A stretch of DNA of 64,000 bases from an uncultured Spirochaetota bacterium (GTDB lineage: Bacteria > Spirochaetota > Brevinematia > Brevinematales > JAOACQ01): contig CAWIGG010000006.1 of the NCBI GenBank assembly GCA_963835575.1, forward strand, positions 128,001 to 192,000, written 5' to 3'. The notes under the pieces are model-generated. The model did not search any database. It saw only the letters and a list, made by a program, of their open reading frames with translations, and was not told the origin of the DNA. The translations under genes were made by a program, and so were the position numbers. Of this stretch, positions 1 through 64,000 are shown one piece after another; the stretch's first letter is position 1, and each line of letters begins with the position of its first letter.

Positions 1-1
1 T

Positions 2-1975
2 CTGGAAGAGCTTAAGAAAATACTGCCGGAAAAGCTCCGCATCCCCAATCCCGAGAGGATCATCGCGGTCAAGGACGCCATCAACGCCGGGTTTACGCCG
101 GATGAAATATTTAATTATTCAAAAATCGATAAATGGTTCCTGTTCAACATAAAGGAAATTGTTGATATGGAATCAAGCCTTAAGGGAAAGAAGCTGGAAG
201 AGCTTGACCGGGACAGTATGAAAGAGATCAAGCAGTACGGGTTTTCCGACTGTCAGCTTTCAGACCTTCTCGTTGGGGACCCGGGCGAGCTGAAGGTCAG
301 GAAATACAGAAAGTCGCTCGGCGTGGAGCCGACGTATAAGCTCGTCGATACCTGCGCCGCCGAGTTCCAGGCAAAGACTCCTTATTTTTACTCGACGTAC
401 GAGGATGAGGACGAGGCGTTTCCCACTCAGAATAAAAAAGTGATGATACTGGGCAGCGGCCCGAACCGCATCGGACAGGGTATCGAGTTCGACTATGCCT
501 GCGTGCATTGTTCTATGGCCCTGCGTGAAGAAGGCTATGAGACGATCATGGTCAATTCCAACCCCGAGACCGTATCGACCGATTACGATATCTCCAGCAA
601 GCTCTATTTCGAGCCGCTGACATTCGAAGATGTTATGAATATTTATGAAAAGGAAAAACCGCTGGGCATTGTGCTTCAGTTCGGCGGGCAGACTCCGCTG
701 AAGCTCGCGGTGCCTCTGACGAAGGCCGGCGTTCCCATCCTGGGAACTTCGTCGGAATCGATCGATATAGCGGAGGACCGCGACCGTTTTCATGACCTGA
801 TCGAAAGGCTCGGTTTTAAACAGCCGCCTTCAGCAACGGCAAAGAATTTCAAAGAGGCCGCGGAGATAGCCGAAAGGATAGGCTATCCCATACTGGCGCG
901 CCCTTCCTATGTGCTGGGCGGCCGCGCGATGCTGATCGTTTACGGCAGGGAAGAGCTGGAAAAGTATATGAAGGAAGAGGCCGAGTCTCTGAAGGACGGC
1001 CCGGTTTTAATCGATAAATTTCTGGAGAACGCGCAGGAAATCGATGTCGACGCCATCGGCGACGGAAAAGATGTCGTTGCGGCCGGTATCATGCAGCACA
1101 TCGAACAGGCCGGCATCCATTCCGGCGACAGCGCGATGATCCTTCCGCCCATCACGGTGGATAAAAAAATGCTGAAGGAGATCGAGCGCCAGTCCATCGC
1201 CGTCGGCAAGGCCCTTGAAGTCAAAGGCCTGATGAATATCCAGTACGCCATAAAGGACGGGGATCTTTATTTTATAGAGGTCAACCCTCGCGCTTCCCGC
1301 ACCGTTCCTTTTGTCAGCAAGGCGACGGGGGTCCAGTGGGCGAAAATGGCTTCAAAGGTCATGGTCGGACACAGCCTTAAGAGCCTCGGCATCACAGGCT
1401 ATAAAGAACCGTCCTATATTTCCGTCAAGGAAGTGGTGATCCCGTTCAATAAATTTCCCGATGTCGACGCCGTTCTCGGGCCCGAAATGAAATCGACGGG
1501 CGAAGTGATGGGCATCGATACCGGCTTCGGTACGGCCTTTCTGAAAAGCCAGCTGGCGGCCGGGGAAAAGCTTCCCAGGGACGGGACTGTGCTTGTCACG
1601 GTGAACAACCAGGACAAGCCGAAAATCGTCAGGCCGCTTCAGAAGCTCCGGGCCCTCGGATATAAAATCATTTCGACATCGGGCACGGCGCAGTATTTGA
1701 AGGACAATAAAATAGAAAGCGGTGTTGTCCTGAAGCTGTCGGAAGGCAGGCCGAACATCATCGACGAGATCAAGAACGGCGCCGTCCAGTTCATCTTCAA
1801 TACGCCGGCCGGCAAGGAAGCCCACGCGGACAACACCTATATCCGCAAAACGGCGACAACTCTTAAAATACCCCTCTTTACCACAATACAGGCTATGGTG
1901 GCCCTAGCCGAGGCGCTGGAAGCGCTTCATCATAAGCCGGCGGATGTTAAACCCCTGCAGGAATATTATAAATAA
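2..1975 (+). CDS. carB: Carbamoyl-phosphate synthase large subunit, 5'-partial (runs off the window start)
   Basis: Frame is open from position 2 (LEELKKILPEKLRIPNPERI...). Motifs VDTCAAEF, GSGPNRIGQGIEFDY, NPETVSTDYD, EVNPRASRTVPFVSKA, LGPEMKSTGEVMG, and a C-terminal MGS domain. Confidence 0.98.
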   Translation: MEELKKILPEKLRIPNPERIIAVKDAINAGFTPDEIFNYSKIDKWFLFNIKEIVDMESSLKGKKLEELDRDSMKEIKQYGFSDCQLSDLLVGDPGELKVRKYRKSLGVEPTYKLVDTCAAEFQAKTPYFYSTYEDEDEAFPTQNKKVMILGSGPNRIGQGIEFDYACVHCSMALREEGYETIMVNSNPETVSTDYDISSKLYFEPLTFEDVMNIYEKEKPLGIVLQFGGQTPLKLAVPLTKAGVPILGTSSESIDIAEDRDRFHDLIERLGFKQPPSATAKNFKEAAEIAERIGYPILARPSYVLGGRAMLIVYGREELEKYMKEEAESLKDGPVLIDKFLENAQEIDVDAIGDGKDVVAAGIMQHIEQAGIHSGDSAMILPPITVDKKMLKEIERQSIAVGKALEVKGLMNIQYAIKDGDLYFIEVNPRASRTVPFVSKATGVQWAKMASKVMVGHSLKSLGITGYKEPSYISVKEVVIPFNKFPDVDAVLGPEMKSTGEVMGIDTGFGTAFLKSQLAAGEKLPRDGTVLVTVNNQDKPKIVRPLQKLRALGYKIISTSGTAQYLKDNKIESGVVLKLSEGRPNIIDEIKNGAVQFIFNTPAGKEAHADNTYIRKTATTLKIPLFTTIQAMVALAEALEALHHKPADVKPLQEYYK

Positions 1976-2020
1976 AACAATTTATAAATAATATTTTTTA
2001 ACTTCACAATAGGATAATTC

Positions 2021-2089
2021 AGGCCTCACCCCCGTCCCCTCTCCAAATTTGGAGAGGGGTGCCGAGCTTTGCGAGGCGGGGTGAAGCCT
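2021..2089. repeat. REP-like cruciform palindrome
   Basis: Outer stem AGGCCTCACCCC/GGGGTGAAGCCT encloses the perfect palindrome CCCCTCTCCAAA-TTTGGAGAGGGG and a small GCC..GGC hairpin. The CCCCTCTCCA core recurs at 57646-57699. Confidence 0.75.
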
Positions 2090-2180
2090 CAAAGCCTTTT
2101 TCAATTTATTTATTGTTTTGATAAAATAGTGCGCTTGCTATAAAATAGCAGAATAAAATATTTATATTATAAAAATAGAT

Positions 2181-3380
2181 ATGAAAGAAAATAATATTCC
2201 GAAAAGAAAAAACCATTGCCCGATAATCCTTCTCCATGGCTTTCTTGGCTTCGGGCGTGACGAGGGCCTCGGCATCCGCTACTGGGGCGGCCTGCAGGAC
2301 ATGCAGGAGATTTTGAGGAAAGACGGCTATGAAGTCTATACGGCGTCTGTCGGGCCTGTATCAAGCAACTGGGACAGGGCCTGCGAGCTTTACGCATGCA
2401 TCAAAGGCGGCAGGGTGGACTACGGCGCGGCGCATTCAAAAAAGTACGGTCATCAAAGGTTCGGAAGGTCATATCCCGGACTCTATCCGGAGTGGGGAGA
2501 AAAAGACAAAAAAACGGGCCGGGTCAAAAAAGTGCATATTCTGGCCCACAGCCAGGGCGGTCAGACCGCCCGGATGTTGGTCCAGCTTCTGGAAGCCGGT
2601 TTCCCGGGAGAAAAGAAAAAAAGCAAAGGCGGCTTCAGCCCGCTCTTTAAAGGCGGAAAGCGCTGGGTTTCCGGCCTGATGACGGTTAGTTCCCCGCACG
2701 ACGGTACCACTTTGGCATCACAGTTCAAATATGATAATCCCGTCTTCAGGAAATTCCTCAGTAACCTGATATTTCTGGTTAAAAAACCGGTATACGATTT
2801 CAAGCTGGAACACTGGGGCCTTGTCCGAAAAAAAGGCGAACCGGCGCTGGATTATATAGACAGGATTTTCAGCGACAGGAACTGGTACTTTACTGATGAC
2901 GGCTGTTTTTATGATACAAAGCCCGAGGGAGCGGCTGCGATGAACAGGTGGGTCGCCGCCAGGCCGGACGTTTATTATTTTTCATGGAGCACCATGGATA
3001 CCAAAGATAAAAAAGGCTGGCAGGTTCCCGGGTTCTGGATGAACCCCTTTATCAGGAGATCGGCCCGGCTTATCGGTTCCTATATGCAGAAGGGAAACGG
3101 GCTTGTCGCTGTCGACAGCCGCTGGTTTGAAAACGACGGCGTCGTCAATACCATTTCCATGAACGGGCCCAAGATCAATTCGAAGGATAAAATCATCAAA
3201 TATAATGGCAGGCCCCGGCCCGGCGTCTGGAATGACATGGGCCGTATCGGCTCCACGGACCATATCGACATCATCGGCTTCAAAACGCTCCCATGGTACA
3301 GGCCTGATGGGTTCAAAAGTCTTACCGGCTGGTACCGCTATAACGCCGCTCTTCTGGCGTCGCTCCCCGAGCGGGATTAA
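2181..3380 (+). CDS. Lipase (family I.5/I.6-like alpha/beta hydrolase)
   Basis: PIILLHGFLG, SVGPVSSNWDRACELY, nucleophile elbow AHSQGG, SPHDGT, ENDGVVNTISM, DHIDIIG. Confidence 0.9.
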   Translation: MKENNIPKRKNHCPIILLHGFLGFGRDEGLGIRYWGGLQDMQEILRKDGYEVYTASVGPVSSNWDRACELYACIKGGRVDYGAAHSKKYGHQRFGRSYPGLYPEWGEKDKKTGRVKKVHILAHSQGGQTARMLVQLLEAGFPGEKKKSKGGFSPLFKGGKRWVSGLMTVSSPHDGTTLASQFKYDNPVFRKFLSNLIFLVKKPVYDFKLEHWGLVRKKGEPALDYIDRIFSDRNWYFTDDGCFYDTKPEGAAAMNRWVAARPDVYYFSWSTMDTKDKKGWQVPGFWMNPFIRRSARLIGSYMQKGNGLVAVDSRWFENDGVVNTISMNGPKINSKDKIIKYNGRPRPGVWNDMGRIGSTDHIDIIGFKTLPWYRPDGFKSLTGWYRYNAALLASLPERD

Positions 3381-3539
3381 TATTTACATTTGAAAATTTT
3401 CAGTTCCGTTAAAATATGCTATAATGATTCAGATTCTGAATTTCATACAGCATGACAATGTAATATGGCTCTATCACCCTTATTAACGGTCCTGCGCCTG
3501 ATATTGCGTCGTCTGATAGATAATCCCGGGAGAATTATT

Positions 3540-5363
3540 GTGAATAGAAAAAAATCAATCTGGATTTATACTGCAATTTATTTTATATTGATTTTATTTG
3601 TATTTTTTATAATAGAAATCTCTTTGAGGCTGGCCGGAGCGGGTTACAGCACGGATTTTTTTCTCAAGACAACTGTTAATAACAAGCTATACCTGACGCC
3701 TAACAGCCTTTTTATGGCGCAGTATATGACAAAAAACAATGTCACGGTACCCGAATGCCCGCCTTTTTATTTTCCGGCCGAAAAGGGGTCTTCCGTATTC
3801 AGGATTTATGTCATCGGGGAATCGACAAGCCAGGGGTTCCCTTATTCGAAGACTGAGGCGTTCCCCTACCGGATGGGACAGATGCTGAACAGCCTTGAAT
3901 TGGGGAAGAAGGCTGAAGTAATCAATTTTTCCATGTCGGCCGTAAATTCCCACATCGGGCTCGTCCTGGCAAAAGAAGCCGTCAAATACCCGCCCGATCT
4001 GGTCATCATCTATTTCGGGCATAATGAGTTCATCGGAATCGGCGGGGCGGCAGAGTTCAATTCCATTGGATTTCAAATTAATACTCTCCTTTCACAACTC
4101 CGAATTTATCAGCTCATAAAAGAAGCTGTTTCCGGCTTCGGGAATCAGGAAAGAAACGATTTGATGACCGAAATGGCGCGGAAACAGGGGATAATTTACG
4201 GTTCGGATCTATACCGGAAAACTGTCAGCGATTTCAGCAATAATTACGAGGGAATGATCAAACTTTTTCAATCCCGGGGCATACCGGTGATCGCCTGCGG
4301 TACCGCGGCCAATCTCAAGGACTTCCCGCCGGTCATGGGCGGGTTCCTTCAGAGCAATACCGGACCTGATCTGGAAATGATCATTAATAAAAATCCAAAG
4401 GGACCTGATAAGGAAAAACTGGATGCCGTCATAAAAAATAATGCCGGGGCCTGTTTTATGGCGGGAAAACTATTCTTGAAAAATAAGAACACCCAGCTCG
4501 CGCGTTTTTATTTCCGGAAGGCCTGCGACCTGGATAGTCTCCGCTTCCGCGCTTCGTCGGAAATACAGGCCGCCGTTTCCAGCCTTGCGCAAAAATACGG
4601 CTGCCTGTATATTGATATGCAGGCAATACTGGACGGCTTTGACAGGGACGGGATCAGCGGCGACGCCCTCATCCTCGAGCATGTCCACCCGACTCTTGAA
4701 AGCGCCGGCATTATGGCGGAAAAACTTGCCGATATGATAATCTCTAATTATTTTAAAATGATGCCGCCGGTAAAATACAATATTACGCTTTATTCAACGC
4801 TGGTCGAGAAGGAATCCGCCGCCGGCAAACTGCGGAACCTCTTCAGCGTCTATCCTTTTACGGCCGTTAAATATTTCAACCCGAAGGGTTTTGAAGGGCT
4901 CTATGATATCAGGATTGACCCGCTGAAAAAAGGACGGCTTCTGATGGAGCCGAAAAAAGGCATTGATACAAATGAGCTGGCGCTGGTCTCGAAATGGCTT
5001 TCGCCGGGCGATACCCTGGACGATGTCCATGTAAAGTTCGGACATTATCTTTTTGCCGGGAAGAACGGGAGGCAGAGGGCTGAAATGGAGTTCCGGACGG
5101 CGTTCGAGGAAAATCCCCTGAATTTTTACGCGGCGAATAACCTGGCCGTGATGAGGCTTACCGGCGGGGATATTGACGGCGGCCTCGAAATGCTTGAAGA
5201 TCTTTATACAAGGAGATTCAGAGACAAAGAGTTCCTGGAAAACCTCTGGCTGGTCTATTCTAAACAGCAGAAATTCGAGGAATCAAAAAAAATAGAAAAA
5301 ATACTGCTCCCTCTGGGGGCGGATTTGAATTCCATTCAAGAACTCCTGATTATAGGGCTTTAG
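3540..5363 (+). CDS. Membrane-anchored SGNH/GDSL-type hydrolase with C-terminal TPR-like region
   Basis: N-terminal TM helix; GESTSQG, YFGHNEF and EHVHPT blocks; helical NNLA-type C-terminus. GTG at 3540 after GGGAG is preferred over the ORF-track start 3465. Confidence 0.7.
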   Translation: MNRKKSIWIYTAIYFILILFVFFIIEISLRLAGAGYSTDFFLKTTVNNKLYLTPNSLFMAQYMTKNNVTVPECPPFYFPAEKGSSVFRIYVIGESTSQGFPYSKTEAFPYRMGQMLNSLELGKKAEVINFSMSAVNSHIGLVLAKEAVKYPPDLVIIYFGHNEFIGIGGAAEFNSIGFQINTLLSQLRIYQLIKEAVSGFGNQERNDLMTEMARKQGIIYGSDLYRKTVSDFSNNYEGMIKLFQSRGIPVIACGTAANLKDFPPVMGGFLQSNTGPDLEMIINKNPKGPDKEKLDAVIKNNAGACFMAGKLFLKNKNTQLARFYFRKACDLDSLRFRASSEIQAAVSSLAQKYGCLYIDMQAILDGFDRDGISGDALILEHVHPTLESAGIMAEKLADMIISNYFKMMPPVKYNITLYSTLVEKESAAGKLRNLFSVYPFTAVKYFNPKGFEGLYDIRIDPLKKGRLLMEPKKGIDTNELALVSKWLSPGDTLDDVHVKFGHYLFAGKNGRQRAEMEFRTAFEENPLNFYAANNLAVMRLTGGDIDGGLEMLEDLYTRRFRDKEFLENLWLVYSKQQKFEESKKIEKILLPLGADLNSIQELLIIGL

Positions 5364-5385
5364 TTGATGAAGGGGGCTTTTTCTT

Positions 5386-7056
5386 ATGAGAAGAAAAATA
5401 TTTCTTCTTTGCTTTTTACTCATACCGGCTGTGCTTGCCTTTTCCGATCTGACAAGGGATTTGATCATGGCCGTCTCAAGAGGAAAATTGAAGGATGTGC
5501 AGAAGCTTATTGAAAAAGGCGCCAAGGTCAACGATCAGTACATCAAAGACAGGACGCCGCTCCATTGGGCGGTCCTTCAGCCGAATATCAAAATTACCGC
5601 TTATCTGATCGGTAAAGGCGCTGTGGTGGACGCCCGGGATAAAAACATGGCCACTCCTCTGCATTATTGCGCCCTTAAAAAAAATCTTGATATGGTCAAG
5701 CTCCTGGTGATGAAAGGCGCGGATATCAACGCCCCGGATAAATACGGATGGACCCCGCTGCATTATTTCACATACTATGAGGATGTCCTGGCCGTTAAAT
5801 ATCTCATCGTCCAGGGGGCCGTCCTGACGAACCAGTCCACGCAGAAAAATATCGATATCGACGAGAAATCAACCCCGCTTGATATCGCGATAAAGAAAAA
5901 TTATTCCAATATAATTACGGCGCTTGAAAATCCGGATAAATACATGAGGCTTTCAAAAAGGCCGGTCCTTTTTGTCTCCTGCGCGAAAAACCTGGGGCCG
6001 GATAATATCCTGATCGCCCCCAGAAAGGGCTTTCTGAATTTTACAGTGGAAAACAAGGGAGGATTTGAGGCGTATAATGTTACGCTTGAGATGGAGAAAA
6101 TCTCGAACTGCGGCGGGCTGACGCTGGAAAATCCCCCGGTTTTCGATCTCTGGAGCGGATGGAAGAGGGATTTTTCCATCGGAGTGGAGGCGGCCCCGGA
6201 TATAAAAGAAGGAACGGCGCTTTTCAGGGTCTACGCCCATGAAACGAATTCTTTTATTAAAAGCGAGGATATGATGCTGGAAATTCCCATAATGCCGCCC
6301 CAGCCGCCGGCTTTTGAAATAAGCGCATCAATGGATGAATCCCCGGACAAAGCTTTCCATGCCCGGCAGAAGAGCCATCTCCGGGTCGCGGTATTAAACA
6401 AAGGCAGAGGTTATTCTGAAAATACCCTTCTGCAGATAACGCCTGTCAAAGGCTGCGAAGAAATAGCTTTCAGCTCTGTCAGTAATATACCGTTCTCTCC
6501 GGGCGAGAAAAAATACTTTGACCTGACGGCGGAAACCTCATCTGACCTCAAGGACGGGACCGCGGAGTTTCTTGTTACGGCGCAGGACCCTTATTTTCAA
6601 ATAATGCAGTCTAATCTCATAAAGGTTGAGACAAAAAGGCTCTTAAAGCCGCTTCTGGCTGTTGAATTCCTTACTGACATGAAAATTGAACAATACAGCG
6701 TGACGAATTCACTCTCATCCAATCAGGGGGAGGGAGTAACCAATATAGTCATGTTTAAAACCAATATAGAGCCGCTGATAAAGATTTTCAACCGGGGCGA
6801 GGCATCGGCCAGGGATCTTTCATTCGACCTAAGGGTTTACGCCATTGAGACCAATAATCACAGGGAAACGAATCTCAATCAGGCTTTTCATTACAGCGTT
6901 CAGGAAATAAGGACAAATGATTTCATGATCCTGCAGGTACCGCTCTTCCTGACCAATTATCTTGATTATATGAATAATGTCTGGAATTTATCCGGAAATG
7001 ACGGGGAAAAACTTTCTTTTATTAATGCCAATCTTTCTATTGAAAATATGAAATAA
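5386..7056 (+). CDS. Secreted ankyrin-repeat protein with C-terminal beta-sandwich (CARDB/NEW3-like) modules
   Basis: Signal peptide; repeated TPLHW/TPLHY/TPLDIA ankyrin motifs; repeated VENKGG/VLNKGRG/IFNRGE strands. Confidence 0.8.
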   Translation: MRRKIFLLCFLLIPAVLAFSDLTRDLIMAVSRGKLKDVQKLIEKGAKVNDQYIKDRTPLHWAVLQPNIKITAYLIGKGAVVDARDKNMATPLHYCALKKNLDMVKLLVMKGADINAPDKYGWTPLHYFTYYEDVLAVKYLIVQGAVLTNQSTQKNIDIDEKSTPLDIAIKKNYSNIITALENPDKYMRLSKRPVLFVSCAKNLGPDNILIAPRKGFLNFTVENKGGFEAYNVTLEMEKISNCGGLTLENPPVFDLWSGWKRDFSIGVEAAPDIKEGTALFRVYAHETNSFIKSEDMMLEIPIMPPQPPAFEISASMDESPDKAFHARQKSHLRVAVLNKGRGYSENTLLQITPVKGCEEIAFSSVSNIPFSPGEKKYFDLTAETSSDLKDGTAEFLVTAQDPYFQIMQSNLIKVETKRLLKPLLAVEFLTDMKIEQYSVTNSLSSNQGEGVTNIVMFKTNIEPLIKIFNRGEASARDLSFDLRVYAIETNNHRETNLNQAFHYSVQEIRTNDFMILQVPLFLTNYLDYMNNVWNLSGNDGEKLSFINANLSIENMK

Positions 7057-7157
7057 ACCGGGCATCAGCTCTTGAAACTTCTTTTCAGTATAAAAAATGT
7101 GATAAAACCGATGACCGCGGGAAGCTTTGAAGAAGAGGGGGCTGGATGGAACTGTCC

Positions 7158-8039
7158 TTAAAATGCGACGGTATATTTCTTTAAGAGTTTAAAGGGGGCG
7201 TAGCTGAGTTTCGCTTTCCTGAGGCCTTCAATGCCCATGTCCTGTTCCCGGTTAACAAAGGGGAATTTTTCCGCGGCCTCCTTCTGCATAAAGAGCTGGT
7301 TGATGATCTGAAAGCTGCCGGTATAGGCTGAATCCGCTTTTTCGAAATGGATGACAAAAGTCGTTTCGTTCAGCCGCTCGCCGAATGAAAAGGCCGCCAG
7401 CTTTCCTTGAACAAAAATCAGGCCTCCCGAGGCGTTCAGCCTGTCAAAATGGCCGATAAATTCCTGAAAGGCGGAATACTCGTCCAGAATGCTTTTGTCC
7501 ACTGCATGTTTTTCACCCATCCAGGTTTCAAAGAGCTCGAGGCATTGCTTTTGATATTGCGCTTCATAACGTTTATACTCAAACGGGTAATTTTCCCTGA
7601 ATTTTTTGACAAACCCTCTTTTCCCGTCGAGGCGCCAGCCTTTGAGAGTTGCAAGCGATGAGGATTTATAAATATAATCAAAGCTGTTCCTGTCGGCGAG
7701 GACCGTACAGCCGGGCTTTTTGATGTATTTTTTCTGGAATTCCGGCACAAGCTCGATCAGGCGGATATCGTGCTCCCTTCCGTAATCGATGAGGAAATTG
7801 AGCATTTTTTCACAGTCCTCGTACCCGATCGGAGGCAGGAAATACGGCCGGTCTTCCTTATCGCGGGCCGTCATAAGAAGACCATCCTCATAGACGGTAA
7901 ATTCGATATTTTTAGGTTTTGACCAGATGAAAAGATTGGTAAAAGTATATTCGGATATTTTCGGCAGATAAAGGGAAAAAAAGCGGTCGAAGACCGGTTT
8001 ATCTTCCATAGTAATGCTTTTAAAATTCAAGAGGTCCAT
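7158..8039 (-). CDS. DUF2156 / phosphatidylglycerol lysyltransferase C-terminal-like protein
   Basis: SEYTFTNLFIW, DYIY, IHFEKA, VNREQDMGIEGLRKAKLSY. Confidence 0.85.
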   Translation of the reverse strand: MDLLNFKSITMEDKPVFDRFFSLYLPKISEYTFTNLFIWSKPKNIEFTVYEDGLLMTARDKEDRPYFLPPIGYEDCEKMLNFLIDYGREHDIRLIELVPEFQKKYIKKPGCTVLADRNSFDYIYKSSSLATLKGWRLDGKRGFVKKFRENYPFEYKRYEAQYQKQCLELFETWMGEKHAVDKSILDEYSAFQEFIGHFDRLNASGGLIFVQGKLAAFSFGERLNETTFVIHFEKADSAYTGSFQIINQLFMQKEAAEKFPFVNREQDMGIEGLRKAKLSYAPFKLLKKYTVAF

Positions 8040-8051
8040 ATTAACTCCGGT

Positions 8052-8378
8052 TTATTTAGTTTTTATGACTGTGTCTTCTATCCAGGCAAGATAATCTTCT
8101 GAGCCGCCTGTAATAGGCGTCGCGATGATTTCTGGGACCTGGTAAGGGTGAATTTTCTTGACGGCTTGTTCTATTTCGTCGAATAAATCCTGTTTGGTTT
8201 TAATAATCAAAGTCCATTCTTTTTTCTTTTCCCTTTTCCCCTTCCACCAATACAGGCTCTTTACAGGCCCGCCGATCTGCACGCATGCCGCAAGCCTTGC
8301 TTCCAGCAGGGCGTCCGCTATTTTATACGCCGGTTTTTTACTATTGACCGTGACCCTGATTTCTATATAATTGTTCAT
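8052..8378 (-). CDS. cutA: Divalent-cation tolerance protein CutA
   Basis: RLAACVQI, SLYWWKG, HPYQVPEII, YLAWI. Confidence 0.92.
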   Translation of the reverse strand: MNNYIEIRVTVNSKKPAYKIADALLEARLAACVQIGGPVKSLYWWKGKREKKKEWTLIIKTKQDLFDEIEQAVKKIHPYQVPEIIATPITGGSEDYLAWIEDTVIKTK

Positions 8379-8437
8379 ATGAACCCTTAATTGATGTGCG
8401 GCACATCAGCTTTTAAGAAATTTTAATATTGATTAAA

Positions 8438-8572
8438 GACCTTTGCACGGTAAACTTAAGTTAATTCGCTACCTGATAAAACTTTAGGCAATAAATTGCC
8501 GCTTTAAACTGGACTTTTGCACGGTTTCTATTTAATTATCCGTTAATGGTTTGCGGAAACCGTGCAAAAGTC
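8438..8572. mobile_element. 135-bp non-coding MITE with 9-bp target-site duplication
   Basis: Terminal IRs GACCTTTGCACGG / CCGTGCAAAAGTC and an internal extra IR copy at 8512-8528. Flanked on both sides by TTGATTAAA (8429-8437 and 8573-8581). Confidence 0.75.
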
Positions 8573-8622
8573 TTGATTAAATATAATAAAAAGAGAGTAA
8601 AAAGTGAAATTATCAAGTTTGT

Positions 8623-9309
8623 CTAGACAGTTTTTAAGCATTTCTCCTTTATCTTGAACGCATCGTTCAAATGAACGACCTGATGCCGCGCGGCGGGCAT
8701 CAGCAAAATTCCGGCCGTCGTTTTTCTGCCCCAGAAATCGATCAGCCAGACGGAATCTTTGTCTTCCAGAACGCCGCCTTCATCCAGAATCCGTTTGAGC
8801 CGGTCCGGGGCCGGTTTTTTTTTCATGTCTTCATACTTTAATCCGCCGATGATATGCCGGGTCTGCCGACCCACGGCCATGCGGTAATTCCGGAGTTCCG
8901 TCCAGTTGATTTTTGCGCTGAAATCAAGGATTTCATCCCTTGTCATGGCATTGCCCGTGTCCCGGACGGATGTGTTCAGCCGTTTGTTCCAATCACCGCT
9001 GTTTATGACCTGGCTGTCTCCTTCTATAAGGATATTAACGGTGATGTCCTCGATGCGCGTGATATGCCAGATATTCCATGCGATTGTCAGAGCATGGCCG
9101 GCCGGCAGGGCGCGGAACATGCTTTCCGTCAGGCCGTCCCACAATTTGTCCTCGAAGGTTTGCGTTTTACTGCCCGAAACGTCCGAAGCATGAAGCAGCG
9201 CATGCATTTCCAGGCAGAGGGAGACGGCCTCAATAAATCTTCCGGGGTTGTTGATGATTTCTTTCAGCCGTGATTGTTTCGGATTCCATTGAGCGGCGGA
9301 TATTGTCAT
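8623..9309 (-). CDS. DinB-family protein
   Basis: TIAWNIWHITRIEDI, DTGNAM, and RHQVVHLN metal-ligand His pattern. Confidence 0.8.
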   Translation of the reverse strand: MTISAAQWNPKQSRLKEIINNPGRFIEAVSLCLEMHALLHASDVSGSKTQTFEDKLWDGLTESMFRALPAGHALTIAWNIWHITRIEDITVNILIEGDSQVINSGDWNKRLNTSVRDTGNAMTRDEILDFSAKINWTELRNYRMAVGRQTRHIIGGLKYEDMKKKPAPDRLKRILDEGGVLEDKDSVWLIDFWGRKTTAGILLMPAARHQVVHLNDAFKIKEKCLKTV

Positions 9310-9333
9310 ACTGTTTCCTTATTTACTGAAGAG

Positions 9334-10836
9334 TCATTTTGTCTTGAGATATTTATTGTAGATCCATCCCATCACCTTGTTTTTTTCATCGTAAACATAG
9401 CTCCATTTTCCCTTTTCGGCTATCACCAGCACCTTGTCTCCCTTCACAAGTACCGACGCTATGTAATATTGAGTATAGTTTTTGGACTCTTCGGCGGTCT
9501 TATCCCAGTCCTTGAAAGATTCAAACTCTATACGTCTCACGGCGACATAGTCCCCCGTCAGGACAGCCTCCGCCGGATCCTCAAGCGACAGCCGGAGCGC
9601 CGTTCTGTCCATCGTGATTTCGAAATCATCCTTTTTTACCTTGATATAACCCCGGTTCATGGCGTAAGCGACAACATTTGAAGCGCTTTCGATCACGGGA
9701 AACATCAAGGGGTATACTCCATTGCGGTTTTTTTGGTAAATAATATTGCCGTCTTTGTCTCTGAAATAATCGCCGAGATTACCGTTTTCGTTGGCGGGTA
9801 TAGTTATATACTTCCCATCCTGTCCCTCGTTTGATATAATATAAAAATTAATATTGTTTGAAATTAAGCCTTCCTGATATTTTGATGTTTCAATTTCGAT
9901 AATAGCGGTATCATTGTCGTCTGTTAAATAATAATAAGCTTTGACAGCATCCCCTTTCTTAAGTTCCGTAAACTGGATGTTGGTCAAGCCGGGATCTGCA
10001 TCTGAGGAATAGATTGAAAAGTAAACGGGTAGGGGCTTGTTGATCACAATTTTATCCCTTATGGACACCGCTTCGCAGTTTCCGCTGTCCGGATTAAGGA
10101 CAAGAATCCCGTTTTTCCCCAAAAAAAAGATTTTGCTGTTAAAATAACCGGTATCGATCAGATCGACCGCCATCGGCAGCCTGAAGAAGGCGTTTCTTTT
10201 TTCATTGAACAGGACATAGTTGTCTTCAGGAAGGTCCAATGTGCCCATTCCGGCCGTTTTCTTTCCGAAAATGATCAGGTCGACATTGCGGAATTTATAG
10301 AATTTTTTAATTTCGCACTGTGTATCCATCTCGAAGTCGACGCGCTGTCCGGTGCCGGTATCGAAAAAAGTGCAATCGCATTGAGCAGAATCGGGACTAA
10401 CCCCGACGTTTGCTACAAAAAGGAACCTATTGTTGACAAGAGCAAATGCCGGCGGATAATCGGGGGTGAATTCAAATTCGCCTTTTATCGCGGAATTTTT
10501 TGCCTTGAAAGAGTATTTGAGAAAGTATCCTTTGAATGAATAATTCAATACGCCGTCCTTGAAACGGTAAGTCCCGGTATAACTTTCCCGGTCCTCTTTT
10601 TTTATCTCGTAACTTTGAATCGAGCTCGAGCCTTTATATTCGTTCTTTTTTGCCAGGTTTTCCAGGAACAGCGTTTTATCGAGCCTTCCGGGAGACCAGT
10701 ATATTTTTGCGTTGGTGACCAGTAAGGATGATTGCAGGGAATCGGAAAAACCGATTTTTTTAGGACTTACAGGATCGCCGTAAATCATGGAAATACAATT
10801 GATAAGTATCATAAGCGGGATGAAAATGAATTTCAT
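9334..10836 (-). CDS. Secreted hypothetical protein with C-terminal SH3b-like domain (paralog of 10986-12524)
   Basis: ATG at 10836 follows AGGAGG and begins a signal-like peptide. C-terminus LTGDYVAVR...KGDKVLVIAEKGKWSYV...GWIYNKYLK. Confidence 0.7.
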   Translation of the reverse strand: MKFIFIPLMILINCISMIYGDPVSPKKIGFSDSLQSSLLVTNAKIYWSPGRLDKTLFLENLAKKNEYKGSSSIQSYEIKKEDRESYTGTYRFKDGVLNYSFKGYFLKYSFKAKNSAIKGEFEFTPDYPPAFALVNNRFLFVANVGVSPDSAQCDCTFFDTGTGQRVDFEMDTQCEIKKFYKFRNVDLIIFGKKTAGMGTLDLPEDNYVLFNEKRNAFFRLPMAVDLIDTGYFNSKIFFLGKNGILVLNPDSGNCEAVSIRDKIVINKPLPVYFSIYSSDADPGLTNIQFTELKKGDAVKAYYYLTDDNDTAIIEIETSKYQEGLISNNINFYIISNEGQDGKYITIPANENGNLGDYFRDKDGNIIYQKNRNGVYPLMFPVIESASNVVAYAMNRGYIKVKKDDFEITMDRTALRLSLEDPAEAVLTGDYVAVRRIEFESFKDWDKTAEESKNYTQYYIASVLVKGDKVLVIAEKGKWSYVYDEKNKVMGWIYNKYLKTK

Positions 10837-10985
10837 TTTGATCCTCCTGAAATTTAATGGCTTTCCGGTAAAGATTTTCACTTTTCCATTCAGGGCATAT
10901 TTTGACACAAGCTCTTTGGTCCATTTTTCAAGCTCCATAGTTTTATCTCCTTGTAGCAAAGGAGCCAAAATATTTATAAACGGAA

Positions 10986-12524
10986 CTATACTTTCGCTTT
11001 AAGGTATTTATTATATATCCATCCTGATTTTTGATTCTTGACATCATTCACAAAGCTCCATTTTCCCTTTTCGATCAAAACGAATACCGTGTCACCGGTC
11101 ATAAGTCTTGATAGGATGGGATAGTTTGAATATTCCTTCGAATCGTCCGCGGATTTTTCCCAATCCCTGAAGGCTGCCGGATCGAGATTTCTCAGATAGA
11201 CATTATCCCCGGTCAGGGCGGCTTCCTTAGGCTCCTGGATCAGGATTTTAAAATTCTGCCTGTCGGCGTTAAAATCGATACCTTCCGGGTTCGGCTGGAT
11301 TAGGCGGCGGTTCATTTCGAAATAGACTTGGTCCGGCGTCTTTTTAGTCAGAGGGAACGAAAGCGGGTAAATCCCCCTGCGGTTATTCTCATAGATGACG
11401 GAGCCGTTCGTGTCACTGACATAATATCGGTGAAATGAGTTGTTCAGATCGAAGACAACGGAATAGGAATCGTTCAGCCCGGCGGTATGATTGGTTATTA
11501 CAGAAATAAAATCGTTTGAGACCGTCCCTGTCCAATGATAAGACGTATCGATTTCGATGAGAGGATCGCCGTCCCGGTTGGTCGTATAAAAATAAGCCCT
11601 GATATCATGGCTGTCAGGGCCAATATGTTCCAATTGAAGGTTCGTAAATCTGAAATTAAGAAGCGGGTAGCCGTTCGTATCGCTGTATTCGTCATAGACA
11701 GGTAGGGAAACCGGTATAGTATTATGGATTGTCAGTCGGCGGTCCAGGGTCATAAGGGTGCTCTCCCCGCTCAGGGGATTGAAGGCAAAAAGCCCCCGGG
11801 TCGTCACGAAAATCAGTTTATTGTTATCATTCCGGGCATCCAGAAGGTTTCCGGGCACCGGAAACCTCATGAAGACATTCTTCTTTTCGTTGAATATGAC
11901 ATAGTCGTTTAACGGTATCAATATGCGGTTGATGCTCCGATTGCCGGGATTTCCGAAAACAATGACCGTGATGTCTTTGAATTTCTCGGCAAGCTTGATC
12001 TCGGCCCGTTCCATACCGAAGCGCAGATTTTGTCCTGTGACAATATCATAAAAAGCACAGTCCATCAAATCGTAATCGGGATCTATTGCCCGCGAAACGA
12101 CCATAAGAAGTCTGCCGCCGATCAAGGCGAACTCCGGCGGCTGAGAGCTGTCGGTCTGAAATTCCCCTTTGATGATATTTCCATTCTTCATTTTAAGGCT
12201 GAATTTGCCGGATATTCCCTTTACCGAATAATTCAGAACGTCAGAGCCGAAATTGTGCGATCCCGAATAATCTTTCGAGCCTTCTGTAGCCGGGCTGAAT
12301 TTGTTGATTTTTAAGCCAGTGAGGGCGTTCTTTTTGGAAAGGTACTCGAAGAACAGGGATTTATCGAGCCTTCCGGACAACCAGTAGATCTTGTTATTCG
12401 TGACCTCGAGAGACGCCTGAGAGCACTCCTGAAAGTCGATGGTTTCCGTAGTCATAACATCGGCGATCGAAAATGTTGCAGGAATCAGCATAATGACGAT
12501 GATGGGAATTAAAGAAAGTCTCAT
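10986..12524 (-). CDS. Secreted hypothetical protein with C-terminal SH3b-like domain
   Basis: GAGGAG RBS and signal peptide. Shares IYWxxGRLDK, RxGxYPLxFP and GWIYNKYLK blocks with its neighbour. Confidence 0.72.
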   Translation of the reverse strand: MRLSLIPIIVIMLIPATFSIADVMTTETIDFQECSQASLEVTNNKIYWLSGRLDKSLFFEYLSKKNALTGLKINKFSPATEGSKDYSGSHNFGSDVLNYSVKGISGKFSLKMKNGNIIKGEFQTDSSQPPEFALIGGRLLMVVSRAIDPDYDLMDCAFYDIVTGQNLRFGMERAEIKLAEKFKDITVIVFGNPGNRSINRILIPLNDYVIFNEKKNVFMRFPVPGNLLDARNDNNKLIFVTTRGLFAFNPLSGESTLMTLDRRLTIHNTIPVSLPVYDEYSDTNGYPLLNFRFTNLQLEHIGPDSHDIRAYFYTTNRDGDPLIEIDTSYHWTGTVSNDFISVITNHTAGLNDSYSVVFDLNNSFHRYYVSDTNGSVIYENNRRGIYPLSFPLTKKTPDQVYFEMNRRLIQPNPEGIDFNADRQNFKILIQEPKEAALTGDNVYLRNLDPAAFRDWEKSADDSKEYSNYPILSRLMTGDTVFVLIEKGKWSFVNDVKNQKSGWIYNKYLKAKV

Positions 12525-12534
12525 TCAAATCTCC

Positions 12535-13320
12535 TCATATCCCGAAATCGTATTCGATGGAAACCCTTCCGTTTTGATGCTTTTTAAAAATAAGGGATGC
12601 GAATGAAGATTCCACTGCTTGTTTATAATCTTTTCGTATTTTTAAATACTGAAGATCTGCGGTGCCGGTATGGGGAAGGGATAACGTATGCCGGGCGGCC
12701 TCAAAATGATAGTTTGTGAATTCTTCATCATTATTCAGAGCCAAATTGCTCTGATCAGCCGGGATATCGGTGCTTTTATTTATCGATTCCGTATAGTATT
12801 TTGTTATCAGATAGGCTTCCTCGATTGTTCCGGCCGGGAGATAAATAATATATCTGCCCCATTCCCATCCCAGATCCGACTTGACAACGATGCCGTTTTC
12901 GTAAACGTCCACCGTCTCGGTCTGGGACGATTCCCCGGTATCGCCGGTATCGTCCAGCAATACATGGTCCCGGAGCTTGAAATTGTTCGAGATATAGCTG
13001 ACGAGGTCCGGGCAGGTTTTTTCCGGCGGTTTGAACCTTGTCAGATAGCCGCCGAAAACATAGCCGGTTTTATTGTCATAACGGACTTTTGCCCAATTTC
13101 CGGCAATGCCGTCGTCCATCAATTCCGTCTTTCCGGTTTGTTCAAGAAGAGTCACTTTGCCTTTGAATGGTATTTTTGCCAGGAGCTTGCTTTCTTTACC
13201 AGGCTGTTCCCTCAAGGAAAGGTATGTCGAGCACAAAGCATAATATTCGTTGCTTTGCTTCTTATCTTCGCCGCTGCAGAATACCGGGAAAAGGAAAAAA
13301 AGAATTATGAAGAACCTCAT
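12535..13320 (-). CDS. Exported SH3b-domain protein
   Basis: Signal peptide; LSLREQPGKESKLLAKIPF...GNWAKVRY...GYVFGGYL is a bacterial SH3 signature. Confidence 0.8.
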   Translation of the reverse strand: MRFFIILFFLFPVFCSGEDKKQSNEYYALCSTYLSLREQPGKESKLLAKIPFKGKVTLLEQTGKTELMDDGIAGNWAKVRYDNKTGYVFGGYLTRFKPPEKTCPDLVSYISNNFKLRDHVLLDDTGDTGESSQTETVDVYENGIVVKSDLGWEWGRYIIYLPAGTIEEAYLITKYYTESINKSTDIPADQSNLALNNDEEFTNYHFEAARHTLSLPHTGTADLQYLKIRKDYKQAVESSFASLIFKKHQNGRVSIEYDFGI

Positions 13321-13391
13321 TTTATCCTCCTACGAAAAATTAAAAAATGAAGGGACATGGTGTACCGGGTCTGCCGGAATAGCGCATGAAA

Positions 13392-13610
13392 TTACATCGC
13401 ATCTGCTATGTTTAAAATAATTCTGTTTTCAACCGTAATGGATTCGTTTAAATTATGATAATGCCCGATTAAATGATCCTTCAATATTTCACAAGCCCTA
13501 CTATGAGTGTTATCGCTGACCAAATGTGTAAAGGAATAGGCCTTATTGAAAATAAAATTATACGCTTCTTCCAATTTGATCTTTTCTTTCCATTTCCAAT
13601 CGGCTCCAGC
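13392..13610 (-). pseudogene. C-terminal gene remnant, possibly a methyltransferase tail
   Basis: Protein-like reading (…EEAYNFIFNKAYSFTHLVSD…) with no credible start; truncated next to the IS end at 13625-13640. Confidence 0.4.
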
Positions 13611-13624
13611 TTTCTCAATATTGG

Positions 13625-13640
13625 GTTTTTCTACAGATTC
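13625..13640. mobile_element. Isolated IS1182-type terminal inverted repeat abutting an attC R'' box
   Basis: GTTTTTCTACAGATTC|GTT resembles CTTTTTCTACAAACAC|GTT (38835-38853) and CTTTTTCGACAGGGTC|GTT (42612-42630). Confidence 0.6.
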
Positions 13641-13662
13641 GTTGAGCGAAGTTGTTGGCCAT
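13641..13662 (-). other. attC R'' remnant closing the methyltransferase cassette
   Basis: Minus strand ATGGCCAACAACTTCGCTCAAC directly after the stop codon; complementary to the cassette start GTTAGCTGAAATTGTTGGCGAT. Confidence 0.7.
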
Positions 13663-14448
13663 CTATACTTGAGCTTCTACTTCCAATCTTTTCATTTTAA
13701 CATGACAAATATTATTTTTATCTAAAGGATATTTTTGAATATAATCTTCAGCAATTTCATTAATTAAAATATTCTTCTCATTTTCTTGGACTCTTTGGAT
13801 ATAAGACGAAAATGCTGTTCTAATCCAGTCAAATAATCCTTCTTTTCCAATTTGCGTCATATCTTTATCTATTAACTCGACTCTTTTAGCTTTTAAGCCA
13901 GCTTCTAATATCCAGTTCATATATTCATCTTTATCAAAATACCAAAATAGATTTGTAAAATCTTTAAAATAACTTTTCCATTTCTCCTTTTTAATAATAT
14001 TTTCTACTATTGCAATTAAATCTTCTTGATTTCCTTTTCCACCCATCTGTAAAAAAACTTTTCCATCTGGTTTTAAAGCTTTTTTTATTTTTTTTAAAAC
14101 AGTTAACTGATCATTTATCCAATGAAGTGTTGCTGTCGAAAAAATAATATTAAATTCTTTTTCAAAATTAATATTCCTTGCATCTATAAATAGAAAATCA
14201 ATATTTTTATAATTTGATTTATTATATTTATTTTTTGAATAATTTATCATTTCTAATGAAGCATCTATTCCTAATATAAAACCTTGGGGAATTAATTTTG
14301 ATATTTCAGCAGTAATTATTCCATCACCACAACCAATATCTAATATTTTTTCAGTTCCTTTTAATGATAGTTTAGATATTAATTCAAAAGCCCAATATTT
14401 TTGTTGAGATGAACTTTTATTATAATCTTCAGGATTCCACTTAATCAT
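13663..14448 (-). CDS. Class I SAM-dependent methyltransferase (trans-aconitate MT-like), integron cassette
   Basis: WNPEDY, ILDIGCGDG, IFSTATLHW; very AT-rich and bounded by attC boxes. Confidence 0.88.
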   Translation of the reverse strand: MIKWNPEDYNKSSSQQKYWAFELISKLSLKGTEKILDIGCGDGIITAEISKLIPQGFILGIDASLEMINYSKNKYNKSNYKNIDFLFIDARNINFEKEFNIIFSTATLHWINDQLTVLKKIKKALKPDGKVFLQMGGKGNQEDLIAIVENIIKKEKWKSYFKDFTNLFWYFDKDEYMNWILEAGLKAKRVELIDKDMTQIGKEGLFDWIRTAFSSYIQRVQENEKNILINEIAEDYIQKYPLDKNNICHVKMKRLEVEAQV

Positions 14449-14478
14449 TTAATTAACCTCCAAATCGCCAACAATTTC

Positions 14479-14641
14479 AGCTAACGGTGCGGCTTGGCGA
14501 CGTTTTGCGGTCCGAAGGACTGGCGCGACTTTTGCGTCCCACGCAGCAAAAGTCGTGACAGAGCCAAATGTGTCCGCAGGACCGAGGACCGCCCGGAGAC
14601 CGCAGTCGAGGACGGACCGGAGCGCTAAGCCGTCGTTGTGC
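14479..14641 (-). other. Integron attC site (163 bp, intact)
   Basis: Minus strand R'' GCACAAC ... R' GTTAGCT. GC-rich imperfect hairpin (CGGCTTAGCG/CGCCAAGCCG outer stem; CGACTTTTGC/GCAAAAGTCG inner stem) between two AT-rich same-strand ORFs. Confidence 0.88.
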
Positions 14642-14651
14642 GAAGTTGGCA

Positions 14652-15116
14652 TTAATTTTTGATAATTAATAAGTCTTCATTTGATGGTATTTCACCATTT
14701 TTATATTTATGTAAATCACAGTATAATAGCAATAAAATTATTGAACCAAATCTCAATTGTTTCCAGTTTTTTCCTTTTGATTCATCAATTAAATCTTTTG
14801 CATATTTAGCTAAATTTGGACATTGATCAGCTAACTTTCTTGATTCTTTAATTATAAAACCTTCATTTCCATTATTTATATGGTCTTGAAATTCTTTGAT
14901 AAATTCATCATCTTTAATATTATTTTGAAATCTTATTTTTGATGTTATTTGCATTGCGAGCATTTCTGCATCTTGTAAATTTGATAATTTACTTTGAACA
15001 TCAATTACATTAATATTTTTAATTTTTTCCCGGCTCATTTTTTTCATAACATTAGTAATTACCATAATTAGTATTATAACAACAACTATAAAACCTAATA
15101 CATAAATAAGAGTCAT
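14652..15116 (-). CDS. Hypothetical membrane-anchored protein, integron cassette
   Basis: GGAGG RBS, N-terminal TM helix, AT-rich; flanked by a perfect 23-bp inverted repeat (14637-14659 / 15135-15157). Confidence 0.7.
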   Translation of the reverse strand: MTLIYVLGFIVVVIILIMVITNVMKKMSREKIKNINVIDVQSKLSNLQDAEMLAMQITSKIRFQNNIKDDEFIKEFQDHINNGNEGFIIKESRKLADQCPNLAKYAKDLIDESKGKNWKQLRFGSIILLLLYCDLHKYKNGEIPSNEDLLIIKN

Positions 15117-15152
15117 ATATCAAAACCTCCAACTAAAATTAATGCCAACTTC

Positions 15153-15186
15153 GCACAGACGGTGCGGCTATACGACGTGGCGGTGG
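15153..15186 (-). other. Collapsed (internally deleted) attC site
   Basis: Retains CGTCGTATAGCCGCACCGT, identical to the 3' half of the attC at 40851-40905, but lacks R''/L''. Confidence 0.7.
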
Positions 15187-15200
15187 TGTTTTTCTAATGT

Positions 15201-16100
15201 CTATTCTTCAATAAAATAATCCGTATCTACTTTGCTAATTTTAAAACTTCTTTTAATAGAAACACCCACTTCATTTTCAATCATTAATTCTGTCAATTTC
15301 TTTCCATCAATTAAAATTATAGCACAATCAATATTTTGTGCATATTCAAGTGCTTCTTTTGAAAATGAGGATGTTGTAATAAATATTCCTTTTTTAGCTC
15401 TTTTGCCTTGAAGTGCACCAACAAATTTTTGTATTTCTGGACAAACAACAACATTATCCCATTTTTTAGCTTGAAGATATATTTTATCTAATCCCAATTT
15501 ATCTTCCTTAATTATTCCATCAATACCTTCATCATTAGTTTTTTGAGTTACTTCACCATTTTCAATATCAGAACCACCATAACCAATTTTAATTAATAAG
15601 TCAACAACTAATTTTTCAAAAAAGTATGAAGAACCATCTTTTATTTGATTAATTAATTGGAGTGACAATTCATCCGTTATTTGTTTAAAGCCAATTTCAA
15701 TTAATTCATCTGGAGTTTTTTCCAATATTTCTTCACTGGTTTCTATGGAATCATCTTTATCTGGATTTTTATTTTTTGAAAAAGCAGGAAATTCTTTTAA
15801 AAATGAAATAGTTATTTTAACCGGTGGGCTTTTTAAAACCTTTTTACCGGTAATAGTAATTTGATATTCTCCTCTGCGTGGTGATGATATTAAATCAGCC
15901 TTTTTCAAATATGCCATAGCCCAGGCAACCCTATTATAATAAAGGGGCTGAGTACCGGAAGAAATCTTTTCTTTTTGTTCATCATCAGATATTTTAAAAT
16001 GGTTAATCATTTCTAATCTGATATCTCTATGTGTTTTTATTGTATCGTTCTTTAAAGCATTGAGCATTGGTAACATAATAGACTGAAAATCAGGTATCAT
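15201..16100 (-). CDS. mrr: Mrr restriction endonuclease (type IV), integron cassette
   Basis: MIPDFQSIMLP, NRVAWAMAYL (Mrr_N); FFEKLVVDLL, DEGIDGII, YLQAKKW, KGIFITTSSF, LIDGKKL. Confidence 0.93.
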   Translation of the reverse strand: MIPDFQSIMLPMLNALKNDTIKTHRDIRLEMINHFKISDDEQKEKISSGTQPLYYNRVAWAMAYLKKADLISSPRRGEYQITITGKKVLKSPPVKITISFLKEFPAFSKNKNPDKDDSIETSEEILEKTPDELIEIGFKQITDELSLQLINQIKDGSSYFFEKLVVDLLIKIGYGGSDIENGEVTQKTNDEGIDGIIKEDKLGLDKIYLQAKKWDNVVVCPEIQKFVGALQGKRAKKGIFITTSSFSKEALEYAQNIDCAIILIDGKKLTELMIENEVGVSIKRSFKISKVDTDYFIEE

Positions 16101-16133
16101 AAGTATTTCTCCTTGAAAATATAATTCACCAGC

Positions 16134-16153
16134 CCACCGCCAGGTCGTCTAAC
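16134..16153 (-). other. Cassette entry point (R' GTTAGAC) of the Mrr cassette
   Basis: Minus strand GTTAGACGACCTGGCGGTGG, complementary (14/15) to the cassette's far end at 15172-15186. Lies 22 bp after the hldD stop, with no attC hairpin upstream. Confidence 0.7.
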
Positions 16154-16174
16154 TAATAATATATGAATAAAATA

Positions 16175-17125
16175 CTATCCCGGCATCAAATATCCGCCGC
16201 TTTTTCTGAGTATTTCTGCGTAGGCGGCGACGCCTTTTTCAAGAGAAGTGAATTCTTTCGAGTAGCCGGCATTGCGGAGCTGTGCGAGATCGGCGCGGGT
16301 ATAGCCCTGGTATTTACCCTTAAGCTCTTCGGGGAAAGGAATGAACTCTATTTTTGAGCCCGGGAACGATCCCTCCATTATTTCGGCGATTTTGAGAAAG
16401 CTCTCGGCCTGTCCGGTGCCGCAGTTAAAGATGCCTTTCTTTGAGGGGTTTTTCCTGAAAAAGAGATTGATGTCTACGATGTCTTTCACGAAAATAAAAT
16501 CCCGTAAAAAATCCGCGCTTCCCTCAAAAAGCCTGATCCGGCTTTCTTTCATGATCTCATTATAAAAATGATAGACGACGGAAGCCATTCTGCCCTTGTG
16601 GTTTTCCTGCGGGCCATAGACATTGAAGTACCGGAGGCCTATGATCTGGCTCCTGCTTCTATGAATGATCTTTCTGACATACTGGTCAAAAAGGTATTTG
16701 GAAAAGGCGTAGATATTCAGAGGGTATTCACAGCTTCTTTCCTCTTTAAAGCCTTTTTTACCGTCGCCGTAAACCGAAGCGGAGGAAGCGTAGATAAAGG
16801 GGATCCTGTTTTCCAGGCAGAAATGGAGGACAAGCTTGGAATATTCGTAATTATTTTCCATCATATATTTGCCGTCCTGTTCCATCGTGTCGGAGCAGGC
16901 ACCCTGAAGAAAAATGCAATCGATCTTTAATTTATTGAGATGGTTTAAACTCCTGACGAAATCCAGTTTGTCCATATAGTCGGCGAATTCCAGGCTGTTG
17001 AGGTTTTTATGCTTTTCACTATTCTTAAGATTATCAACAATCAGAATGTCCTTTTCAGACTCATCATTCAGGCCCCTGACAAGGTTAGATCCTATAAAAC
17101 CAGCTCCTCCCGTGACGACGATCAT
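16175..17125 (-). CDS. hldD: ADP-L-glycero-D-manno-heptose 6-epimerase
   Basis: MIVVTGGAGFIGSNL, QGACSDT, YASSASVYG, PLNIYAFSK, LRYFNVYGPQENHKGRMASV. Confidence 0.95.
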   Translation of the reverse strand: MIVVTGGAGFIGSNLVRGLNDESEKDILIVDNLKNSEKHKNLNSLEFADYMDKLDFVRSLNHLNKLKIDCIFLQGACSDTMEQDGKYMMENNYEYSKLVLHFCLENRIPFIYASSASVYGDGKKGFKEERSCEYPLNIYAFSKYLFDQYVRKIIHRSRSQIIGLRYFNVYGPQENHKGRMASVVYHFYNEIMKESRIRLFEGSADFLRDFIFVKDIVDINLFFRKNPSKKGIFNCGTGQAESFLKIAEIMEGSFPGSKIEFIPFPEELKGKYQGYTRADLAQLRNAGYSKEFTSLEKGVAAYAEILRKSGGYLMPG

Positions 17126-18540
17126 GATTTTCCAGCCTCCATTTTTTTGATGGTATTTGTTGTCGAGTATCCTTTTAGAAAGGGAATAATAGCGGTCCGC
17201 CCGGCGAATTCTCTGCCGATGACATCTTCCGCTTTATAATCGCCGCCTTTGACCAGAATGTCCGGCCTGACGGAGCGGATCAGCCTGGCTGGAGTATCTT
17301 CGCCGAACAATACAACGGCATCTGTGACTTCCAATGCCGATAGGACTTCCGCCCGGTCGTTTTCATTGTTAACCGGCCTGCTTTTCCCTTTCAGCCGGCG
17401 GGTTGAAGCGTCGGTATTGAGGCCGATGATAAGGACGTCGCCCATTTCTTTGGCTTTTCTGAGGTATTCAACATGGCCGCGGTGCAGGATGTCAAAACAG
17501 CCGTTTGTAAAGACTATGGTTTTCCCGTCTTTTTTCCATTCTTTAACCTTGTTTAACAGTTTCGGCAGAGGCATGATTTTGCTTTCTTCTTTTTTCTCAA
17601 AGGATGTGACCAGCTCCTTTTTATTTATTGGGACAGTGCCGAACTTGCCGACGACAATACCGGCGGCCTTGTTGGCCAGTCTGACCGCGTCAGCAAGATT
17701 CATGCCGCATGCGATGCCGGCCGACAGCGCCGCTATGACCGTATCGCCGGCTCCGGAAACATCATAAACGTCCCGCGCTTCCGTCGGAATATGAAAGACA
17801 TTTTTCGGCATGATCAGGCTCATTCCCCGTTCAGAGCGGGTGACAAGAAGGTTATTAAAAGAATATTTCTTTAATATTTCCCTGCCGTGTTTTTCTATCT
17901 CGGCGTCATTGTTTTTAATGTCTTTTCCTGAAATCTCCCCGAGTTCTTTGAGGTTCGGGCTGACGAGAAAGGCATTCCGGTATTTTTCCCAGTCATTCCC
18001 CTTCGGGTCTATAATGACTGGTTTTTTGTATTTTCTGGCAGCCGCGATTATTTTTCTGCAGAGGGCCGGTGAACAAAGGCCTTTCGCGTAATCGGAGATA
18101 ATGACGGCCTGTACCCGGCCGATCAATAAATCAAGTTGCTTTTCTATTCTATTAATGAGGGCTTCCGAAGGTTCCGCGGCCTCTTCGAAATCCAGCCGCG
18201 CGATCTGCTGGTGCTCGCCTACTATCCTGAGTTTTGTGATGGTTGGAGTATTGGTCTGAATGAGGAGATCTTCAATATGGATTTTTTTCAGAAGGCCGGC
18301 CATGATTTTTCTATTCCCGTCTTTGCCGGCCGTACCGATCAGGAATGACCTTGCTCCCAGACCGGCGATATTATTCGACACATTGGCCGCGCCGCCCAGC
18401 GCGTAGCGGCAGCTCTGGATTTTCACTACTGGCACAGGCGCTTCCGGTGAAATCCTGCTGACGCGGCCTGTGTAATACTGGTCGAGCATCACGTCGCCGA
18501 TGACAAGAATGGCCGCCTTTGAAAAATCAGGTATGTTCAT
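17122..18540 (-). CDS. hldE: Bifunctional heptose 7-phosphate kinase / heptose 1-phosphate adenylyltransferase
   Basis: RISPEAPVPVV, GGAANV, SDYAKG, DVSGAGDTV, FTNGCFDILHRGH, LVKGGDY. Confidence 0.95.
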   Translation of the reverse strand: MNIPDFSKAAILVIGDVMLDQYYTGRVSRISPEAPVPVVKIQSCRYALGGAANVSNNIAGLGARSFLIGTAGKDGNRKIMAGLLKKIHIEDLLIQTNTPTITKLRIVGEHQQIARLDFEEAAEPSEALINRIEKQLDLLIGRVQAVIISDYAKGLCSPALCRKIIAAARKYKKPVIIDPKGNDWEKYRNAFLVSPNLKELGEISGKDIKNNDAEIEKHGREILKKYSFNNLLVTRSERGMSLIMPKNVFHIPTEARDVYDVSGAGDTVIAALSAGIACGMNLADAVRLANKAAGIVVGKFGTVPINKKELVTSFEKKEESKIMPLPKLLNKVKEWKKDGKTIVFTNGCFDILHRGHVEYLRKAKEMGDVLIIGLNTDASTRRLKGKSRPVNNENDRAEVLSALEVTDAVVLFGEDTPARLIRSVRPDILVKGGDYKAEDVIGREFAGRTAIIPFLKGYSTTNTIKKMEAGKS

Positions 18541-18604
18541 AGAACGTCCTTTGTTAAATATTATTCAAATTGTCATAAATTATAAATATCGAACAGCTCT
18601 TCTG

Positions 18605-19741
18605 TCAAATTAATTCCCGGAGGATGCCGGTGTCAAAATCCATGCAGGCCATGCTGCCGCAGCCGGTTTCACATGGAGAACAGGGTTTGTCCAGAGAGAG
18701 TACGTTAATATTTCCGCCGAGCGGGCCCCATTGTTTTTTATCTCCCATACCGCAGTAAAAGACGATCGTTTTTGTCCCGCTCCAGCCGGCCAGGTGGGAA
18801 GAAAGGCTGTCCACTGTCACGATCAGAGAGGCTTTCTTATAAAGCAATGCAAGCTGTGGAATATTAAACAGCCCCGCCGCGTTTAATGATTTTCCGGATG
18901 ATATTTCCCGCGCCAGTTCTTTTTCATCACCGCTTCCTGTTATTATTATCTGAAAGCCTTTTTTCTCAAGTATATTGACGACTTCCTTCCATTTTTCATT
19001 GGACAGGCTTTTAATCCGGAGGCCGGCTCCGGGATGAACTACGGCGGTCCCGGCAGACCTTTTTATATTCTTTTTCCAGAAATCGTTCACAAAAGAAAAA
19101 TCTTCTTTTGAGGGGCATATTTCATAACGCAGATTTTTTATATCAGCGTCGATTCCCAGCGGCCTGAGCACCTCAAGAAAATGCTCCGTTTCATGCCTGC
19201 CCCTTTCCCAGCCGGTCATCAGGTTCAGAAAAGGGCCGAAGCCGGCGGTCCCATGGCCGATGGTATATTTAATTCCGCCGAGCAGGGCAAGGCTTAACAG
19301 ATTCCCCCGGCGGGAGCGCATAAAAAGCCCCAGGTCATAATTTTCCTTCCGTATCGCTTTCAGCGCTGAAAAATATGTCCGCATGTATTCCAGCCATTTT
19401 TTTAAGCGGGCGCTTTTACTCCGGTTCGCAAAGGAGTGGTTAATGATATGCCTTTTTTGTATATAGGGATTGTTTTCAAGGACCTGTAAAGCCCATTTTC
19501 CGCAGACGATATCGATAGCAGCGTCAGGGAATCTTTTTTGTATAAGAGGGAAAACACTTGTTAAAAGAAGCATGTCGCCGAGATGGTCGGGCTTGATGAC
19601 GAGGATCTTATTTACTTTTTCAGGTATTTTCCCGCCTGATTTATGAAAGAAAAAACCGAGAGTATTATCAACCAGGGCCAGGAAAAAGCGAAGCCATGCT
19701 TTTTTTGTGAGATAGCGTGCCTTCTGACAGGTGCAGTTCAT
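18605..19741 (-). CDS. Glycosyltransferase family 9 (heptosyltransferase-like)
   Basis: KPDHLGDMLL, VHPGAG, TVDSLSSHLA, CSPC...CM; adjacent to hldE/hldD. Confidence 0.88.
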   Translation of the reverse strand: MNCTCQKARYLTKKAWLRFFLALVDNTLGFFFHKSGGKIPEKVNKILVIKPDHLGDMLLLTSVFPLIQKRFPDAAIDIVCGKWALQVLENNPYIQKRHIINHSFANRSKSARLKKWLEYMRTYFSALKAIRKENYDLGLFMRSRRGNLLSLALLGGIKYTIGHGTAGFGPFLNLMTGWERGRHETEHFLEVLRPLGIDADIKNLRYEICPSKEDFSFVNDFWKKNIKRSAGTAVVHPGAGLRIKSLSNEKWKEVVNILEKKGFQIIITGSGDEKELAREISSGKSLNAAGLFNIPQLALLYKKASLIVTVDSLSSHLAGWSGTKTIVFYCGMGDKKQWGPLGGNINVLSLDKPCSPCETGCGSMACMDFDTGILRELI

Positions 19742-19871
19742 TCTACTGCTTCTCCTTGGTAATAATTATACATAATCTGATTATAAGTGAATAGTCTAAG
19801 TATGATTTAAAAAAAATTCAATTTTTCAGGATTCCTATTAAATACAGGGTTTTACAAAAAGAATCCTCTAT

Positions 19872-21516
19872 CCCGCATTATTCATCTCACCCCCACAGAG
19901 GGTGTATTTTCTATAAAAAACTGCCCGGCTGTTCAAGCGGCCGCATAAATTTGTCAGTTAACCTTCCGTTTTTCCGTCCAATCCTTTCTAACTTTTCAAA
20001 AATCTGTTTTTTGCAGTTACAAGGGCGCAGTTTCCCCCTTCTTTAAGCGGAGTCAAAAACATCCAGAAAGGCTTTCATTACGCAAAGCTGTCCGAGAGCC
20101 TTTGAAATACCGCTTTTTCAGTGAAACTTGAGCAAAAATGCAGCCATACTCTCCGGACTGTTTCTTTTACCTGTACAGCAACTTTCAGAATTTTTAACCG
20201 TATAGTGTCGGCTTGCGCTTTCTCATATTCTGTACCTTTCAATCCCTTCCTTAAGCGCTGCATGCATTGATAGGCAAAACCCGCAAGAATCAGCCGGAAA
20301 TAATTTGCCATATATCGATGGCAGCTCAAACGGTCAAGATTCATATCCTTTTTCAGTTCCTTGATCCGGTTTTCCATATCTCCACGCTTCGCATAGAATC
20401 TGTATGCATACCTTGCCTTTGAAAATTTCCAATTGGTTATCAGATAACGGGTGTCCTGTCCCAATTCATTGCAGCGTATCCGGGCGATAATCATTCGTTC
20501 TTTTTCCCAGCTTTGTGCACGGTATTTGAAATTCGTATGAAGCGTCTTTTCTTTCCCGCTTTTTTGAAAATATGTCTTTGCCCTGCGGGATAGCTTTCTT
20601 GTCCTCTTCTCCAATCTCCGGTAACCCTTTATTCCCAGAATATAATGGAGATCATTTTGTTCGCAATATTCGTATATCTTCGGGTTTTCAAATCCGGCGT
20701 CACCTCGCAGGATTATCCGGATCTCCGGTTGTCGCCTCCTTATTGCCAAAACAATTCTCCTGATCATAGCAAGCGCGTCCTTTGCCGGACCCGCGTTTCC
20801 CTGCCGCAGTTTAATCGCCGCAAGGTCTCCGGTATCTCCGTCACAAACAATCAGCGGTGAGTACATCGTTTGTTCATAAAAACCGTTGAACAGGCTTCCT
20901 TCCTGTTTACCATGCGTCGGATCATCCGTGCCGTCTATGTCAAGAACAACACTTTCCGCTTTACGCTCTATCAAGCTGTCAATGTACCAGTCCGTCATAC
21001 AGAAATCAAGCTTCGTTATATCCCGAAGGTTTATGCTGTTCTCAAGCCTGGACAGCGTCGGCTGGCTGGACAGGGTATCTCCGCTTTCAGGTAAACGCCC
21101 TGCCGCGAATTTAAACATCGGGTCATACCGTAATACTCCCGCGTCGTTGGTGTCTTCATACCCCATGATCATTTGGCTGACCCGTTGTCCGATCAATTCA
21201 CTCATTTCATGAATTATCCGGTCCTGGTCCCTGCAATCCTCAATACAACCGGATATTCTATTGATAATTCCGGTCTTTTTTAAGAGCCCGGATACCAGAA
21301 ACAGCCCGCCGTCAGTGGATATGTCGCCGCCGTTCCAGTCCATCTCAATAGTCTTGCCTAAAAAGGCAAAACCGCTTGATTTTTCTTCTTGTTTATGACA
21401 TACTGTTTTCACCGCGTATCTCCTCTTTGGGGTATTTTTAGGTCGCAATTAATTATATCATAAAGAGTAAAGTTACGCGGCTTTTTTTATACTTTTTTTC
21501 AGGTGAATAATCCGGG
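19872..21516 (-). mobile_element. IS1380-family insertion sequence, complete
   Basis: Terminal IRs CCCGCATTATTCA / TGAATAATCCGGG; 4-bp duplication CTAT at 19868-19871 and 21517-21520. Confidence 0.92.
20078..21412 (-). CDS. IS1380-family transposase
   Basis: GGDISTDGG, SQPTLSRLEN, LDIDGTDDPTHG, LRGDAGF, RGDMENRIKE; GTG start after GAGGAG. Confidence 0.93.
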   Translation of the reverse strand: MKTVCHKQEEKSSGFAFLGKTIEMDWNGGDISTDGGLFLVSGLLKKTGIINRISGCIEDCRDQDRIIHEMSELIGQRVSQMIMGYEDTNDAGVLRYDPMFKFAAGRLPESGDTLSSQPTLSRLENSINLRDITKLDFCMTDWYIDSLIERKAESVVLDIDGTDDPTHGKQEGSLFNGFYEQTMYSPLIVCDGDTGDLAAIKLRQGNAGPAKDALAMIRRIVLAIRRRQPEIRIILRGDAGFENPKIYEYCEQNDLHYILGIKGYRRLEKRTRKLSRRAKTYFQKSGKEKTLHTNFKYRAQSWEKERMIIARIRCNELGQDTRYLITNWKFSKARYAYRFYAKRGDMENRIKELKKDMNLDRLSCHRYMANYFRLILAGFAYQCMQRLRKGLKGTEYEKAQADTIRLKILKVAVQVKETVRRVWLHFCSSFTEKAVFQRLSDSFA

Positions 21517-21659
21517 CTATTTATGGTTACCCGCAATTTATCCGCTTAATACGAAATTTAACAGTCTTTTGAGAAATTCATTTTATATAAAGAGGGGCAT
21601 AGCTGGCGGCAAGCGAAAAAGGCGCAAAACCGGTTATAAACCATCCTCCTGCTCAATTC

Positions 21660-22313
21660 TCAAAATTTCATTGCCAAACCAAAAGTTGTTGAGGCTGTAC
21701 CGGCGGCATTATTATTTAAAATATATTTGTCAGAATAAAAATTATTTGAATTTATGGATCTGGATAAATTCACATATATACCCAGGAGATTTTTATCCAA
21801 AAACTCGAAAGGATAAAAAATAAAGTGCAAATATATTCCATAATTCGCGTTATTCAAATGATAATCGGTGAGCCTGCCGGCATCTGTAACTTTTTCGTAA
21901 AAGAACCAGGAGCCGAACATACCGATGCCGAAAACAAGCCATGGATTTCCATCTTCCCGGTTAAAAAAGTGAAAATTGTAAGTGAGCGGGATAGTCAGCG
22001 CATGTAAGAAAAACGTCCTTGTTCCTGAAATGTTATTTAAACTGTCGTTATAAATAAAATCCTGGTTATAATATACATAATCCAGGCCGGTTTCAATATG
22101 ATTGCCGTAAATATTTAATTCAGTGTGTAAACCGATATTAGCGCCCAATTTTGTGGCATGGCTTACATTAGTTGTTTCAGAAAACGGCAAAGAACCTGTC
22201 AAACCTCCCCAATTGCCTCCGGTATATATGATGATGTTCTGCCGGGCGGCTAATTTTTGAGAAAACGTCAATATTATCAATATCAATACTATTTCAGCCA
22301 ATTTGTATGCCAT
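21660..22313 (-). CDS. Putative outer-membrane beta-barrel protein
   Basis: Signal peptide, alternating aromatic/hydrophobic strands, LTIPLTY motif, terminal Phe. Confidence 0.6.
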   Translation of the reverse strand: MAYKLAEIVLILIILTFSQKLAARQNIIIYTGGNWGGLTGSLPFSETTNVSHATKLGANIGLHTELNIYGNHIETGLDYVYYNQDFIYNDSLNNISGTRTFFLHALTIPLTYNFHFFNREDGNPWLVFGIGMFGSWFFYEKVTDAGRLTDYHLNNANYGIYLHFIFYPFEFLDKNLLGIYVNLSRSINSNNFYSDKYILNNNAAGTASTTFGLAMKF

Positions 22314-22331
22314 TATTTTCCTCCAGATTAT

Positions 22332-23030
22332 TTAAAATCTATAACCTATCTCAATGCCGGGAAGGGGTACAAATGTAAAAGGGCTTCCCATCCTGTCTAT
22401 TTCCCGAAACCTTTGCGGAGCGCTGCTGTCGTGAAGATAGGCCAAATAGTCAGCCTCAAAAAAAACAGAAACGTATAGGGGTAAACTAAACAAGATAAAA
22501 TCAAACCTATAGCCTATATCGCACATAATATACATTTGAAATCCGCTCGCGAGAAAGTTGCCATTATTATCGTAATATGCGATGTATTGGGGGCTTAATG
22601 ACAGACTTACAGAAAGATTTTCCCAAATGTACCTTGTATAACCGATCCCGGACAAATATGTCCAGATATAACCCGGATAAGGTGTCAAAAGCAGCAGATC
22701 GGAAAATACACCGGCAAACTTGGATGCGCCAAGGCCGAATGTAATTGAATTTTTTGTATCAAAACAATATTCAGCGCCGAAACTATAAAAGGGCTGAAGA
22801 ACTCCATCAACCGGAACGAAGCTGAATATAAGATCGCCCGGAGGGAATCCTATATACCAATGATAATTGGTTTTTACCGTATTTATGGTAATAGAATCAT
22901 TAGTCGTCATATTATTGGTTGAAAGATTATCATTAAAATTTGAATTATTCTGCAGAGCGTTTAAATTCTGAATACAGAGTAATACCAGCACTGTAAACAT
23001 GCTTGACGCCAATATCTTATTCCGTGCCAT
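22332..23030 (-). CDS. Putative outer-membrane beta-barrel protein
   Basis: Signal peptide, Asn-rich linker, repeated IGYxF strands, ends IGYRF. Confidence 0.6.
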   Translation of the reverse strand: MARNKILASSMFTVLVLLCIQNLNALQNNSNFNDNLSTNNMTTNDSITINTVKTNYHWYIGFPPGDLIFSFVPVDGVLQPFYSFGAEYCFDTKNSITFGLGASKFAGVFSDLLLLTPYPGYIWTYLSGIGYTRYIWENLSVSLSLSPQYIAYYDNNGNFLASGFQMYIMCDIGYRFDFILFSLPLYVSVFFEADYLAYLHDSSAPQRFREIDRMGSPFTFVPLPGIEIGYRF

Positions 23031-23063
23031 AAATATCAAGCCTCCATTTTAAATTAACATGTG

Positions 23064-23111
23064 ACTATATCATTAAATCTTGTTGCAATCAATAGGTATT
23101 TTATCCTACGG
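23064..23111 (-). promoter_or_regulatory. Sigma70-like promoter with adjoining near-palindromic operator (shared with 47720-47767)
   Basis: TTGATT-N17-TATAGT preceded by TAGGATAAAATACCTA; 24/25 identity with 47743-47767. Confidence 0.6.
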
Positions 23112-23310
23112 AGTTATTTTTTCTGCCCATTGGAGATTTGCATTAATTATTAGCGATAATAGAATGTTTTACACCTTAATTAATTTAATACCCTTGTTTA
23201 TTCATATAAAACTAGAGCGACAATCGAATTATAAGTGTGAAAACGAGGTATGAAAATAAAAGATACTCTTATTAAGTTTTTAATTTTGCATAATCATGAA
23301 AGTTTACAAA

Positions 23311-24333
23311 TTATTTACATACGGCCTTATGGTCCGTCCGGCGTAGTTCCTCGGCCGCCGTTTCCGGCAGGACCGTGTTGACATAAAAACCGCCGGCATA
23401 CTCCAGCCCGCCTTTTTGCTTGAGCTGGGGTATGGCGCTGACATACCAGTGATAATATCTTTCCTCTCTTTCATAATAGCAGAGCGACTGGAAAACATAA
23501 TTAAAATCGGGATTTTTAAGAAGAGAGTATAGTTTGCCGAATGCCGTGATCATGCTGTCCGAAAGGGAGCCTATTTCCTCCGGCGTTATGCAGAGGAAGG
23601 AAGGCGAGTGCTTTTTCGGCACGATCCAGAAATGATAGGGCGAAAGCGCCGCGTAAGGCGAAAGGCAGACAAAATAGTCGTTTTCATAAAAAATCCTGCC
23701 GCGTTCTGAATACTCATTATTGAGAATATCGCAGAGCATACAGCTGTCATTCAGTTCATGATAGCGCTCCGCTTCGCGGAGCCGTATCTGTATTTCAAAC
23801 GGCACGACAGGAAGCCCGTAAATCTGTGAATGGGGATGCTCCAGCGAACCGCCGGCTTTGATGCCCTGGTTTTTAAAAATGACAATATGCCTGACATACT
23901 CATTTTCCCTGATCTGCCCGGCGCGTTCTAAATAGATCTGCAGGAGCGAGGCCATTTCATCGGTATTGAAAAAAGCTAAAGTGGTATTATGCTTTGGAGT
24001 TTCAACAATGACGTCCTGAATACCGAATCCGTCTATTTCCTTGCAGAGGGGGCGGTGCCTCTTTTCCAGCTTTATATGGCGGTCGACACTGGAAAATTTA
24101 TTTTCCAGGATCCTTATCTGCCATTTTCCATTTTTTTCAATCCTTGAAACTTCCTTGTTTTCCTGAATTTGATTGCCGGGGCAGAAAGGGCAGGTATCTT
24201 TATATTCCGGGCGATGTTTCAGGATACTGATATTATCAAGCTCTTCATGTTTGAGATCCATCGGCCTTAGGGCCCTGTTCGGAGCGAAAATGACCCAGTC
24301 GTTGGTGATCATATTCTTCCGGTATATGGACAT
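23311..24333 (-). CDS. galT: Galactose-1-phosphate uridylyltransferase
   Basis: WVIFAPNRALRP, CPFCPGN, FKNQGIKAGGSLEHPHSQI. Confidence 0.9.
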   Translation of the reverse strand: MSIYRKNMITNDWVIFAPNRALRPMDLKHEELDNISILKHRPEYKDTCPFCPGNQIQENKEVSRIEKNGKWQIRILENKFSSVDRHIKLEKRHRPLCKEIDGFGIQDVIVETPKHNTTLAFFNTDEMASLLQIYLERAGQIRENEYVRHIVIFKNQGIKAGGSLEHPHSQIYGLPVVPFEIQIRLREAERYHELNDSCMLCDILNNEYSERGRIFYENDYFVCLSPYAALSPYHFWIVPKKHSPSFLCITPEEIGSLSDSMITAFGKLYSLLKNPDFNYVFQSLCYYEREERYYHWYVSAIPQLKQKGGLEYAGGFYVNTVLPETAAEELRRTDHKAVCK

Positions 24334-24465
24334 TCTTTTCTCCTTTTTAAATGTGAAAATTAATCCGGGAATTTAATCTTATTAACGGTGATATTATAAA
24401 CATGTGTTTTAAGTATATCAATAAATAATAGATCTGCTGTTCCGATTATTAAGCGAATGTTTTAA

Positions 24466-24669
24466 GGGCAGTTCCAAAAACTCAAAATCAATCAGATATT
24501 TCCAACATAGGTTTTGGAACTGCCCCGGTTATAGAACCTCTTGTAAATTTAATTGCCGCTACCGTATAGAGTTCGCTGGTTGATGATCTTTTCAGACAGC
24601 GAACTCGGGCGGTAGCATGAACTCATATAATAGCGGCAGTTCTAAATATTTGAGTTTTTAGAACTGCCC
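24466..24669 (+). mobile_element. 204-bp triple-hairpin MITE, copy 1
   Basis: TIRs GGGCAGTTCYAAAAACT; TTAA duplicated on both flanks; near-identical inverted copy at 61231-61434. Confidence 0.88.
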
Positions 24670-24873
24670 TTAATTATATATCTGACAGCATCATTTCCCC
24701 GGCTTTTGAAGATTACCCTGCAAAACACCTTTGTGTCTATAAAAAAAGCGCTAAAAGTTTTAATATTTTGATATTATTTCTTGAAAAAAACAGATAAAAT
24801 ATATTTTTAAATAATTTCATTTATTTGACCTGTATTCCGGTATTATATATAGAGAGAAACAAGAGAGTTATTT

Positions 24874-25014
24874 ATGGGGATTAAGGCTTTATCCGATTCT
24901 GCCGCGGATGACGGTTTCTCTCCGGCAGGCTTTTCCTCCTATTTTCATGAGAAATGCGATAAACCTGCCGTTGCCTTTGGGGCGAACGGCAGGTGTTTTT
25001 TTCTCCTCTCCTTG
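24874..25014 (+). pseudogene. 5' gene fragment cut by the IS at 25015
   Basis: ATG after a purine-rich RBS-like tract; the reading frame runs into the IS end. Confidence 0.35.
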
Positions 25015-26689
25015 TTGCCTGTCGGTTTTTATAACATGCTTCATGGACATACGGCAGGGTTCCCGTTAAAATAAAACGGGAGAAAAAGATGGCAAGATTT
25101 GAAAAGAACAGCCTGGAGCAGGGTGAGTTCCTCGCGATCAATATAGGCGAGCAGTTTGATGAGAATTCCAGAGAATTTATACTAAAAGAATTCATCAAAA
25201 ACCGTATTAAACTGGAGGATTTCGCGGCTTACTATAAGAACAACCATAGAGGCAGAGAGATTAAAAATCCTCGGGATGTGATCTGTGCGGTACTCTACGG
25301 TTACATTACGGGAAATCGTATCAGCCGAAAGATAGAAGATTTGCTGAAAAAACACATTGGGTTTATGTATGTTTCAAACCGGCTGAAAATTGACCATTCG
25401 GTAATTTGCGAGTTCAAGGTACTTTTTCAGGAAAAGATCGAGGAGTTGTTCAGCCAGCTTTTATATATACTCAACGAAATGGGGTCTATAGATTGGGACA
25501 TGGTAGTGGGTGACGGCACAAAGATCAAGGCCTACGCGAGTAAGAATAAGAATGTGGGAAAGAAACATACCCGGAAGCTGATGGACACTTACCAGAAGAT
25601 GGCGGAAAAGATTGTGAAACAAGACCTGGAACTGGAAGAATCTTACCGGGAAGGCAAGCTGGAGCAGCCTTATTACGAAGCGGAGAAGAAGCGGGTATCA
25701 AGGCGGAAAAAGATTTACGATAGTGTTTTGAACCAAATCGATGAATACAAAAAACAGGTAGAGAGAGGGGAAAAGACAGACGAAGAATTCACCAACCTGA
25801 CTGATCCCGAAAGCAAGCTGATGTCTGGAAATCCGCATAGTGTGTTTATACAGGGATATAATTCGGCGATGATGGTCAGTAATAATGATGTGATTATAGA
25901 TTTTGAAGCAATCACAACACCGGAAAAACAGCATACGGAAGAAATGGTAAAGAGGGTGGAACAGAAAAAAGCGGAATTAAAAGTTGATAAGGCTAGCAAA
26001 TACCTTTTTGATTCGGGTTTTCAGGACATGGAAGAGACAATCCGGATGGTGGAGGAAGGAAAAGACCTTTATGTGGATACGAAAGAGCGGGATTTCAGTG
26101 ATAAATCACAGAAGCGAAGAGACTTTAAACTGGAAAAGATTGATGACGAATATATCCTGGGATGCCGGGGCGGCCGTAAGGAAAATGGGTATTTAGATCG
26201 AAATAACCAAAGATATACATTTTTGTATTCACGGAAGGGCTGTGAAAGATGTCCATTTTTCAGTGAGTGTTATAAAAACATCAAACCGAAAACACAGCAA
26301 AAGACAGTAATTTTCAGTGAGTTTGAATTGAATAATCGGTCTAAGATTGATGCTTATTTAACAAAACTTTACAGCGAAGAAGGGCAAAAGATATACAACC
26401 GCAGGATAGGTAAAGAACACGTATTTTCAAACATCAAAACACAGAAGGGTTATGTTCAGACAGTTTACAGAGGTCAACGGAAAGTGAATTTGGAGCTATG
26501 CTGGGTATCCCTTGCGCATAATTTTATGAAATATGCCCAATATTTGAGAAAATAGAGAGGATTTTGTATAGTCTGAGTATCGATTATTCGAAATTTATTA
26601 TTAAAATCAGCTAAGCTGACAAAATTTTTATTTGCCCGCTTATTGTAAGGGGCTGGTTTGACTCCGAAAATGAAATAACCGACAGGCAA
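25015..26689 (+). mobile_element. IS1182-family insertion sequence
   Basis: IRs TTGCCTGTCGGTT / AACCGACAGGCAA; no target duplication visible. Confidence 0.78.
25089..26555 (+). CDS. IS1182-family transposase
   Basis: SRKIE, IDHSVICEF, GDGTKIKAYAS, NLTDPESKLM, QGYN, FDSGF, EHVFSNIK, LAHNFMK. Confidence 0.9.
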   Translation: MARFEKNSLEQGEFLAINIGEQFDENSREFILKEFIKNRIKLEDFAAYYKNNHRGREIKNPRDVICAVLYGYITGNRISRKIEDLLKKHIGFMYVSNRLKIDHSVICEFKVLFQEKIEELFSQLLYILNEMGSIDWDMVVGDGTKIKAYASKNKNVGKKHTRKLMDTYQKMAEKIVKQDLELEESYREGKLEQPYYEAEKKRVSRRKKIYDSVLNQIDEYKKQVERGEKTDEEFTNLTDPESKLMSGNPHSVFIQGYNSAMMVSNNDVIIDFEAITTPEKQHTEEMVKRVEQKKAELKVDKASKYLFDSGFQDMEETIRMVEEGKDLYVDTKERDFSDKSQKRRDFKLEKIDDEYILGCRGGRKENGYLDRNNQRYTFLYSRKGCERCPFFSECYKNIKPKTQQKTVIFSEFELNNRSKIDAYLTKLYSEEGQKIYNRRIGKEHVFSNIKTQKGYVQTVYRGQRKVNLELCWVSLAHNFMKYAQYLRK

Positions 26690-27001
26690 GCCGGAAAAAA
26701 GAGGCTGTATTATAAAGATCCTGATAGACCAGAAGATAATTATGCCGGTCAGAAGCGCCTTCCCGATCTGAGAGGTTAAAAGCTCTTTTGAGTAAAAGAA
26801 AGGTAAATAGGCGAAGATCAGCCAGAATAATAAAACGGAGAAGTTTGACGTATTTAATAACTGCTTTATGACTCTTTTTTTGATGGCTGGCAGTTCTTTC
26901 AGATTTTCATCCCAATTGAACGTTTTTGGGAATATAATATGGGATAGAGCGCAGATCAAATGAAAAACGCCCCCGATTTTTATTAATAGTTCATTGGGCA
27001 T
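26690..27001 (-). pseudogene. Membrane protein, 3'-truncated by the IS
   Basis: Hydrophobic helices (HIIFPKTFNW, FWSIRIFIIQ); the frame continues into IS sequence after ...QPLFSG. Confidence 0.55.
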
Positions 27002-27044
27002 TGGCAGTTCCTTTTTTATTCATTATTTTTAATTCCGGCCGCCT

Positions 27045-27626
27045 TTACTTTTTATACATATCCTTAAACTTCTGATAATAAAATTCATGGTCTTTGCGCG
27101 GCAGGGTCTGCGATTCTCCATTTGAGTTTTCATCCAGACGGGCAAGCATCTTTTCGATTTTTTTTAATTTTTCCTCCGAATCGAAAGCCCAATCGCTTTC
27201 CGGATATTCCCGCAGGACTTTTGTGAAAAAAGATTTGGCTTTGGCCAGATTATCTTCGGTTTCATCAGCGGTATGGCGCTCCGACGCCGAGAAATGAGTG
27301 AAGAAATAATGATACTTTGTATAATATTTATTAAAATATTCCAGCCCTTTTTTATATAAAACAGCGTCCCGGTCCGAATCTTTTTTGATCATGCTGTCTT
27401 TAGCCGGCTTTGCTTTTGCCTTCTTTTTTAAATCATCAAAACCGGCGGCGATTATTTTATAAGCCTCATTTATCCTTGCCATGATCTTTTCCTGCTTCTT
27501 TTTCTGTTCATGGTTTGTAAAGTGGTCGGGATGGTTCTGCCCGGCAAGCCTGCGGTAAGTTTTCTTGACATCGTTCAGGGTTGCGCCGGGAGTCAGGCAG
27601 AATAGTTTTATATACTCATTAATCAT
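27045..27626 (-). CDS. DnaJ-domain protein with TPR-like helices
   Basis: VKKTYRRLAGQNHPD...INEAY J-domain; C-terminal EYPESDWA. Confidence 0.85.
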   Translation of the reverse strand: MINEYIKLFCLTPGATLNDVKKTYRRLAGQNHPDHFTNHEQKKKQEKIMARINEAYKIIAAGFDDLKKKAKAKPAKDSMIKKDSDRDAVLYKKGLEYFNKYYTKYHYFFTHFSASERHTADETEDNLAKAKSFFTKVLREYPESDWAFDSEEKLKKIEKMLARLDENSNGESQTLPRKDHEFYYQKFKDMYKK

Positions 27627-27996
27627 ATTTCCTCTTTTTGTTTATTATAAAGTTTCATCTTCTTTTTGTACAGCGGTCATCACAGGCTATTTTGCTTCCG
27701 CGGCAAAGGTTGCCGGACACTACATCAAGTTCATTGCCGAATCCGCTTCGTTCTAATCGGGTACAGGCCCCGAACATGGATGGAGAAATTTGGGGATAAA
27801 TAAAAGAGATAATCGGTCCTTGGGACTTCTGACAGTTTGAAGCGGTAATTTCTTTTAAACTCATGGATTTTAATCTTTACAGGCAATTATTAATTTTTTA
27901 TTTTTTTGCATTTATTGATACGCAAGAATAAAATATCAACCAATGGAATTATAATTTTTCTTATCATTCATTAATAATTTTTGGAGGTAATTACTT

Positions 27997-29859
27997 ATGA
28001 AAAAAAGAGTGTTATTGTGTTTTTTGACTGCGATTTTAGCGCTGACAGTATTGTCAGGATGTTCGATTCAGAAAAGTATTAATGCGGATTCGGGTACCGA
28101 TTCAAATCAAACCTCGGAAATTGATACCCCTCAATTAGCTATTGTCGGCTGGACTTATCTGAACCCGGTAGCTTATTGGAGTTTTGATCAAAATGAAGGG
28201 AATTTTGTGCGGGACAACTCGGGAAGCGGAGCGGATGGAAATATTGCCGCAGGAGACGCAACCTGCGGCGTTGAAGCGGGAAAATTCGGCAGGGCGGCTT
28301 ACTTTAACAACGATACCAGGGCAGGCGACATATTGGTAAAAGACCAGCCGGGATTTCAAATCGCGAATCAGATGACAATCGCCGTATGGGTCAGACCTAT
28401 GGAAAATCCCATTGGAGGGGGTGAGAATATTCTCAACAAATGGTATGACTGGGGCGACGCTTACTGGTTCGGCTTAAATGATCAGGGGAAGATTGAGTTC
28501 GCAATCTCCTTTGAACCGGGGTTTGAAAACGATTTTAGGGTTATCTCAACCCAGCCTTTGCCGTCAGGTGAATGGACGCATTGTTCCGGGGTATATAATG
28601 GACGTGAACTTATTCTTTATATCAACGGCGTGGTGGACAGCAGAACGGTCCTTCCAAGCGCATACCAGGGAAAATCCATCAGAAAATCAAATCATGATAT
28701 TCACATCGGCAACTACCCCTATCTGGGATACAAAGGATTGAAAATGCTGCTGGATGAGCTGTGGTTTTTTAATTGTTCGTTAAGCCAATTTCAGGTAAAT
28801 AAAATTATGACAACCAGCCCTTCTCAGATAAAATGGTCCGTAAAAAATCCCGGATTCACTCCTCCAGCCGGCGTTTACAGTGGACCCGTGAATGCTGCAA
28901 TCAGTTGTGTGACATCCGGGGCAACAATCATTTATACCACGGACGGATCCACACCCTCGTCAACACATGGATTAACCTATTCAGGCCCTATTGCCATTGA
29001 AAAGAATACCACCATCAGGGCGATTGCTTTAAAGAGCGGCTGGATAGACAGCCAGGTTGTCAGCGCGAGATATATATTACTGTCGGAGCCTAAAAATTTA
29101 ACCGTGAATTTGAAAACAATGTCGTCAATAATATTAGTTTGGAATAAGCCTGACTATACCGGGTCCGGATATCCGGGATATATTGTCACATGCAAATCAT
29201 CGGACGGCAGTTACCACATAATAGCAACAAATTATGCAAATTATTTCATTATCAATAGTCTAAAATCATCCCAAAATTATATTTTTACCGTTAAAGCCGT
29301 CGATTTTTTGGGATATACATCCTCAGCGGCCTCAATATTCGTCACAACATTAAAACGTTCTTCACCCATGTTCAATTATCCGATTAGCAATGCAACGGCT
29401 TTAGGATATTTTATTGACACAGGCGCAGATCTTTACGCGCCGACAAACACCCCGTGCTATGCAATTGCAGATGGCGGAATCAGCATCTTCAGTAGACCTG
29501 CTTCAGCAAATAAGATATTGTATATAACCAATACTCCTTTCTTATGGACTGACTGCACAGGTAAAAAATTTACAATCAAAGGATATTCCTATGCTCATTT
29601 AAACGCATATAGCTCTGACTTGTATCATGCCGCGTATAGCGATAAATTTATTAAATACGGAACATTAGTAGCTTATAGCGGCGCGGCTAATAATACACCT
29701 CACCTTCATTTTACTTTTATAACCGGGGAAGAAAATTTTCATGAGATTCGCGATCCGGATAATAACTTATTGAGGCGTATTACCTGGGGTAATTATCTTA
29801 ACCGCGACCAGGTGTATGAGCTTTTAGGATTGGAATACGGCATGAATTTTACCAGATAA
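27997..29859 (+). CDS. Lipoprotein: LamG + chitobiase/Fn3-associated + FN3 + M23-like C-terminal domain
   Basis: Lipobox VLSGC; AYWSFD, EWTHCSGVY, LYING, LDEL (LamG); IIYTTDGSTPS; FN3; GADLYAPTNTPCYAIADG, YAHL, PHLHF. Confidence 0.75.
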   Translation: MKKRVLLCFLTAILALTVLSGCSIQKSINADSGTDSNQTSEIDTPQLAIVGWTYLNPVAYWSFDQNEGNFVRDNSGSGADGNIAAGDATCGVEAGKFGRAAYFNNDTRAGDILVKDQPGFQIANQMTIAVWVRPMENPIGGGENILNKWYDWGDAYWFGLNDQGKIEFAISFEPGFENDFRVISTQPLPSGEWTHCSGVYNGRELILYINGVVDSRTVLPSAYQGKSIRKSNHDIHIGNYPYLGYKGLKMLLDELWFFNCSLSQFQVNKIMTTSPSQIKWSVKNPGFTPPAGVYSGPVNAAISCVTSGATIIYTTDGSTPSSTHGLTYSGPIAIEKNTTIRAIALKSGWIDSQVVSARYILLSEPKNLTVNLKTMSSIILVWNKPDYTGSGYPGYIVTCKSSDGSYHIIATNYANYFIINSLKSSQNYIFTVKAVDFLGYTSSAASIFVTTLKRSSPMFNYPISNATALGYFIDTGADLYAPTNTPCYAIADGGISIFSRPASANKILYITNTPFLWTDCTGKKFTIKGYSYAHLNAYSSDLYHAAYSDKFIKYGTLVAYSGAANNTPHLHFTFITGEENFHEIRDPDNNLLRRITWGNYLNRDQVYELLGLEYGMNFTR

Positions 29860-29966
29860 ATAAAACTTGCTGAAAAAAGATCATTTTTAGAAAGAAAATG
29901 CCGTTTCGACGGGCTCAATCCATGTATTATAAGTATCCGGCTTTACTCATGGTTGATTGCCCGAAG

Positions 29967-30103
29967 GCGGATCATTAGTGCGGTGCACCGCGGCCGGGCA
30001 TTCTTCAGCGATGGCAAGGCGATGTCCCGGGCTTGCCGGGGGAAGGGGGGAAGAGCAATGCCCGTGCCGTGCAGGACGCAGTTTCGCCCCCGCTTTGTAT
30101 CGC
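29967..30103 (-). other. Degenerate attC-like GC-rich hairpin after the LysE gene
   Basis: Nested stems TGCG/CGCA, TGCAC/GTGCA, CGGGCATT/AATGCCCG. R'' position reads ATACAAA, and there is no clean R'. Confidence 0.35.
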
Positions 30104-30108
30104 ATAAA

Positions 30109-30741
30109 TCAATGTGTAAAAAAAATGACATTAAAAGCCAAACCAATAAATAGAACACCACAGGCTTTATTTAAAATAAACGATGTTTTTTTATCCTTTC
30201 TGAGAAATCTTAAAATATCTGATGAGAATATGGCAAGTATTAAACACCAGGCAGTTCCTGTGGTAATAAACGTAAAGCCCAGGAATAAAAATGAGAATAC
30301 GCCATAATTATTGATCGGATTTATAAATTGCGGTAAAAAAGCCAGAAAAAACAACGCCACTTTAGGATTTAACAAATTGGTTAAAAAACCCTGACTGAAT
30401 ATCTTGAAATCACTCATTCTATTTTTATTAATCACATTATCTTGAAATAAATCAGAGCTGCTTATAATAGTTTTTATGCCCAAGTAAATTAAATACGCGG
30501 CGCCTGAATATTTAATAATATTAAAAGCTAATGGAGAAACCTTTAATAATGCGGCTAATCCAAGAGCGGTAATTACATTATAACATGACGCACCGGCGCA
30601 AATACCAAGAACAGATAAAATACCGGCTTTTTTTCCTTGAGCGATACTTCTGCCGACAATATAAATAGTATCCTGGCCCGGTGTGATATTTAATAATATT
30701 CCTGCAAGCAAAAAAGCAATATAATTTTGAGTGCCAAACAT
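30109..30741 (-). CDS. LysE-family translocator
   Basis: ITPGQDT, GAAYLIYLG, QGFLTNLLNPKVALFFLAFLPQF. Confidence 0.92.
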   Translation of the reverse strand: MFGTQNYIAFLLAGILLNITPGQDTIYIVGRSIAQGKKAGILSVLGICAGASCYNVITALGLAALLKVSPLAFNIIKYSGAAYLIYLGIKTIISSSDLFQDNVINKNRMSDFKIFSQGFLTNLLNPKVALFFLAFLPQFINPINNYGVFSFLFLGFTFITTGTAWCLILAIFSSDILRFLRKDKKTSFILNKACGVLFIGLAFNVIFFTH

Positions 30742-30789
30742 AAAAACCTCTAAAAAATCGCGGTCAAAATGCCGGCGCAAAGCGGCCGC

Positions 30790-31359
30790 TTAAAGCCTTA
30801 GTTTTTTACTAATTTTTAGTACATTTTCACCCAATATCTCAGCCTGTTTTAATCTTTTTTCCTGTTTTAAAATATCGCCGGGCTCGGACGCGACAGCCGT
30901 CACGCCGTTTAATTCGCCGGGGACGCAGATCATGCCGCATGACAGCATCCAGTTATAAATCGCGTTTATTGTTATCGTCTGGCCGCCGCTGCTTCCGCGT
31001 CCGACCGCCATGGCGCCGCCGGCTTTTCCCCGCAGCGGTCTTTTCATGGAAACTCCATAATGCCTGTCCAATACCGACATCAATTGCGAACTGATGTTCC
31101 GCGAGTAAACCGGACTTGCCACAATTATCGCGTCGCACCAGTCAAACGCGTCATAAAAATAATGCATATCATCTTCAATCCGGCATTTTCCTTCAGCCCG
31201 GCATGTTTCGCATCCGTCACATGGCCCAACTTTCAACTCGCTCATTTTCAAATGCTTTGTTTCCCATCCGTCTTTTTTGAATGGGTTCAGCGCATAATCA
31301 ATCAATACGGCGCTGTTCCCATTTACCCGCGGCGTTCCTGAAATTCCTAAAACATTCAT
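30790..31359 (-). CDS. Flavodoxin-family iron-sulfur flavoprotein
   Basis: GISGTPRVNGNS, CDGCETC-x5-C, ASPVY. Confidence 0.88.
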   Translation of the reverse strand: MNVLGISGTPRVNGNSAVLIDYALNPFKKDGWETKHLKMSELKVGPCDGCETCRAEGKCRIEDDMHYFYDAFDWCDAIIVASPVYSRNISSQLMSVLDRHYGVSMKRPLRGKAGGAMAVGRGSSGGQTITINAIYNWMLSCGMICVPGELNGVTAVASEPGDILKQEKRLKQAEILGENVLKISKKLRL

Positions 31360-31478
31360 TTTTTACCTTCTATATATAATACTTGTTACAAACATAATAC
31401 TTTAATATAAATATTCTGTAAAATCAAGCGGGGAATTAAGCATGATAAAATAGAATTGATTCCGGCAAACCGGTTTAT

Positions 31479-31507
31479 TTGACTATAGCCAGCCTGCTGG
31501 TTATATT
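31479..31507 (+). promoter_or_regulatory. Sigma70-like promoter
   Basis: TTGACT-N17-TATATT upstream of the GGAGG RBS at the 31554 start. Confidence 0.55.
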
Positions 31508-31553
31508 ACAAACTGATAATTATTATTGTTAATCAATATTATGGAGGCTTTCC

Positions 31554-32595
31554 ATGAAAAATACTATTTCCATTGTCTTCTGCCTGGCCCTGTTCTTTTA
31601 TGCCGCAGGGCTCAATGCTCAAACTAATATCCCGGGATATAAAATAGCCAACCGTTTTCAAATAGAAGGCGGCGGCGGCTGGGACGCACTGACAGTTGAC
31701 AGCGCAAGCGGCAGGGTTTTCCTCTCCCATGGAACCATGGTGCAGGTCCTGGATGAAAAATCCGGAAAGCTGATAGGTACTATTTCCGGAACGCAGGGAG
31801 TCCACGGGATCGCGCTGGCCCCGGATTTCAACAAAGGGTTCACCAGCGACGGCAGGGATAACACCGTCACGGTTTTCAATCTAAAAACACTGGAAATAAT
31901 CGAAAAGATTCCCGTTACCGGCAGCAATCCAGACGCGATCTTCTATGACACATTTTCTCATCTGGTTTTCGTCTTTAACGGCAGAAGCTCAAACGCGACA
32001 GTGATCAACACGAAAGATGACAAGATAACCGCGACAATTCCTCTCGCCGGAAAACCCGAATTTTCGGCATCCGATGAAAATGGGTCCGTTTATGTCAATA
32101 TTGAAGACAAAAATTCGGTATCTGTCATTGACACAAAAACTCTGAGGGTGATAAAAAACTACCCCTTGACGCCGGGTGAAGAACCGACCGGCATTGCCGT
32201 CGATAATGAAAACCACCGTCTGTTCGTCAGCTGCAATAATAAACTCATGGTCATCATGAACACGCAAAACGGAAAGATCATTACAGCTTTACCGATCGGC
32301 GGGCATGTTGACGGGGCCGCATTCGACCCCGGTTTGAAATTGGCCTTTGCATCCAGCGGGGACGGCACTTTAACGGTCATTCAGGAGTTGAGTAAAGATA
32401 TTTTTAAAGTTCCTTGACAACGCGGCGACCCGGAAAGGCGCCAGGACCATCGCGATCGATACAAATACGCACCATCTATTTCTGCCGACGGCCGAATTCG
32501 GCCCGGCCCCAAAACCGACCGCCGAAAATCCAAGGCCGAGGCCGGTCATCAAGCCCGGAAGCTTTGTCATATTAGACATGGCTCCTGTAAATTAA
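31554..32595 (+). CDS. YncE-family beta-propeller protein (one frameshift near 32412)
   Basis: GGGGWDAL, GVHGIALA, NPDAI, GKPEF. C-terminus LDNAATRKGARTIAID...PGSFVIL continues in another frame. Confidence 0.8.
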
Positions 32596-32604
32596 TCCGG
32601 ATAA

Positions 32605-33048
32605 TTAAAAAAGAGAAACTATAACAGCCCAGGCGGCCCCCCAGATGACGCCGCTTATGACTTCAGCTATTGAATGCCCCTTGAATTGAGGGATTTTATC
32701 CCGGATAGGTTGATGAAGCTCTGACATGAGCTGTCGAGTGAGATTGAGATTGATTTCTATTACTCTCCGCATTTTCATGTTGTCATAGACAAAAATCCCG
32801 GCTAAAACGGCTGACAGGGCGAAAAGAGGGGTATTCCAGCCATCGTTTAATCCGATTGCCGCCGTCACAGCGACGATAAACGCGGTATGGGCCGACGGAA
32901 AACCGCCATAATCTGCGATTTTTCTTATATCCGGGGGTTTTTTATTGAAAACGGGTAAAAAAACTTTAATGATCTGCGAACTCACTTGCGCGATTATCGC
33001 CGCTAAAAAAGGCTTGGATGCCAGCACTTCCCAGATTTTTATATTCAT
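32605..33048 (-). CDS. Divergent PAP2 family protein (DUF212)
   Basis: GGFPSAHTA, VYD, GHSIAEVISG. Confidence 0.88.
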   Translation of the reverse strand: MNIKIWEVLASKPFLAAIIAQVSSQIIKVFLPVFNKKPPDIRKIADYGGFPSAHTAFIVAVTAAIGLNDGWNTPLFALSAVLAGIFVYDNMKMRRVIEINLNLTRQLMSELHQPIRDKIPQFKGHSIAEVISGVIWGAAWAVIVSLF

Positions 33049-33093
33049 ATGTTCTCCTGTATTGTGACGTTAAAGCCTGAAAAACTATACTGT

Positions 33094-34377
33094 TTAATGA
33101 GCTGTCCCAGATAAATCATAAGGCCCATTATAAATTTCATAGATATTAGAATTTCCTTTTGCGCCTTTATTGATCAGCAGGTGAATTATAGAGTCGTCAT
33201 AACCTTTTATTACGGCCATATCCAGCGGTCTGATTCCGCCATTGAATTTATATCCGGAGTCAATTACAGCCAAAGAAAACTCTTTAGTCATTCTATTTAA
33301 ATTTTTAGATTTGTTAATTATCTTTTTTATTAATTCATTATCCAGTTTATGATACAAAGCCCAATGAAGAATGGTCCATCCTTCAGGACGCTCAATATCA
33401 AAACTTGCTGTTTTATCAATTAAAAAAGCTATGTTATTTGACTTAATGCCGCAATACATCAGGTCCAAAGGACTTTCTGAAGTTCCAAACCTTTTAAATA
33501 AATAATATAATAAAATTTCTCCAAAAAGATTGTTTTCTTGAGGGTTAAGAATATTGTCTTTATATATATCATAAAATAAATAGACAGGCTGCATTGTTTT
33601 AAAAGCGCATAAAAAATAGAAATTATTGGTATAAAATGATTCGCTCTTTAAAACCGGGGCCGGCATATTAGTGAGCATAATATTATAGATTGTGTTTATT
33701 TTATTCTCATCGGATTGAAGGCCTTCGACGGCATAATGTCTGGTCATTGAATAAAAGAATGTTTCCTTATTATTAAAAGATAATAATGCAAATAATTTAT
33801 AAAAATTCACCTCGTCTAAAGACAATAAAGTATCCATTGAAATTGCATCATTTGAAATCATATAATCCAAGAAATTTGTGTAATTGAAATTGATTGAATC
33901 AATTAAATAACTGTTTGTATGATAGTCATACCCTAATTCGTTTATTAAATAAATGTATATGGAAAAATATTTTCCGTTAAAATAAGAAGAAATCCTATTA
34001 TCGTATAAATTAAATGCCAGATAAAAATTTGCGCCTCTTTCTACCAGATACTTATATGTTTCCTTGTTTTCATTTGTGAAAGCGACAAAAAGCGGATAAT
34101 ATCCATTTGTGTCAGGCAAATTGACATTGCCTCCATTTGTAAATAAAAATTCAATAATGTTTAAATTGTTTTTTTGCAGCGATAATGCAAATGGCGAGCA
34201 ATATTGCTTATATGGAATATCATTTATTATCTTATACTTCTCTTTCATGGAAAACCCGGATAAATAATTAGTTGTATTATTATAATCATTCTTCTGTATA
34301 TAATTCATTAAGTCAGAAGATTTATTACAGCTTGAAAATAAAATAAAAATCAGAACAACCCGGATTTTTATATTCAT
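33094..34377 (-). CDS. AT-rich ankyrin-repeat lipoprotein, cassette-like
   Basis: AAGGAG RBS, lipobox-like FSSC, GYYPLFVA / GWTILHWA / RPLDMA repeats. Confidence 0.7.
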   Translation of the reverse strand: MNIKIRVVLIFILFSSCNKSSDLMNYIQKNDYNNTTNYLSGFSMKEKYKIINDIPYKQYCSPFALSLQKNNLNIIEFLFTNGGNVNLPDTNGYYPLFVAFTNENKETYKYLVERGANFYLAFNLYDNRISSYFNGKYFSIYIYLINELGYDYHTNSYLIDSINFNYTNFLDYMISNDAISMDTLLSLDEVNFYKLFALLSFNNKETFFYSMTRHYAVEGLQSDENKINTIYNIMLTNMPAPVLKSESFYTNNFYFLCAFKTMQPVYLFYDIYKDNILNPQENNLFGEILLYYLFKRFGTSESPLDLMYCGIKSNNIAFLIDKTASFDIERPEGWTILHWALYHKLDNELIKKIINKSKNLNRMTKEFSLAVIDSGYKFNGGIRPLDMAVIKGYDDSIIHLLINKGAKGNSNIYEIYNGPYDLSGTAH

Positions 34378-34422
34378 ATGAACTCCTTTATTTTGAATTT
34401 CAAGTATTAATAACCAATTTTC

Positions 34423-34536
34423 GCTTAGCAAAGCATGCGAAGTTCAGCCAAAACTTGATTCAATTAACACATCGCTTGCAGAGCGTGTAGAATCGCAGTT
34501 AGCGGTGACTAACACAGCATAAAGCAGCTGTTAAGC
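34423..34536 (-). other. Degenerate attC site
   Basis: R'' GCTTAAC 8 bp after the stop codon, followed by AGCTGCTTTATGCTG...CTTCGCAT; R' has decayed to GCTAAGC. Confidence 0.5.
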
Positions 34537-34544
34537 ACCGTTAC

Positions 34545-35375
34545 TTATTTTTCTGAATCTATCACTCTTTCCAGCCAGTCTTTTGTCAGGCAGTTAAATA
34601 ATTCCGGCTGTTCTATCTCAAGATTATGACCGGCTTTATCAAGAACAACAAAGGATGCTCTCGGATAATTCTCCAGGAAATCCCATGAATCAATATACCC
34701 CACGACAGAGTCCTGTTTTCCCATGATTATTAAAACCGGTTTATCTAATGGCTGTCCCAGGCGATCAACATCAAAAGTATAAGCCGCTTTTTTCCCCCAA
34801 TGATTGTTAATAAAGGTATTATCCGCGATTCTCAGTCCGGGCAATACTGATTCTTTATATCTCATCCATACTTTTTTTGTCTGGATAACCGAATTAATTG
34901 ATTCAAAATATGATCTTTCTTCATCAGACAGAATCTCACTGAGAGAATCGTCTTTTTCTAAAACGCTGAATACAGGTGCGTTTTTATATTGTGTTTCATG
35001 CCTGGCCAATGGGCAGACAAGAAGTAACCCTTTAACCATACGCTGTTTTTTCTGCACGATGCCTCTTGCCAGATACCCTCCATATGATTTTCCGGCTATA
35101 AGGAAAGGCTGATCCGGAATGACCCCTTCAATAAAATCAATTACCAGCTCCAGCATTCTATCTGCGTTTGACAGCCATTCATTTCCTTTCGTTTTTCCCA
35201 TTCCCGGCAGATCAAAATAAATCCTTCTGAAAATTCCATCATATCCTGTAAACAGCGGTTCCATGCACTCTTTCAGGGACCGGTGATCCAGGCCCCATCC
35301 ATGAATCATAATTATTGGCAAACCGGAACCGATAGATTCATAATAAATATTCATTCCATGCGATTGATATTCCAT
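34545..35375 (-). CDS. Alpha/beta hydrolase
   Basis: IHGWG, FDLPGMGKT, GKSYGG, GKQDSVVG, AGHNL. Confidence 0.88.
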   Translation of the reverse strand: MEYQSHGMNIYYESIGSGLPIIMIHGWGLDHRSLKECMEPLFTGYDGIFRRIYFDLPGMGKTKGNEWLSNADRMLELVIDFIEGVIPDQPFLIAGKSYGGYLARGIVQKKQRMVKGLLLVCPLARHETQYKNAPVFSVLEKDDSLSEILSDEERSYFESINSVIQTKKVWMRYKESVLPGLRIADNTFINNHWGKKAAYTFDVDRLGQPLDKPVLIIMGKQDSVVGYIDSWDFLENYPRASFVVLDKAGHNLEIEQPELFNCLTKDWLERVIDSEK

Positions 35376-35494
35376 AAATTCCCCTCTTTGAAATAATTTA
35401 AAACTTCCGGCGTCAAACGGCTGCGGCAAAACGGCGTTTACCGTCCCGTCAGGAAGCCGGGTATTGTGTCATTACATCCATATCTAAATAATAA

Positions 35495-36433
35495 CTACTG
35501 CATTTCAAATACTTTTCTTATTGCAGGGACAGGAAGGCCGGACTTTTCAACCAAAACCTCAAGTTCTTTGGCAAGGCAATTCATTTCATCCGGCGCCTGA
35601 GATACATGATATGCCAATCCAACTTCACCTAATTTTGAAGAAAGTAAAGCCCGGAATCCCGTGGCTATAATAAAACGTGGAAGAAATTTAATTATGTTTT
35701 GGCTTTTTGGAACTATTCGATATCCAAGAGCTTGAAGAACTTTAAATGATTCACGCATCGCATCTACAAAAAGATTGAGGTCTTGAGTACTTTTGGCTAA
35801 AGTTTTAATATCAAGTCCATACTTTATTGTAAGTTTGGCAATGAGCGGAACGCCCACGGCATGTGTGGCAAGAAAATCTAAAATACAATTTGAGGCTTTC
35901 GCTTTGAAACCTCCTTTACGTATGATATTTATAAGCCGGGTAAGTCTTGGTGTTATAGTCCCATTTATCTCGCCAAACGGCACTGCGATTGATGTAGATA
36001 TCATGGCTTTTATGACACTACCTTCTCTTTTACCTGCTCCAAAAACAAAGCCCATCAAAACACGTTCTTGACCCAATGCTTTAGTATATTCATCCGGTCC
36101 TGCGAGGTTATTTATCATAAAAACTATGTTTGGAGATTTATTTTCAGCTAAAATCGGTAATAATTCTGATACTTGGTTCTTCCGTATGACAACAAAGATA
36201 TAGTCATAAATGTCTTCTGAGTTCAGTTTGTTGATAACGGGCACTTTAGTAACACTACGCTTTTTGTTAAATGGATTTTCAATAATGATTCCATCTTCAC
36301 GGATTTCATCGAAACGCTTTCCTCTTGCAAGTATGGTGACATTTATTCCACCTTTATACAGAACAGAAGCACATGCTGATCCATTCACACCAGCGCCTAT
36401 AACAAGTATTCTTGCATTATCGGTTCTCATCAT
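35495..36433 (-). CDS. Ketopantoate reductase family protein
   Basis: ILVIGAGVNGS, LARGKR, YDYIFVVIR, THA. Confidence 0.8.
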   Translation of the reverse strand: MMRTDNARILVIGAGVNGSACASVLYKGGINVTILARGKRFDEIREDGIIIENPFNKKRSVTKVPVINKLNSEDIYDYIFVVIRKNQVSELLPILAENKSPNIVFMINNLAGPDEYTKALGQERVLMGFVFGAGKREGSVIKAMISTSIAVPFGEINGTITPRLTRLINIIRKGGFKAKASNCILDFLATHAVGVPLIAKLTIKYGLDIKTLAKSTQDLNLFVDAMRESFKVLQALGYRIVPKSQNIIKFLPRFIIATGFRALLSSKLGEVGLAYHVSQAPDEMNCLAKELEVLVEKSGLPVPAIRKVFEMQ

Positions 36434-36746
36434 AATGCTCCCTGCAAATTTATTTTTAATATTTAAAATAAAATTATACACCCTTTGAAGCATAAAAATC
36501 CAAAATTATAAAATTATTCTTAATTTTTGAGCCTTTACAGTTTATGTACTCTGATTCACAGTCTGGATCAGTACTCATCCTGGTCCCCGCACAATTTTTT
36601 TATTTTATTATTTTTCTTCATCATCGTCCCCCGGCGGTTTTTTCCTGCCTAGGCCGGAGTTTATTTTTCATTTTCAAATCCTCCTTGCCTTTACCAGCCG
36701 GCACGGATGCCGGCGTTTGAGGGCCTCATTGTCGCTTTTCCCTTGA

Positions 36747-36805
36747 ACTCCAAAAATTTCCGGTTTACCCCAGTGCGATGGCAACTACCCGGAAATTTTT
36801 GGAGT
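36747..36805. repeat. 59-bp inverted-repeat element
   Basis: Perfect 17-bp arms ACTCCAAAAATTTCCGG / CCGGAAATTTTTGGAGT. Confidence 0.7.
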
Positions 36806-36929
36806 GATTCTAACTTCCGCCAGCAGGATGCCAGTTTGGCCCGATTAGAAAAAATGAAAGATAAACTCCGGCCCCTGCTCTACCGGGGGACAATCCTGCT
36901 GCCGATGCGGCGTAGCCGCATCGTGCCCT

Positions 36930-37598
36930 TCACCTGTGCTTCGTCACCCCGATCTTCGGGCAGTATGTTTCAACAGGGCATTCGGAGCAAAGCGGCGATA
37001 CCGGCCTGCAGATCGTCTGGCCGAAGGCGACAAGGATGTCGTTATACTCGATCCACCATTCCAGGGGCAGTTTTTCACGCAGTCTGAATTCAGTTTCATC
37101 CGGCCATTTCGTTTTGACATAACCCCAGCGGTTTGATATCCGGTGTACATGCGTGTCCACGCATATCCCCGGCTTATTATAGCCCAGGGTGATGACAAGG
37201 TTCGCCGTTTTCCTGCCGACGCCGGGAAGTTTGAGAAGCTCGTCCAGATCGTCCGGCACTTTTGAATGGTACTCTCCGATGAGTATCCTCGATATCTGAA
37301 TGATCCTCGCCGCTTTCACTTTATAGAAACCGACGGGATAAATAAGTTTTTTTATTTTTTCTTCCGGAAGCAGGATCATTTCCTGCGGAGTTTTTGCCTC
37401 ATCGAAAAGTCTTCTGACAGCTCCGGCCGTCGTCTCATCCTTAGTCCGGAGGCTTAACAGAGTTGAAATCAGGATTTTATAAGGCGTCCCCCGGGAATTT
37501 TTAACATATGTGACGATGGGAGCATGCCATGAAGGGTACTCCTTTTTTAAAATGGAAAGCATTTCCGTTACAGTATCTGTTGAAGTCATGCCGCGCAT
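36930..37598 (-). CDS. nth: Endonuclease III
   Basis: [17 protein letters not shown] (HhH), [17 protein letters not shown]-x6-C-x2-C-x5-C. Confidence 0.93.
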
Positions 37599-37607
37599 AA
37601 ATTTTTC

Positions 37608-38045
37608 CTAGAGTCCATGAATGATTCTATTGAACGAGTCGATTTGATGTTCTTCCATCACCCTCTTGACCACATAACGGGTGTAATCCCCTTCAAGATC
37701 AATCTGGAGCGGGTGTTTGGCAAGCTTGTCAAATCCCCTTTCCTTTGTATTTGGTGAAAGGAATATATTGACAATCGGACGCAGTGTGAAGGGGCTGAGC
37801 CTGTGCCCGACAACATAAGCGATTTCGCCCGTGTTCAGAATGACGAATGAATTGACGGGATAGATCGGCTCTTCATTGATCTTTTTGGCCATGTCCCTTA
37901 AAAATACCTGGGCGACGGAGGGATTGAATTTTTTGCCGGAGTTTTCCATAAAGAATGTAAAGGAATCATGGAACGGGATCGGTTCTTTATAAGGCCTTCT
38001 GGAAGTCATGGCGTCAAACACATCGGCTATGGAGATGATCTGAGA
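37608..38045 (-). pseudogene. C-terminal fragment of an HD-GYP phosphodiesterase
   Basis: IISIADVFDAMTSRRPYK, GKKFNP, YPVNSFVILNTGEIA. The upstream part of the ORF is the antisense of a transposase fragment. Confidence 0.8.
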
Positions 38046-38850
38046 AAAAAGGACAATACACGATCGACGATTTTTATTATAATTCCGAAAGCGATGTTTA
38101 TATATGTAAAAATAATGAAGAACTGAGGTTTCGGTATAACTACAAAATGAAAAACATAACTTACGCGAAATATATATGCCGGTATTCGGTATGCCGTAAT
38201 TGCCCGTACCGCGGAGATTGCCTGAAAAACGATAAAACAAAATACAGGACGCTGCAGAAACCGCTGAATGCCGACAACCGTCATTACTCGGACGAGATGA
38301 AGAAATTTATAGATACCCCGGAGGGCATAAAACTTTACGGGCGAAGGATGGCGATAGTTGAGCCGGTGTTCGGTAATATCCGGTCATGCAAAGGCTTGAA
38401 CAGATTTACACTGAGAGGCAAAGAGAAATGCAATATACAATGGGTGTTATATAAGGGCAGTTCCAAAAACTAAAAAATTTATCAGATATTTCCACAACAG
38501 GTTTTGGAACTGCCCCGGTTAAAAAATTCCCTGTAAATGCAAATGGCGCTACCGTATAGAGTTCGCTGGTCGGCTTTCTTTTAAGACAGCGAACTCGAGC
38601 GGTAGCATGAATTCATACAATAGTGGCAGTTCTAAATATTTGAGTTTTTAGAACTGCCCATAATATTGTGCATAATATGGGAAAAATTCATGTGTTTGGA
38701 GGGATATGATGCCGTAAAGCAGCCGTAGCGTCGGAATTGTCGGCTGAATGAGGCTGATTCAATCAAAATAGATACGGTTTGACCGGAAAATATTTTCCCG
38801 ATTGAACAACAGGGGAATCAACATTTGAAAATGACTTTTTCTACAAACAC
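38046..38850 (+). mobile_element. 3' remnant of an IS1182-family element, interrupted by a MITE
   Basis: YGRRMAIVEPVFGNIRSCKGLNRFTLRG...QWVLY|NIVHNMGKI rejoins across the MITE; right end CTTTTTCTACAAACAC. Confidence 0.85.
38455..38659 (+). mobile_element. 205-bp triple-hairpin MITE, copy 2 (diverged)
   Basis: Same TIRs; ATAA duplicated (38451-38454, 38660-38663); removing it restores the transposase frame. Confidence 0.9.
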
Positions 38851-38873
38851 GTTAAATGCAGTTGACCCCGCCT

Positions 38874-39221
38874 TTAATTGATTAATAAATTAATTTTTTC
38901 AATAACTTCTTCAAATAAATCATCAGATGCTTTAGTAATAAATTTAGCTTCCCTTGAAATCCAGTCTAAACTTTTGATTTGATCTGATAAGATTACACCA
39001 TCAATTTTACCTTTTATATTTATTCTAACTTCAAATGGATAATCTTTTATCTTTGATGTGATTGGGCAGAATAAAGCTAGTCCAACTTTTTCATTGTATT
39101 CTTTTGGAGATATTACAATGGCTGGTCTATGACCCGATTGTTCATGTCCACTTTGAGGGGTAAATAATAACCAAACGATATCACCCCTTGATGGTATATA
39201 ACTACCAGGCTTCTTTTCCAA
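38874..39221 (-). CDS. mazF: MazF/PemK endoribonuclease toxin, integron cassette
   Basis: YIPSRGDIVW, GHEQSGHRPAIVISP, CPITS, DQIKSLDW; TTG start after AGGAG. Confidence 0.93.
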   Translation of the reverse strand: MEKKPGSYIPSRGDIVWLLFTPQSGHEQSGHRPAIVISPKEYNEKVGLALFCPITSKIKDYPFEVRINIKGKIDGVILSDQIKSLDWISREAKFITKASDDLFEEVIEKINLLIN

Positions 39222-39441
39222 TTTGATCTCCTGTATTAACTTCATCATGAATATTAGTATCATTAATTTTGGATAATATCTCCTTTAGTTTTAGACTATG
39301 CTTCTTTGGAATAATAATGATTTTATTATCCTCTTTGATTAAATCGACATGAGATCCTTTTTTAAGATTAATATCTTTTGCATAATTAATAGGAATTCTT
39401 AAAGCTAAACTATTTCCCCATTTTTGAATAGAAACTTCCAT
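39202..39441 (-). CDS. mazE: MazE/AbrB-type antitoxin
   Basis: IQKWGNSLALRIP; C-terminal GKEAW overlaps the toxin gene. Confidence 0.93.
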   Translation of the reverse strand: MEVSIQKWGNSLALRIPINYAKDINLKKGSHVDLIKEDNKIIIIPKKHSLKLKEILSKINDTNIHDEVNTGDQIGKEAW

Positions 39442-39451
39442 AAAAACCTCC

Positions 39452-39494
39452 ATGTATCTACATAGAGTATACATTATTTGTTAATCAAAGTCAA
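39452..39494 (-). promoter_or_regulatory. mazEF promoter with palindromic operator
   Basis: TTGACT-N17-TATACT; ATGTAT-N11-ATACAT inverted repeat over the -10. Confidence 0.75.
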
Positions 39495-39503
39495 TACAAG
39501 CGG

Positions 39504-40838
39504 TCCGACTTCAAGACATAGGTTACACTTTAGCTTCAGGACATCGGTAACCCTTTTTGAGTACAAAATGCCCTTGAATTACTATTTCAGTATAGACCTA
39601 AATATAAAAGTATTCAAGTCCATACTACCTATCAGATTATTTTCAAACCACACATCCATAAAAGCTTTGCTTTTACTTTTTAAACCAATATGATAACCAT
39701 CCAACGCATTTGTAATAAATACACGCCGACCTTTATAATAAATGTAACCTCTGTTATTAACCTTTCTGCTGATGTATCCCTTGGGATATACAACCCAATC
39801 GGCTATCCCATCATAACTCCTAACCGATTTTATATAGACCATTGCTGGTGTTTTCATTCCAAGGCTTTCATGCGGTCTTTCCTCGTTGAACTCTTTTCTC
39901 CATTCGTTGAATACTGCCTGGTGCAGCTTCAGGCTACCGCTGATTTTGTTTTCCAGTTCCTTTTTCATATCCAGGTGCATCCTTTCATGTGCTCCGTTCT
40001 GATAGGGAGAGCCGGGATCAATTCTGTCCAGCTTTATGCCCAGAGACAACCACCATGCTGATAGTCTGGTTAAACCAAGTAAACCCTGTGTACTGGCAAA
40101 CGGCGGCCCATTATCGGATTTTATCATACTCGGTAATCCATATTGCTTGAAGAGTCTGTCAAATTCAAATTTGACGGAACTAATATCACCTTTTTGCAGT
40201 ATGGCTATGGATAAAATATATTTGGAATAATCATCACGTACTGTAAGTGGTTCGCATCTTTCCTGCTCGGAGGTATACCACCAGCCTTTGAAATCCACTG
40301 TCCAGATATCATTTGGTTTTTTCGGTGCTACCCTGTTCTGTATTCTTTCCGGATGTATGTGTCGTCTTCTTTTCCTTAATTCTACAAATCCGGCCTTTTT
40401 CAATATCCTTTCGACAGTGCTTAATGAAGGAATTTTATTATCCGGGTGGTTCCTGACATAAACCGACCTGATTTTCTTAGGTCCCCAATTCTGCTTCGTT
40501 TGCTTGATACGGATGATCTCGCAGATTATTTCTTCAGAAAGTTGATTAGGGCTTGAAAGCGGTTTCCTAGATTTTTCTTGAAGACCGGACAACCCTTCTT
40601 CATAAAACCTTTCTTTCCACTTATAACCGGTTTTTGTGCTGATCCCATATTCAGTACAAAGCTCGGTAAAGTTCACACCTTTTTGGAATGACTTTTCAAT
40701 AAAAGCTAATTTCAGCTTCATGATATTAACCTCCTTCCAGGGCATTGTCAGCCTCCTTAATGAGATCTGACCTAATTATACCTGGAAAGTGTTACCTATG
40801 TCCTGAAGCTTTTCCGTTACCTATGTCCTGATTTCACA
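39504..40838 (-). mobile_element. IS481-family insertion sequence inside the mazEF cassette leader
   Basis: Ends carry tandem TCAGGACATAGGTAAC-type repeats; one end is TGT, the other reads TCC; AGCGG duplicated (39499-39503, 40839-40843). Confidence 0.85.
39582..40745 (-). CDS. IS481-family transposase
   Basis: MPWKEV, ISTKTGYKW, WGPKKI, WTVDFKG, SDNGPPF, QNGAHERMH, NEERPHESL. Confidence 0.93.
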   Translation of the reverse strand: MPWKEVNIMKLKLAFIEKSFQKGVNFTELCTEYGISTKTGYKWKERFYEEGLSGLQEKSRKPLSSPNQLSEEIICEIIRIKQTKQNWGPKKIRSVYVRNHPDNKIPSLSTVERILKKAGFVELRKRRRHIHPERIQNRVAPKKPNDIWTVDFKGWWYTSEQERCEPLTVRDDYSKYILSIAILQKGDISSVKFEFDRLFKQYGLPSMIKSDNGPPFASTQGLLGLTRLSAWWLSLGIKLDRIDPGSPYQNGAHERMHLDMKKELENKISGSLKLHQAVFNEWRKEFNEERPHESLGMKTPAMVYIKSVRSYDGIADWVVYPKGYISRKVNNRGYIYYKGRRVFITNALDGYHIGLKSKSKAFMDVWFENNLIGSMDLNTFIFRSILK

Positions 40839-40850
40839 AGCGGCAATTGC

Positions 40851-40905
40851 ATTTAACGGTGCGGCTATACGACGTTTTGCGGCCCGCAGCGTTTTAGCCG
40901 CTGTT
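40851..40905 (-). other. attC site (59 bp when rejoined to R'' at 42628-42634), split by IS1182
   Basis: Rejoined minus strand GTCTAAC-AGCGGCTAAAACGCTGCGGGCCGCAAAACGTCGTATAGCCGCACC-GTTAAAT; stem GCGGCTA/TAGCCGC. Confidence 0.85.
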
Positions 40906-42627
40906 GAGTCTGTCGAAAAAGTGATATTTAATGTAAATTATTATCGATATAGCTTAAAATAATGAATGAAATAAATCAATAGCGGAAGGTTATATGGCAA
41001 GATACAAGACAGTTAATTATGAGCAGATGGAAATGATACCGCTCAATTTTTCAGATCAGCTGATCGAAGGAACATATGAACACACACTCAATTTCCTAAT
41101 CGAGGAAAAGGCTGACCTTTCCTGTTTTGATATAAATTATAAAAATGATAAAACAGGCTCGAAAGCGATTTCTCCGGCAATTCTTCTGAAAATAATCCTT
41201 TTTGCCTATTCGAAAGGTATTACTACATCACGCAGGATTGAGGAAGCTTGCCGGGTGAATGTCATCTTCAAAGCCCTGTCCGGGAATACCGTTCCAGACC
41301 ATTCCACTATAGCCGCTTTTGTTACCGGTATGAAAGACCGGATTAAAATAGTATTTCAGTTTGTGCTGATGGTCTGTTCTTCTGCGGGATTGATCGGCGG
41401 GGACATGTTCGCCGTTGACGGCTGTAAATTGCCTTCAAACGCTTCTAAAGAATGGAGCGGTACATTCAAAGACCTGAAAAAGAAACAGGAAAAGTTTGAA
41501 AAGCTGGCGGCATTTCTACTGGAAAAACACGCGCAAGCTGACTGCTCCGGCGAAAATGAAAAGTCTAAAGCGCTTCAAAAAAGATCGGAAAAAATACGGA
41601 AGAAAGCGGAGAAAATCGATGCCTTTCTCAAATCCCAGAATCCCAAATACGGCAAGCGGGGACGTGAAAACCAATCGAATATTACCGATAACGAAAGCGC
41701 GAAAATCAAGAGTTCCCACGGTGTGATACAAGGTTATAATGGACTTGCGGTAGTGGATTCAAAGCATCAGGTGATTACCGCGGCGGAAGCTTTTGGTTTA
41801 GGCCAGGAAGGGGAAGTATTGAAGCCGATGGTTGAAATAACGGAGGAAAATTTAAGCGTGATAAAAGGAGAAACAAATCCGCTGGAAGGAAAAACAATAC
41901 TGGGGGACACGAATTATTTCAGCGAAGAAAATCTAAAATATCTGGCGGAAGAAAAGAAGATGGAAGCTGTGATACCGGACAATCAATTTCGAGGGAGGGA
42001 TGAACGGTTTACCGATCGGGGAAGGTTCAAGCCGAAACCGATGAAATACCGGGAACACGATTTTGAAAAAAATGAAGCTGATAATACTTATATATGCCCG
42101 AATGGAAAAATATTAAGCTATAAGGGATACCAGAGGCAATTGAGTAATTTCGGCCATAAATATCAGGCCAGGCAGGCGGATTGTTCAAAATGCGGGAAAA
42201 GGGGACAATGCTTAAAACATCCCGATAAGACAAGGCAAAGAACATTATATCTGGTGGACAAAAGAGGGGATAAAAACTATTCAAAAGAAATGGTAAATAA
42301 AATTGATCTGCCGGAAATCAGGGATTTGTACAGCCGGAGGATGGGAATAATTGAGCCGGTATTCGGTAACATCCGTTCTTGTAAAGGTATGGACCGTTTT
42401 ACGCTCAGGGGTAAGAGTAAGGTTAATATCCAGTGGCTTTTGTTCTGTATAGTGCATAATATTGGTAAAATCCAGATATTTGGTAAGATTTAAGGGGGTG
42501 TTCATAGCCATAATACCGGCTTGAAATTGGAAAAATGGAAAATCCGGATAGAGAAATGAAAAATGATACTCTATCCGGCTTTCAGAAGACAGTTTTTATT
42601 CTCGTTTTTGGCTTTTTCGACAGGGTC
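40906..42627 (+). mobile_element. IS1182-family insertion sequence, complete, inserted in attC
   Basis: IRs GAGTCTGTCGAAAAAG / CTTTTTCGACAGGGTC; GTT duplicated at 40903-40905 and 42628-42630. Confidence 0.92.
40994..42493 (+). CDS. IS1182-family transposase
   Basis: LLKIILFAYS, SRRIE, PDHSTIAAF, VDGCKLPSNAS, NITDNES, QGYN, GDTNY, IEPVFGNI, VHNIGK. Confidence 0.94.
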   Translation: MARYKTVNYEQMEMIPLNFSDQLIEGTYEHTLNFLIEEKADLSCFDINYKNDKTGSKAISPAILLKIILFAYSKGITTSRRIEEACRVNVIFKALSGNTVPDHSTIAAFVTGMKDRIKIVFQFVLMVCSSAGLIGGDMFAVDGCKLPSNASKEWSGTFKDLKKKQEKFEKLAAFLLEKHAQADCSGENEKSKALQKRSEKIRKKAEKIDAFLKSQNPKYGKRGRENQSNITDNESAKIKSSHGVIQGYNGLAVVDSKHQVITAAEAFGLGQEGEVLKPMVEITEENLSVIKGETNPLEGKTILGDTNYFSEENLKYLAEEKKMEAVIPDNQFRGRDERFTDRGRFKPKPMKYREHDFEKNEADNTYICPNGKILSYKGYQRQLSNFGHKYQARQADCSKCGKRGQCLKHPDKTRQRTLYLVDKRGDKNYSKEMVNKIDLPEIRDLYSRRMGIIEPVFGNIRSCKGMDRFTLRGKSKVNIQWLLFCIVHNIGKIQIFGKI

Positions 42628-42686
42628 GTTAGACGCCGTTTGCACTTACCATGGAGTTATATGTCCGCCCATTTTTCGTAAACTTT

Positions 42687-43493
42687 CTACTCGATGCGGT
42701 AGGGTGTACCTCGTAAGAAGGATTTGACGACAACCGCAAAGCGCCCGGGCTGGTCATAGTGGACCCCATGGCCAGCTTCCCGGATTTGTTCAACCTGAAA
42801 TCTCGGATTAAGACGTTGCAGCTCTTCGGCAACAACAGACGAAACCACACCTTTATTACCAAATACGAGCAGGCTTGGAACATTAATCGCACTCACCAAT
42901 TGCTTATAATCAGGGATTGGTGGCGTGAGAACGTCGAAAGATGCCATACTGGTTTGAAGTCGTGCCTGGGCGATTAGCTCGAGTGTATCCGATGACCGAT
43001 TTGGGTGTCTACTCTGCAAATCTGCCAACAACTCCTCTAATGATTTACCGAGATTTCGTCGATGCTGATCGGCCACATCGCTATCGCAAACTTCACGCTG
43101 AACTTTTGGACTCAAGAATGTTGGATCAGTTAAGATTAGGCCACAGAGTAGCTTTGGGCTACGACTTGCTACTACGGCTGCAGTCATACCTCCCATAGAA
43201 TGTCCGAGCAGAACCGGAGGTGGAAGTCTTAGAGCTTTTATAAGGCCGACGACATCGTTTGCATGGTCTTCGTATCGGTACCCATAGTCAGGCACACTCG
43301 ACTTTCCATGACCTCTAGCATCCGGCATGATTACGTCATATTCTCCCTCTAGAGCATGTGCCAAAGCAGTCCAGCAGGCTCCATTAGCAGTTAATCCGTG
43401 TAGCAAAATTAAAGGGGATTTGCTTCCTCCGGTTCTCATGTAGTGTATGTTAATTCCGTTTGTTTCGCAGATTGCTGTACTCCAGTCAGTCAT
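42687..43493 (-). CDS. Alpha/beta hydrolase, integron cassette
   Basis: LLHGLT, PDARGHGKS, GHSMGG, AGHGVH. Cassette ends GTTAGGCGCCATTTGCAC / GTGCAAACGGCGTCTAAC are complementary. Confidence 0.9.
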   Translation of the reverse strand: MTDWSTAICETNGINIHYMRTGGSKSPLILLHGLTANGACWTALAHALEGEYDVIMPDARGHGKSSVPDYGYRYEDHANDVVGLIKALRLPPPVLLGHSMGGMTAAVVASRSPKLLCGLILTDPTFLSPKVQREVCDSDVADQHRRNLGKSLEELLADLQSRHPNRSSDTLELIAQARLQTSMASFDVLTPPIPDYKQLVSAINVPSLLVFGNKGVVSSVVAEELQRLNPRFQVEQIREAGHGVHYDQPGRFAVVVKSFLRGTPYRIE

Positions 43494-43578
43494 TTTTGGT
43501 CCCCTTCGATCATAAGATTCATGGTTTAGTATGTAATTGATGTCAACGCGGCGGCCGAGACACAAGCGTGCAAATGGC

Positions 43579-43605
43579 GCCTAACTCTATATAACCGAAA
43601 TTAGT
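43579..43605 (-). other. Array entry point (R' GTTAGGC) with an attI-like, non-hairpin upstream half
   Basis: Minus strand CTAATTTCGGTTATATAGA-GTTAGGC; no attC hairpin and no intI upstream. Confidence 0.5.
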
Positions 43606-43637
43606 TTTTAATAAAACATACGAAATTTCTTCCGTTC

Positions 43638-43666
43638 ATCTTAATCAAGCAATACTTTACTGTCAA
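43638..43666 (-). promoter_or_regulatory. Pc-like sigma70 promoter facing the cassette array
   Basis: TTGACA-N17-TAAGAT about 50 bp upstream of the first R'. Confidence 0.6.
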
Positions 43667-43708
43667 GACCAGATTTGTGGACTTTAGAATGATGTATGTA
43701 ATCAGCCG

Positions 43709-43880
43709 ATCCGCGAAAATCCGAGTTATCCGTACTATCCGTGTGCAGAATCGGATATTATATAAAAGCGGCGTTATTAAAATCTTTATTTAAAAATTTA
43801 AAGAATCGAAATTAAATTCCTCTCTGCGTCCTCGGAGCCCGGCCCCGACCCTGAGCCTTGGCGAAGGGTCTCTGCGGTGA
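43709..43880. repeat. Periodic-repeat arms (ATCCG x4 at 10/9/9-bp spacing; CTCTGCG type) with an embedded small hairpin
   Basis: ATCCG at 43709, 43719, 43728 and 43737; CTCTGCGTC...CTCTGCGGTGA; GACCCTGAGCCTTGGCGAAGGGTC at 43847-43870. Confidence 0.55.
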
Positions 43881-43885
43881 TAAGA

Positions 43886-45577
43886 TCAGATTGCATCAAC
43901 CATCTTCTCCAGCCAGTCTTTCGCGGGTCCCATGCTTTTCTCAAGTACCGCCGGATCGAAGGGCGATTCTAGTCCTCCAATCCTGACAAGTCTCAGGAAA
44001 GCGGCGCTTCCGCCGGCCATGCAGAGATTAAGATAATCCTTCCAGGAGCTTTCTCTATTTTCAAGGAACTTAATCCAGCACTGGAAGGCGCAGATCTGCG
44101 CCAGACTGTAATCGATATAATAGAAAGGATACTGGTATATATGAAGCTGGCATTGCCAGAACCCTCCTTCTTCGAGATACGGGTTCCCCGTGAAATCCCT
44201 GGCAGGGATATATTTTTTTTCCAGCTCGCGCCAGGCTTTGAAGCGCTCCACAGGAGTGAATGACGGGTTTTCATAAACAATATGCTGGAACTCGTCCACC
44301 AGGGCCATATAGGGCATTGACAGAAACGCTCCTGAAAGGTTCATAAAACGGTATTTATCGGCGTCCGGTCCAAAAAAACTTTCCATCCATGGCAGGGTGA
44401 ATAATTCCATACTCATAGAATTGATTTCGGCGGCTTCCAGGGTCGGGATGATGTATTCAGGCAGGGTGAAATGACTGCTCATATAGGCCTGGAAAGCATG
44501 GCCCGCTTCATGCGTCAACACGTTCACATCGCCTGATGTGCCGTTAAAATTGGAGAAAATAAACGGGACTTTGTATTTCGCCAGCCAGCCGCAGTATCCG
44601 CCCCCCGCTTTTCCGGGGCGGGTTTCCAGGTCCATCAATCCTTCATCCAGCATCCGGTCGAAAAAGCCGGCCGTTTCCCGTGATAACGTATGATACATCT
44701 CCCTTGCTTTCCGGATGATATCTCCGGGACTTCCGGTTGGTTTCGGATTTCCGTTTTTGAAACAGACCGGTAGATCATAGTAATATAGATGATCAAGACC
44801 CAGGCGGGACCTCTGGCTTTCCCGCAGGCTGTTAGCGGCGGGTACAAATGTTTTATAAATCGAATCGCGGAAATCTTTAACCATCGCCGCGTTGTAATCC
44901 AGCCTGGACAACCGGAGATAGGCGAGCGGTATGAAATTTTTAAAGCCCAGCTTTTTCGCTATCCGGTCCCGGATATTGACGAGATCGCCGAAAATCGAAT
45001 CCAGCTTCTCCCGGTTTTGCGAGAAAAACCCGAAATAGGCTTCGGAGGCCGGCCTCCGTGTTTCCCGGTCCGGCGATTCCCTGTATGGACCAAGCCCTGA
45101 TAGATTGAGTTTTTTCCCGTCGAAATCGATTTCCGCCGAGGCAAGAAGCTTCATGTATTCGGTGCAGAGCCGGTTTTCATCGGCGAGTTCTTCCATGATC
45201 CCCGGAATAAATGTTTTTAAAGCCGCTTCGGCGAGGTCGAAAAGCCGTCTGCCGAAACTCTTTGCCAGTTCGGGCCTGAACCCGGATCCTGTAATTGTCC
45301 GGTAGTAATCATCGATCAGGGCCTGATAGCGCGGCTGATTCGCGTCGAAGAACGCGGATTCCGAATCGTAAAAAGCGTCGCGTGTATCCAATGTCTGCCG
45401 TATCCTGGCCAGGTTCATGGCCGTTTCGAAATCCTCGCGTATGCCGTTTATTTCATGAATAATATGAGATTGGACTTCCGCGCTCCCGGCTTTATGGAAA
45501 GCGGCCAGTTTTTCCCGGAAATCTTTCTCCAGCCTGTCGAAATCAGGTCTTTGATAAATCATTTCGGAAAAACGCAT
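43886..45577 (-). CDS. M3 family oligoendopeptidase
   Basis: GKAGGGYC, PFIFSNFNGTSGDVNVLTHEAGHAFQ, EINSMSME, YPFYYIDY. Confidence 0.93.
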   Translation of the reverse strand: MRFSEMIYQRPDFDRLEKDFREKLAAFHKAGSAEVQSHIIHEINGIREDFETAMNLARIRQTLDTRDAFYDSESAFFDANQPRYQALIDDYYRTITGSGFRPELAKSFGRRLFDLAEAALKTFIPGIMEELADENRLCTEYMKLLASAEIDFDGKKLNLSGLGPYRESPDRETRRPASEAYFGFFSQNREKLDSIFGDLVNIRDRIAKKLGFKNFIPLAYLRLSRLDYNAAMVKDFRDSIYKTFVPAANSLRESQRSRLGLDHLYYYDLPVCFKNGNPKPTGSPGDIIRKAREMYHTLSRETAGFFDRMLDEGLMDLETRPGKAGGGYCGWLAKYKVPFIFSNFNGTSGDVNVLTHEAGHAFQAYMSSHFTLPEYIIPTLEAAEINSMSMELFTLPWMESFFGPDADKYRFMNLSGAFLSMPYMALVDEFQHIVYENPSFTPVERFKAWRELEKKYIPARDFTGNPYLEEGGFWQCQLHIYQYPFYYIDYSLAQICAFQCWIKFLENRESSWKDYLNLCMAGGSAAFLRLVRIGGLESPFDPAVLEKSMGPAKDWLEKMVDAI

Positions 45578-45634
45578 GGTAAAATCCTCCCTCTGTTTCA
45601 ATAATTTTAACTAATATTAGCAATACTATGCAAT

Positions 45635-46282
45635 TTACAGTTTTTGAATAACGGCCAAAACGGCAGGGACCTCATCCCTGCCGTTAAGCAAATCTTCACA
45701 GGCGACATTATTTATTTCCAAAATCTTCCAATCTTCTTTAAATGAGTTTTTCAAACTACTTTTATTGATCCCTTTCGGCCCGGGATGCTCATAATCACTA
45801 TTAACTCCCATTACAATATATAAACCGCCTTTTTTCAATATATTTTTTAAAGATTTCTCAAATAATAAAATATATTCGTCTGAAAGGTTATGCAGGAATC
45901 CGTCGTCAAAAACATAGTCGAATTCCTCTTTATAATCGTCCAGCTTAAAAGCATCCCTGACTTCAAACTTAATGTTCAATTTTTTATTTCCAAATTTTTC
46001 CCTCGCGGTATCGATCGGTTTCTGAATATAATCGATCCCGACGACCTCAAAGCCTTTTTCAGCGAGAAAAATCGATAAATCACCTGTTCCGCAGCCGACA
46101 TCTAAAATTTTACCTTTCGGCAGTTTACTTTTATTAATGTATTCTGCTAACGCTTTCTGAGGATGGCCGATATCCCATGGCGCGTAATCATTGTTTTGAT
46201 AAATATAGTCAAAAAATTCATAATTGAATCCTTTATTATTGAAACCTTTTTTCCCCTGCGAAATATTAAAATCCATAATCAA
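45635..46282 (-). CDS. Class I SAM-dependent methyltransferase
   Basis: APWDIGHPQ, ILDVGCGTG, FDDGFLH. Confidence 0.88.
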   Translation of the reverse strand: MIMDFNISQGKKGFNNKGFNYEFFDYIYQNNDYAPWDIGHPQKALAEYINKSKLPKGKILDVGCGTGDLSIFLAEKGFEVVGIDYIQKPIDTAREKFGNKKLNIKFEVRDAFKLDDYKEEFDYVFDDGFLHNLSDEYILLFEKSLKNILKKGGLYIVMGVNSDYEHPGPKGINKSSLKNSFKEDWKILEINNVACEDLLNGRDEVPAVLAVIQKL

Positions 46283-46412
46283 ACCCCATAAACGGCAGAC
46301 GAAGCCCTGCGGCCCGTAAGCCGGAACTACTATGCTGTATTTTAACTCTGGCCCGGCCGGAAATCAACACGAAAAGCCAGACCATGGACGGATTTATTTT
46401 TCAATCAATTGC

Positions 46413-46721
46413 TTATTTCTCGTTATTTTTCTTGTGTGGTTTTCCCGAGAAAATCCCAAGAAAAATTGCCCAAAAGCCGAACCCTGTAAAGACTAAAATT
46501 GTCGGCAGGTTCAAACCGAATTGATATTTGCACAATACGAGAATAATCAGTCCAAAGAATAATTGAACAACTCCCCATATTTTACTTGCCAGATACGGTT
46601 TTTTAGCTTTGGCGATCATGGGATGATGCTGTGTTTCATAAAATGAAAATAAATGCAAAAGGCTCATATGCAGGAATATTCCGGATAGAAAATAGAGAAA
46701 ATAAAATAAAATTTGAATCAT
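46413..46721 (-). CDS. Small hypothetical membrane protein
   Basis: AGGAGG RBS; three hydrophobic segments. Confidence 0.6.
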   Translation of the reverse strand: MIQILFYFLYFLSGIFLHMSLLHLFSFYETQHHPMIAKAKKPYLASKIWGVVQLFFGLIILVLCKYQFGLNLPTILVFTGFGFWAIFLGIFSGKPHKKNNEK

Positions 46722-46802
46722 GGTTTGTCCTCCTATATGCCATTATAATCAGCAGCCAGTGTGCTTGGGCCGTTTGTACTCCGGCTTGCCGGAAAGCCGT
46801 AA

Positions 46803-47692
46803 TTATGCCTGGATTTGTTTATCGTTTTGTCTGAGCATATCTGAAATCGTCACATCGGGGTGGTGGTAATCTTTTCCCTCAATTTTACACCAGTGATGAA
46901 TAGCCTTTGTTGGACACCATTCATCACAAGCAAGACACATTTCACAATGATGCTGCCAAACGGGCTTATTTTCAATCATTTTTATATTCTGGACAGGACA
47001 AACTTTTGCGCAAGTTGCGCAGCCATTGCATTTATCATCAACGTAAATACTTTTATCAGTTAATGGTATTAATTCATGAAAGCTCAGATTTGAATCTTCT
47101 GGTTCTTTAGCATTTTTTCTTAGTGATATAACAATATATTTTTTCATCATCTGGTACATGGGGTCAACAGCAAATTAATGAGTGATTTTATGGTTTTATA
47201 TTTGGCATTTTTCCTGCCGGTTATGCGCTGGCATATACCCACAATTTTATAGTTACTATTTTTGAATATAATTTCATGATTTCTCTCTATAGGAATTGGA
47301 ATATGATCATAATCCAGGTTGTTCATAGGAAGCCTTACTGAAAATTCTCCTGATAGTGTACCTCCCATTGATTTAATTAATGCAGCTACGCTTTTTAAAG
47401 TGGGAAGCGCGTTAACAAACCCATAACCTCCGTGCGTGCACACTGCAAATATGTATTTTACGCCGCTATATTCCAGTTTTTTGATAAATTTTTCTACTAT
47501 CAGTGGTATGCCATAAAGCCGAGCCAGATAACAGGGGAATACAATTCCGATATTATCTGCGCCTGTTTTTATGCTTTCTTTATCCATTACTGCCGGAATG
47601 GATATCAATAGTCCGCTTGTTTTCTTGGCTATATCCTTTGCCGCAGCCAGGGAATTCCCAGTGCCTGAAAAATAATAAATTTCGATGCTCAT
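46803..47692 (-). CDS. EFR1-family flavodoxin-ferredoxin fusion (one frameshift near 47161)
   Basis: YYFSGTGNS N-domain; CNGCATCAKVCP and CEMCLACDEWCP in the downstream frame. Confidence 0.85.
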
Positions 47693-47719
47693 ATTAAATC
47701 ACTCCAGACTTTTTACAAT

Positions 47720-47767
47720 ATTTTACATCATAATTTGGCGGTAATCAATGGGTATTTTATCCTACGG
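47720..47767 (-). promoter_or_regulatory. Sigma70-like promoter with operator shared with 23064-23111
   Basis: TTGATT-N17-TAAAAT preceded by CCGTAGGATAAAATACCCA. Confidence 0.6.
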
Positions 47768-47978
47768 CATATTGTCCGTCACGGATATCAGTAATTTATA
47801 TGGCATAGTTTTCTCCGGCCGGTGCGACACGGTTGCCGGCATACAGAGCTAAGGGTCTCTGCGTCTCTGCGGTGAATAATAACCTTTATAATTCATGACC
47901 TGAATTTTTCACCATATTTGTTATTTTTGCCGCATCATATTAAAATTATAATCTAATTATTTTATAGGATTATATTTT

Positions 47979-48630
47979 ATGACAGCTTTCTTTAGAACAA
48001 TAATCGCCTGGTATATGAGCAACATCAATTATTTTACGATCACCTGCCTTATGACGATCGAAAGCTCCTTTCTGCCGCTTCCCTCGGAAGTGGTGATCCC
48101 GCCGGCCGCATTCAAAGCCGCGAACGGCGAGCTCAATATCATCCTTGTTATTCTATGTGCTACGATTGGCTCGATTATCGGCGCTTTATTTAATTATACG
48201 ATTTCCATGTCTTTAGGGCGGGCTGTCATTCATAGACTGGCCAGGACAAAGCTGGCGCATCTCATTATGATAGACGAGCACTCGATTGAGAGAGCGGAAG
48301 CCTATTTTAATAAATTCGGGAGAAGCTCGACATTTTTCGGGCGTCTTCTGCCTGTCATCCGGCACCTGATTTCCATTCCCGCCGGTCTGTCTAAAATGAA
48401 ATTAAGGGATTTTATATTATTTACGGCCATTGGCTCCTTTATTTGGAATATCACGCTTTCCCTGCTGGGTTATTTTCTTTATTTCGCAGAAAGAGCTTCT
48501 GGACAAATATTTTAAGGAAATATCCTACGGCTTCATTATTATATGTGTTCTGTTCATAACTTATATCATATTGAAGGTATTTGTTTTTACGAAGCGCGGT
48601 AAATCCGGAAAAATGGTTAAAGATAACTGA
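47979..48630 (+). CDS. DedA family membrane protein (one frameshift near 48483)
   Basis: IESSFLPLPSEVVIPPA, FFGRLLPVIRHLISIPAG; the last TM helix is in the next frame. Confidence 0.88.
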
Positions 48631-48738
48631 AACAGGAATAAACACCCTGGTTCATAATTTATTTTTTCCGAAAACATGATAATTGGGCTGAATGTGATTA
48701 TATTATTATATTAATAAAAGAAGCGGAACGGCGATTTT

Positions 48739-49023
48739 ATGGAAATTGAAGTTATCCATGACCCTGATAAGAAAGAGTTTTATTTCATTGTTGATAAGAT
48801 GAAAGGGTATCTTTTATATGAGGAAATCCGTCCGGGTCTTGTGGAATTATATCATACTTATGTGCCGCCCGCTCTCAGGAACCAGGGCGCGGCGGAGGAA
48901 ATGGTCCTGAAGGCGGTGGAATATGCCAGGAAAAATTATAAGGCAATTATACCGACCTGTTCTTATGCCATTGATTTTTTTGAAAAACATCCAGAATATA
49001 AAGATATACTGAAAAAACAATAA
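48739..49023 (+). CDS. Small GNAT-family (YjdJ-like) protein
   Basis: HTYVPPALRNQG, IIPTCSYA. Confidence 0.88.
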   Translation: MEIEVIHDPDKKEFYFIVDKMKGYLLYEEIRPGLVELYHTYVPPALRNQGAAEEMVLKAVEYARKNYKAIIPTCSYAIDFFEKHPEYKDILKKQ

Positions 49024-49047
49024 TCATAGAGTAAAAAGGAGCGTTTT

Positions 49048-50013
49048 GTGTTGAAGGTTGGGGTCGCGGGCACTGGACATATGGGAAGATATCATATCAA
49101 TATACTTCCCACATTACCGGATATTGAGTTTGCATCCATCTGCGATGTTGATGAAGTGATGGTTAAAAAGATTTCCGGGGATTATGATGTGAAAGGATTT
49201 ACAGACTATACGAAATTTCTTTCTTCCGTTGACGCTGTTATTATCGCTGTGCCGACATTCCTGCATTACAGGTTCGCCAGCGCGGCGCTGGAAGCCGGCA
49301 AGCATGTGCTTCTTGAAAAACCGATGACCAAAACGGTCTATTTTGCAGAAAAGCTCGTCGGCCTGGCTGAACAGAAAAACCTTGTCCTCGAAGTGGGGCA
49401 TGTCGAGCGTTTTAACGCCGCCGTGCAGGAGCTTCAGCATATTGTTAAAAAGCCTCATCTGATCCAGGTGCAGAGGCTCGGCCCGAAAAGCCGCATCACG
49501 GATGTCGGCGTTGTTCTGGACCTGATGATCCATGATATCGATATAGTCCTCTCCATAGCGAAGTCAAAACCGGTCAGCATCGCCGCTTACGGCCATAAGA
49601 TTTACTCCGGTTTTGAGGATGTCGCCAATGCTTCGATCTATTTTGAAAACGGCGTCATAGCGAATATCACGGCAAGCCGGGTCTCGACAAATAAAGTCAG
49701 GACCCTCGCCATATCCCAGGAAGGGGCTTATGTGTTTCTGGACTACGCGACGCAGGATATAATGATCATCCGCCAGCCGCTGACGGAATACCTGGTGCTT
49801 AAAGAAGAGATCAAATATACCCAGGAAAGCCTGGTGGAGCATGTTTTCGTCCATAAGGACAACGCGCTGAAGCTCGAGCAGATCCATTTTATAGACCGCA
49901 TCAAAAACGGCAAAAAGCCCGTCCGGAACGGGGAAGCGGACATAGCCACTTTAAAAATCGCCAAGGAAATCACGAATAAGATTTACGCCAGCTGGAAATT
50001 AAACCGGGATTAA
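49048..50013 (+). CDS. Gfo/Idh/MocA oxidoreductase (possibly a GnnA-like sugar-nucleotide dehydrogenase)
   Basis: GTGHMG, HVLLEKP, GHVERFN, DLMIHDID, TASRVS. Confidence 0.88.
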   Translation: MLKVGVAGTGHMGRYHINILPTLPDIEFASICDVDEVMVKKISGDYDVKGFTDYTKFLSSVDAVIIAVPTFLHYRFASAALEAGKHVLLEKPMTKTVYFAEKLVGLAEQKNLVLEVGHVERFNAAVQELQHIVKKPHLIQVQRLGPKSRITDVGVVLDLMIHDIDIVLSIAKSKPVSIAAYGHKIYSGFEDVANASIYFENGVIANITASRVSTNKVRTLAISQEGAYVFLDYATQDIMIIRQPLTEYLVLKEEIKYTQESLVEHVFVHKDNALKLEQIHFIDRIKNGKKPVRNGEADIATLKIAKEITNKIYASWKLNRD

Positions 50014-50016
50014 GGA

Positions 50017-50965
50017 ATGGAAAACCGAATATCCGTTATCATTCCCGCCTATAACGGGGAAAAATTTCTTGCCGCCCTTCTTGAAAAATTAAAAAAGCAG
50101 AGCATTAAAATTCCTGAAATAATAGTCGCGGATTCTTCATCGGCGGACAGGACCCTTCAGATCGCCGAAAAACACGGCGCGAAAATCATTCATGTCAAAA
50201 AAAAGGACTTTGATCATGGGGGGACGCGGACGCTCGCGGGAAAAGCGGCCCGCGGGGATATTCTTGTCTATCTGACGCAGGACGCCCTTCCTGTTGATAA
50301 CCGCTCGATTGAGAATATTGTACGCCCTTTTCTTTTAAATAAAAAGATCGGCGCCGTGTACGGCAGGCAGATGCCCTGTCAGGAAGCCACGCCGTTCGCG
50401 GAGCATTCCCGCCATTTTATATACAAGGATGGATCATTTACCCGTTCACTGGAAGATAGAAAAAAATACAAAATAAAAACCGCTTTTCTTTCAAACGCTT
50501 TTTCCGCGTACCGGCGCTCCGCGATGGAAGAGATCGGCTATTTTAAAAAAAATCTCATTTCCACCGAAGACACTTATGCCGGCGCGAAGCTTCTTCTGGC
50601 CGGATACGAATTGTTTTATGCCGCGGACGCCGCTGTTTATCATTTCGCATAATTATACGGCCTTTCAGGAGTTTAAAAGGTATTTTGATATAGGGGCTTT
50701 TCATAAGATTGAGGACTGGATCATAAAGGAATTCGGCAAGGCGGACGATGAAGGCTTCCGATTTTTAATGTCGGAATTTAACTTCCTTTTGAAAAATAAA
50801 AAATTTCATCTTATCCCGGTTTTTTTCTACAGGAACGGGATGAAATGGCTCGGTTACAGGCTGGGCAGTCATTACCGCCTCCTTCCGTTCTGGCTGATCA
50901 GGAAGCTCAGCATGCATAACGGATGGTGGGCTAAAAATATGAGTGTCCTAAAAAATAACCGCTAA
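50017..50965 (+). CDS. GT2 glycosyltransferase, rhamnosyltransferase-like (one frameshift near 50644)
   Basis: IIPAYNG, DSSSADRT, FDHGGTR, LTQDA, YGRQ, ED; VYH|SHNY split across frames. Confidence 0.87.
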
Positions 50966-51571
50966 GGGCACCAAGAGCACTAAGAATCACCAACTGGGGA
51001 TTAACGCATCTTTCTTATTTTACAAAATATTTTAATTAAGTTCCTTTTTTATAATATCCGATTCGGCACACAGATGTACACAGATCAAAACGGATTTCAA
51101 AGGATATAGTTTTCATGGGAGCAGCCTTGAAGAATTTAACAACACCTGCGTGAATGGAGATGGTAAAAGGTAATGATGGGCTACGCCCGGAAAAACAAGA
51201 ATTATTAATGAAGAGTTCTATTATAGCATTATAAAAATTGTTTTGTGGATTCCAATATAGAATTAAACAGGATTGTCAGGGATTTAACAACCCCGCTGTA
51301 ACCAACCTTAATCCTTTGAAATCCTCACAAATCCTGCTGAATTGGGGTTAATTAATTTGCTTCAATGAAATAAAATAGGAATGCCGATTTGAAATACTAT
51401 GTTTACCGGACATAACCCATACCCTATTCGAGTTCCTTTACATGGATTAGCGGATTGTCCTGTCCATTTCCAGATATTAAATCCATCTGTGAAATCAGTG
51501 AAATCTGTGGTTCCACTCCGTTCCTCGTTCCCCGTTCGTGGCCCTTTGTGTCCTTGGTGCTCTTGGTGTTT
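50957..51571. repeat. Nested element made of three inverted pairs of 9-10-bp periodic arms
   Basis: Outer CACYAAG arms 50957-50994 / 51534-51571; middle CACAGAT arms 51067-51105 / 51485-51512; inner AGGATT arms 51266-51285 / 51310-51337. Confidence 0.75.
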
Positions 51572-51610
51572 AAAAGAAAAGAGCGGCTCATCAAAAGCCG
51601 CTCTCTTTTC
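51572..51610 (-). terminator. Rho-independent terminator after fliY
   Basis: Minus strand AGAGCGGCT-TTTGATG-AGCCGCTCT followed by TTTCTTTT. Confidence 0.75.
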
Positions 51611-51624
51611 TCTATTAAATTCTT

Positions 51625-52704
51625 TTAGAATTTCGATTCGTTGGAGCTTTCGAATATCCTTTCCATCGGGGTGACGATCTTGGTCACGCGGACGGCAAAG
51701 TTTTCGTCAATGACCACGACTTCACCCTGGGCTATCAGCTTGTCGTTCACAAGGATATCCACCGGCTCGCCTGCCAGTTTATCAAGCTCGATGATGGAAC
51801 CCTCGCCCAGGCCCAGTATTTCCTTGATGGTCATTTTTGTACGCCCGAGCTCAACAGTGACGCGCATCGGAACATCAAGCAGAAGGGCGATATTGCCCAT
51901 GGCTTCTGAAGCCACGCCGACCTGCAGGGGCTCAAAGCCGACTGTCCTGATCGGTATGCCTGTCTGAGGCTGCTGTACTCCGCCGCCGAACTGTGTCGCC
52001 ATGCTTGCCTTGGTTACGGAATAAGCGCCGGCTATGCTTCTGGCCATCGGCAGCGCGAGGAATACGTAAAACTTGGAGTTTCCTTTATTCTGAAGGCTGA
52101 ATACATAATTCAGCCGGACAAAATACTGGCCGCCTGACGGCGTAATTCCGGAAGCGTCCTGAAGCAGTTCAAGGTTCGGGGCCCCGGGAGTTATCGACTT
52201 GCTCAGTCTTTCAGACAGAATATTGACCAGAGCTCCTGTTGTCTGTGAAATAACTTCGCCGAAAGTGTTTTTTACAAGGTCTGTTATTTCATTATTATCT
52301 TCCTGGCCGATGAGTATATTGGTAATCGTCAGCACGCTTTTTTCCGGGACGACATAAACCAGTTCGCCCGTTACGCCGCCGGTCAGGCTGACTTTGGCCT
52401 GTATCAATCTGCCTTTTATGTCCTTCTTTAAATTATCCAGCTGTCCCGCGTCGATAAACGGCGATGAAAAAGCCGCGTTGATCCCGGTCAATGTTGAAAT
52501 GGCCGTGGCCTGGGCCTGGCCGATTTCCCTCAAAAGCTCGCCCAGATTCGCCTTGTCATTATCGGAAAGAGCATCCGCGGCAACCGATTTCCCGCCTGCA
52601 AAACCTCCCCCGCCGGGAGTGTTGCCCAGATTCTCCGTCATCATTTCATCCGTGCCCTGCAATAATGCATCTATTTCATCTTGGGAAAGAGTGCCGTCAC
52701 TCAT
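51625..52704 (-). CDS. fliY: Flagellar motor switch protein FliY (CheC-like middle domain + FliN C-domain)
   Basis: MSDGTLSQDEIDALL; LLLDVPMRVTVELGRT...ELDKLAGEPVDILVN...GEVVVIDENF. Confidence 0.9.
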   Translation of the reverse strand: MSDGTLSQDEIDALLQGTDEMMTENLGNTPGGGGFAGGKSVAADALSDNDKANLGELLREIGQAQATAISTLTGINAAFSSPFIDAGQLDNLKKDIKGRLIQAKVSLTGGVTGELVYVVPEKSVLTITNILIGQEDNNEITDLVKNTFGEVISQTTGALVNILSERLSKSITPGAPNLELLQDASGITPSGGQYFVRLNYVFSLQNKGNSKFYVFLALPMARSIAGAYSVTKASMATQFGGGVQQPQTGIPIRTVGFEPLQVGVASEAMGNIALLLDVPMRVTVELGRTKMTIKEILGLGEGSIIELDKLAGEPVDILVNDKLIAQGEVVVIDENFAVRVTKIVTPMERIFESSNESKF

Positions 52705-52737
52705 ATGCTTCCTCCTTTACGAGAATAACCATTTTAA

Positions 52738-52764
52738 ATATCGGTAAATTCTAATTTATTTTTA
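52738..52764 (-). promoter_or_regulatory. Sigma28-like promoter upstream of fliY
   Basis: TAAA-N15-ACCGATAT. Confidence 0.6.
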
Positions 52765-52832
52765 TAAATACAAGTGTTTTTTTTATTCCAAAAACCCTGG
52801 TTTTCGGAATTGTTAATGTTGTTCTGATTTTT

Positions 52833-52893
52833 GCTGTCCCTCACCATTTTGTAAGACAGTATCGGTGAAGCTCACAAAATGGTGAGGGATAGC
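52833..52893. repeat. 61-bp inverted-repeat element between fliM and fliY
   Basis: GCTGTCCCTCACCATTTTGT / ACAAAATGGTGAGGGATAGC (19/20). Confidence 0.7.
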
Positions 52894-52918
52894 GCCATTT
52901 CACTTAACCAAAAAGTCT

Positions 52919-53970
52919 TTAATCTTCTTCCCTCATCAGGATGTCCTGCAGCATATCCTCGGTAATTGTCGTGAGGACTTCCCTGACCTGGACAGCCCTT
53001 TTCTTGCTGACAACACCGGGTTTGCCCTTGAATTTTACACTATCGCCGATAAGGACTTCCACATCCATCTTCGTCGAATCTTTCAGCCGTATAACATCGC
53101 CGGTATGTATGGCGGCGATCTCATTGAAATTCAATACCGTTTCGCTGAGCTTCACGATCACCTCAACCTGTACATCGGAAATCTGGTCCTTGATCAGGGA
53201 AAGATTTTCCGTTGTGATGCCTTTTCTGATGCTGGAATACCAGTATTGGGCCGACAGCTTGGAAATAATCGGTTCTATGGTGATGTAAGGGATACAAAAA
53301 TTCATCATACCTTCGACATCGCCGATCTTCGTGTCGAAAGTTGTCAGCACGACCATGCTGTTGGGCGGTACAATCCCGGCAAACTGCGGGTTGGTTTCGA
53401 TATTTCCCAGCCTGGGGCGCAGGTCAATCACATTGGCCCAGGATTCCCTGAGATTACCGAGAAGCCTGACGATAATTCCTTCTATAACTGAAAGTTCTAT
53501 ATCGGTCAATTCGCGGTTGGTTTTGAGGGATTCCCCCTTCCTCCGAACAGCCGGTCAATGATGGCAAAGGTAATACTGGGGTCCAGTTCCGCCACAGAGC
53601 TGCCCTTTAAAGGGTCCATGTTGATGATTCCCAGCGTTGTGGGCGAAGGAATGGAGCGGGTAAATTCCTCATACGTCAACTGGTCAACGGAAACGACATG
53701 CACATGCACGAGCGTCCGGAGCTGGGCTGAAAGCGAAGTTGTCGTCAAACGGGCAAAGGTTTCATGCATCATCTGCAGAGTTCGGATCTGGTCTTTTGAG
53801 AATTTGTCCGGACGGCGGAAATCATAGACTTTAAGCCTTTTCTTTTCCCTCTTTGGCCCGGACTGCGTAGTTCTTGCCGTGCCGTGCGAAGGCTCCGAGG
53901 GAATGCTCTCGCCGCTTGATACTGCTGTTAATAATGCATCTATTTCATCCTGGGACAGGATTTCTGTCAT
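52919..53970 (-). CDS. fliM: Flagellar motor switch protein FliM (one frameshift near 53535)
   Basis: ILSQDEIDALL, YDFRRPDKFSKDQIRTL, DQLTYEEF, DRLFGG | RELTDIE, IETNPQF, MMNFCIPY. Confidence 0.93.
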
Positions 53971-53983
53971 ACAGAAATTCTCC

Positions 53984-54523
53984 TTATGAAATTACAAATT
54001 CGTCATAATAAATATCGCTGATCTCTCCGCTGGTTAAAACATTATTGATATTCTTTTTTATCTCATCCTTGAGCCTTTCCTTTTCGGACTGAGTGTCGAT
54101 GTCCTGTTTTTCCTTTGAGTTTAAAATCTGAAGAACAATATCCCTGATCTGCTGGGTCCTTTCGACTAATTCCGTGGCCAGCTTTTTATTCTGTCCGTCA
54201 TAACCGAGGCTGAGCTTAACGCGCATAAAATGAGGCTCGTCCACGTCCGCAGTATTGACCCTGAAATCGTCCAGCGGAAATATCATAAGAGGGGCCGGCT
54301 TGGGGGCCAGCTGGACTGTTTTGTATATTTCCTCGCTTTTCTTGGATTGAGTTGTCCTGATCAATACATAGGCAATGATCGTGGATATAACAACGGCTAT
54401 AATCACGGGAATAAGATTCGACAGAAGCCATTCTATTAATTTGCCGATAGAGAAACCCGCTTTGGGCTGCTGCTCTTGCGGTTGCTCCTCTGTTTCAACC
54501 TGGACTTCTTCTGGTTCACCCAT
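53984..54523 (-). CDS. fliL: Flagellar basal body-associated protein FliL
   Basis: Single TM helix, FRVNTAD, ELVERTQQIRDIV, INNVL; directly upstream of fliM. Confidence 0.88.
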   Translation of the reverse strand: MGEPEEVQVETEEQPQEQQPKAGFSIGKLIEWLLSNLIPVIIAVVISTIIAYVLIRTTQSKKSEEIYKTVQLAPKPAPLMIFPLDDFRVNTADVDEPHFMRVKLSLGYDGQNKKLATELVERTQQIRDIVLQILNSKEKQDIDTQSEKERLKDEIKKNINNVLTSGEISDIYYDEFVIS

Positions 54524-54591
54524 ATGCGGCTCCTTACTTAATATTTTTACGGGCTTTTGAATAGTCTCATATAATTCTGCCCTTGGTATAA

Positions 54592-54618
54592 ATATCGGAA
54601 TTGTAATATTCTACTTGA
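54592..54618 (-). promoter_or_regulatory. Sigma28-like promoter upstream of fliL
   Basis: TCAA-N15-TCCGATAT. Confidence 0.55.
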
Positions 54619-54741
54619 TTTATTTATTCAATTTTTTATAATTTTAATCATAAACATGCAAAAAAGCAATAATAATTTCCCTAAATTTATAGGATTCCTT
54701 GTTATTAAAAACATATTTATCCATGTTCAATTCTTTTTATT

Positions 54742-55197
54742 AAACACCAAGACACTAAGGGCACCAAGATTCACGAACGGAATTAACTGGAAGGCGGGAA
54801 AAATGGTTGGGGAATTTTGTCATTATTTATTAATATACTCTTTTAATAAATTTATTATACGTTTTTAATTTGATTTTCAAACTTAAAAATCACAAATTCA
54901 ATTCAATTTTATCTTTTAGTCTATTATACTGCGCCATTTCACTCATCTGCAAATTTTAATATTGAAAATATAATTCTGAAAAACCTGTAAATCCAGTTTA
55001 ATTGGGGTCTATACATTAGTCTTTTTAAAAAACAATAAATTATCTTTTCCTAAATCCTCTGTTCGCCCAAGAGTAGCCCAAACTTAACTTCGTTCCTTCT
55101 TCGTGCCTTCACGCCTTTATGTTAATTCCCTCATTCGCGTGTATTCGCGGGCAACCTCGTTGGTGGTTCTTAGTGTCCTTTGTATCTTGGTGGTGAA
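54742..55197. repeat. Second nested periodic-arm element
   Basis: Outer CACYAAG arms 54742-54779 / 55159-55197; internal arm remnants CTTCGTGCCTTCACG and ATTCGCGTGTATTCGCG. Confidence 0.7.
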
Positions 55198-55207
55198 CTC
55201 AAAAGAA

Positions 55208-56221
55208 TTAAAGAATAATCACTTCCTTTTCCGGCACGATCCCATGCTTTTCATGGATTTTTTCTGACAAAGTTTCGATCAGGTAAATAATATCGGCAGC
55301 TTTGGCCTTTCTATAATTAATGATCATATTCCCATGATAAGGCGAGACCATGGCGCCGCCGTGTGAAAGTCCTTTAAGGCCCAGCTCTTCTATAATCTTA
55401 CCCGTCGGCGCTCCCAGGGCGCGGTTATTTTTAAACACCGATCCGCAGGAAGGATATTCAAAATGTTTTTTGCCGTTTCTGTCCCTTTCAATTTCATCAA
55501 AAGACTTTGAATCGAGTTTGGCCGGGACGCGGCGGGATTCTTTATGAAAAAAAGAATAGAACTGTTTCAGCGATGAGAGGGAGCCGGCGGCCTTTTTAAT
55601 TTTATTAAAAGCCGTTTGAATATCATTGAATGTTTTTCCGCTTATTTCCGGGGCCTCAATTTCAGCTCCCAGGATGGCCCAGTTTTTCTCCTGAAAGACG
55701 GATTTTTTATAATCAAAACAGCAGGCCTCAGGGGAAATCGTCCGGATGGAATGAGAGCTTTCATTCAGATCGGTATAATAGACCTGCGCTGCTATTTGCG
55801 AAATCTCTTTTTCATAGCAACGCGCGTTCATATAAATACCGGCCCCGACAGTGCCGGGCAGGAGGTGGGTAAAACCGAGGCCTTCCCTCCTTAAATAGGC
55901 GCCGCATAGCGCAAGAAAAGAAAGGGGAACACCGGATGAAAAAAACAGCCTGCCGTTTTTATACCCCATTTCAAGGAGGTTTTTTAAAGAAATAAACAGA
56001 AATCCCTTTTGAGGTCTGTCCGGGAAGAGAATATTCGCCCCGAGCCCGAAGAGAAAATAGGGGAGGGAATTTTTACGGGCATAATCAAACAAAAAAAAGA
56101 GATCATCAATGGAGGACGGCGCGGCGAAATAATCCGCTTCTCCGCCGATGGCATATGAGGAATGACCGGCGAGCAGGACTTTCCGGCGTGTTAATTTTTC
56201 AAATGAATTATTTGTCTTCAC
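55208..56221 (-). CDS. murB: UDP-N-acetylmuramate dehydrogenase
   Basis: IGGEAD, GLGANIL, LPGTVGAGIYMNA, YPSCGSVFKN, HGNMIIN, EKEV. Confidence 0.92.
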   Translation of the reverse strand: MKTNNSFEKLTRRKVLLAGHSSYAIGGEADYFAAPSSIDDLFFLFDYARKNSLPYFLFGLGANILFPDRPQKGFLFISLKNLLEMGYKNGRLFFSSGVPLSFLALCGAYLRREGLGFTHLLPGTVGAGIYMNARCYEKEISQIAAQVYYTDLNESSHSIRTISPEACCFDYKKSVFQEKNWAILGAEIEAPEISGKTFNDIQTAFNKIKKAAGSLSSLKQFYSFFHKESRRVPAKLDSKSFDEIERDRNGKKHFEYPSCGSVFKNNRALGAPTGKIIEELGLKGLSHGGAMVSPYHGNMIINYRKAKAADIIYLIETLSEKIHEKHGIVPEKEVIIL

Positions 56222-56303
56222 GAATAACCCCGCTGTTCAATCATAGCATAAATTTAGCGCCCTGTCCATAACTGATGCCGCCGGCTTACTCACCCCGCTA
56301 TAT

Positions 56304-56332
56304 TTGACTCCCATAGTGGCTGAAGTTATAAT
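56304..56332 (+). promoter_or_regulatory. Sigma70-like promoter
   Basis: TTGACT-N17-TATAAT. Confidence 0.65.
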
Positions 56333-56362
56333 TTAACTCATTAATTAAAAAAGGGGCGCGCC

Positions 56363-57442
56363 ATGAGACTGGGAACATTTAATTTCAATAATCTCTTCGA
56401 AAGGGCGAAGGTTTTTCAGCTCGAGAATTTCTCTTCCAGGGCTTCTGCCATCCTGAATGACGCCAATCAGCTCAGTCAGCTTCTGGAAAAAGATGTCTAT
56501 GAAGGGAATGACAAAAATAAGATAGAAAGCCTGCTCGCCAAATATCTTCTGGATAAAAAGAACAAGGGCTGGTTCAGCATCAATGTTGTCAAAGGCAAGC
56601 TTTATACGGTAAAACGCGATAAAAGCGGCGTCACCCTTGCCGCCAGGGGGCGGAATGACTGGCTGGGCTGGGTTGAGCTGGAAAAAGAGCCGGTCGAGGA
56701 AATTTCCATCGAGAATACGGGCAAAGTCGTTCAGGCTGTCAATGCCGATATCCTCTGCTCAGTCGAAGTGGAATCAAGGCCGACGCTCTGCCGGTTTAAC
56801 GACATGATCCTGAAAAAATTATCAATGCCCTATGCTCATGTGATGGTAATAGACGGGAACAACAGCCGCGGCATCGATGTCGGGATACTTTCAAAACATG
56901 AAATTATTTCCATGATAAGCCATGTGGATGACAGGGACGAAAAAGGGAATAAGATATTCAGCAGGGACTGCGCCGAGTATGAGATTGCCCTGCCGGGCGG
57001 TAAAAAGATCCGGCTTCTCTTTAATCATTTAAAAAGCCAGGGGTACGGCACTCAGGAGGCGAATGATGCGAAGAGGGCAGAACAGGCCGCCAGGGTTGCC
57101 GGAATCCTCAGTAAATATGATTTAAAGAATGAAAACATCGCTGTCGCCGGCGATTTTAACGATACGCCGGACAGTCCGGCTTTAAAGGGCCTGCTCTCAT
57201 ATCCCCATTTGAGGGATGTCTTGAATTCACCGAAATACAGTGGGGAAAAATGGACATACATGGAAGGGAAAGCACAGATCGATTACATCCTTTTATCCGA
57301 TCCTCTTTTTGAAAAGATCCAGGCCGCCGGTATAGAGCGCCGCGGCATCTTTAAGAAAGGCAATACCTCTTTCCCGACTGTGAAGGACGCCGTCAGCCAG
57401 GCTTCAGACCACGCGGCCGTCTGGGTTGACATTCAAATATAA
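56363..57442 (+). CDS. Endonuclease/exonuclease/phosphatase family protein
   Basis: GTFNFNNLF, EVE, RGIDV, FSRDC, NHLKS, GDFND, IDYIL, SDH. Confidence 0.9.
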   Translation: MRLGTFNFNNLFERAKVFQLENFSSRASAILNDANQLSQLLEKDVYEGNDKNKIESLLAKYLLDKKNKGWFSINVVKGKLYTVKRDKSGVTLAARGRNDWLGWVELEKEPVEEISIENTGKVVQAVNADILCSVEVESRPTLCRFNDMILKKLSMPYAHVMVIDGNNSRGIDVGILSKHEIISMISHVDDRDEKGNKIFSRDCAEYEIALPGGKKIRLLFNHLKSQGYGTQEANDAKRAEQAARVAGILSKYDLKNENIAVAGDFNDTPDSPALKGLLSYPHLRDVLNSPKYSGEKWTYMEGKAQIDYILLSDPLFEKIQAAGIERRGIFKKGNTSFPTVKDAVSQASDHAAVWVDIQI

Positions 57443-57510
57443 CATGTTTATATTATTTGTGGTTTTATAATTACTTTTCGGACAACGATCGATAGTGATG
57501 CGGTCAAAAT

Positions 57511-57631
57511 TTCACCACGAAGATCGCGAAGAGCACGAAGAAAATAAATAGGTGGGTTTAATTTTGTTATTGATAGTTCATTTTTTAATTTTAATAATTT
57601 AACCTTAAATAAACTTCGTGTTCTTCGTGAA
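57511..57631. repeat. Small periodic-arm element (CACGAAG type)
   Basis: CACGAAGATCGCGAAGAGCACGAAG (9-bp period) ... CTTCGTGTTCTTCGTGAA around an AT-rich core. Confidence 0.7.
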
Positions 57632-57645
57632 CAGAGTTTATCCTG

Positions 57646-57699
57646 ACCCCTCTCCACTTTGCCGGGCTCATTAAAGAAACTGGCAAAGTGGAGAGGGGT
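57646..57699. repeat. REP-like hairpin related to 2021-2089
   Basis: Perfect 18-bp arms ACCCCTCTCCACTTTGCC / GGCAAAGTGGAGAGGGGT. Confidence 0.72.
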
Positions 57700-57792
57700 G
57701 AATGGGTGGTTAATAAAATATTTACACACGGTATGTAAGTGTGTTGAATTGTTAGATTAGTAAAAGACCTTAAAAAACAGGAGCCGTTTAAA

Positions 57793-58692
57793 ATGAAAAA
57801 TATCGGAATTTTGCTTTTAATTTTATTAATCCCGGTCCTTTCTTGCACAGATAAAAAATCGGCCGGAACGAAGAACCCTTCCGGCAGGCTTATTGTCACA
57901 TCCGTTTATCCGCTTTATATCTTTACTTTAAATATAGCCGGAAATATCCCGGATGTTCAGGTGGTCAATCTGGTAAACCCATCGGCCGGCGAGGTCCATG
58001 ATATGCAGTTGACGCCGGAACAGATGGAACTGCTGGAAAAAGCGTCGGTCTTTATCATGCAGGGGGCCGGACTGGAATCCTATATCGGCAAAGTAACGGC
58101 CGATTTGAAAAGGTCAAAACCCAGATTAAAAATAATACTGGCCGGCGATGGAATACCTCTCATTACAGATCCGGTTAGCGGCGAACCCAATCCCCACCTC
58201 TGGGTCAGCCCGGCGGAAGCTGTTCTGGAAGTAAAAAATATAGCGGAAGGGCTTTCCGCCGCTGACGCCGCGCATTCAAACCTTTATCTCTCAAATGCCG
58301 TCAATTATGTCAAAAAGCTCGAAATCTTACGGAAAAAAATGCAGGCTGCCATTAAAAAATCAAAATACAGGGACATTATTACTTTTCATGACGCTTTTCC
58401 CTATTTTGCCCGCGATTTCAGCCTGAGGATCGCGGCGTCCATAGAAAGAGTTCCCGGGACAGAACCCAGCGCCTCCGATCTGGCTGAAGCGGTCAGGCTG
58501 ATCAGGAATAAAAATATCAAAGCGTTGTTCGCGGAGCCGCAGTACCCTCCGAAAGCCGGGGAGATCATCGCGCATGAAACCGGCTTAAAGCTCTATTACC
58601 TGGACCCGGGCGAGACCGGGCCGATGCGGGAAACGGCCTATGAGGAAATCATGGAAAGCAACTTGAATGTTCTCAAGGAAGCTCTGAAATGA
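57793..58692 (+). CDS. Zn/Mn ABC transporter substrate-binding lipoprotein
   Basis: Lipobox VLSC, EVHD, NPHLWVSP, FHDAFPYFA. Confidence 0.92.
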   Translation: MKNIGILLLILLIPVLSCTDKKSAGTKNPSGRLIVTSVYPLYIFTLNIAGNIPDVQVVNLVNPSAGEVHDMQLTPEQMELLEKASVFIMQGAGLESYIGKVTADLKRSKPRLKIILAGDGIPLITDPVSGEPNPHLWVSPAEAVLEVKNIAEGLSAADAAHSNLYLSNAVNYVKKLEILRKKMQAAIKKSKYRDIITFHDAFPYFARDFSLRIAASIERVPGTEPSASDLAEAVRLIRNKNIKALFAEPQYPPKAGEIIAHETGLKLYYLDPGETGPMRETAYEEIMESNLNVLKEALK

Positions 58693-59501
58693 AAGTTAAA
58701 GAAAAACGCGGCAATATAAAAGACCTGCCGAAGGCCTGCGGGCTTTGCTGTACGAAGGTGGAGAATTTTTCCGTATTTCAGGACCGGAATGAAATATTAA
58801 AAGACATCAATCTCCATATCCACTGCGGCGCTTTGACGGCCGTCATAGGTCCCAACGGCGCCGGGAAAACGACTTTCCTTAAAGCCATCCTGGGCGAAGT
58901 CAAACATTCCGGGAACCTGAAATTTGAGGACCACAAAGGCCTGCATTCGAACAGGCCTGTCATAGGTTATGTCCCGCAGAATCTCCATTTTGAAGCCTCA
59001 TCGCCCGTAAGCGTCCTCGATTTTTACCGGGCGGCAAAATACAAAACCTCCGTCTGGCTGCCGCCTTCAGCGAAAACAAAAGAGGAAGTTCAGGATAGCC
59101 TGATGCGGGTCAAGGCGGAGCATCTGATCGGTAAGAAAATGGGGAACCTGTCCGGCGGCGAGCTTCAGCGCGTCCTTCTGGCCCTGGCGCTCGATCCCGT
59201 ACCGGACCTTCTTCTGCTGGATGAACCGCTGTCCGGCATTGACGAGGCGGGAATCGTTCTTTTTTACGACCTTGTATCGGAGATCAGGAAAAATTTCGAT
59301 CTTTCCATTATACTGGTATCCCATGACCTCAATCTGGTTCATCAATACGCGGACAAAGTGATTTTTATGAATAAAACGGTTATCGCTTCCGGCAGTCCCG
59401 AGGATGTGTTTAACAATCCTCAGTTTATCAGCGCGTTCGGGAAGCCATGGATAAAAAGAGCGCAGCCGGTTAATAATGCTGAAATGCCTGAGGAGAAATA
59501 A
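58689..59501 (+). CDS. Zn/Mn ABC transporter ATP-binding protein
   Basis: GPNGAGKT, GYVPQ, LSGGELQR, LLLDEP, VSHD. Confidence 0.93.
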   Translation: MKVKEKRGNIKDLPKACGLCCTKVENFSVFQDRNEILKDINLHIHCGALTAVIGPNGAGKTTFLKAILGEVKHSGNLKFEDHKGLHSNRPVIGYVPQNLHFEASSPVSVLDFYRAAKYKTSVWLPPSAKTKEEVQDSLMRVKAEHLIGKKMGNLSGGELQRVLLALALDPVPDLLLLDEPLSGIDEAGIVLFYDLVSEIRKNFDLSIILVSHDLNLVHQYADKVIFMNKTVIASGSPEDVFNNPQFISAFGKPWIKRAQPVNNAEMPEEK

Positions 59502-60349
59502 TGGACTGGATTTATCATTTTTTAGACAGGGCCCTTCCTTTTGACTGGGCCAGTCTTCAATTCATGAAGAACGCCTTTCTGGCGGTTCTTTTTGTCGCGC
59601 CGACATTCGGCCTTCTCGGCACGGCCATTGTTTCAGGTAAACTGGCCTTTTTTTCGGACGCGCTGGGCCATTCGATCCTGACGGGCATAGCGCTTGGCAT
59701 TATCTTCGGCCTGCGCGACCCTGTACTTTCCATCATCGGCTTCTCAGTCTTCTTTGCCTTTACGGTACTTTTTGTGAAAAACAGGATGAAGGATACCGCC
59801 GACACGGTCATCAGCGTCTTTTCCTCAACCGCCGCCGCCCTGGGCATTGTCTTATTATCACGTACCGGCAGCTTTGCCAGGTATACTTCGTATCTGATCG
59901 GCGATTTCCTGAGCATCCGGCCGGTGGAAATTCTCTACCTTATTATTATATTGATCGGCTGTATTGTTGTCTGGAGTTTCTCATACAATTCCCTGTTGAT
60001 GGCCAATATCAGCCCGTCCCTCGCCCGGAGCAGGAAAATCCCTTTAAAGCTTCCTGAAATAATATTCACGGCCCTGCTCGCGCTGGTAGTTGCCCTTTCA
60101 ATACAGTGGGTCGGACTACTTGTCATCAACGCGCTTCTTGTCCTGCCGGCCGCCGCCGCCCGTAATTTTTCCAGGAACATTTTGGAATACCATCTCTTTT
60201 CCATAATCATTTCCGTCATATCCGGCATTACAGGCCTCATTCTTTCCTATTATATCCACTCGGCGGCCACAGGGGCGACGATCGTGCTTGTCAGCTTCGC
60301 TTTTTTTGCCCTGTCGTTTGTGTTCAAATGGGCGCGCTTCCGTCAATAA
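59501..60349 (+). CDS. Zn/Mn ABC transporter permease
   Basis: FSDALGHS, YLIGD, VGLLVINALLVLPAAAA. Confidence 0.92.
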   Translation: MDWIYHFLDRALPFDWASLQFMKNAFLAVLFVAPTFGLLGTAIVSGKLAFFSDALGHSILTGIALGIIFGLRDPVLSIIGFSVFFAFTVLFVKNRMKDTADTVISVFSSTAAALGIVLLSRTGSFARYTSYLIGDFLSIRPVEILYLIIILIGCIVVWSFSYNSLLMANISPSLARSRKIPLKLPEIIFTALLALVVALSIQWVGLLVINALLVLPAAAARNFSRNILEYHLFSIIISVISGITGLILSYYIHSAATGATIVLVSFAFFALSFVFKWARFRQ

Positions 60350-60390
60350 ATAATTATTGGAATGATAAATAATTCAAAAGGAGGCTGGAT

Positions 60391-60822
60391 ATGCTCAATT
60401 CCCTTTATGATTTTTTCGCTTCTATCGGTTTCAAGGAACCTCTCCATCCGCCCATCACGCACATGCCGATCGGCCTTGTTTTCGGCGCGCTGGTCTTTTT
60501 TATTATCGCTATAATATACAAGAAGAAAGACCTTGAACTGACGGCGCGTCATTCTTCCATCCTGGCTCTGGTGATGGTTTTTCCCACGATCATTCTGGGT
60601 GTGATGGACTGGCTGCATTTTTATAACGGCCAGATGATCCTGCCGATCAAATTCAAAATAGCGCTGGCCGCTTTTGTCATTATTATTCTGATTCTGGGCA
60701 TCAAGTTCGGTAATAAAGTAAAGCTTAAAACCCTTACCATGACCATTGTCTATGTTCTTGCCTTCCTGGCCGTTGTCGGCCTCGGGTATTTCGGCGCGGG
60801 TATTATATACGGGAGATATTAG
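60391..60822 (+). CDS. DUF2231-like membrane protein
   Basis: PLHPPITHMPIG, GVMDW, GYFGAGIIY; AGGAGG RBS. Confidence 0.75.
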   Translation: MLNSLYDFFASIGFKEPLHPPITHMPIGLVFGALVFFIIAIIYKKKDLELTARHSSILALVMVFPTIILGVMDWLHFYNGQMILPIKFKIALAAFVIIILILGIKFGNKVKLKTLTMTIVYVLAFLAVVGLGYFGAGIIYGRY

Positions 60823-61205
60823 AGTGAGATGTACTGCGCAGGAGGAGGCACAGCCTGCGGCTGCGCTAGCATCAGGCATGTCCCGCCGCGATTGTTCGGT
60901 CATCAAGTAACAACGAAGCCTTTGTACCGAGATGACAGCCATAACGCTCCCCTCGATAAGGGAGTCCCTCGGTAGACCTGAGCGGTTCTCTCGGTAGTGC
61001 TGTAAAGCAGGGAGTGGTGTACCCGGGAACCGGGCGTTTCAATACCGTAAGCCCGGTCGTCGAGTTTACTGCTTCTTGCTCTTCTGTACTATCGGGACAA
61101 CCGTTCAGTACTATCGAGGAAACCGTGTCTCAAACAATGAACAATTTTAATAGATGGAATAAAAAAACAGGAGGCCCGTCATGCCAAAACCTCATTATTC
61201 AGCAT
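60823..61205 (+). mobile_element. IS110-like left-end remnant with structured non-coding region and truncated ORF start
   Basis: GC-richer multi-hairpin tract closed by AGGAGGCA/TGCTTCTT, then AGGAGG and ATG 61181 (MPKPHYSA...) with no transposase body. Family assignment is from remembered motif resemblance. Confidence 0.55.
60831..61089 (+). ncRNA. Putative bridge-RNA-like structured RNA
   Basis: Stems GCCTG/CAGGC, GTCATC/GATGAC, CGCTCCC/GGGAGTG, ACCGGGC/GCCCGGT, plus an outer closing stem with G-U pairs on the + strand. Confidence 0.45.
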
Positions 61206-61230
61206 CCTCCTCGCGGCTTTATTTAAATAT

Positions 61231-61434
61231 GGGCAGTTCTAAAAACTCAAATATTTAGAACTGCCGCTATTATATGAGTTCATGCTACCGCCCGAGTTCG
61301 CTGTCTGAAAAGATCATCAACCAGCGAACTCTATACGGTAGAGCCAATTAAATTTACAAGAGATTCTATAACCGGGGCAGTTCCAAAACCTATGTTGGAA
61401 ATATCTGATTGATTTTGAGTTTTTGGAACTGCCC
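61231..61434 (-). mobile_element. 204-bp triple-hairpin MITE, copy 3 (inverted)
   Basis: About 3 substitutions versus copy 1; ATAT duplicated (61227-61230, 61435-61438). Confidence 0.9.
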
Positions 61435-61471
61435 ATATTATAAAAATATATGAAATATTTGGAGATCATCA

Positions 61472-62152
61472 ATGGATAATATTAAAAACCATTTTGAATC
61501 GGAAGCGGAGGAATTCGACTCTATCATTTTAAAGATTATACCGTATTATAGTGAAATGATAGAAGCGCTGGCACTGTCGATCCCTTTCGGAAGGAATGAT
61601 GCGATAAAAGCCATCGATCTGGGCTGCGGCACCGGGACAATTTCAAAAAGCATCATTGAAAAGTTCCCGAACGCCAGGATTACCTGTCTGGATATAGCGG
61701 AAAACATGATCAGCATGGCCCGGATGAAATTAATAAAGCATGAAAATATTTTGTATTCCACGGGCGATTTTTCAAGTTATGAATTCAAAGAAAAATATGA
61801 TGTAATAGTATCCTCCCTGGCATTGCATCATCTGGCGGCGGATAATGATAAAAAGACATTTTACACTAAAATCTATCATGCGTTAAATGAGAACGGCGTG
61901 TTTTATAACGCGGATGTGGTACTGGGTTCAAACGATTATAATCAGGATGTTTATATGAAAAAGTGGAAGGAATATATGAACAAAACAGTGTCACAGGATG
62001 AGATTGATAACAAATGGATTCCTAAATATTATGAGGAAGACAGGCCGGCCCGGTTGATCAGCCAGCTTGAATGGCTGAAAGAAACCGGTTTCAGGGATGT
62101 TGAAATCATATGGAAATATTATAATTTCGCCGTTTATGGCGGGTGCAGGTAA
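61472..62152 (+). CDS. Class I SAM-dependent methyltransferase
   Basis: IDLGCGTG, LDIAENM, VSSLALHHL, FYNAD. Confidence 0.9.
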   Translation: MDNIKNHFESEAEEFDSIILKIIPYYSEMIEALALSIPFGRNDAIKAIDLGCGTGTISKSIIEKFPNARITCLDIAENMISMARMKLIKHENILYSTGDFSSYEFKEKYDVIVSSLALHHLAADNDKKTFYTKIYHALNENGVFYNADVVLGSNDYNQDVYMKKWKEYMNKTVSQDEIDNKWIPKYYEEDRPARLISQLEWLKETGFRDVEIIWKYYNFAVYGGCR

Positions 62153-62160
62153 ATTATTAT

Positions 62161-62844
62161 ATGGAAAATAATATTGATCTGAATACCATAGTTCAAGAAT
62201 ACGGTTTAAAAGTATCATGCCTTTCCAGAAGGATGATCCGGAATAAGCATATCGCATTGGAAGCCGCACAGGAAGCCTGGTTTGAGATTATTAAAAGCAT
62301 TGAATCATTCAAGGGCGAATCCAGTCTTTCCACATGGATCTATACCGTGGCCAAAAGGACAATTCTCCGGTATTCAAAAAAAGAAAAAGTCATTTCCAGG
62401 CATGAATTCAAGGATTTTTTTCAAAATGATGAAATTTCCTATTATGAAACTAATACCGGCAGGGCCGCATGGGTAAAGGAAAAGTGCGACGACTGCCTGA
62501 CCGCTTTCTGCCATTGCCTGAATAATGAGGCCAGGATCATTTTTATATTCAGGGAAATAATCGGACTTTCCTATGATGAGATTTCTCAAATCATGGACGA
62601 TAGTGCGGGAAATATCAGAAAAATCTGGTCCAGGTCAAAAAAGAAAGTGAGGAACTTTATGGAAGAGAATTGCTTTCTCTATAATCAGGACGCTGAATGC
62701 CGCTGCAGGATCAGAAAGGAAATTATAAAGGTTGATCTGCAGAAGGAATATGAAAAATTAAAAAAGACAGCCGAAATAATGCGATTTTATTTAAAGTTTG
62801 AAAAAGATCTGCCCAGGGTCAATTTCTGGAAAATAAAATTGTAA
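62161..62844 (+). CDS. ECF sigma factor with Cys-rich C-terminal extension
   Basis: AQEAW, FKGESSLSTWIYTVA (region 2); LSYDEISQIM (region 4); C-x7-CRC tail. Confidence 0.85.
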   Translation: MENNIDLNTIVQEYGLKVSCLSRRMIRNKHIALEAAQEAWFEIIKSIESFKGESSLSTWIYTVAKRTILRYSKKEKVISRHEFKDFFQNDEISYYETNTGRAAWVKEKCDDCLTAFCHCLNNEARIIFIFREIIGLSYDEISQIMDDSAGNIRKIWSRSKKKVRNFMEENCFLYNQDAECRCRIRKEIIKVDLQKEYEKLKKTAEIMRFYLKFEKDLPRVNFWKIKL

Positions 62845-62847
62845 AGA

Positions 62848-62875
62848 TGTCACAAAATTCGGTTCCCCTCCACTA
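62848..62875 (+). promoter_or_regulatory. Candidate ECF-type promoter
   Basis: TGTCACA-N16-CACTA between the sigma gene and the next gene. Confidence 0.45.
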
Positions 62876-62894
62876 AATATATGAATTAAATTTA

Positions 62895-63329
62895 ATGGAG
62901 GATCAAATGGATTATCGGCTTATGACGGCCCCTTGCGGGAGGGACTGCTTTAACTGTCCGCTTTATCTTGCTAAAGAAAACGAGGGATTGAAAAGCTATT
63001 TTGTAAAAACTTACGGTATGGAAAGCGCGAAAACAGGCTGCGACGGATGCCGGAGTATTGAAGGGAGATGCTATTTCCTTCAGAAGCTTGGTTTCAGCGA
63101 AGAATGTAAAATATACCGCTGTGTTCAGGAGCAAAAAGTGAATTTCTGCTTTGAATGCGCTGAATTTCCCTGTGAAAAGCTGCAGCCCCTGGCGGACAGG
63201 GCGGATAAATTCCCCCATAATCTTAAAGTCTATAATTTATGCCTCATCCAAAAGCTGGGGCTGGAAAACTGGGCCGCAAAGGCGAAGGAAGTTTTCGATA
63301 GTTATTTCAAGGCAAAGCTGGATTTATAA
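62895..63329 (+). CDS. DUF3795-domain Cys-rich protein
   Basis: APCGRDCFNC, CDGCR, CKIYRC, FCFECAEFPC. Confidence 0.85.
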   Translation: MEDQMDYRLMTAPCGRDCFNCPLYLAKENEGLKSYFVKTYGMESAKTGCDGCRSIEGRCYFLQKLGFSEECKIYRCVQEQKVNFCFECAEFPCEKLQPLADRADKFPHNLKVYNLCLIQKLGLENWAAKAKEVFDSYFKAKLDL

Positions 63330-63387
63330 GGAAAGTGAAAGCCAGAGCGGCTGCATGAATTGGAACCGTTAAAGCGTTCTGTAAATA

Positions 63388-64000
63388 GTTGTCCCTGAAA
63401 AAGCCGATTTTCAGAGTAAACCATAGCACAAGCCAATAGCTTTGAAAGGAAAATTTACTTTGATAACGAAATTTATCCATTCAAAAACCGGGCGCAAGAA
63501 AGCCCGCAGGAGCTTTCTCAGATTAAAACCACAGCCGGAAAGAATTGCGTTGATACTGTCACCTTCTTCGCCTTTTAAGTAATTCCTGTCGAGCGAACAA
63601 TCGTTTTTCAAATGTCCAATGTCCGGTTCTATAGCGCTCCTTCGCTTCATCCATCGATGCAGCGCCGGATTTTTCTTTTTCATTCCGTGTTTTGAGACAA
63701 TGACTTGAATATCGCCTTGATAATCGTGTTCTTTATATCCACCGTCCGTCGCGGCCTGCTTGATTTTTACAAAATCCTTCGTCAGTCTTTCCGCCTGTTC
63801 CAGATTCGCCGACAGTGTGTGGCCGTCAAACGGGTTCCCGTGAAAAGCTTCTATCCCCAGTATGAAACCGGCTTTCGCTGAACTGACCACTCCCACTTTA
63901 CATCCGAATTCGTATTTCTTATGTGCCTTGCCTTTCGCTATACATTCCACTTCCGGCGCATGAATGCTGTAAATCTTGTTTTTATCCTGTCTTTTCTGAT
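63388..64000 (-). mobile_element. IS5-family insertion sequence, partial (runs off the window end)
   Basis: Terminal GTTGTCCCTGAAAAA; transposase 63411..>64000 with KIYSIHAPEVECIAKGKAHKKYEFG, DGGY, RRSAIEPDIGHLK. Confidence 0.9.

Follow-up and report, generated by a model that had tools for sequence, protein, structure and literature searches.

Insertion of an IS1182-family element at a fixed triplet of attC-like recombination sites

The 64,000-nucleotide stretch of spirochaete DNA analysed here, which we call the window and which corresponds to G000:C6:128001-192000, carries a complete IS1182-family element within an attC-like site of integron type, and the locus raises the question of what leads such an element to one particular triplet of that site. 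A sequence-only reading of the window had proposed that an IS1182 lineage inserts at AAC in the R'' box and that its transposase recognises the attC fold. We delimited the element and its relatives in this and other genomes and rejoined their flanks. The fixed position is supported in this genome and among the relatives, and recognition of the fold, as stated, is not.

The element and its host site

The element (40906..42627, plus strand) is 1722 bp long and has GTT on both sides, as had been noted before. Its left inverted repeat (40906..40921, plus) points toward the attC interior, with the first four bases rebuilding a minus-strand RYYY-AAC box, and its right inverted repeat (42612..42627, minus), which matches the left one at 14 of 16 positions, points toward the outer part of R''. 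The inner copy of the 3-bp GTT target duplication lies at 40903..40905; the outer copy (42628-42630) belongs to the outer R'' arm at 42628..42639 (minus), which bears the shared target motif described below. A single ORF between the terminal repeats, the architecture of the IS1182 family, encodes a transposase of 499 aa (40994..42493, plus, antisense to the cassettes) with the domains DUF772, DDE_Tnp_1 and DDE_Tnp_1_6, and the protein scores 277.4 bits with the IS1182 family model NF033551 (cut-off 270). Residues D142, D232, D305 and E454 are invariant among 73 transposase sequences and are candidates for the DDE triad. The genome contains six full copies of the element with 99.9-100% identity, which implies recent moves. 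A search by sequence for a solved IS1182 relative found none, and the predicted transposase structure (pLDDT 86.8) has the piggyBac and Tn5 transposases as its nearest solved folds, both weak matches (best E 3.3e-3, TM 0.30); piggyBac duplicates a fixed target. The transposase has a Cys-rich insertion domain at about residues 335-430, in which C368, C397, C400 and C406 are invariant; that this domain reads the target is a guess on our part.

With the element removed in silico, the flanks join into a 59-bp site whose bottom strand folds with the two triplets paired (-12.8 kcal/mol); a profile derived from 18 intact sites gives the R'' arm of this site a score of 21.6. The proposal that removal restores an attC thus stands as regards pairing and arm, while the length of 59 bp is probably that of a chimera of two longer local attC types: the 5' half is common to sites of 162 bp and the 3' end to another type, and the two meet at a 6-bp overlap. 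The interior and the R' box, with its crossover GTT at 40855-40857, occupy 40851..40905 (minus).

The surroundings are those of a cassette array. On one side lies a cassette gene for an alpha/beta-hydrolase (42687..43565, minus), whose cassette starts at the GTT at 43583-43585 without a preceding attC interior, resembling a secondary site. On the other side, an IS481-like element (39502..40838, minus, ends approximate) begins ~19 nt downstream of R', followed by a mazE/mazF-type cassette (38874..39474, minus), the ends of which are complementary (R' side 40851-40857, R'' side 38851-38857), and by a remnant of a related IS1182 element (38054..38850, plus) that is interrupted by a MITE and whose orphan right end abuts the GTT at 38851. 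This end adjoins a C-terminal transposase fragment of 49% identity. A further orphan right end (13611..13640, plus) abuts the GTT at 13641 and matches in 29 of 30 nt the right end of a 55%-identical sister element at C3:1652-1681; the methyltransferase cassette gene beside it (13663..14448, minus) ends 22 nt from the occupied R'' triplet, and an intact attC-like site of the same family, one of the 18 profile seed sites, spans 14483..14637 (minus) from triplet to triplet. The sequence-only reading was right that two further, nonidentical IS1182-type ends abut the same triplet in the same orientation: both belong to related elements, are right ends and share a strand, and in each case GTT comes next and after it the stop of a minus-strand gene. 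As they are orphans that have lost the left part and the attC interior, only the outer R'' half can be scored, giving 16.2 at 13640 and 11.7 at 38850. The flanks had been said to differ beyond the triplet, but they have an outer consensus in common.

The window holds some other features of note. The MITE in the remnant (38453-38665, ~210 bp) has long terminal inverted repeats and A+T-rich flanks, with 29 near-full matches in the genome. A copy of another IS1182 family, which has 22-23 copies in terminator-like palindromes, often with a 4-bp duplication, is found at 25014-26693 and not at attC. A DDE_Tnp_1_4 transposase lies at 20078-21448 and a further DDE fragment at 63411-63950; a truncated R' arm with an altered GTT is located at 15140-15180, between an Mrr gene and the next cassette. 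At 52919-53970, fliM is split into two adjacent ORFs (154 and 196 aa) by a frameshift or an assembly error. An Rfam search of the window gave no match.

The host sites are best called attC-like sites of a noncanonical integron. As in canonical integron attC, the AAC and GTT boundaries are paired at the foot of a bottom-strand hairpin, and the cassette boundary is the R' GTT, where duplicated cassettes end or begin. Canonical spacers of 5-6 nt and L boxes with an extrahelical base fell below the descriptor cut-off at L006, L017 and L022, the loci of this genome covered by the descriptor (with an intact interior in L006 only), and in all R''-type relatives. Large cassette arrays of the genome adjoin a tyrosine recombinase whose best solved relative is IntI4. 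In the one copy checked, 27 residues span 69 of IntI4, so that ~42 residues of the IntI insertion are missing, and TIGR02249 scores below its cut-off; the recombinase at the head of one array (L186:6688-7746 in G000:C2), which lacks the IntI insertion, is codirectional with the cassettes. The two cassette clusters of the window have bare GTT starts and are ~250 kb from the nearest such recombinase.

Target choice in this genome and among relatives

Ten two-ended elements of the genome were compared: the six full copies, an 80% hybrid, the 55% relative, a 109-bp MITE and a 325-bp deletion derivative, counting once a duplicate at the end of C2 and the start of C5 that is an assembly overlap. All ten are flanked by GTT on both sides. 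We scored the rejoined sites with arm profiles seeded from 18 hand-picked intact sites; in total, 32 intact paired sites of 130-215 bp were listed in the genome, some of them duplicated between contigs. On the R'' profile, seven of the ten sites scored 21-32, one 14.2 and two below zero, in comparison with 33 of 120,721 genomic AAC triplets scoring above 20, and none exceeded 11.5 on the R' profile. Duplicated cassettes tell the arms apart: between those at C2:2028745 and C2:46029, an identity of 100% covers the gene end and the site and reaches as far as the last base of the distal GTT, and in other duplicated pairs the identity starts at the distal GTT, which places the crossover there and the element at R''. 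As controls we took two further IS1182 families from the genome. They were absent from attC-like sites (0 of 23 matches and 0 of 14 strand-hits representing seven copies) and sit in palindromes.

Two full, identical and thus recent copies (C2:1831104 and C2:1628826) have no adjoining attC hairpin. The former has no attC arm on either side and the latter has an older IS right end on one side and the outer arm of a real R'' on the other; both lie next to small local stems. An IS-free allele of the window's own site was not found, the G276 homologue (91%) ending before the site. The contigs of four sequencing runs contained no joint skipping the window element, although contigs cannot show that such a joint is absent, and those of a run from another study held a slightly diverged copy in the same register with a different interior and a different cassette end.

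An alignment-based search of genome contigs gave 179 loci (L006-L184), including three copies from this genome and some duplicates. Placing paired inverted repeats from the repeat motif alone, we could delimit 145 of them, the remaining 34 being mostly at contig ends. A 3-bp duplication was present in 139 of the 145 and a longer one in none; the triplet was GTT in 126 cases, GCT in 5, CCA in 3, AAC in 3, GCA in 1 and TGC in 1, with 6 mismatched. Dropping duplicates and short flanks left 118 GTT sites, and of these 34 passed a strict canonical attC descriptor, 32 with the element at R' and 2 at R'', whereas 84 failed, in part because the descriptor has low sensitivity and passes none of the spirochaete-type sites. 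The enrichment for attC that the sequence-only reading had expected of rejoined homologs was thus found: only 16 of 2282 random GTT and 0 of 15 non-GTT sites passed. Some of the failures are genuine: in seven copies of one Nitrospirota genome and in L117 (L031-L036, L045, L117), the GTT target is the loop of short GC-rich palindromes that are not attC. Two loci (L127, L173) contain elements joined end to end via shared GTT triplets, one site having been used repeatedly. A recombinase was found within the DNA examined at 7 of 67 GTT/AAC loci with long flanks and at 0 of 7 others, a comparison that carries no information. A reading of L059 as an aadA cassette was dropped, as its upstream gene has no Pfam match.

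In a FastTree phylogeny of 138 proteins, the root of which is not reliable, the window element falls within a spirochaete group (support 0.996), a group at flipped AAC sites (L009, L010, L105) has a support of 0.992, and 12 taxa form a mostly non-GTT branch (support 1.0). We rejected the non-attC relatives as the ancestral state, as they are nested in a tree with an unreliable root. In the flipped group, one end points toward an R''-type interior (L010) and a left end toward the outer consensus already described (L280). Lineages differ in the arm they use: the canonical-attC relatives that could be assigned mostly use R', the spirochaete branch uses R'' and a third branch is flipped. The AAC of R'' is therefore the target in this spirochaete branch but not across the clade. 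Here the R' calls rest on the descriptor, and the R'' calls on the arm profile, the duplicated cassettes and a cassette block in G276. In G276 and G285, matches to the right-end pattern were followed by GT(T/A) and the outer R'' arm in 21 of 23 cases, and every one of these 21 has G at +5 and +8, while the remaining two appear to be chance matches. One occupied cassette has a 98.7% identical IS-free counterpart with a single triplet (L232 compared with L008), and in another cassette the same base was struck by different IS variants in two genomes. Several IS copies of G276 (L211, L212, L214) share an ~80-bp insertion that truncates the transposase at 405 aa.

Other elements converge on these sites. 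A second IS1182 lineage (488 aa, ~27% identical; C6:417250-421527, C3:5073-6751, C4:971940-973617, C5:2064-3742, L215:4129 and L219) makes a 4-bp duplication immediately inside the R'' triplet. Among its six two-ended copies, three are in clear sites, one in a degenerate site and two in non-attC positions with similar local sequence; a copy on C7 appears flipped, and like junctions are seen in G276 and G157. The IS481-like element starts 15-20 nt downstream of the R' GTT, at the 5' end of a cassette, in all five of its copies (window 39502-40838, C6:415751, C2:3613, C2:1248070 and C2:2040423), and a contig of sequencing run X1 has another junction of the same kind.

These patterns bear on two rival explanations. 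Arrays are dispensable DNA, with IS present in 23% of complete integrons according to the cited part of one survey (PMC4889954), and a transposase merely preferring GTT might leave copies that selection then removes everywhere else. We regard this as very unlikely, for arrays hold many other GTT triplets, including that of every R', yet one arm and one orientation are kept, and the identical copies imply recent moves. It is very unlikely indeed that the insertions are the work not of the transposase but of the host tyrosine recombinase, acting on an IS circle with a GTT whose integration at the attC triplet would mimic a GTT duplication. The duplicated triplet is the crossover triplet of the integrase, and the top-strand AAC of R'' is, in the passages cited, recombinable at lower efficiency (PMC5027507, PMC2727003). 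However, the 12-taxon branch of the same clade duplicates 3 bp of mostly other sequence (GCT, CCA, GCA, TGC), the crossover in this genome is at R', where no copy was found, and the second IS1182 lineage duplicates 4 bp beside the triplet.

Linear sequence and fold

What directs the transposase could be either the folded site or its sequence. The R''-type sites share T-GTT-RTRYGMHGT (13 sites). At -1 and +8, T and G are the bases of intact R'' arms, against C and A in the R' arms. We built a 17-bp profile from 10 sites of other genomes and applied it to this one. For 6 of 10 sites, three or fewer of the 120,724 genomic GTT scored as high, and the profile told the two arms apart, with scores of 10.0-23.5 for intact R'' arms (n=23) and of -5.9 to 11.6 for R' arms (n=29). 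Sequence thus suffices for the choice of the arm, but since the profile was trained on attC-derived sites, its ranking alone cannot split sequence from fold. More telling are the two hairpin-less copies, both of which are within the top 0.5% of genomic GTT on the profile. In addition, T at +9, outside the hairpin, was found in 25 of 34 occupied and 11 of 30 free arms (p=0.005), a post hoc comparison of one among four positions tested in related genomes. It is on these two observations that the proposed recognition of the attC fold is not supported as stated. A parallel favouring linear readout is offered by the second IS1182 lineage, in which 2 of 6 copies lie outside attC at similar local sequence. 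On the other hand, ~600 empty genomic sites score at least as high as the two hairpin-less copies and only 39 of them are in intact attC, yet most insertions are in attC; this excess could come from a bonus given by the fold or from selection against other insertions.

That the transposase recognises the folded attC, as a cruciform or as the foot of a single-strand hairpin, with sequence setting only the register and the arm, seems to us possible but rather unlikely. The family member IS1272 is described in the accounts cited as recognising stem-loops that have no sequence consensus (PMC5678879, PMC4923244), the other IS1182 families of this genome occupy palindromes, and the clade as a whole uses both hairpin feet, with one branch using short palindromes. 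The minimum free energy structure closed a hairpin at 56 of the 118 GTT/GTT sites with enough flank and at 57 of 340 random GTT, a test that its control shows to be crude and whose gene-based arm calls disagree at some loci (L020, L068, L175) with those of the descriptor or of sister copies. Recognition of the fold is at odds with the two full recent copies that have no attC interior beside them, one being flanked by an old IS right end and an outer R'' arm, with a preference that reaches +8/+9, past the stem, and with products that are clean 3-bp duplications and not stem-loop deletions.

We therefore lean toward a readout of linear DNA by the transposase, which appears somewhat probable from the comparison of insertion sites. 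Under this readout, an ordinary-looking IS1182 DDE transposase would cut double-stranded target with a 3-bp stagger around GTT, having acquired an asymmetric preference of ~15 bp (T-GTT-RNRYGMNG(T) in the bottom-strand reading) that fits the R'' arm, and not R', of the attC-like sites in its spirochaete hosts. The element inserts with its left end toward the hairpin interior, and the first bases of that end fit RYYY-AAC. Downstream, a full attC-like site is thereby formed again, and the IS would be a passenger at the upstream cassette's 3' end. Sister lineages would have shifted the same preference to R', to a flipped orientation, to short palindromes or away from GTT.

Cassette arrays and known attC-targeting systems

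The earlier observation that the downstream site keeps an R''-like box holds: the left end restores the RYYY-AAC box, and the folding energy of the regenerated site is close to that of the empty one (-12.2 versus -12.8 kcal/mol). The integrase, as far as the cited sections describe it, requires only paired triplets and structure (PMC2727003, PMC5027507), and the IS may thus travel inside a cassette; excision of cassette and IS together by the integrase is plausible. Indirect support comes from G276, where a block of 2638 bp with 99.85% identity between two arrays begins precisely at an R' GTT and continues through two cassettes into the IS at R''. The interiors past the IS differ between the two arrays and the IS copies are mosaics, which indicates that homologous recombination between copies is also involved. 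The non-attC branch has these ends as well. Their match to the R box may therefore have been a fortunate beginning and no adaptation, and an evolution of the IS ends toward mimicry of that box finds no support. Orphan right ends at R'' are more common than orphan left ends and are often located where arrays break off (L211, L212 and L214 of G276; window 13640 and 38850).

The closest functional parallel is the IS1111-attC group (ISKpn4, ISPst6), IS110/IS1111 elements with DEDD recombinases that, in the account cited, likewise use one defined position at one attC end (PMC11187229). Unlike these, the IS1182 element has a DDE transposase, terminal inverted repeats and a 3-bp duplication, with no DEDD recombinase or subterminal inverted repeats. 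Whereas IS1111-attC elements use a seekRNA, the noncoding ends of the IS1182 element (88 and 134 bp) show no guide-like match: in an exact-match test, none was found in 11 of 11 elements, the longest match to the target being 4-7 nt and within the range of shuffled sequences. Group IIC-attC introns (S.ma.I2) lie in attC opposite to cassette transcription in the description cited (PMC3001079), as do the elements of the R'' branch, but the IS1182 element is a DNA transposon in which no reverse transcriptase or ribozyme was detected and no outward promoter was found, a search of its left end for sigma-70-like outward promoters giving 0 sites. Within its own family, IS1272/TnSha1 also targets palindromic DNA and, as the cited portions of the reports have it, deletes the stem-loop without duplication or sequence consensus (PMC5678879, PMC4923244), while in the present lineage the site survives with a 3-bp duplication and follows a consensus. 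The element is thus an IS1182-family member that works like the IS1111-attC elements without belonging to that group. In the literature searched, we found no report of attC targeting by IS1182 elements; new here are the switch of arm and orientation, the evidence for a sequence readout and two more lineages converging on the same sites.

The target pattern is recurrent and highly nonrandom. It may be, and we say so tentatively, that IS1182 elements form a widespread, undescribed radiation of cassette-array parasites in which a protein-encoded preference was repeatedly retuned (toward R' or R'', into the flipped orientation, and by 4 bp inward in the second lineage) and whose ends rebuild a working recombination site so that cassettes carry them through integrase shuffling, with three unrelated IS lineages here having converged on one attC-like site of an insertion-less integrase. 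The described cases of attC targeting are an RNA-guided recombinase family and group II introns; here it is associated with a plain DDE transposase. By splitting attC sites, the elements may cause attC finders to miss them, and they reshape arrays by providing homology between them and by leaving orphan ends at the points where they break off. With their switches of arm or orientation, close relatives offer a natural series for finding how a DDE protein encodes a long asymmetric target, and the attC lineage of IS1182 could be a route to site-specific insertion tools.
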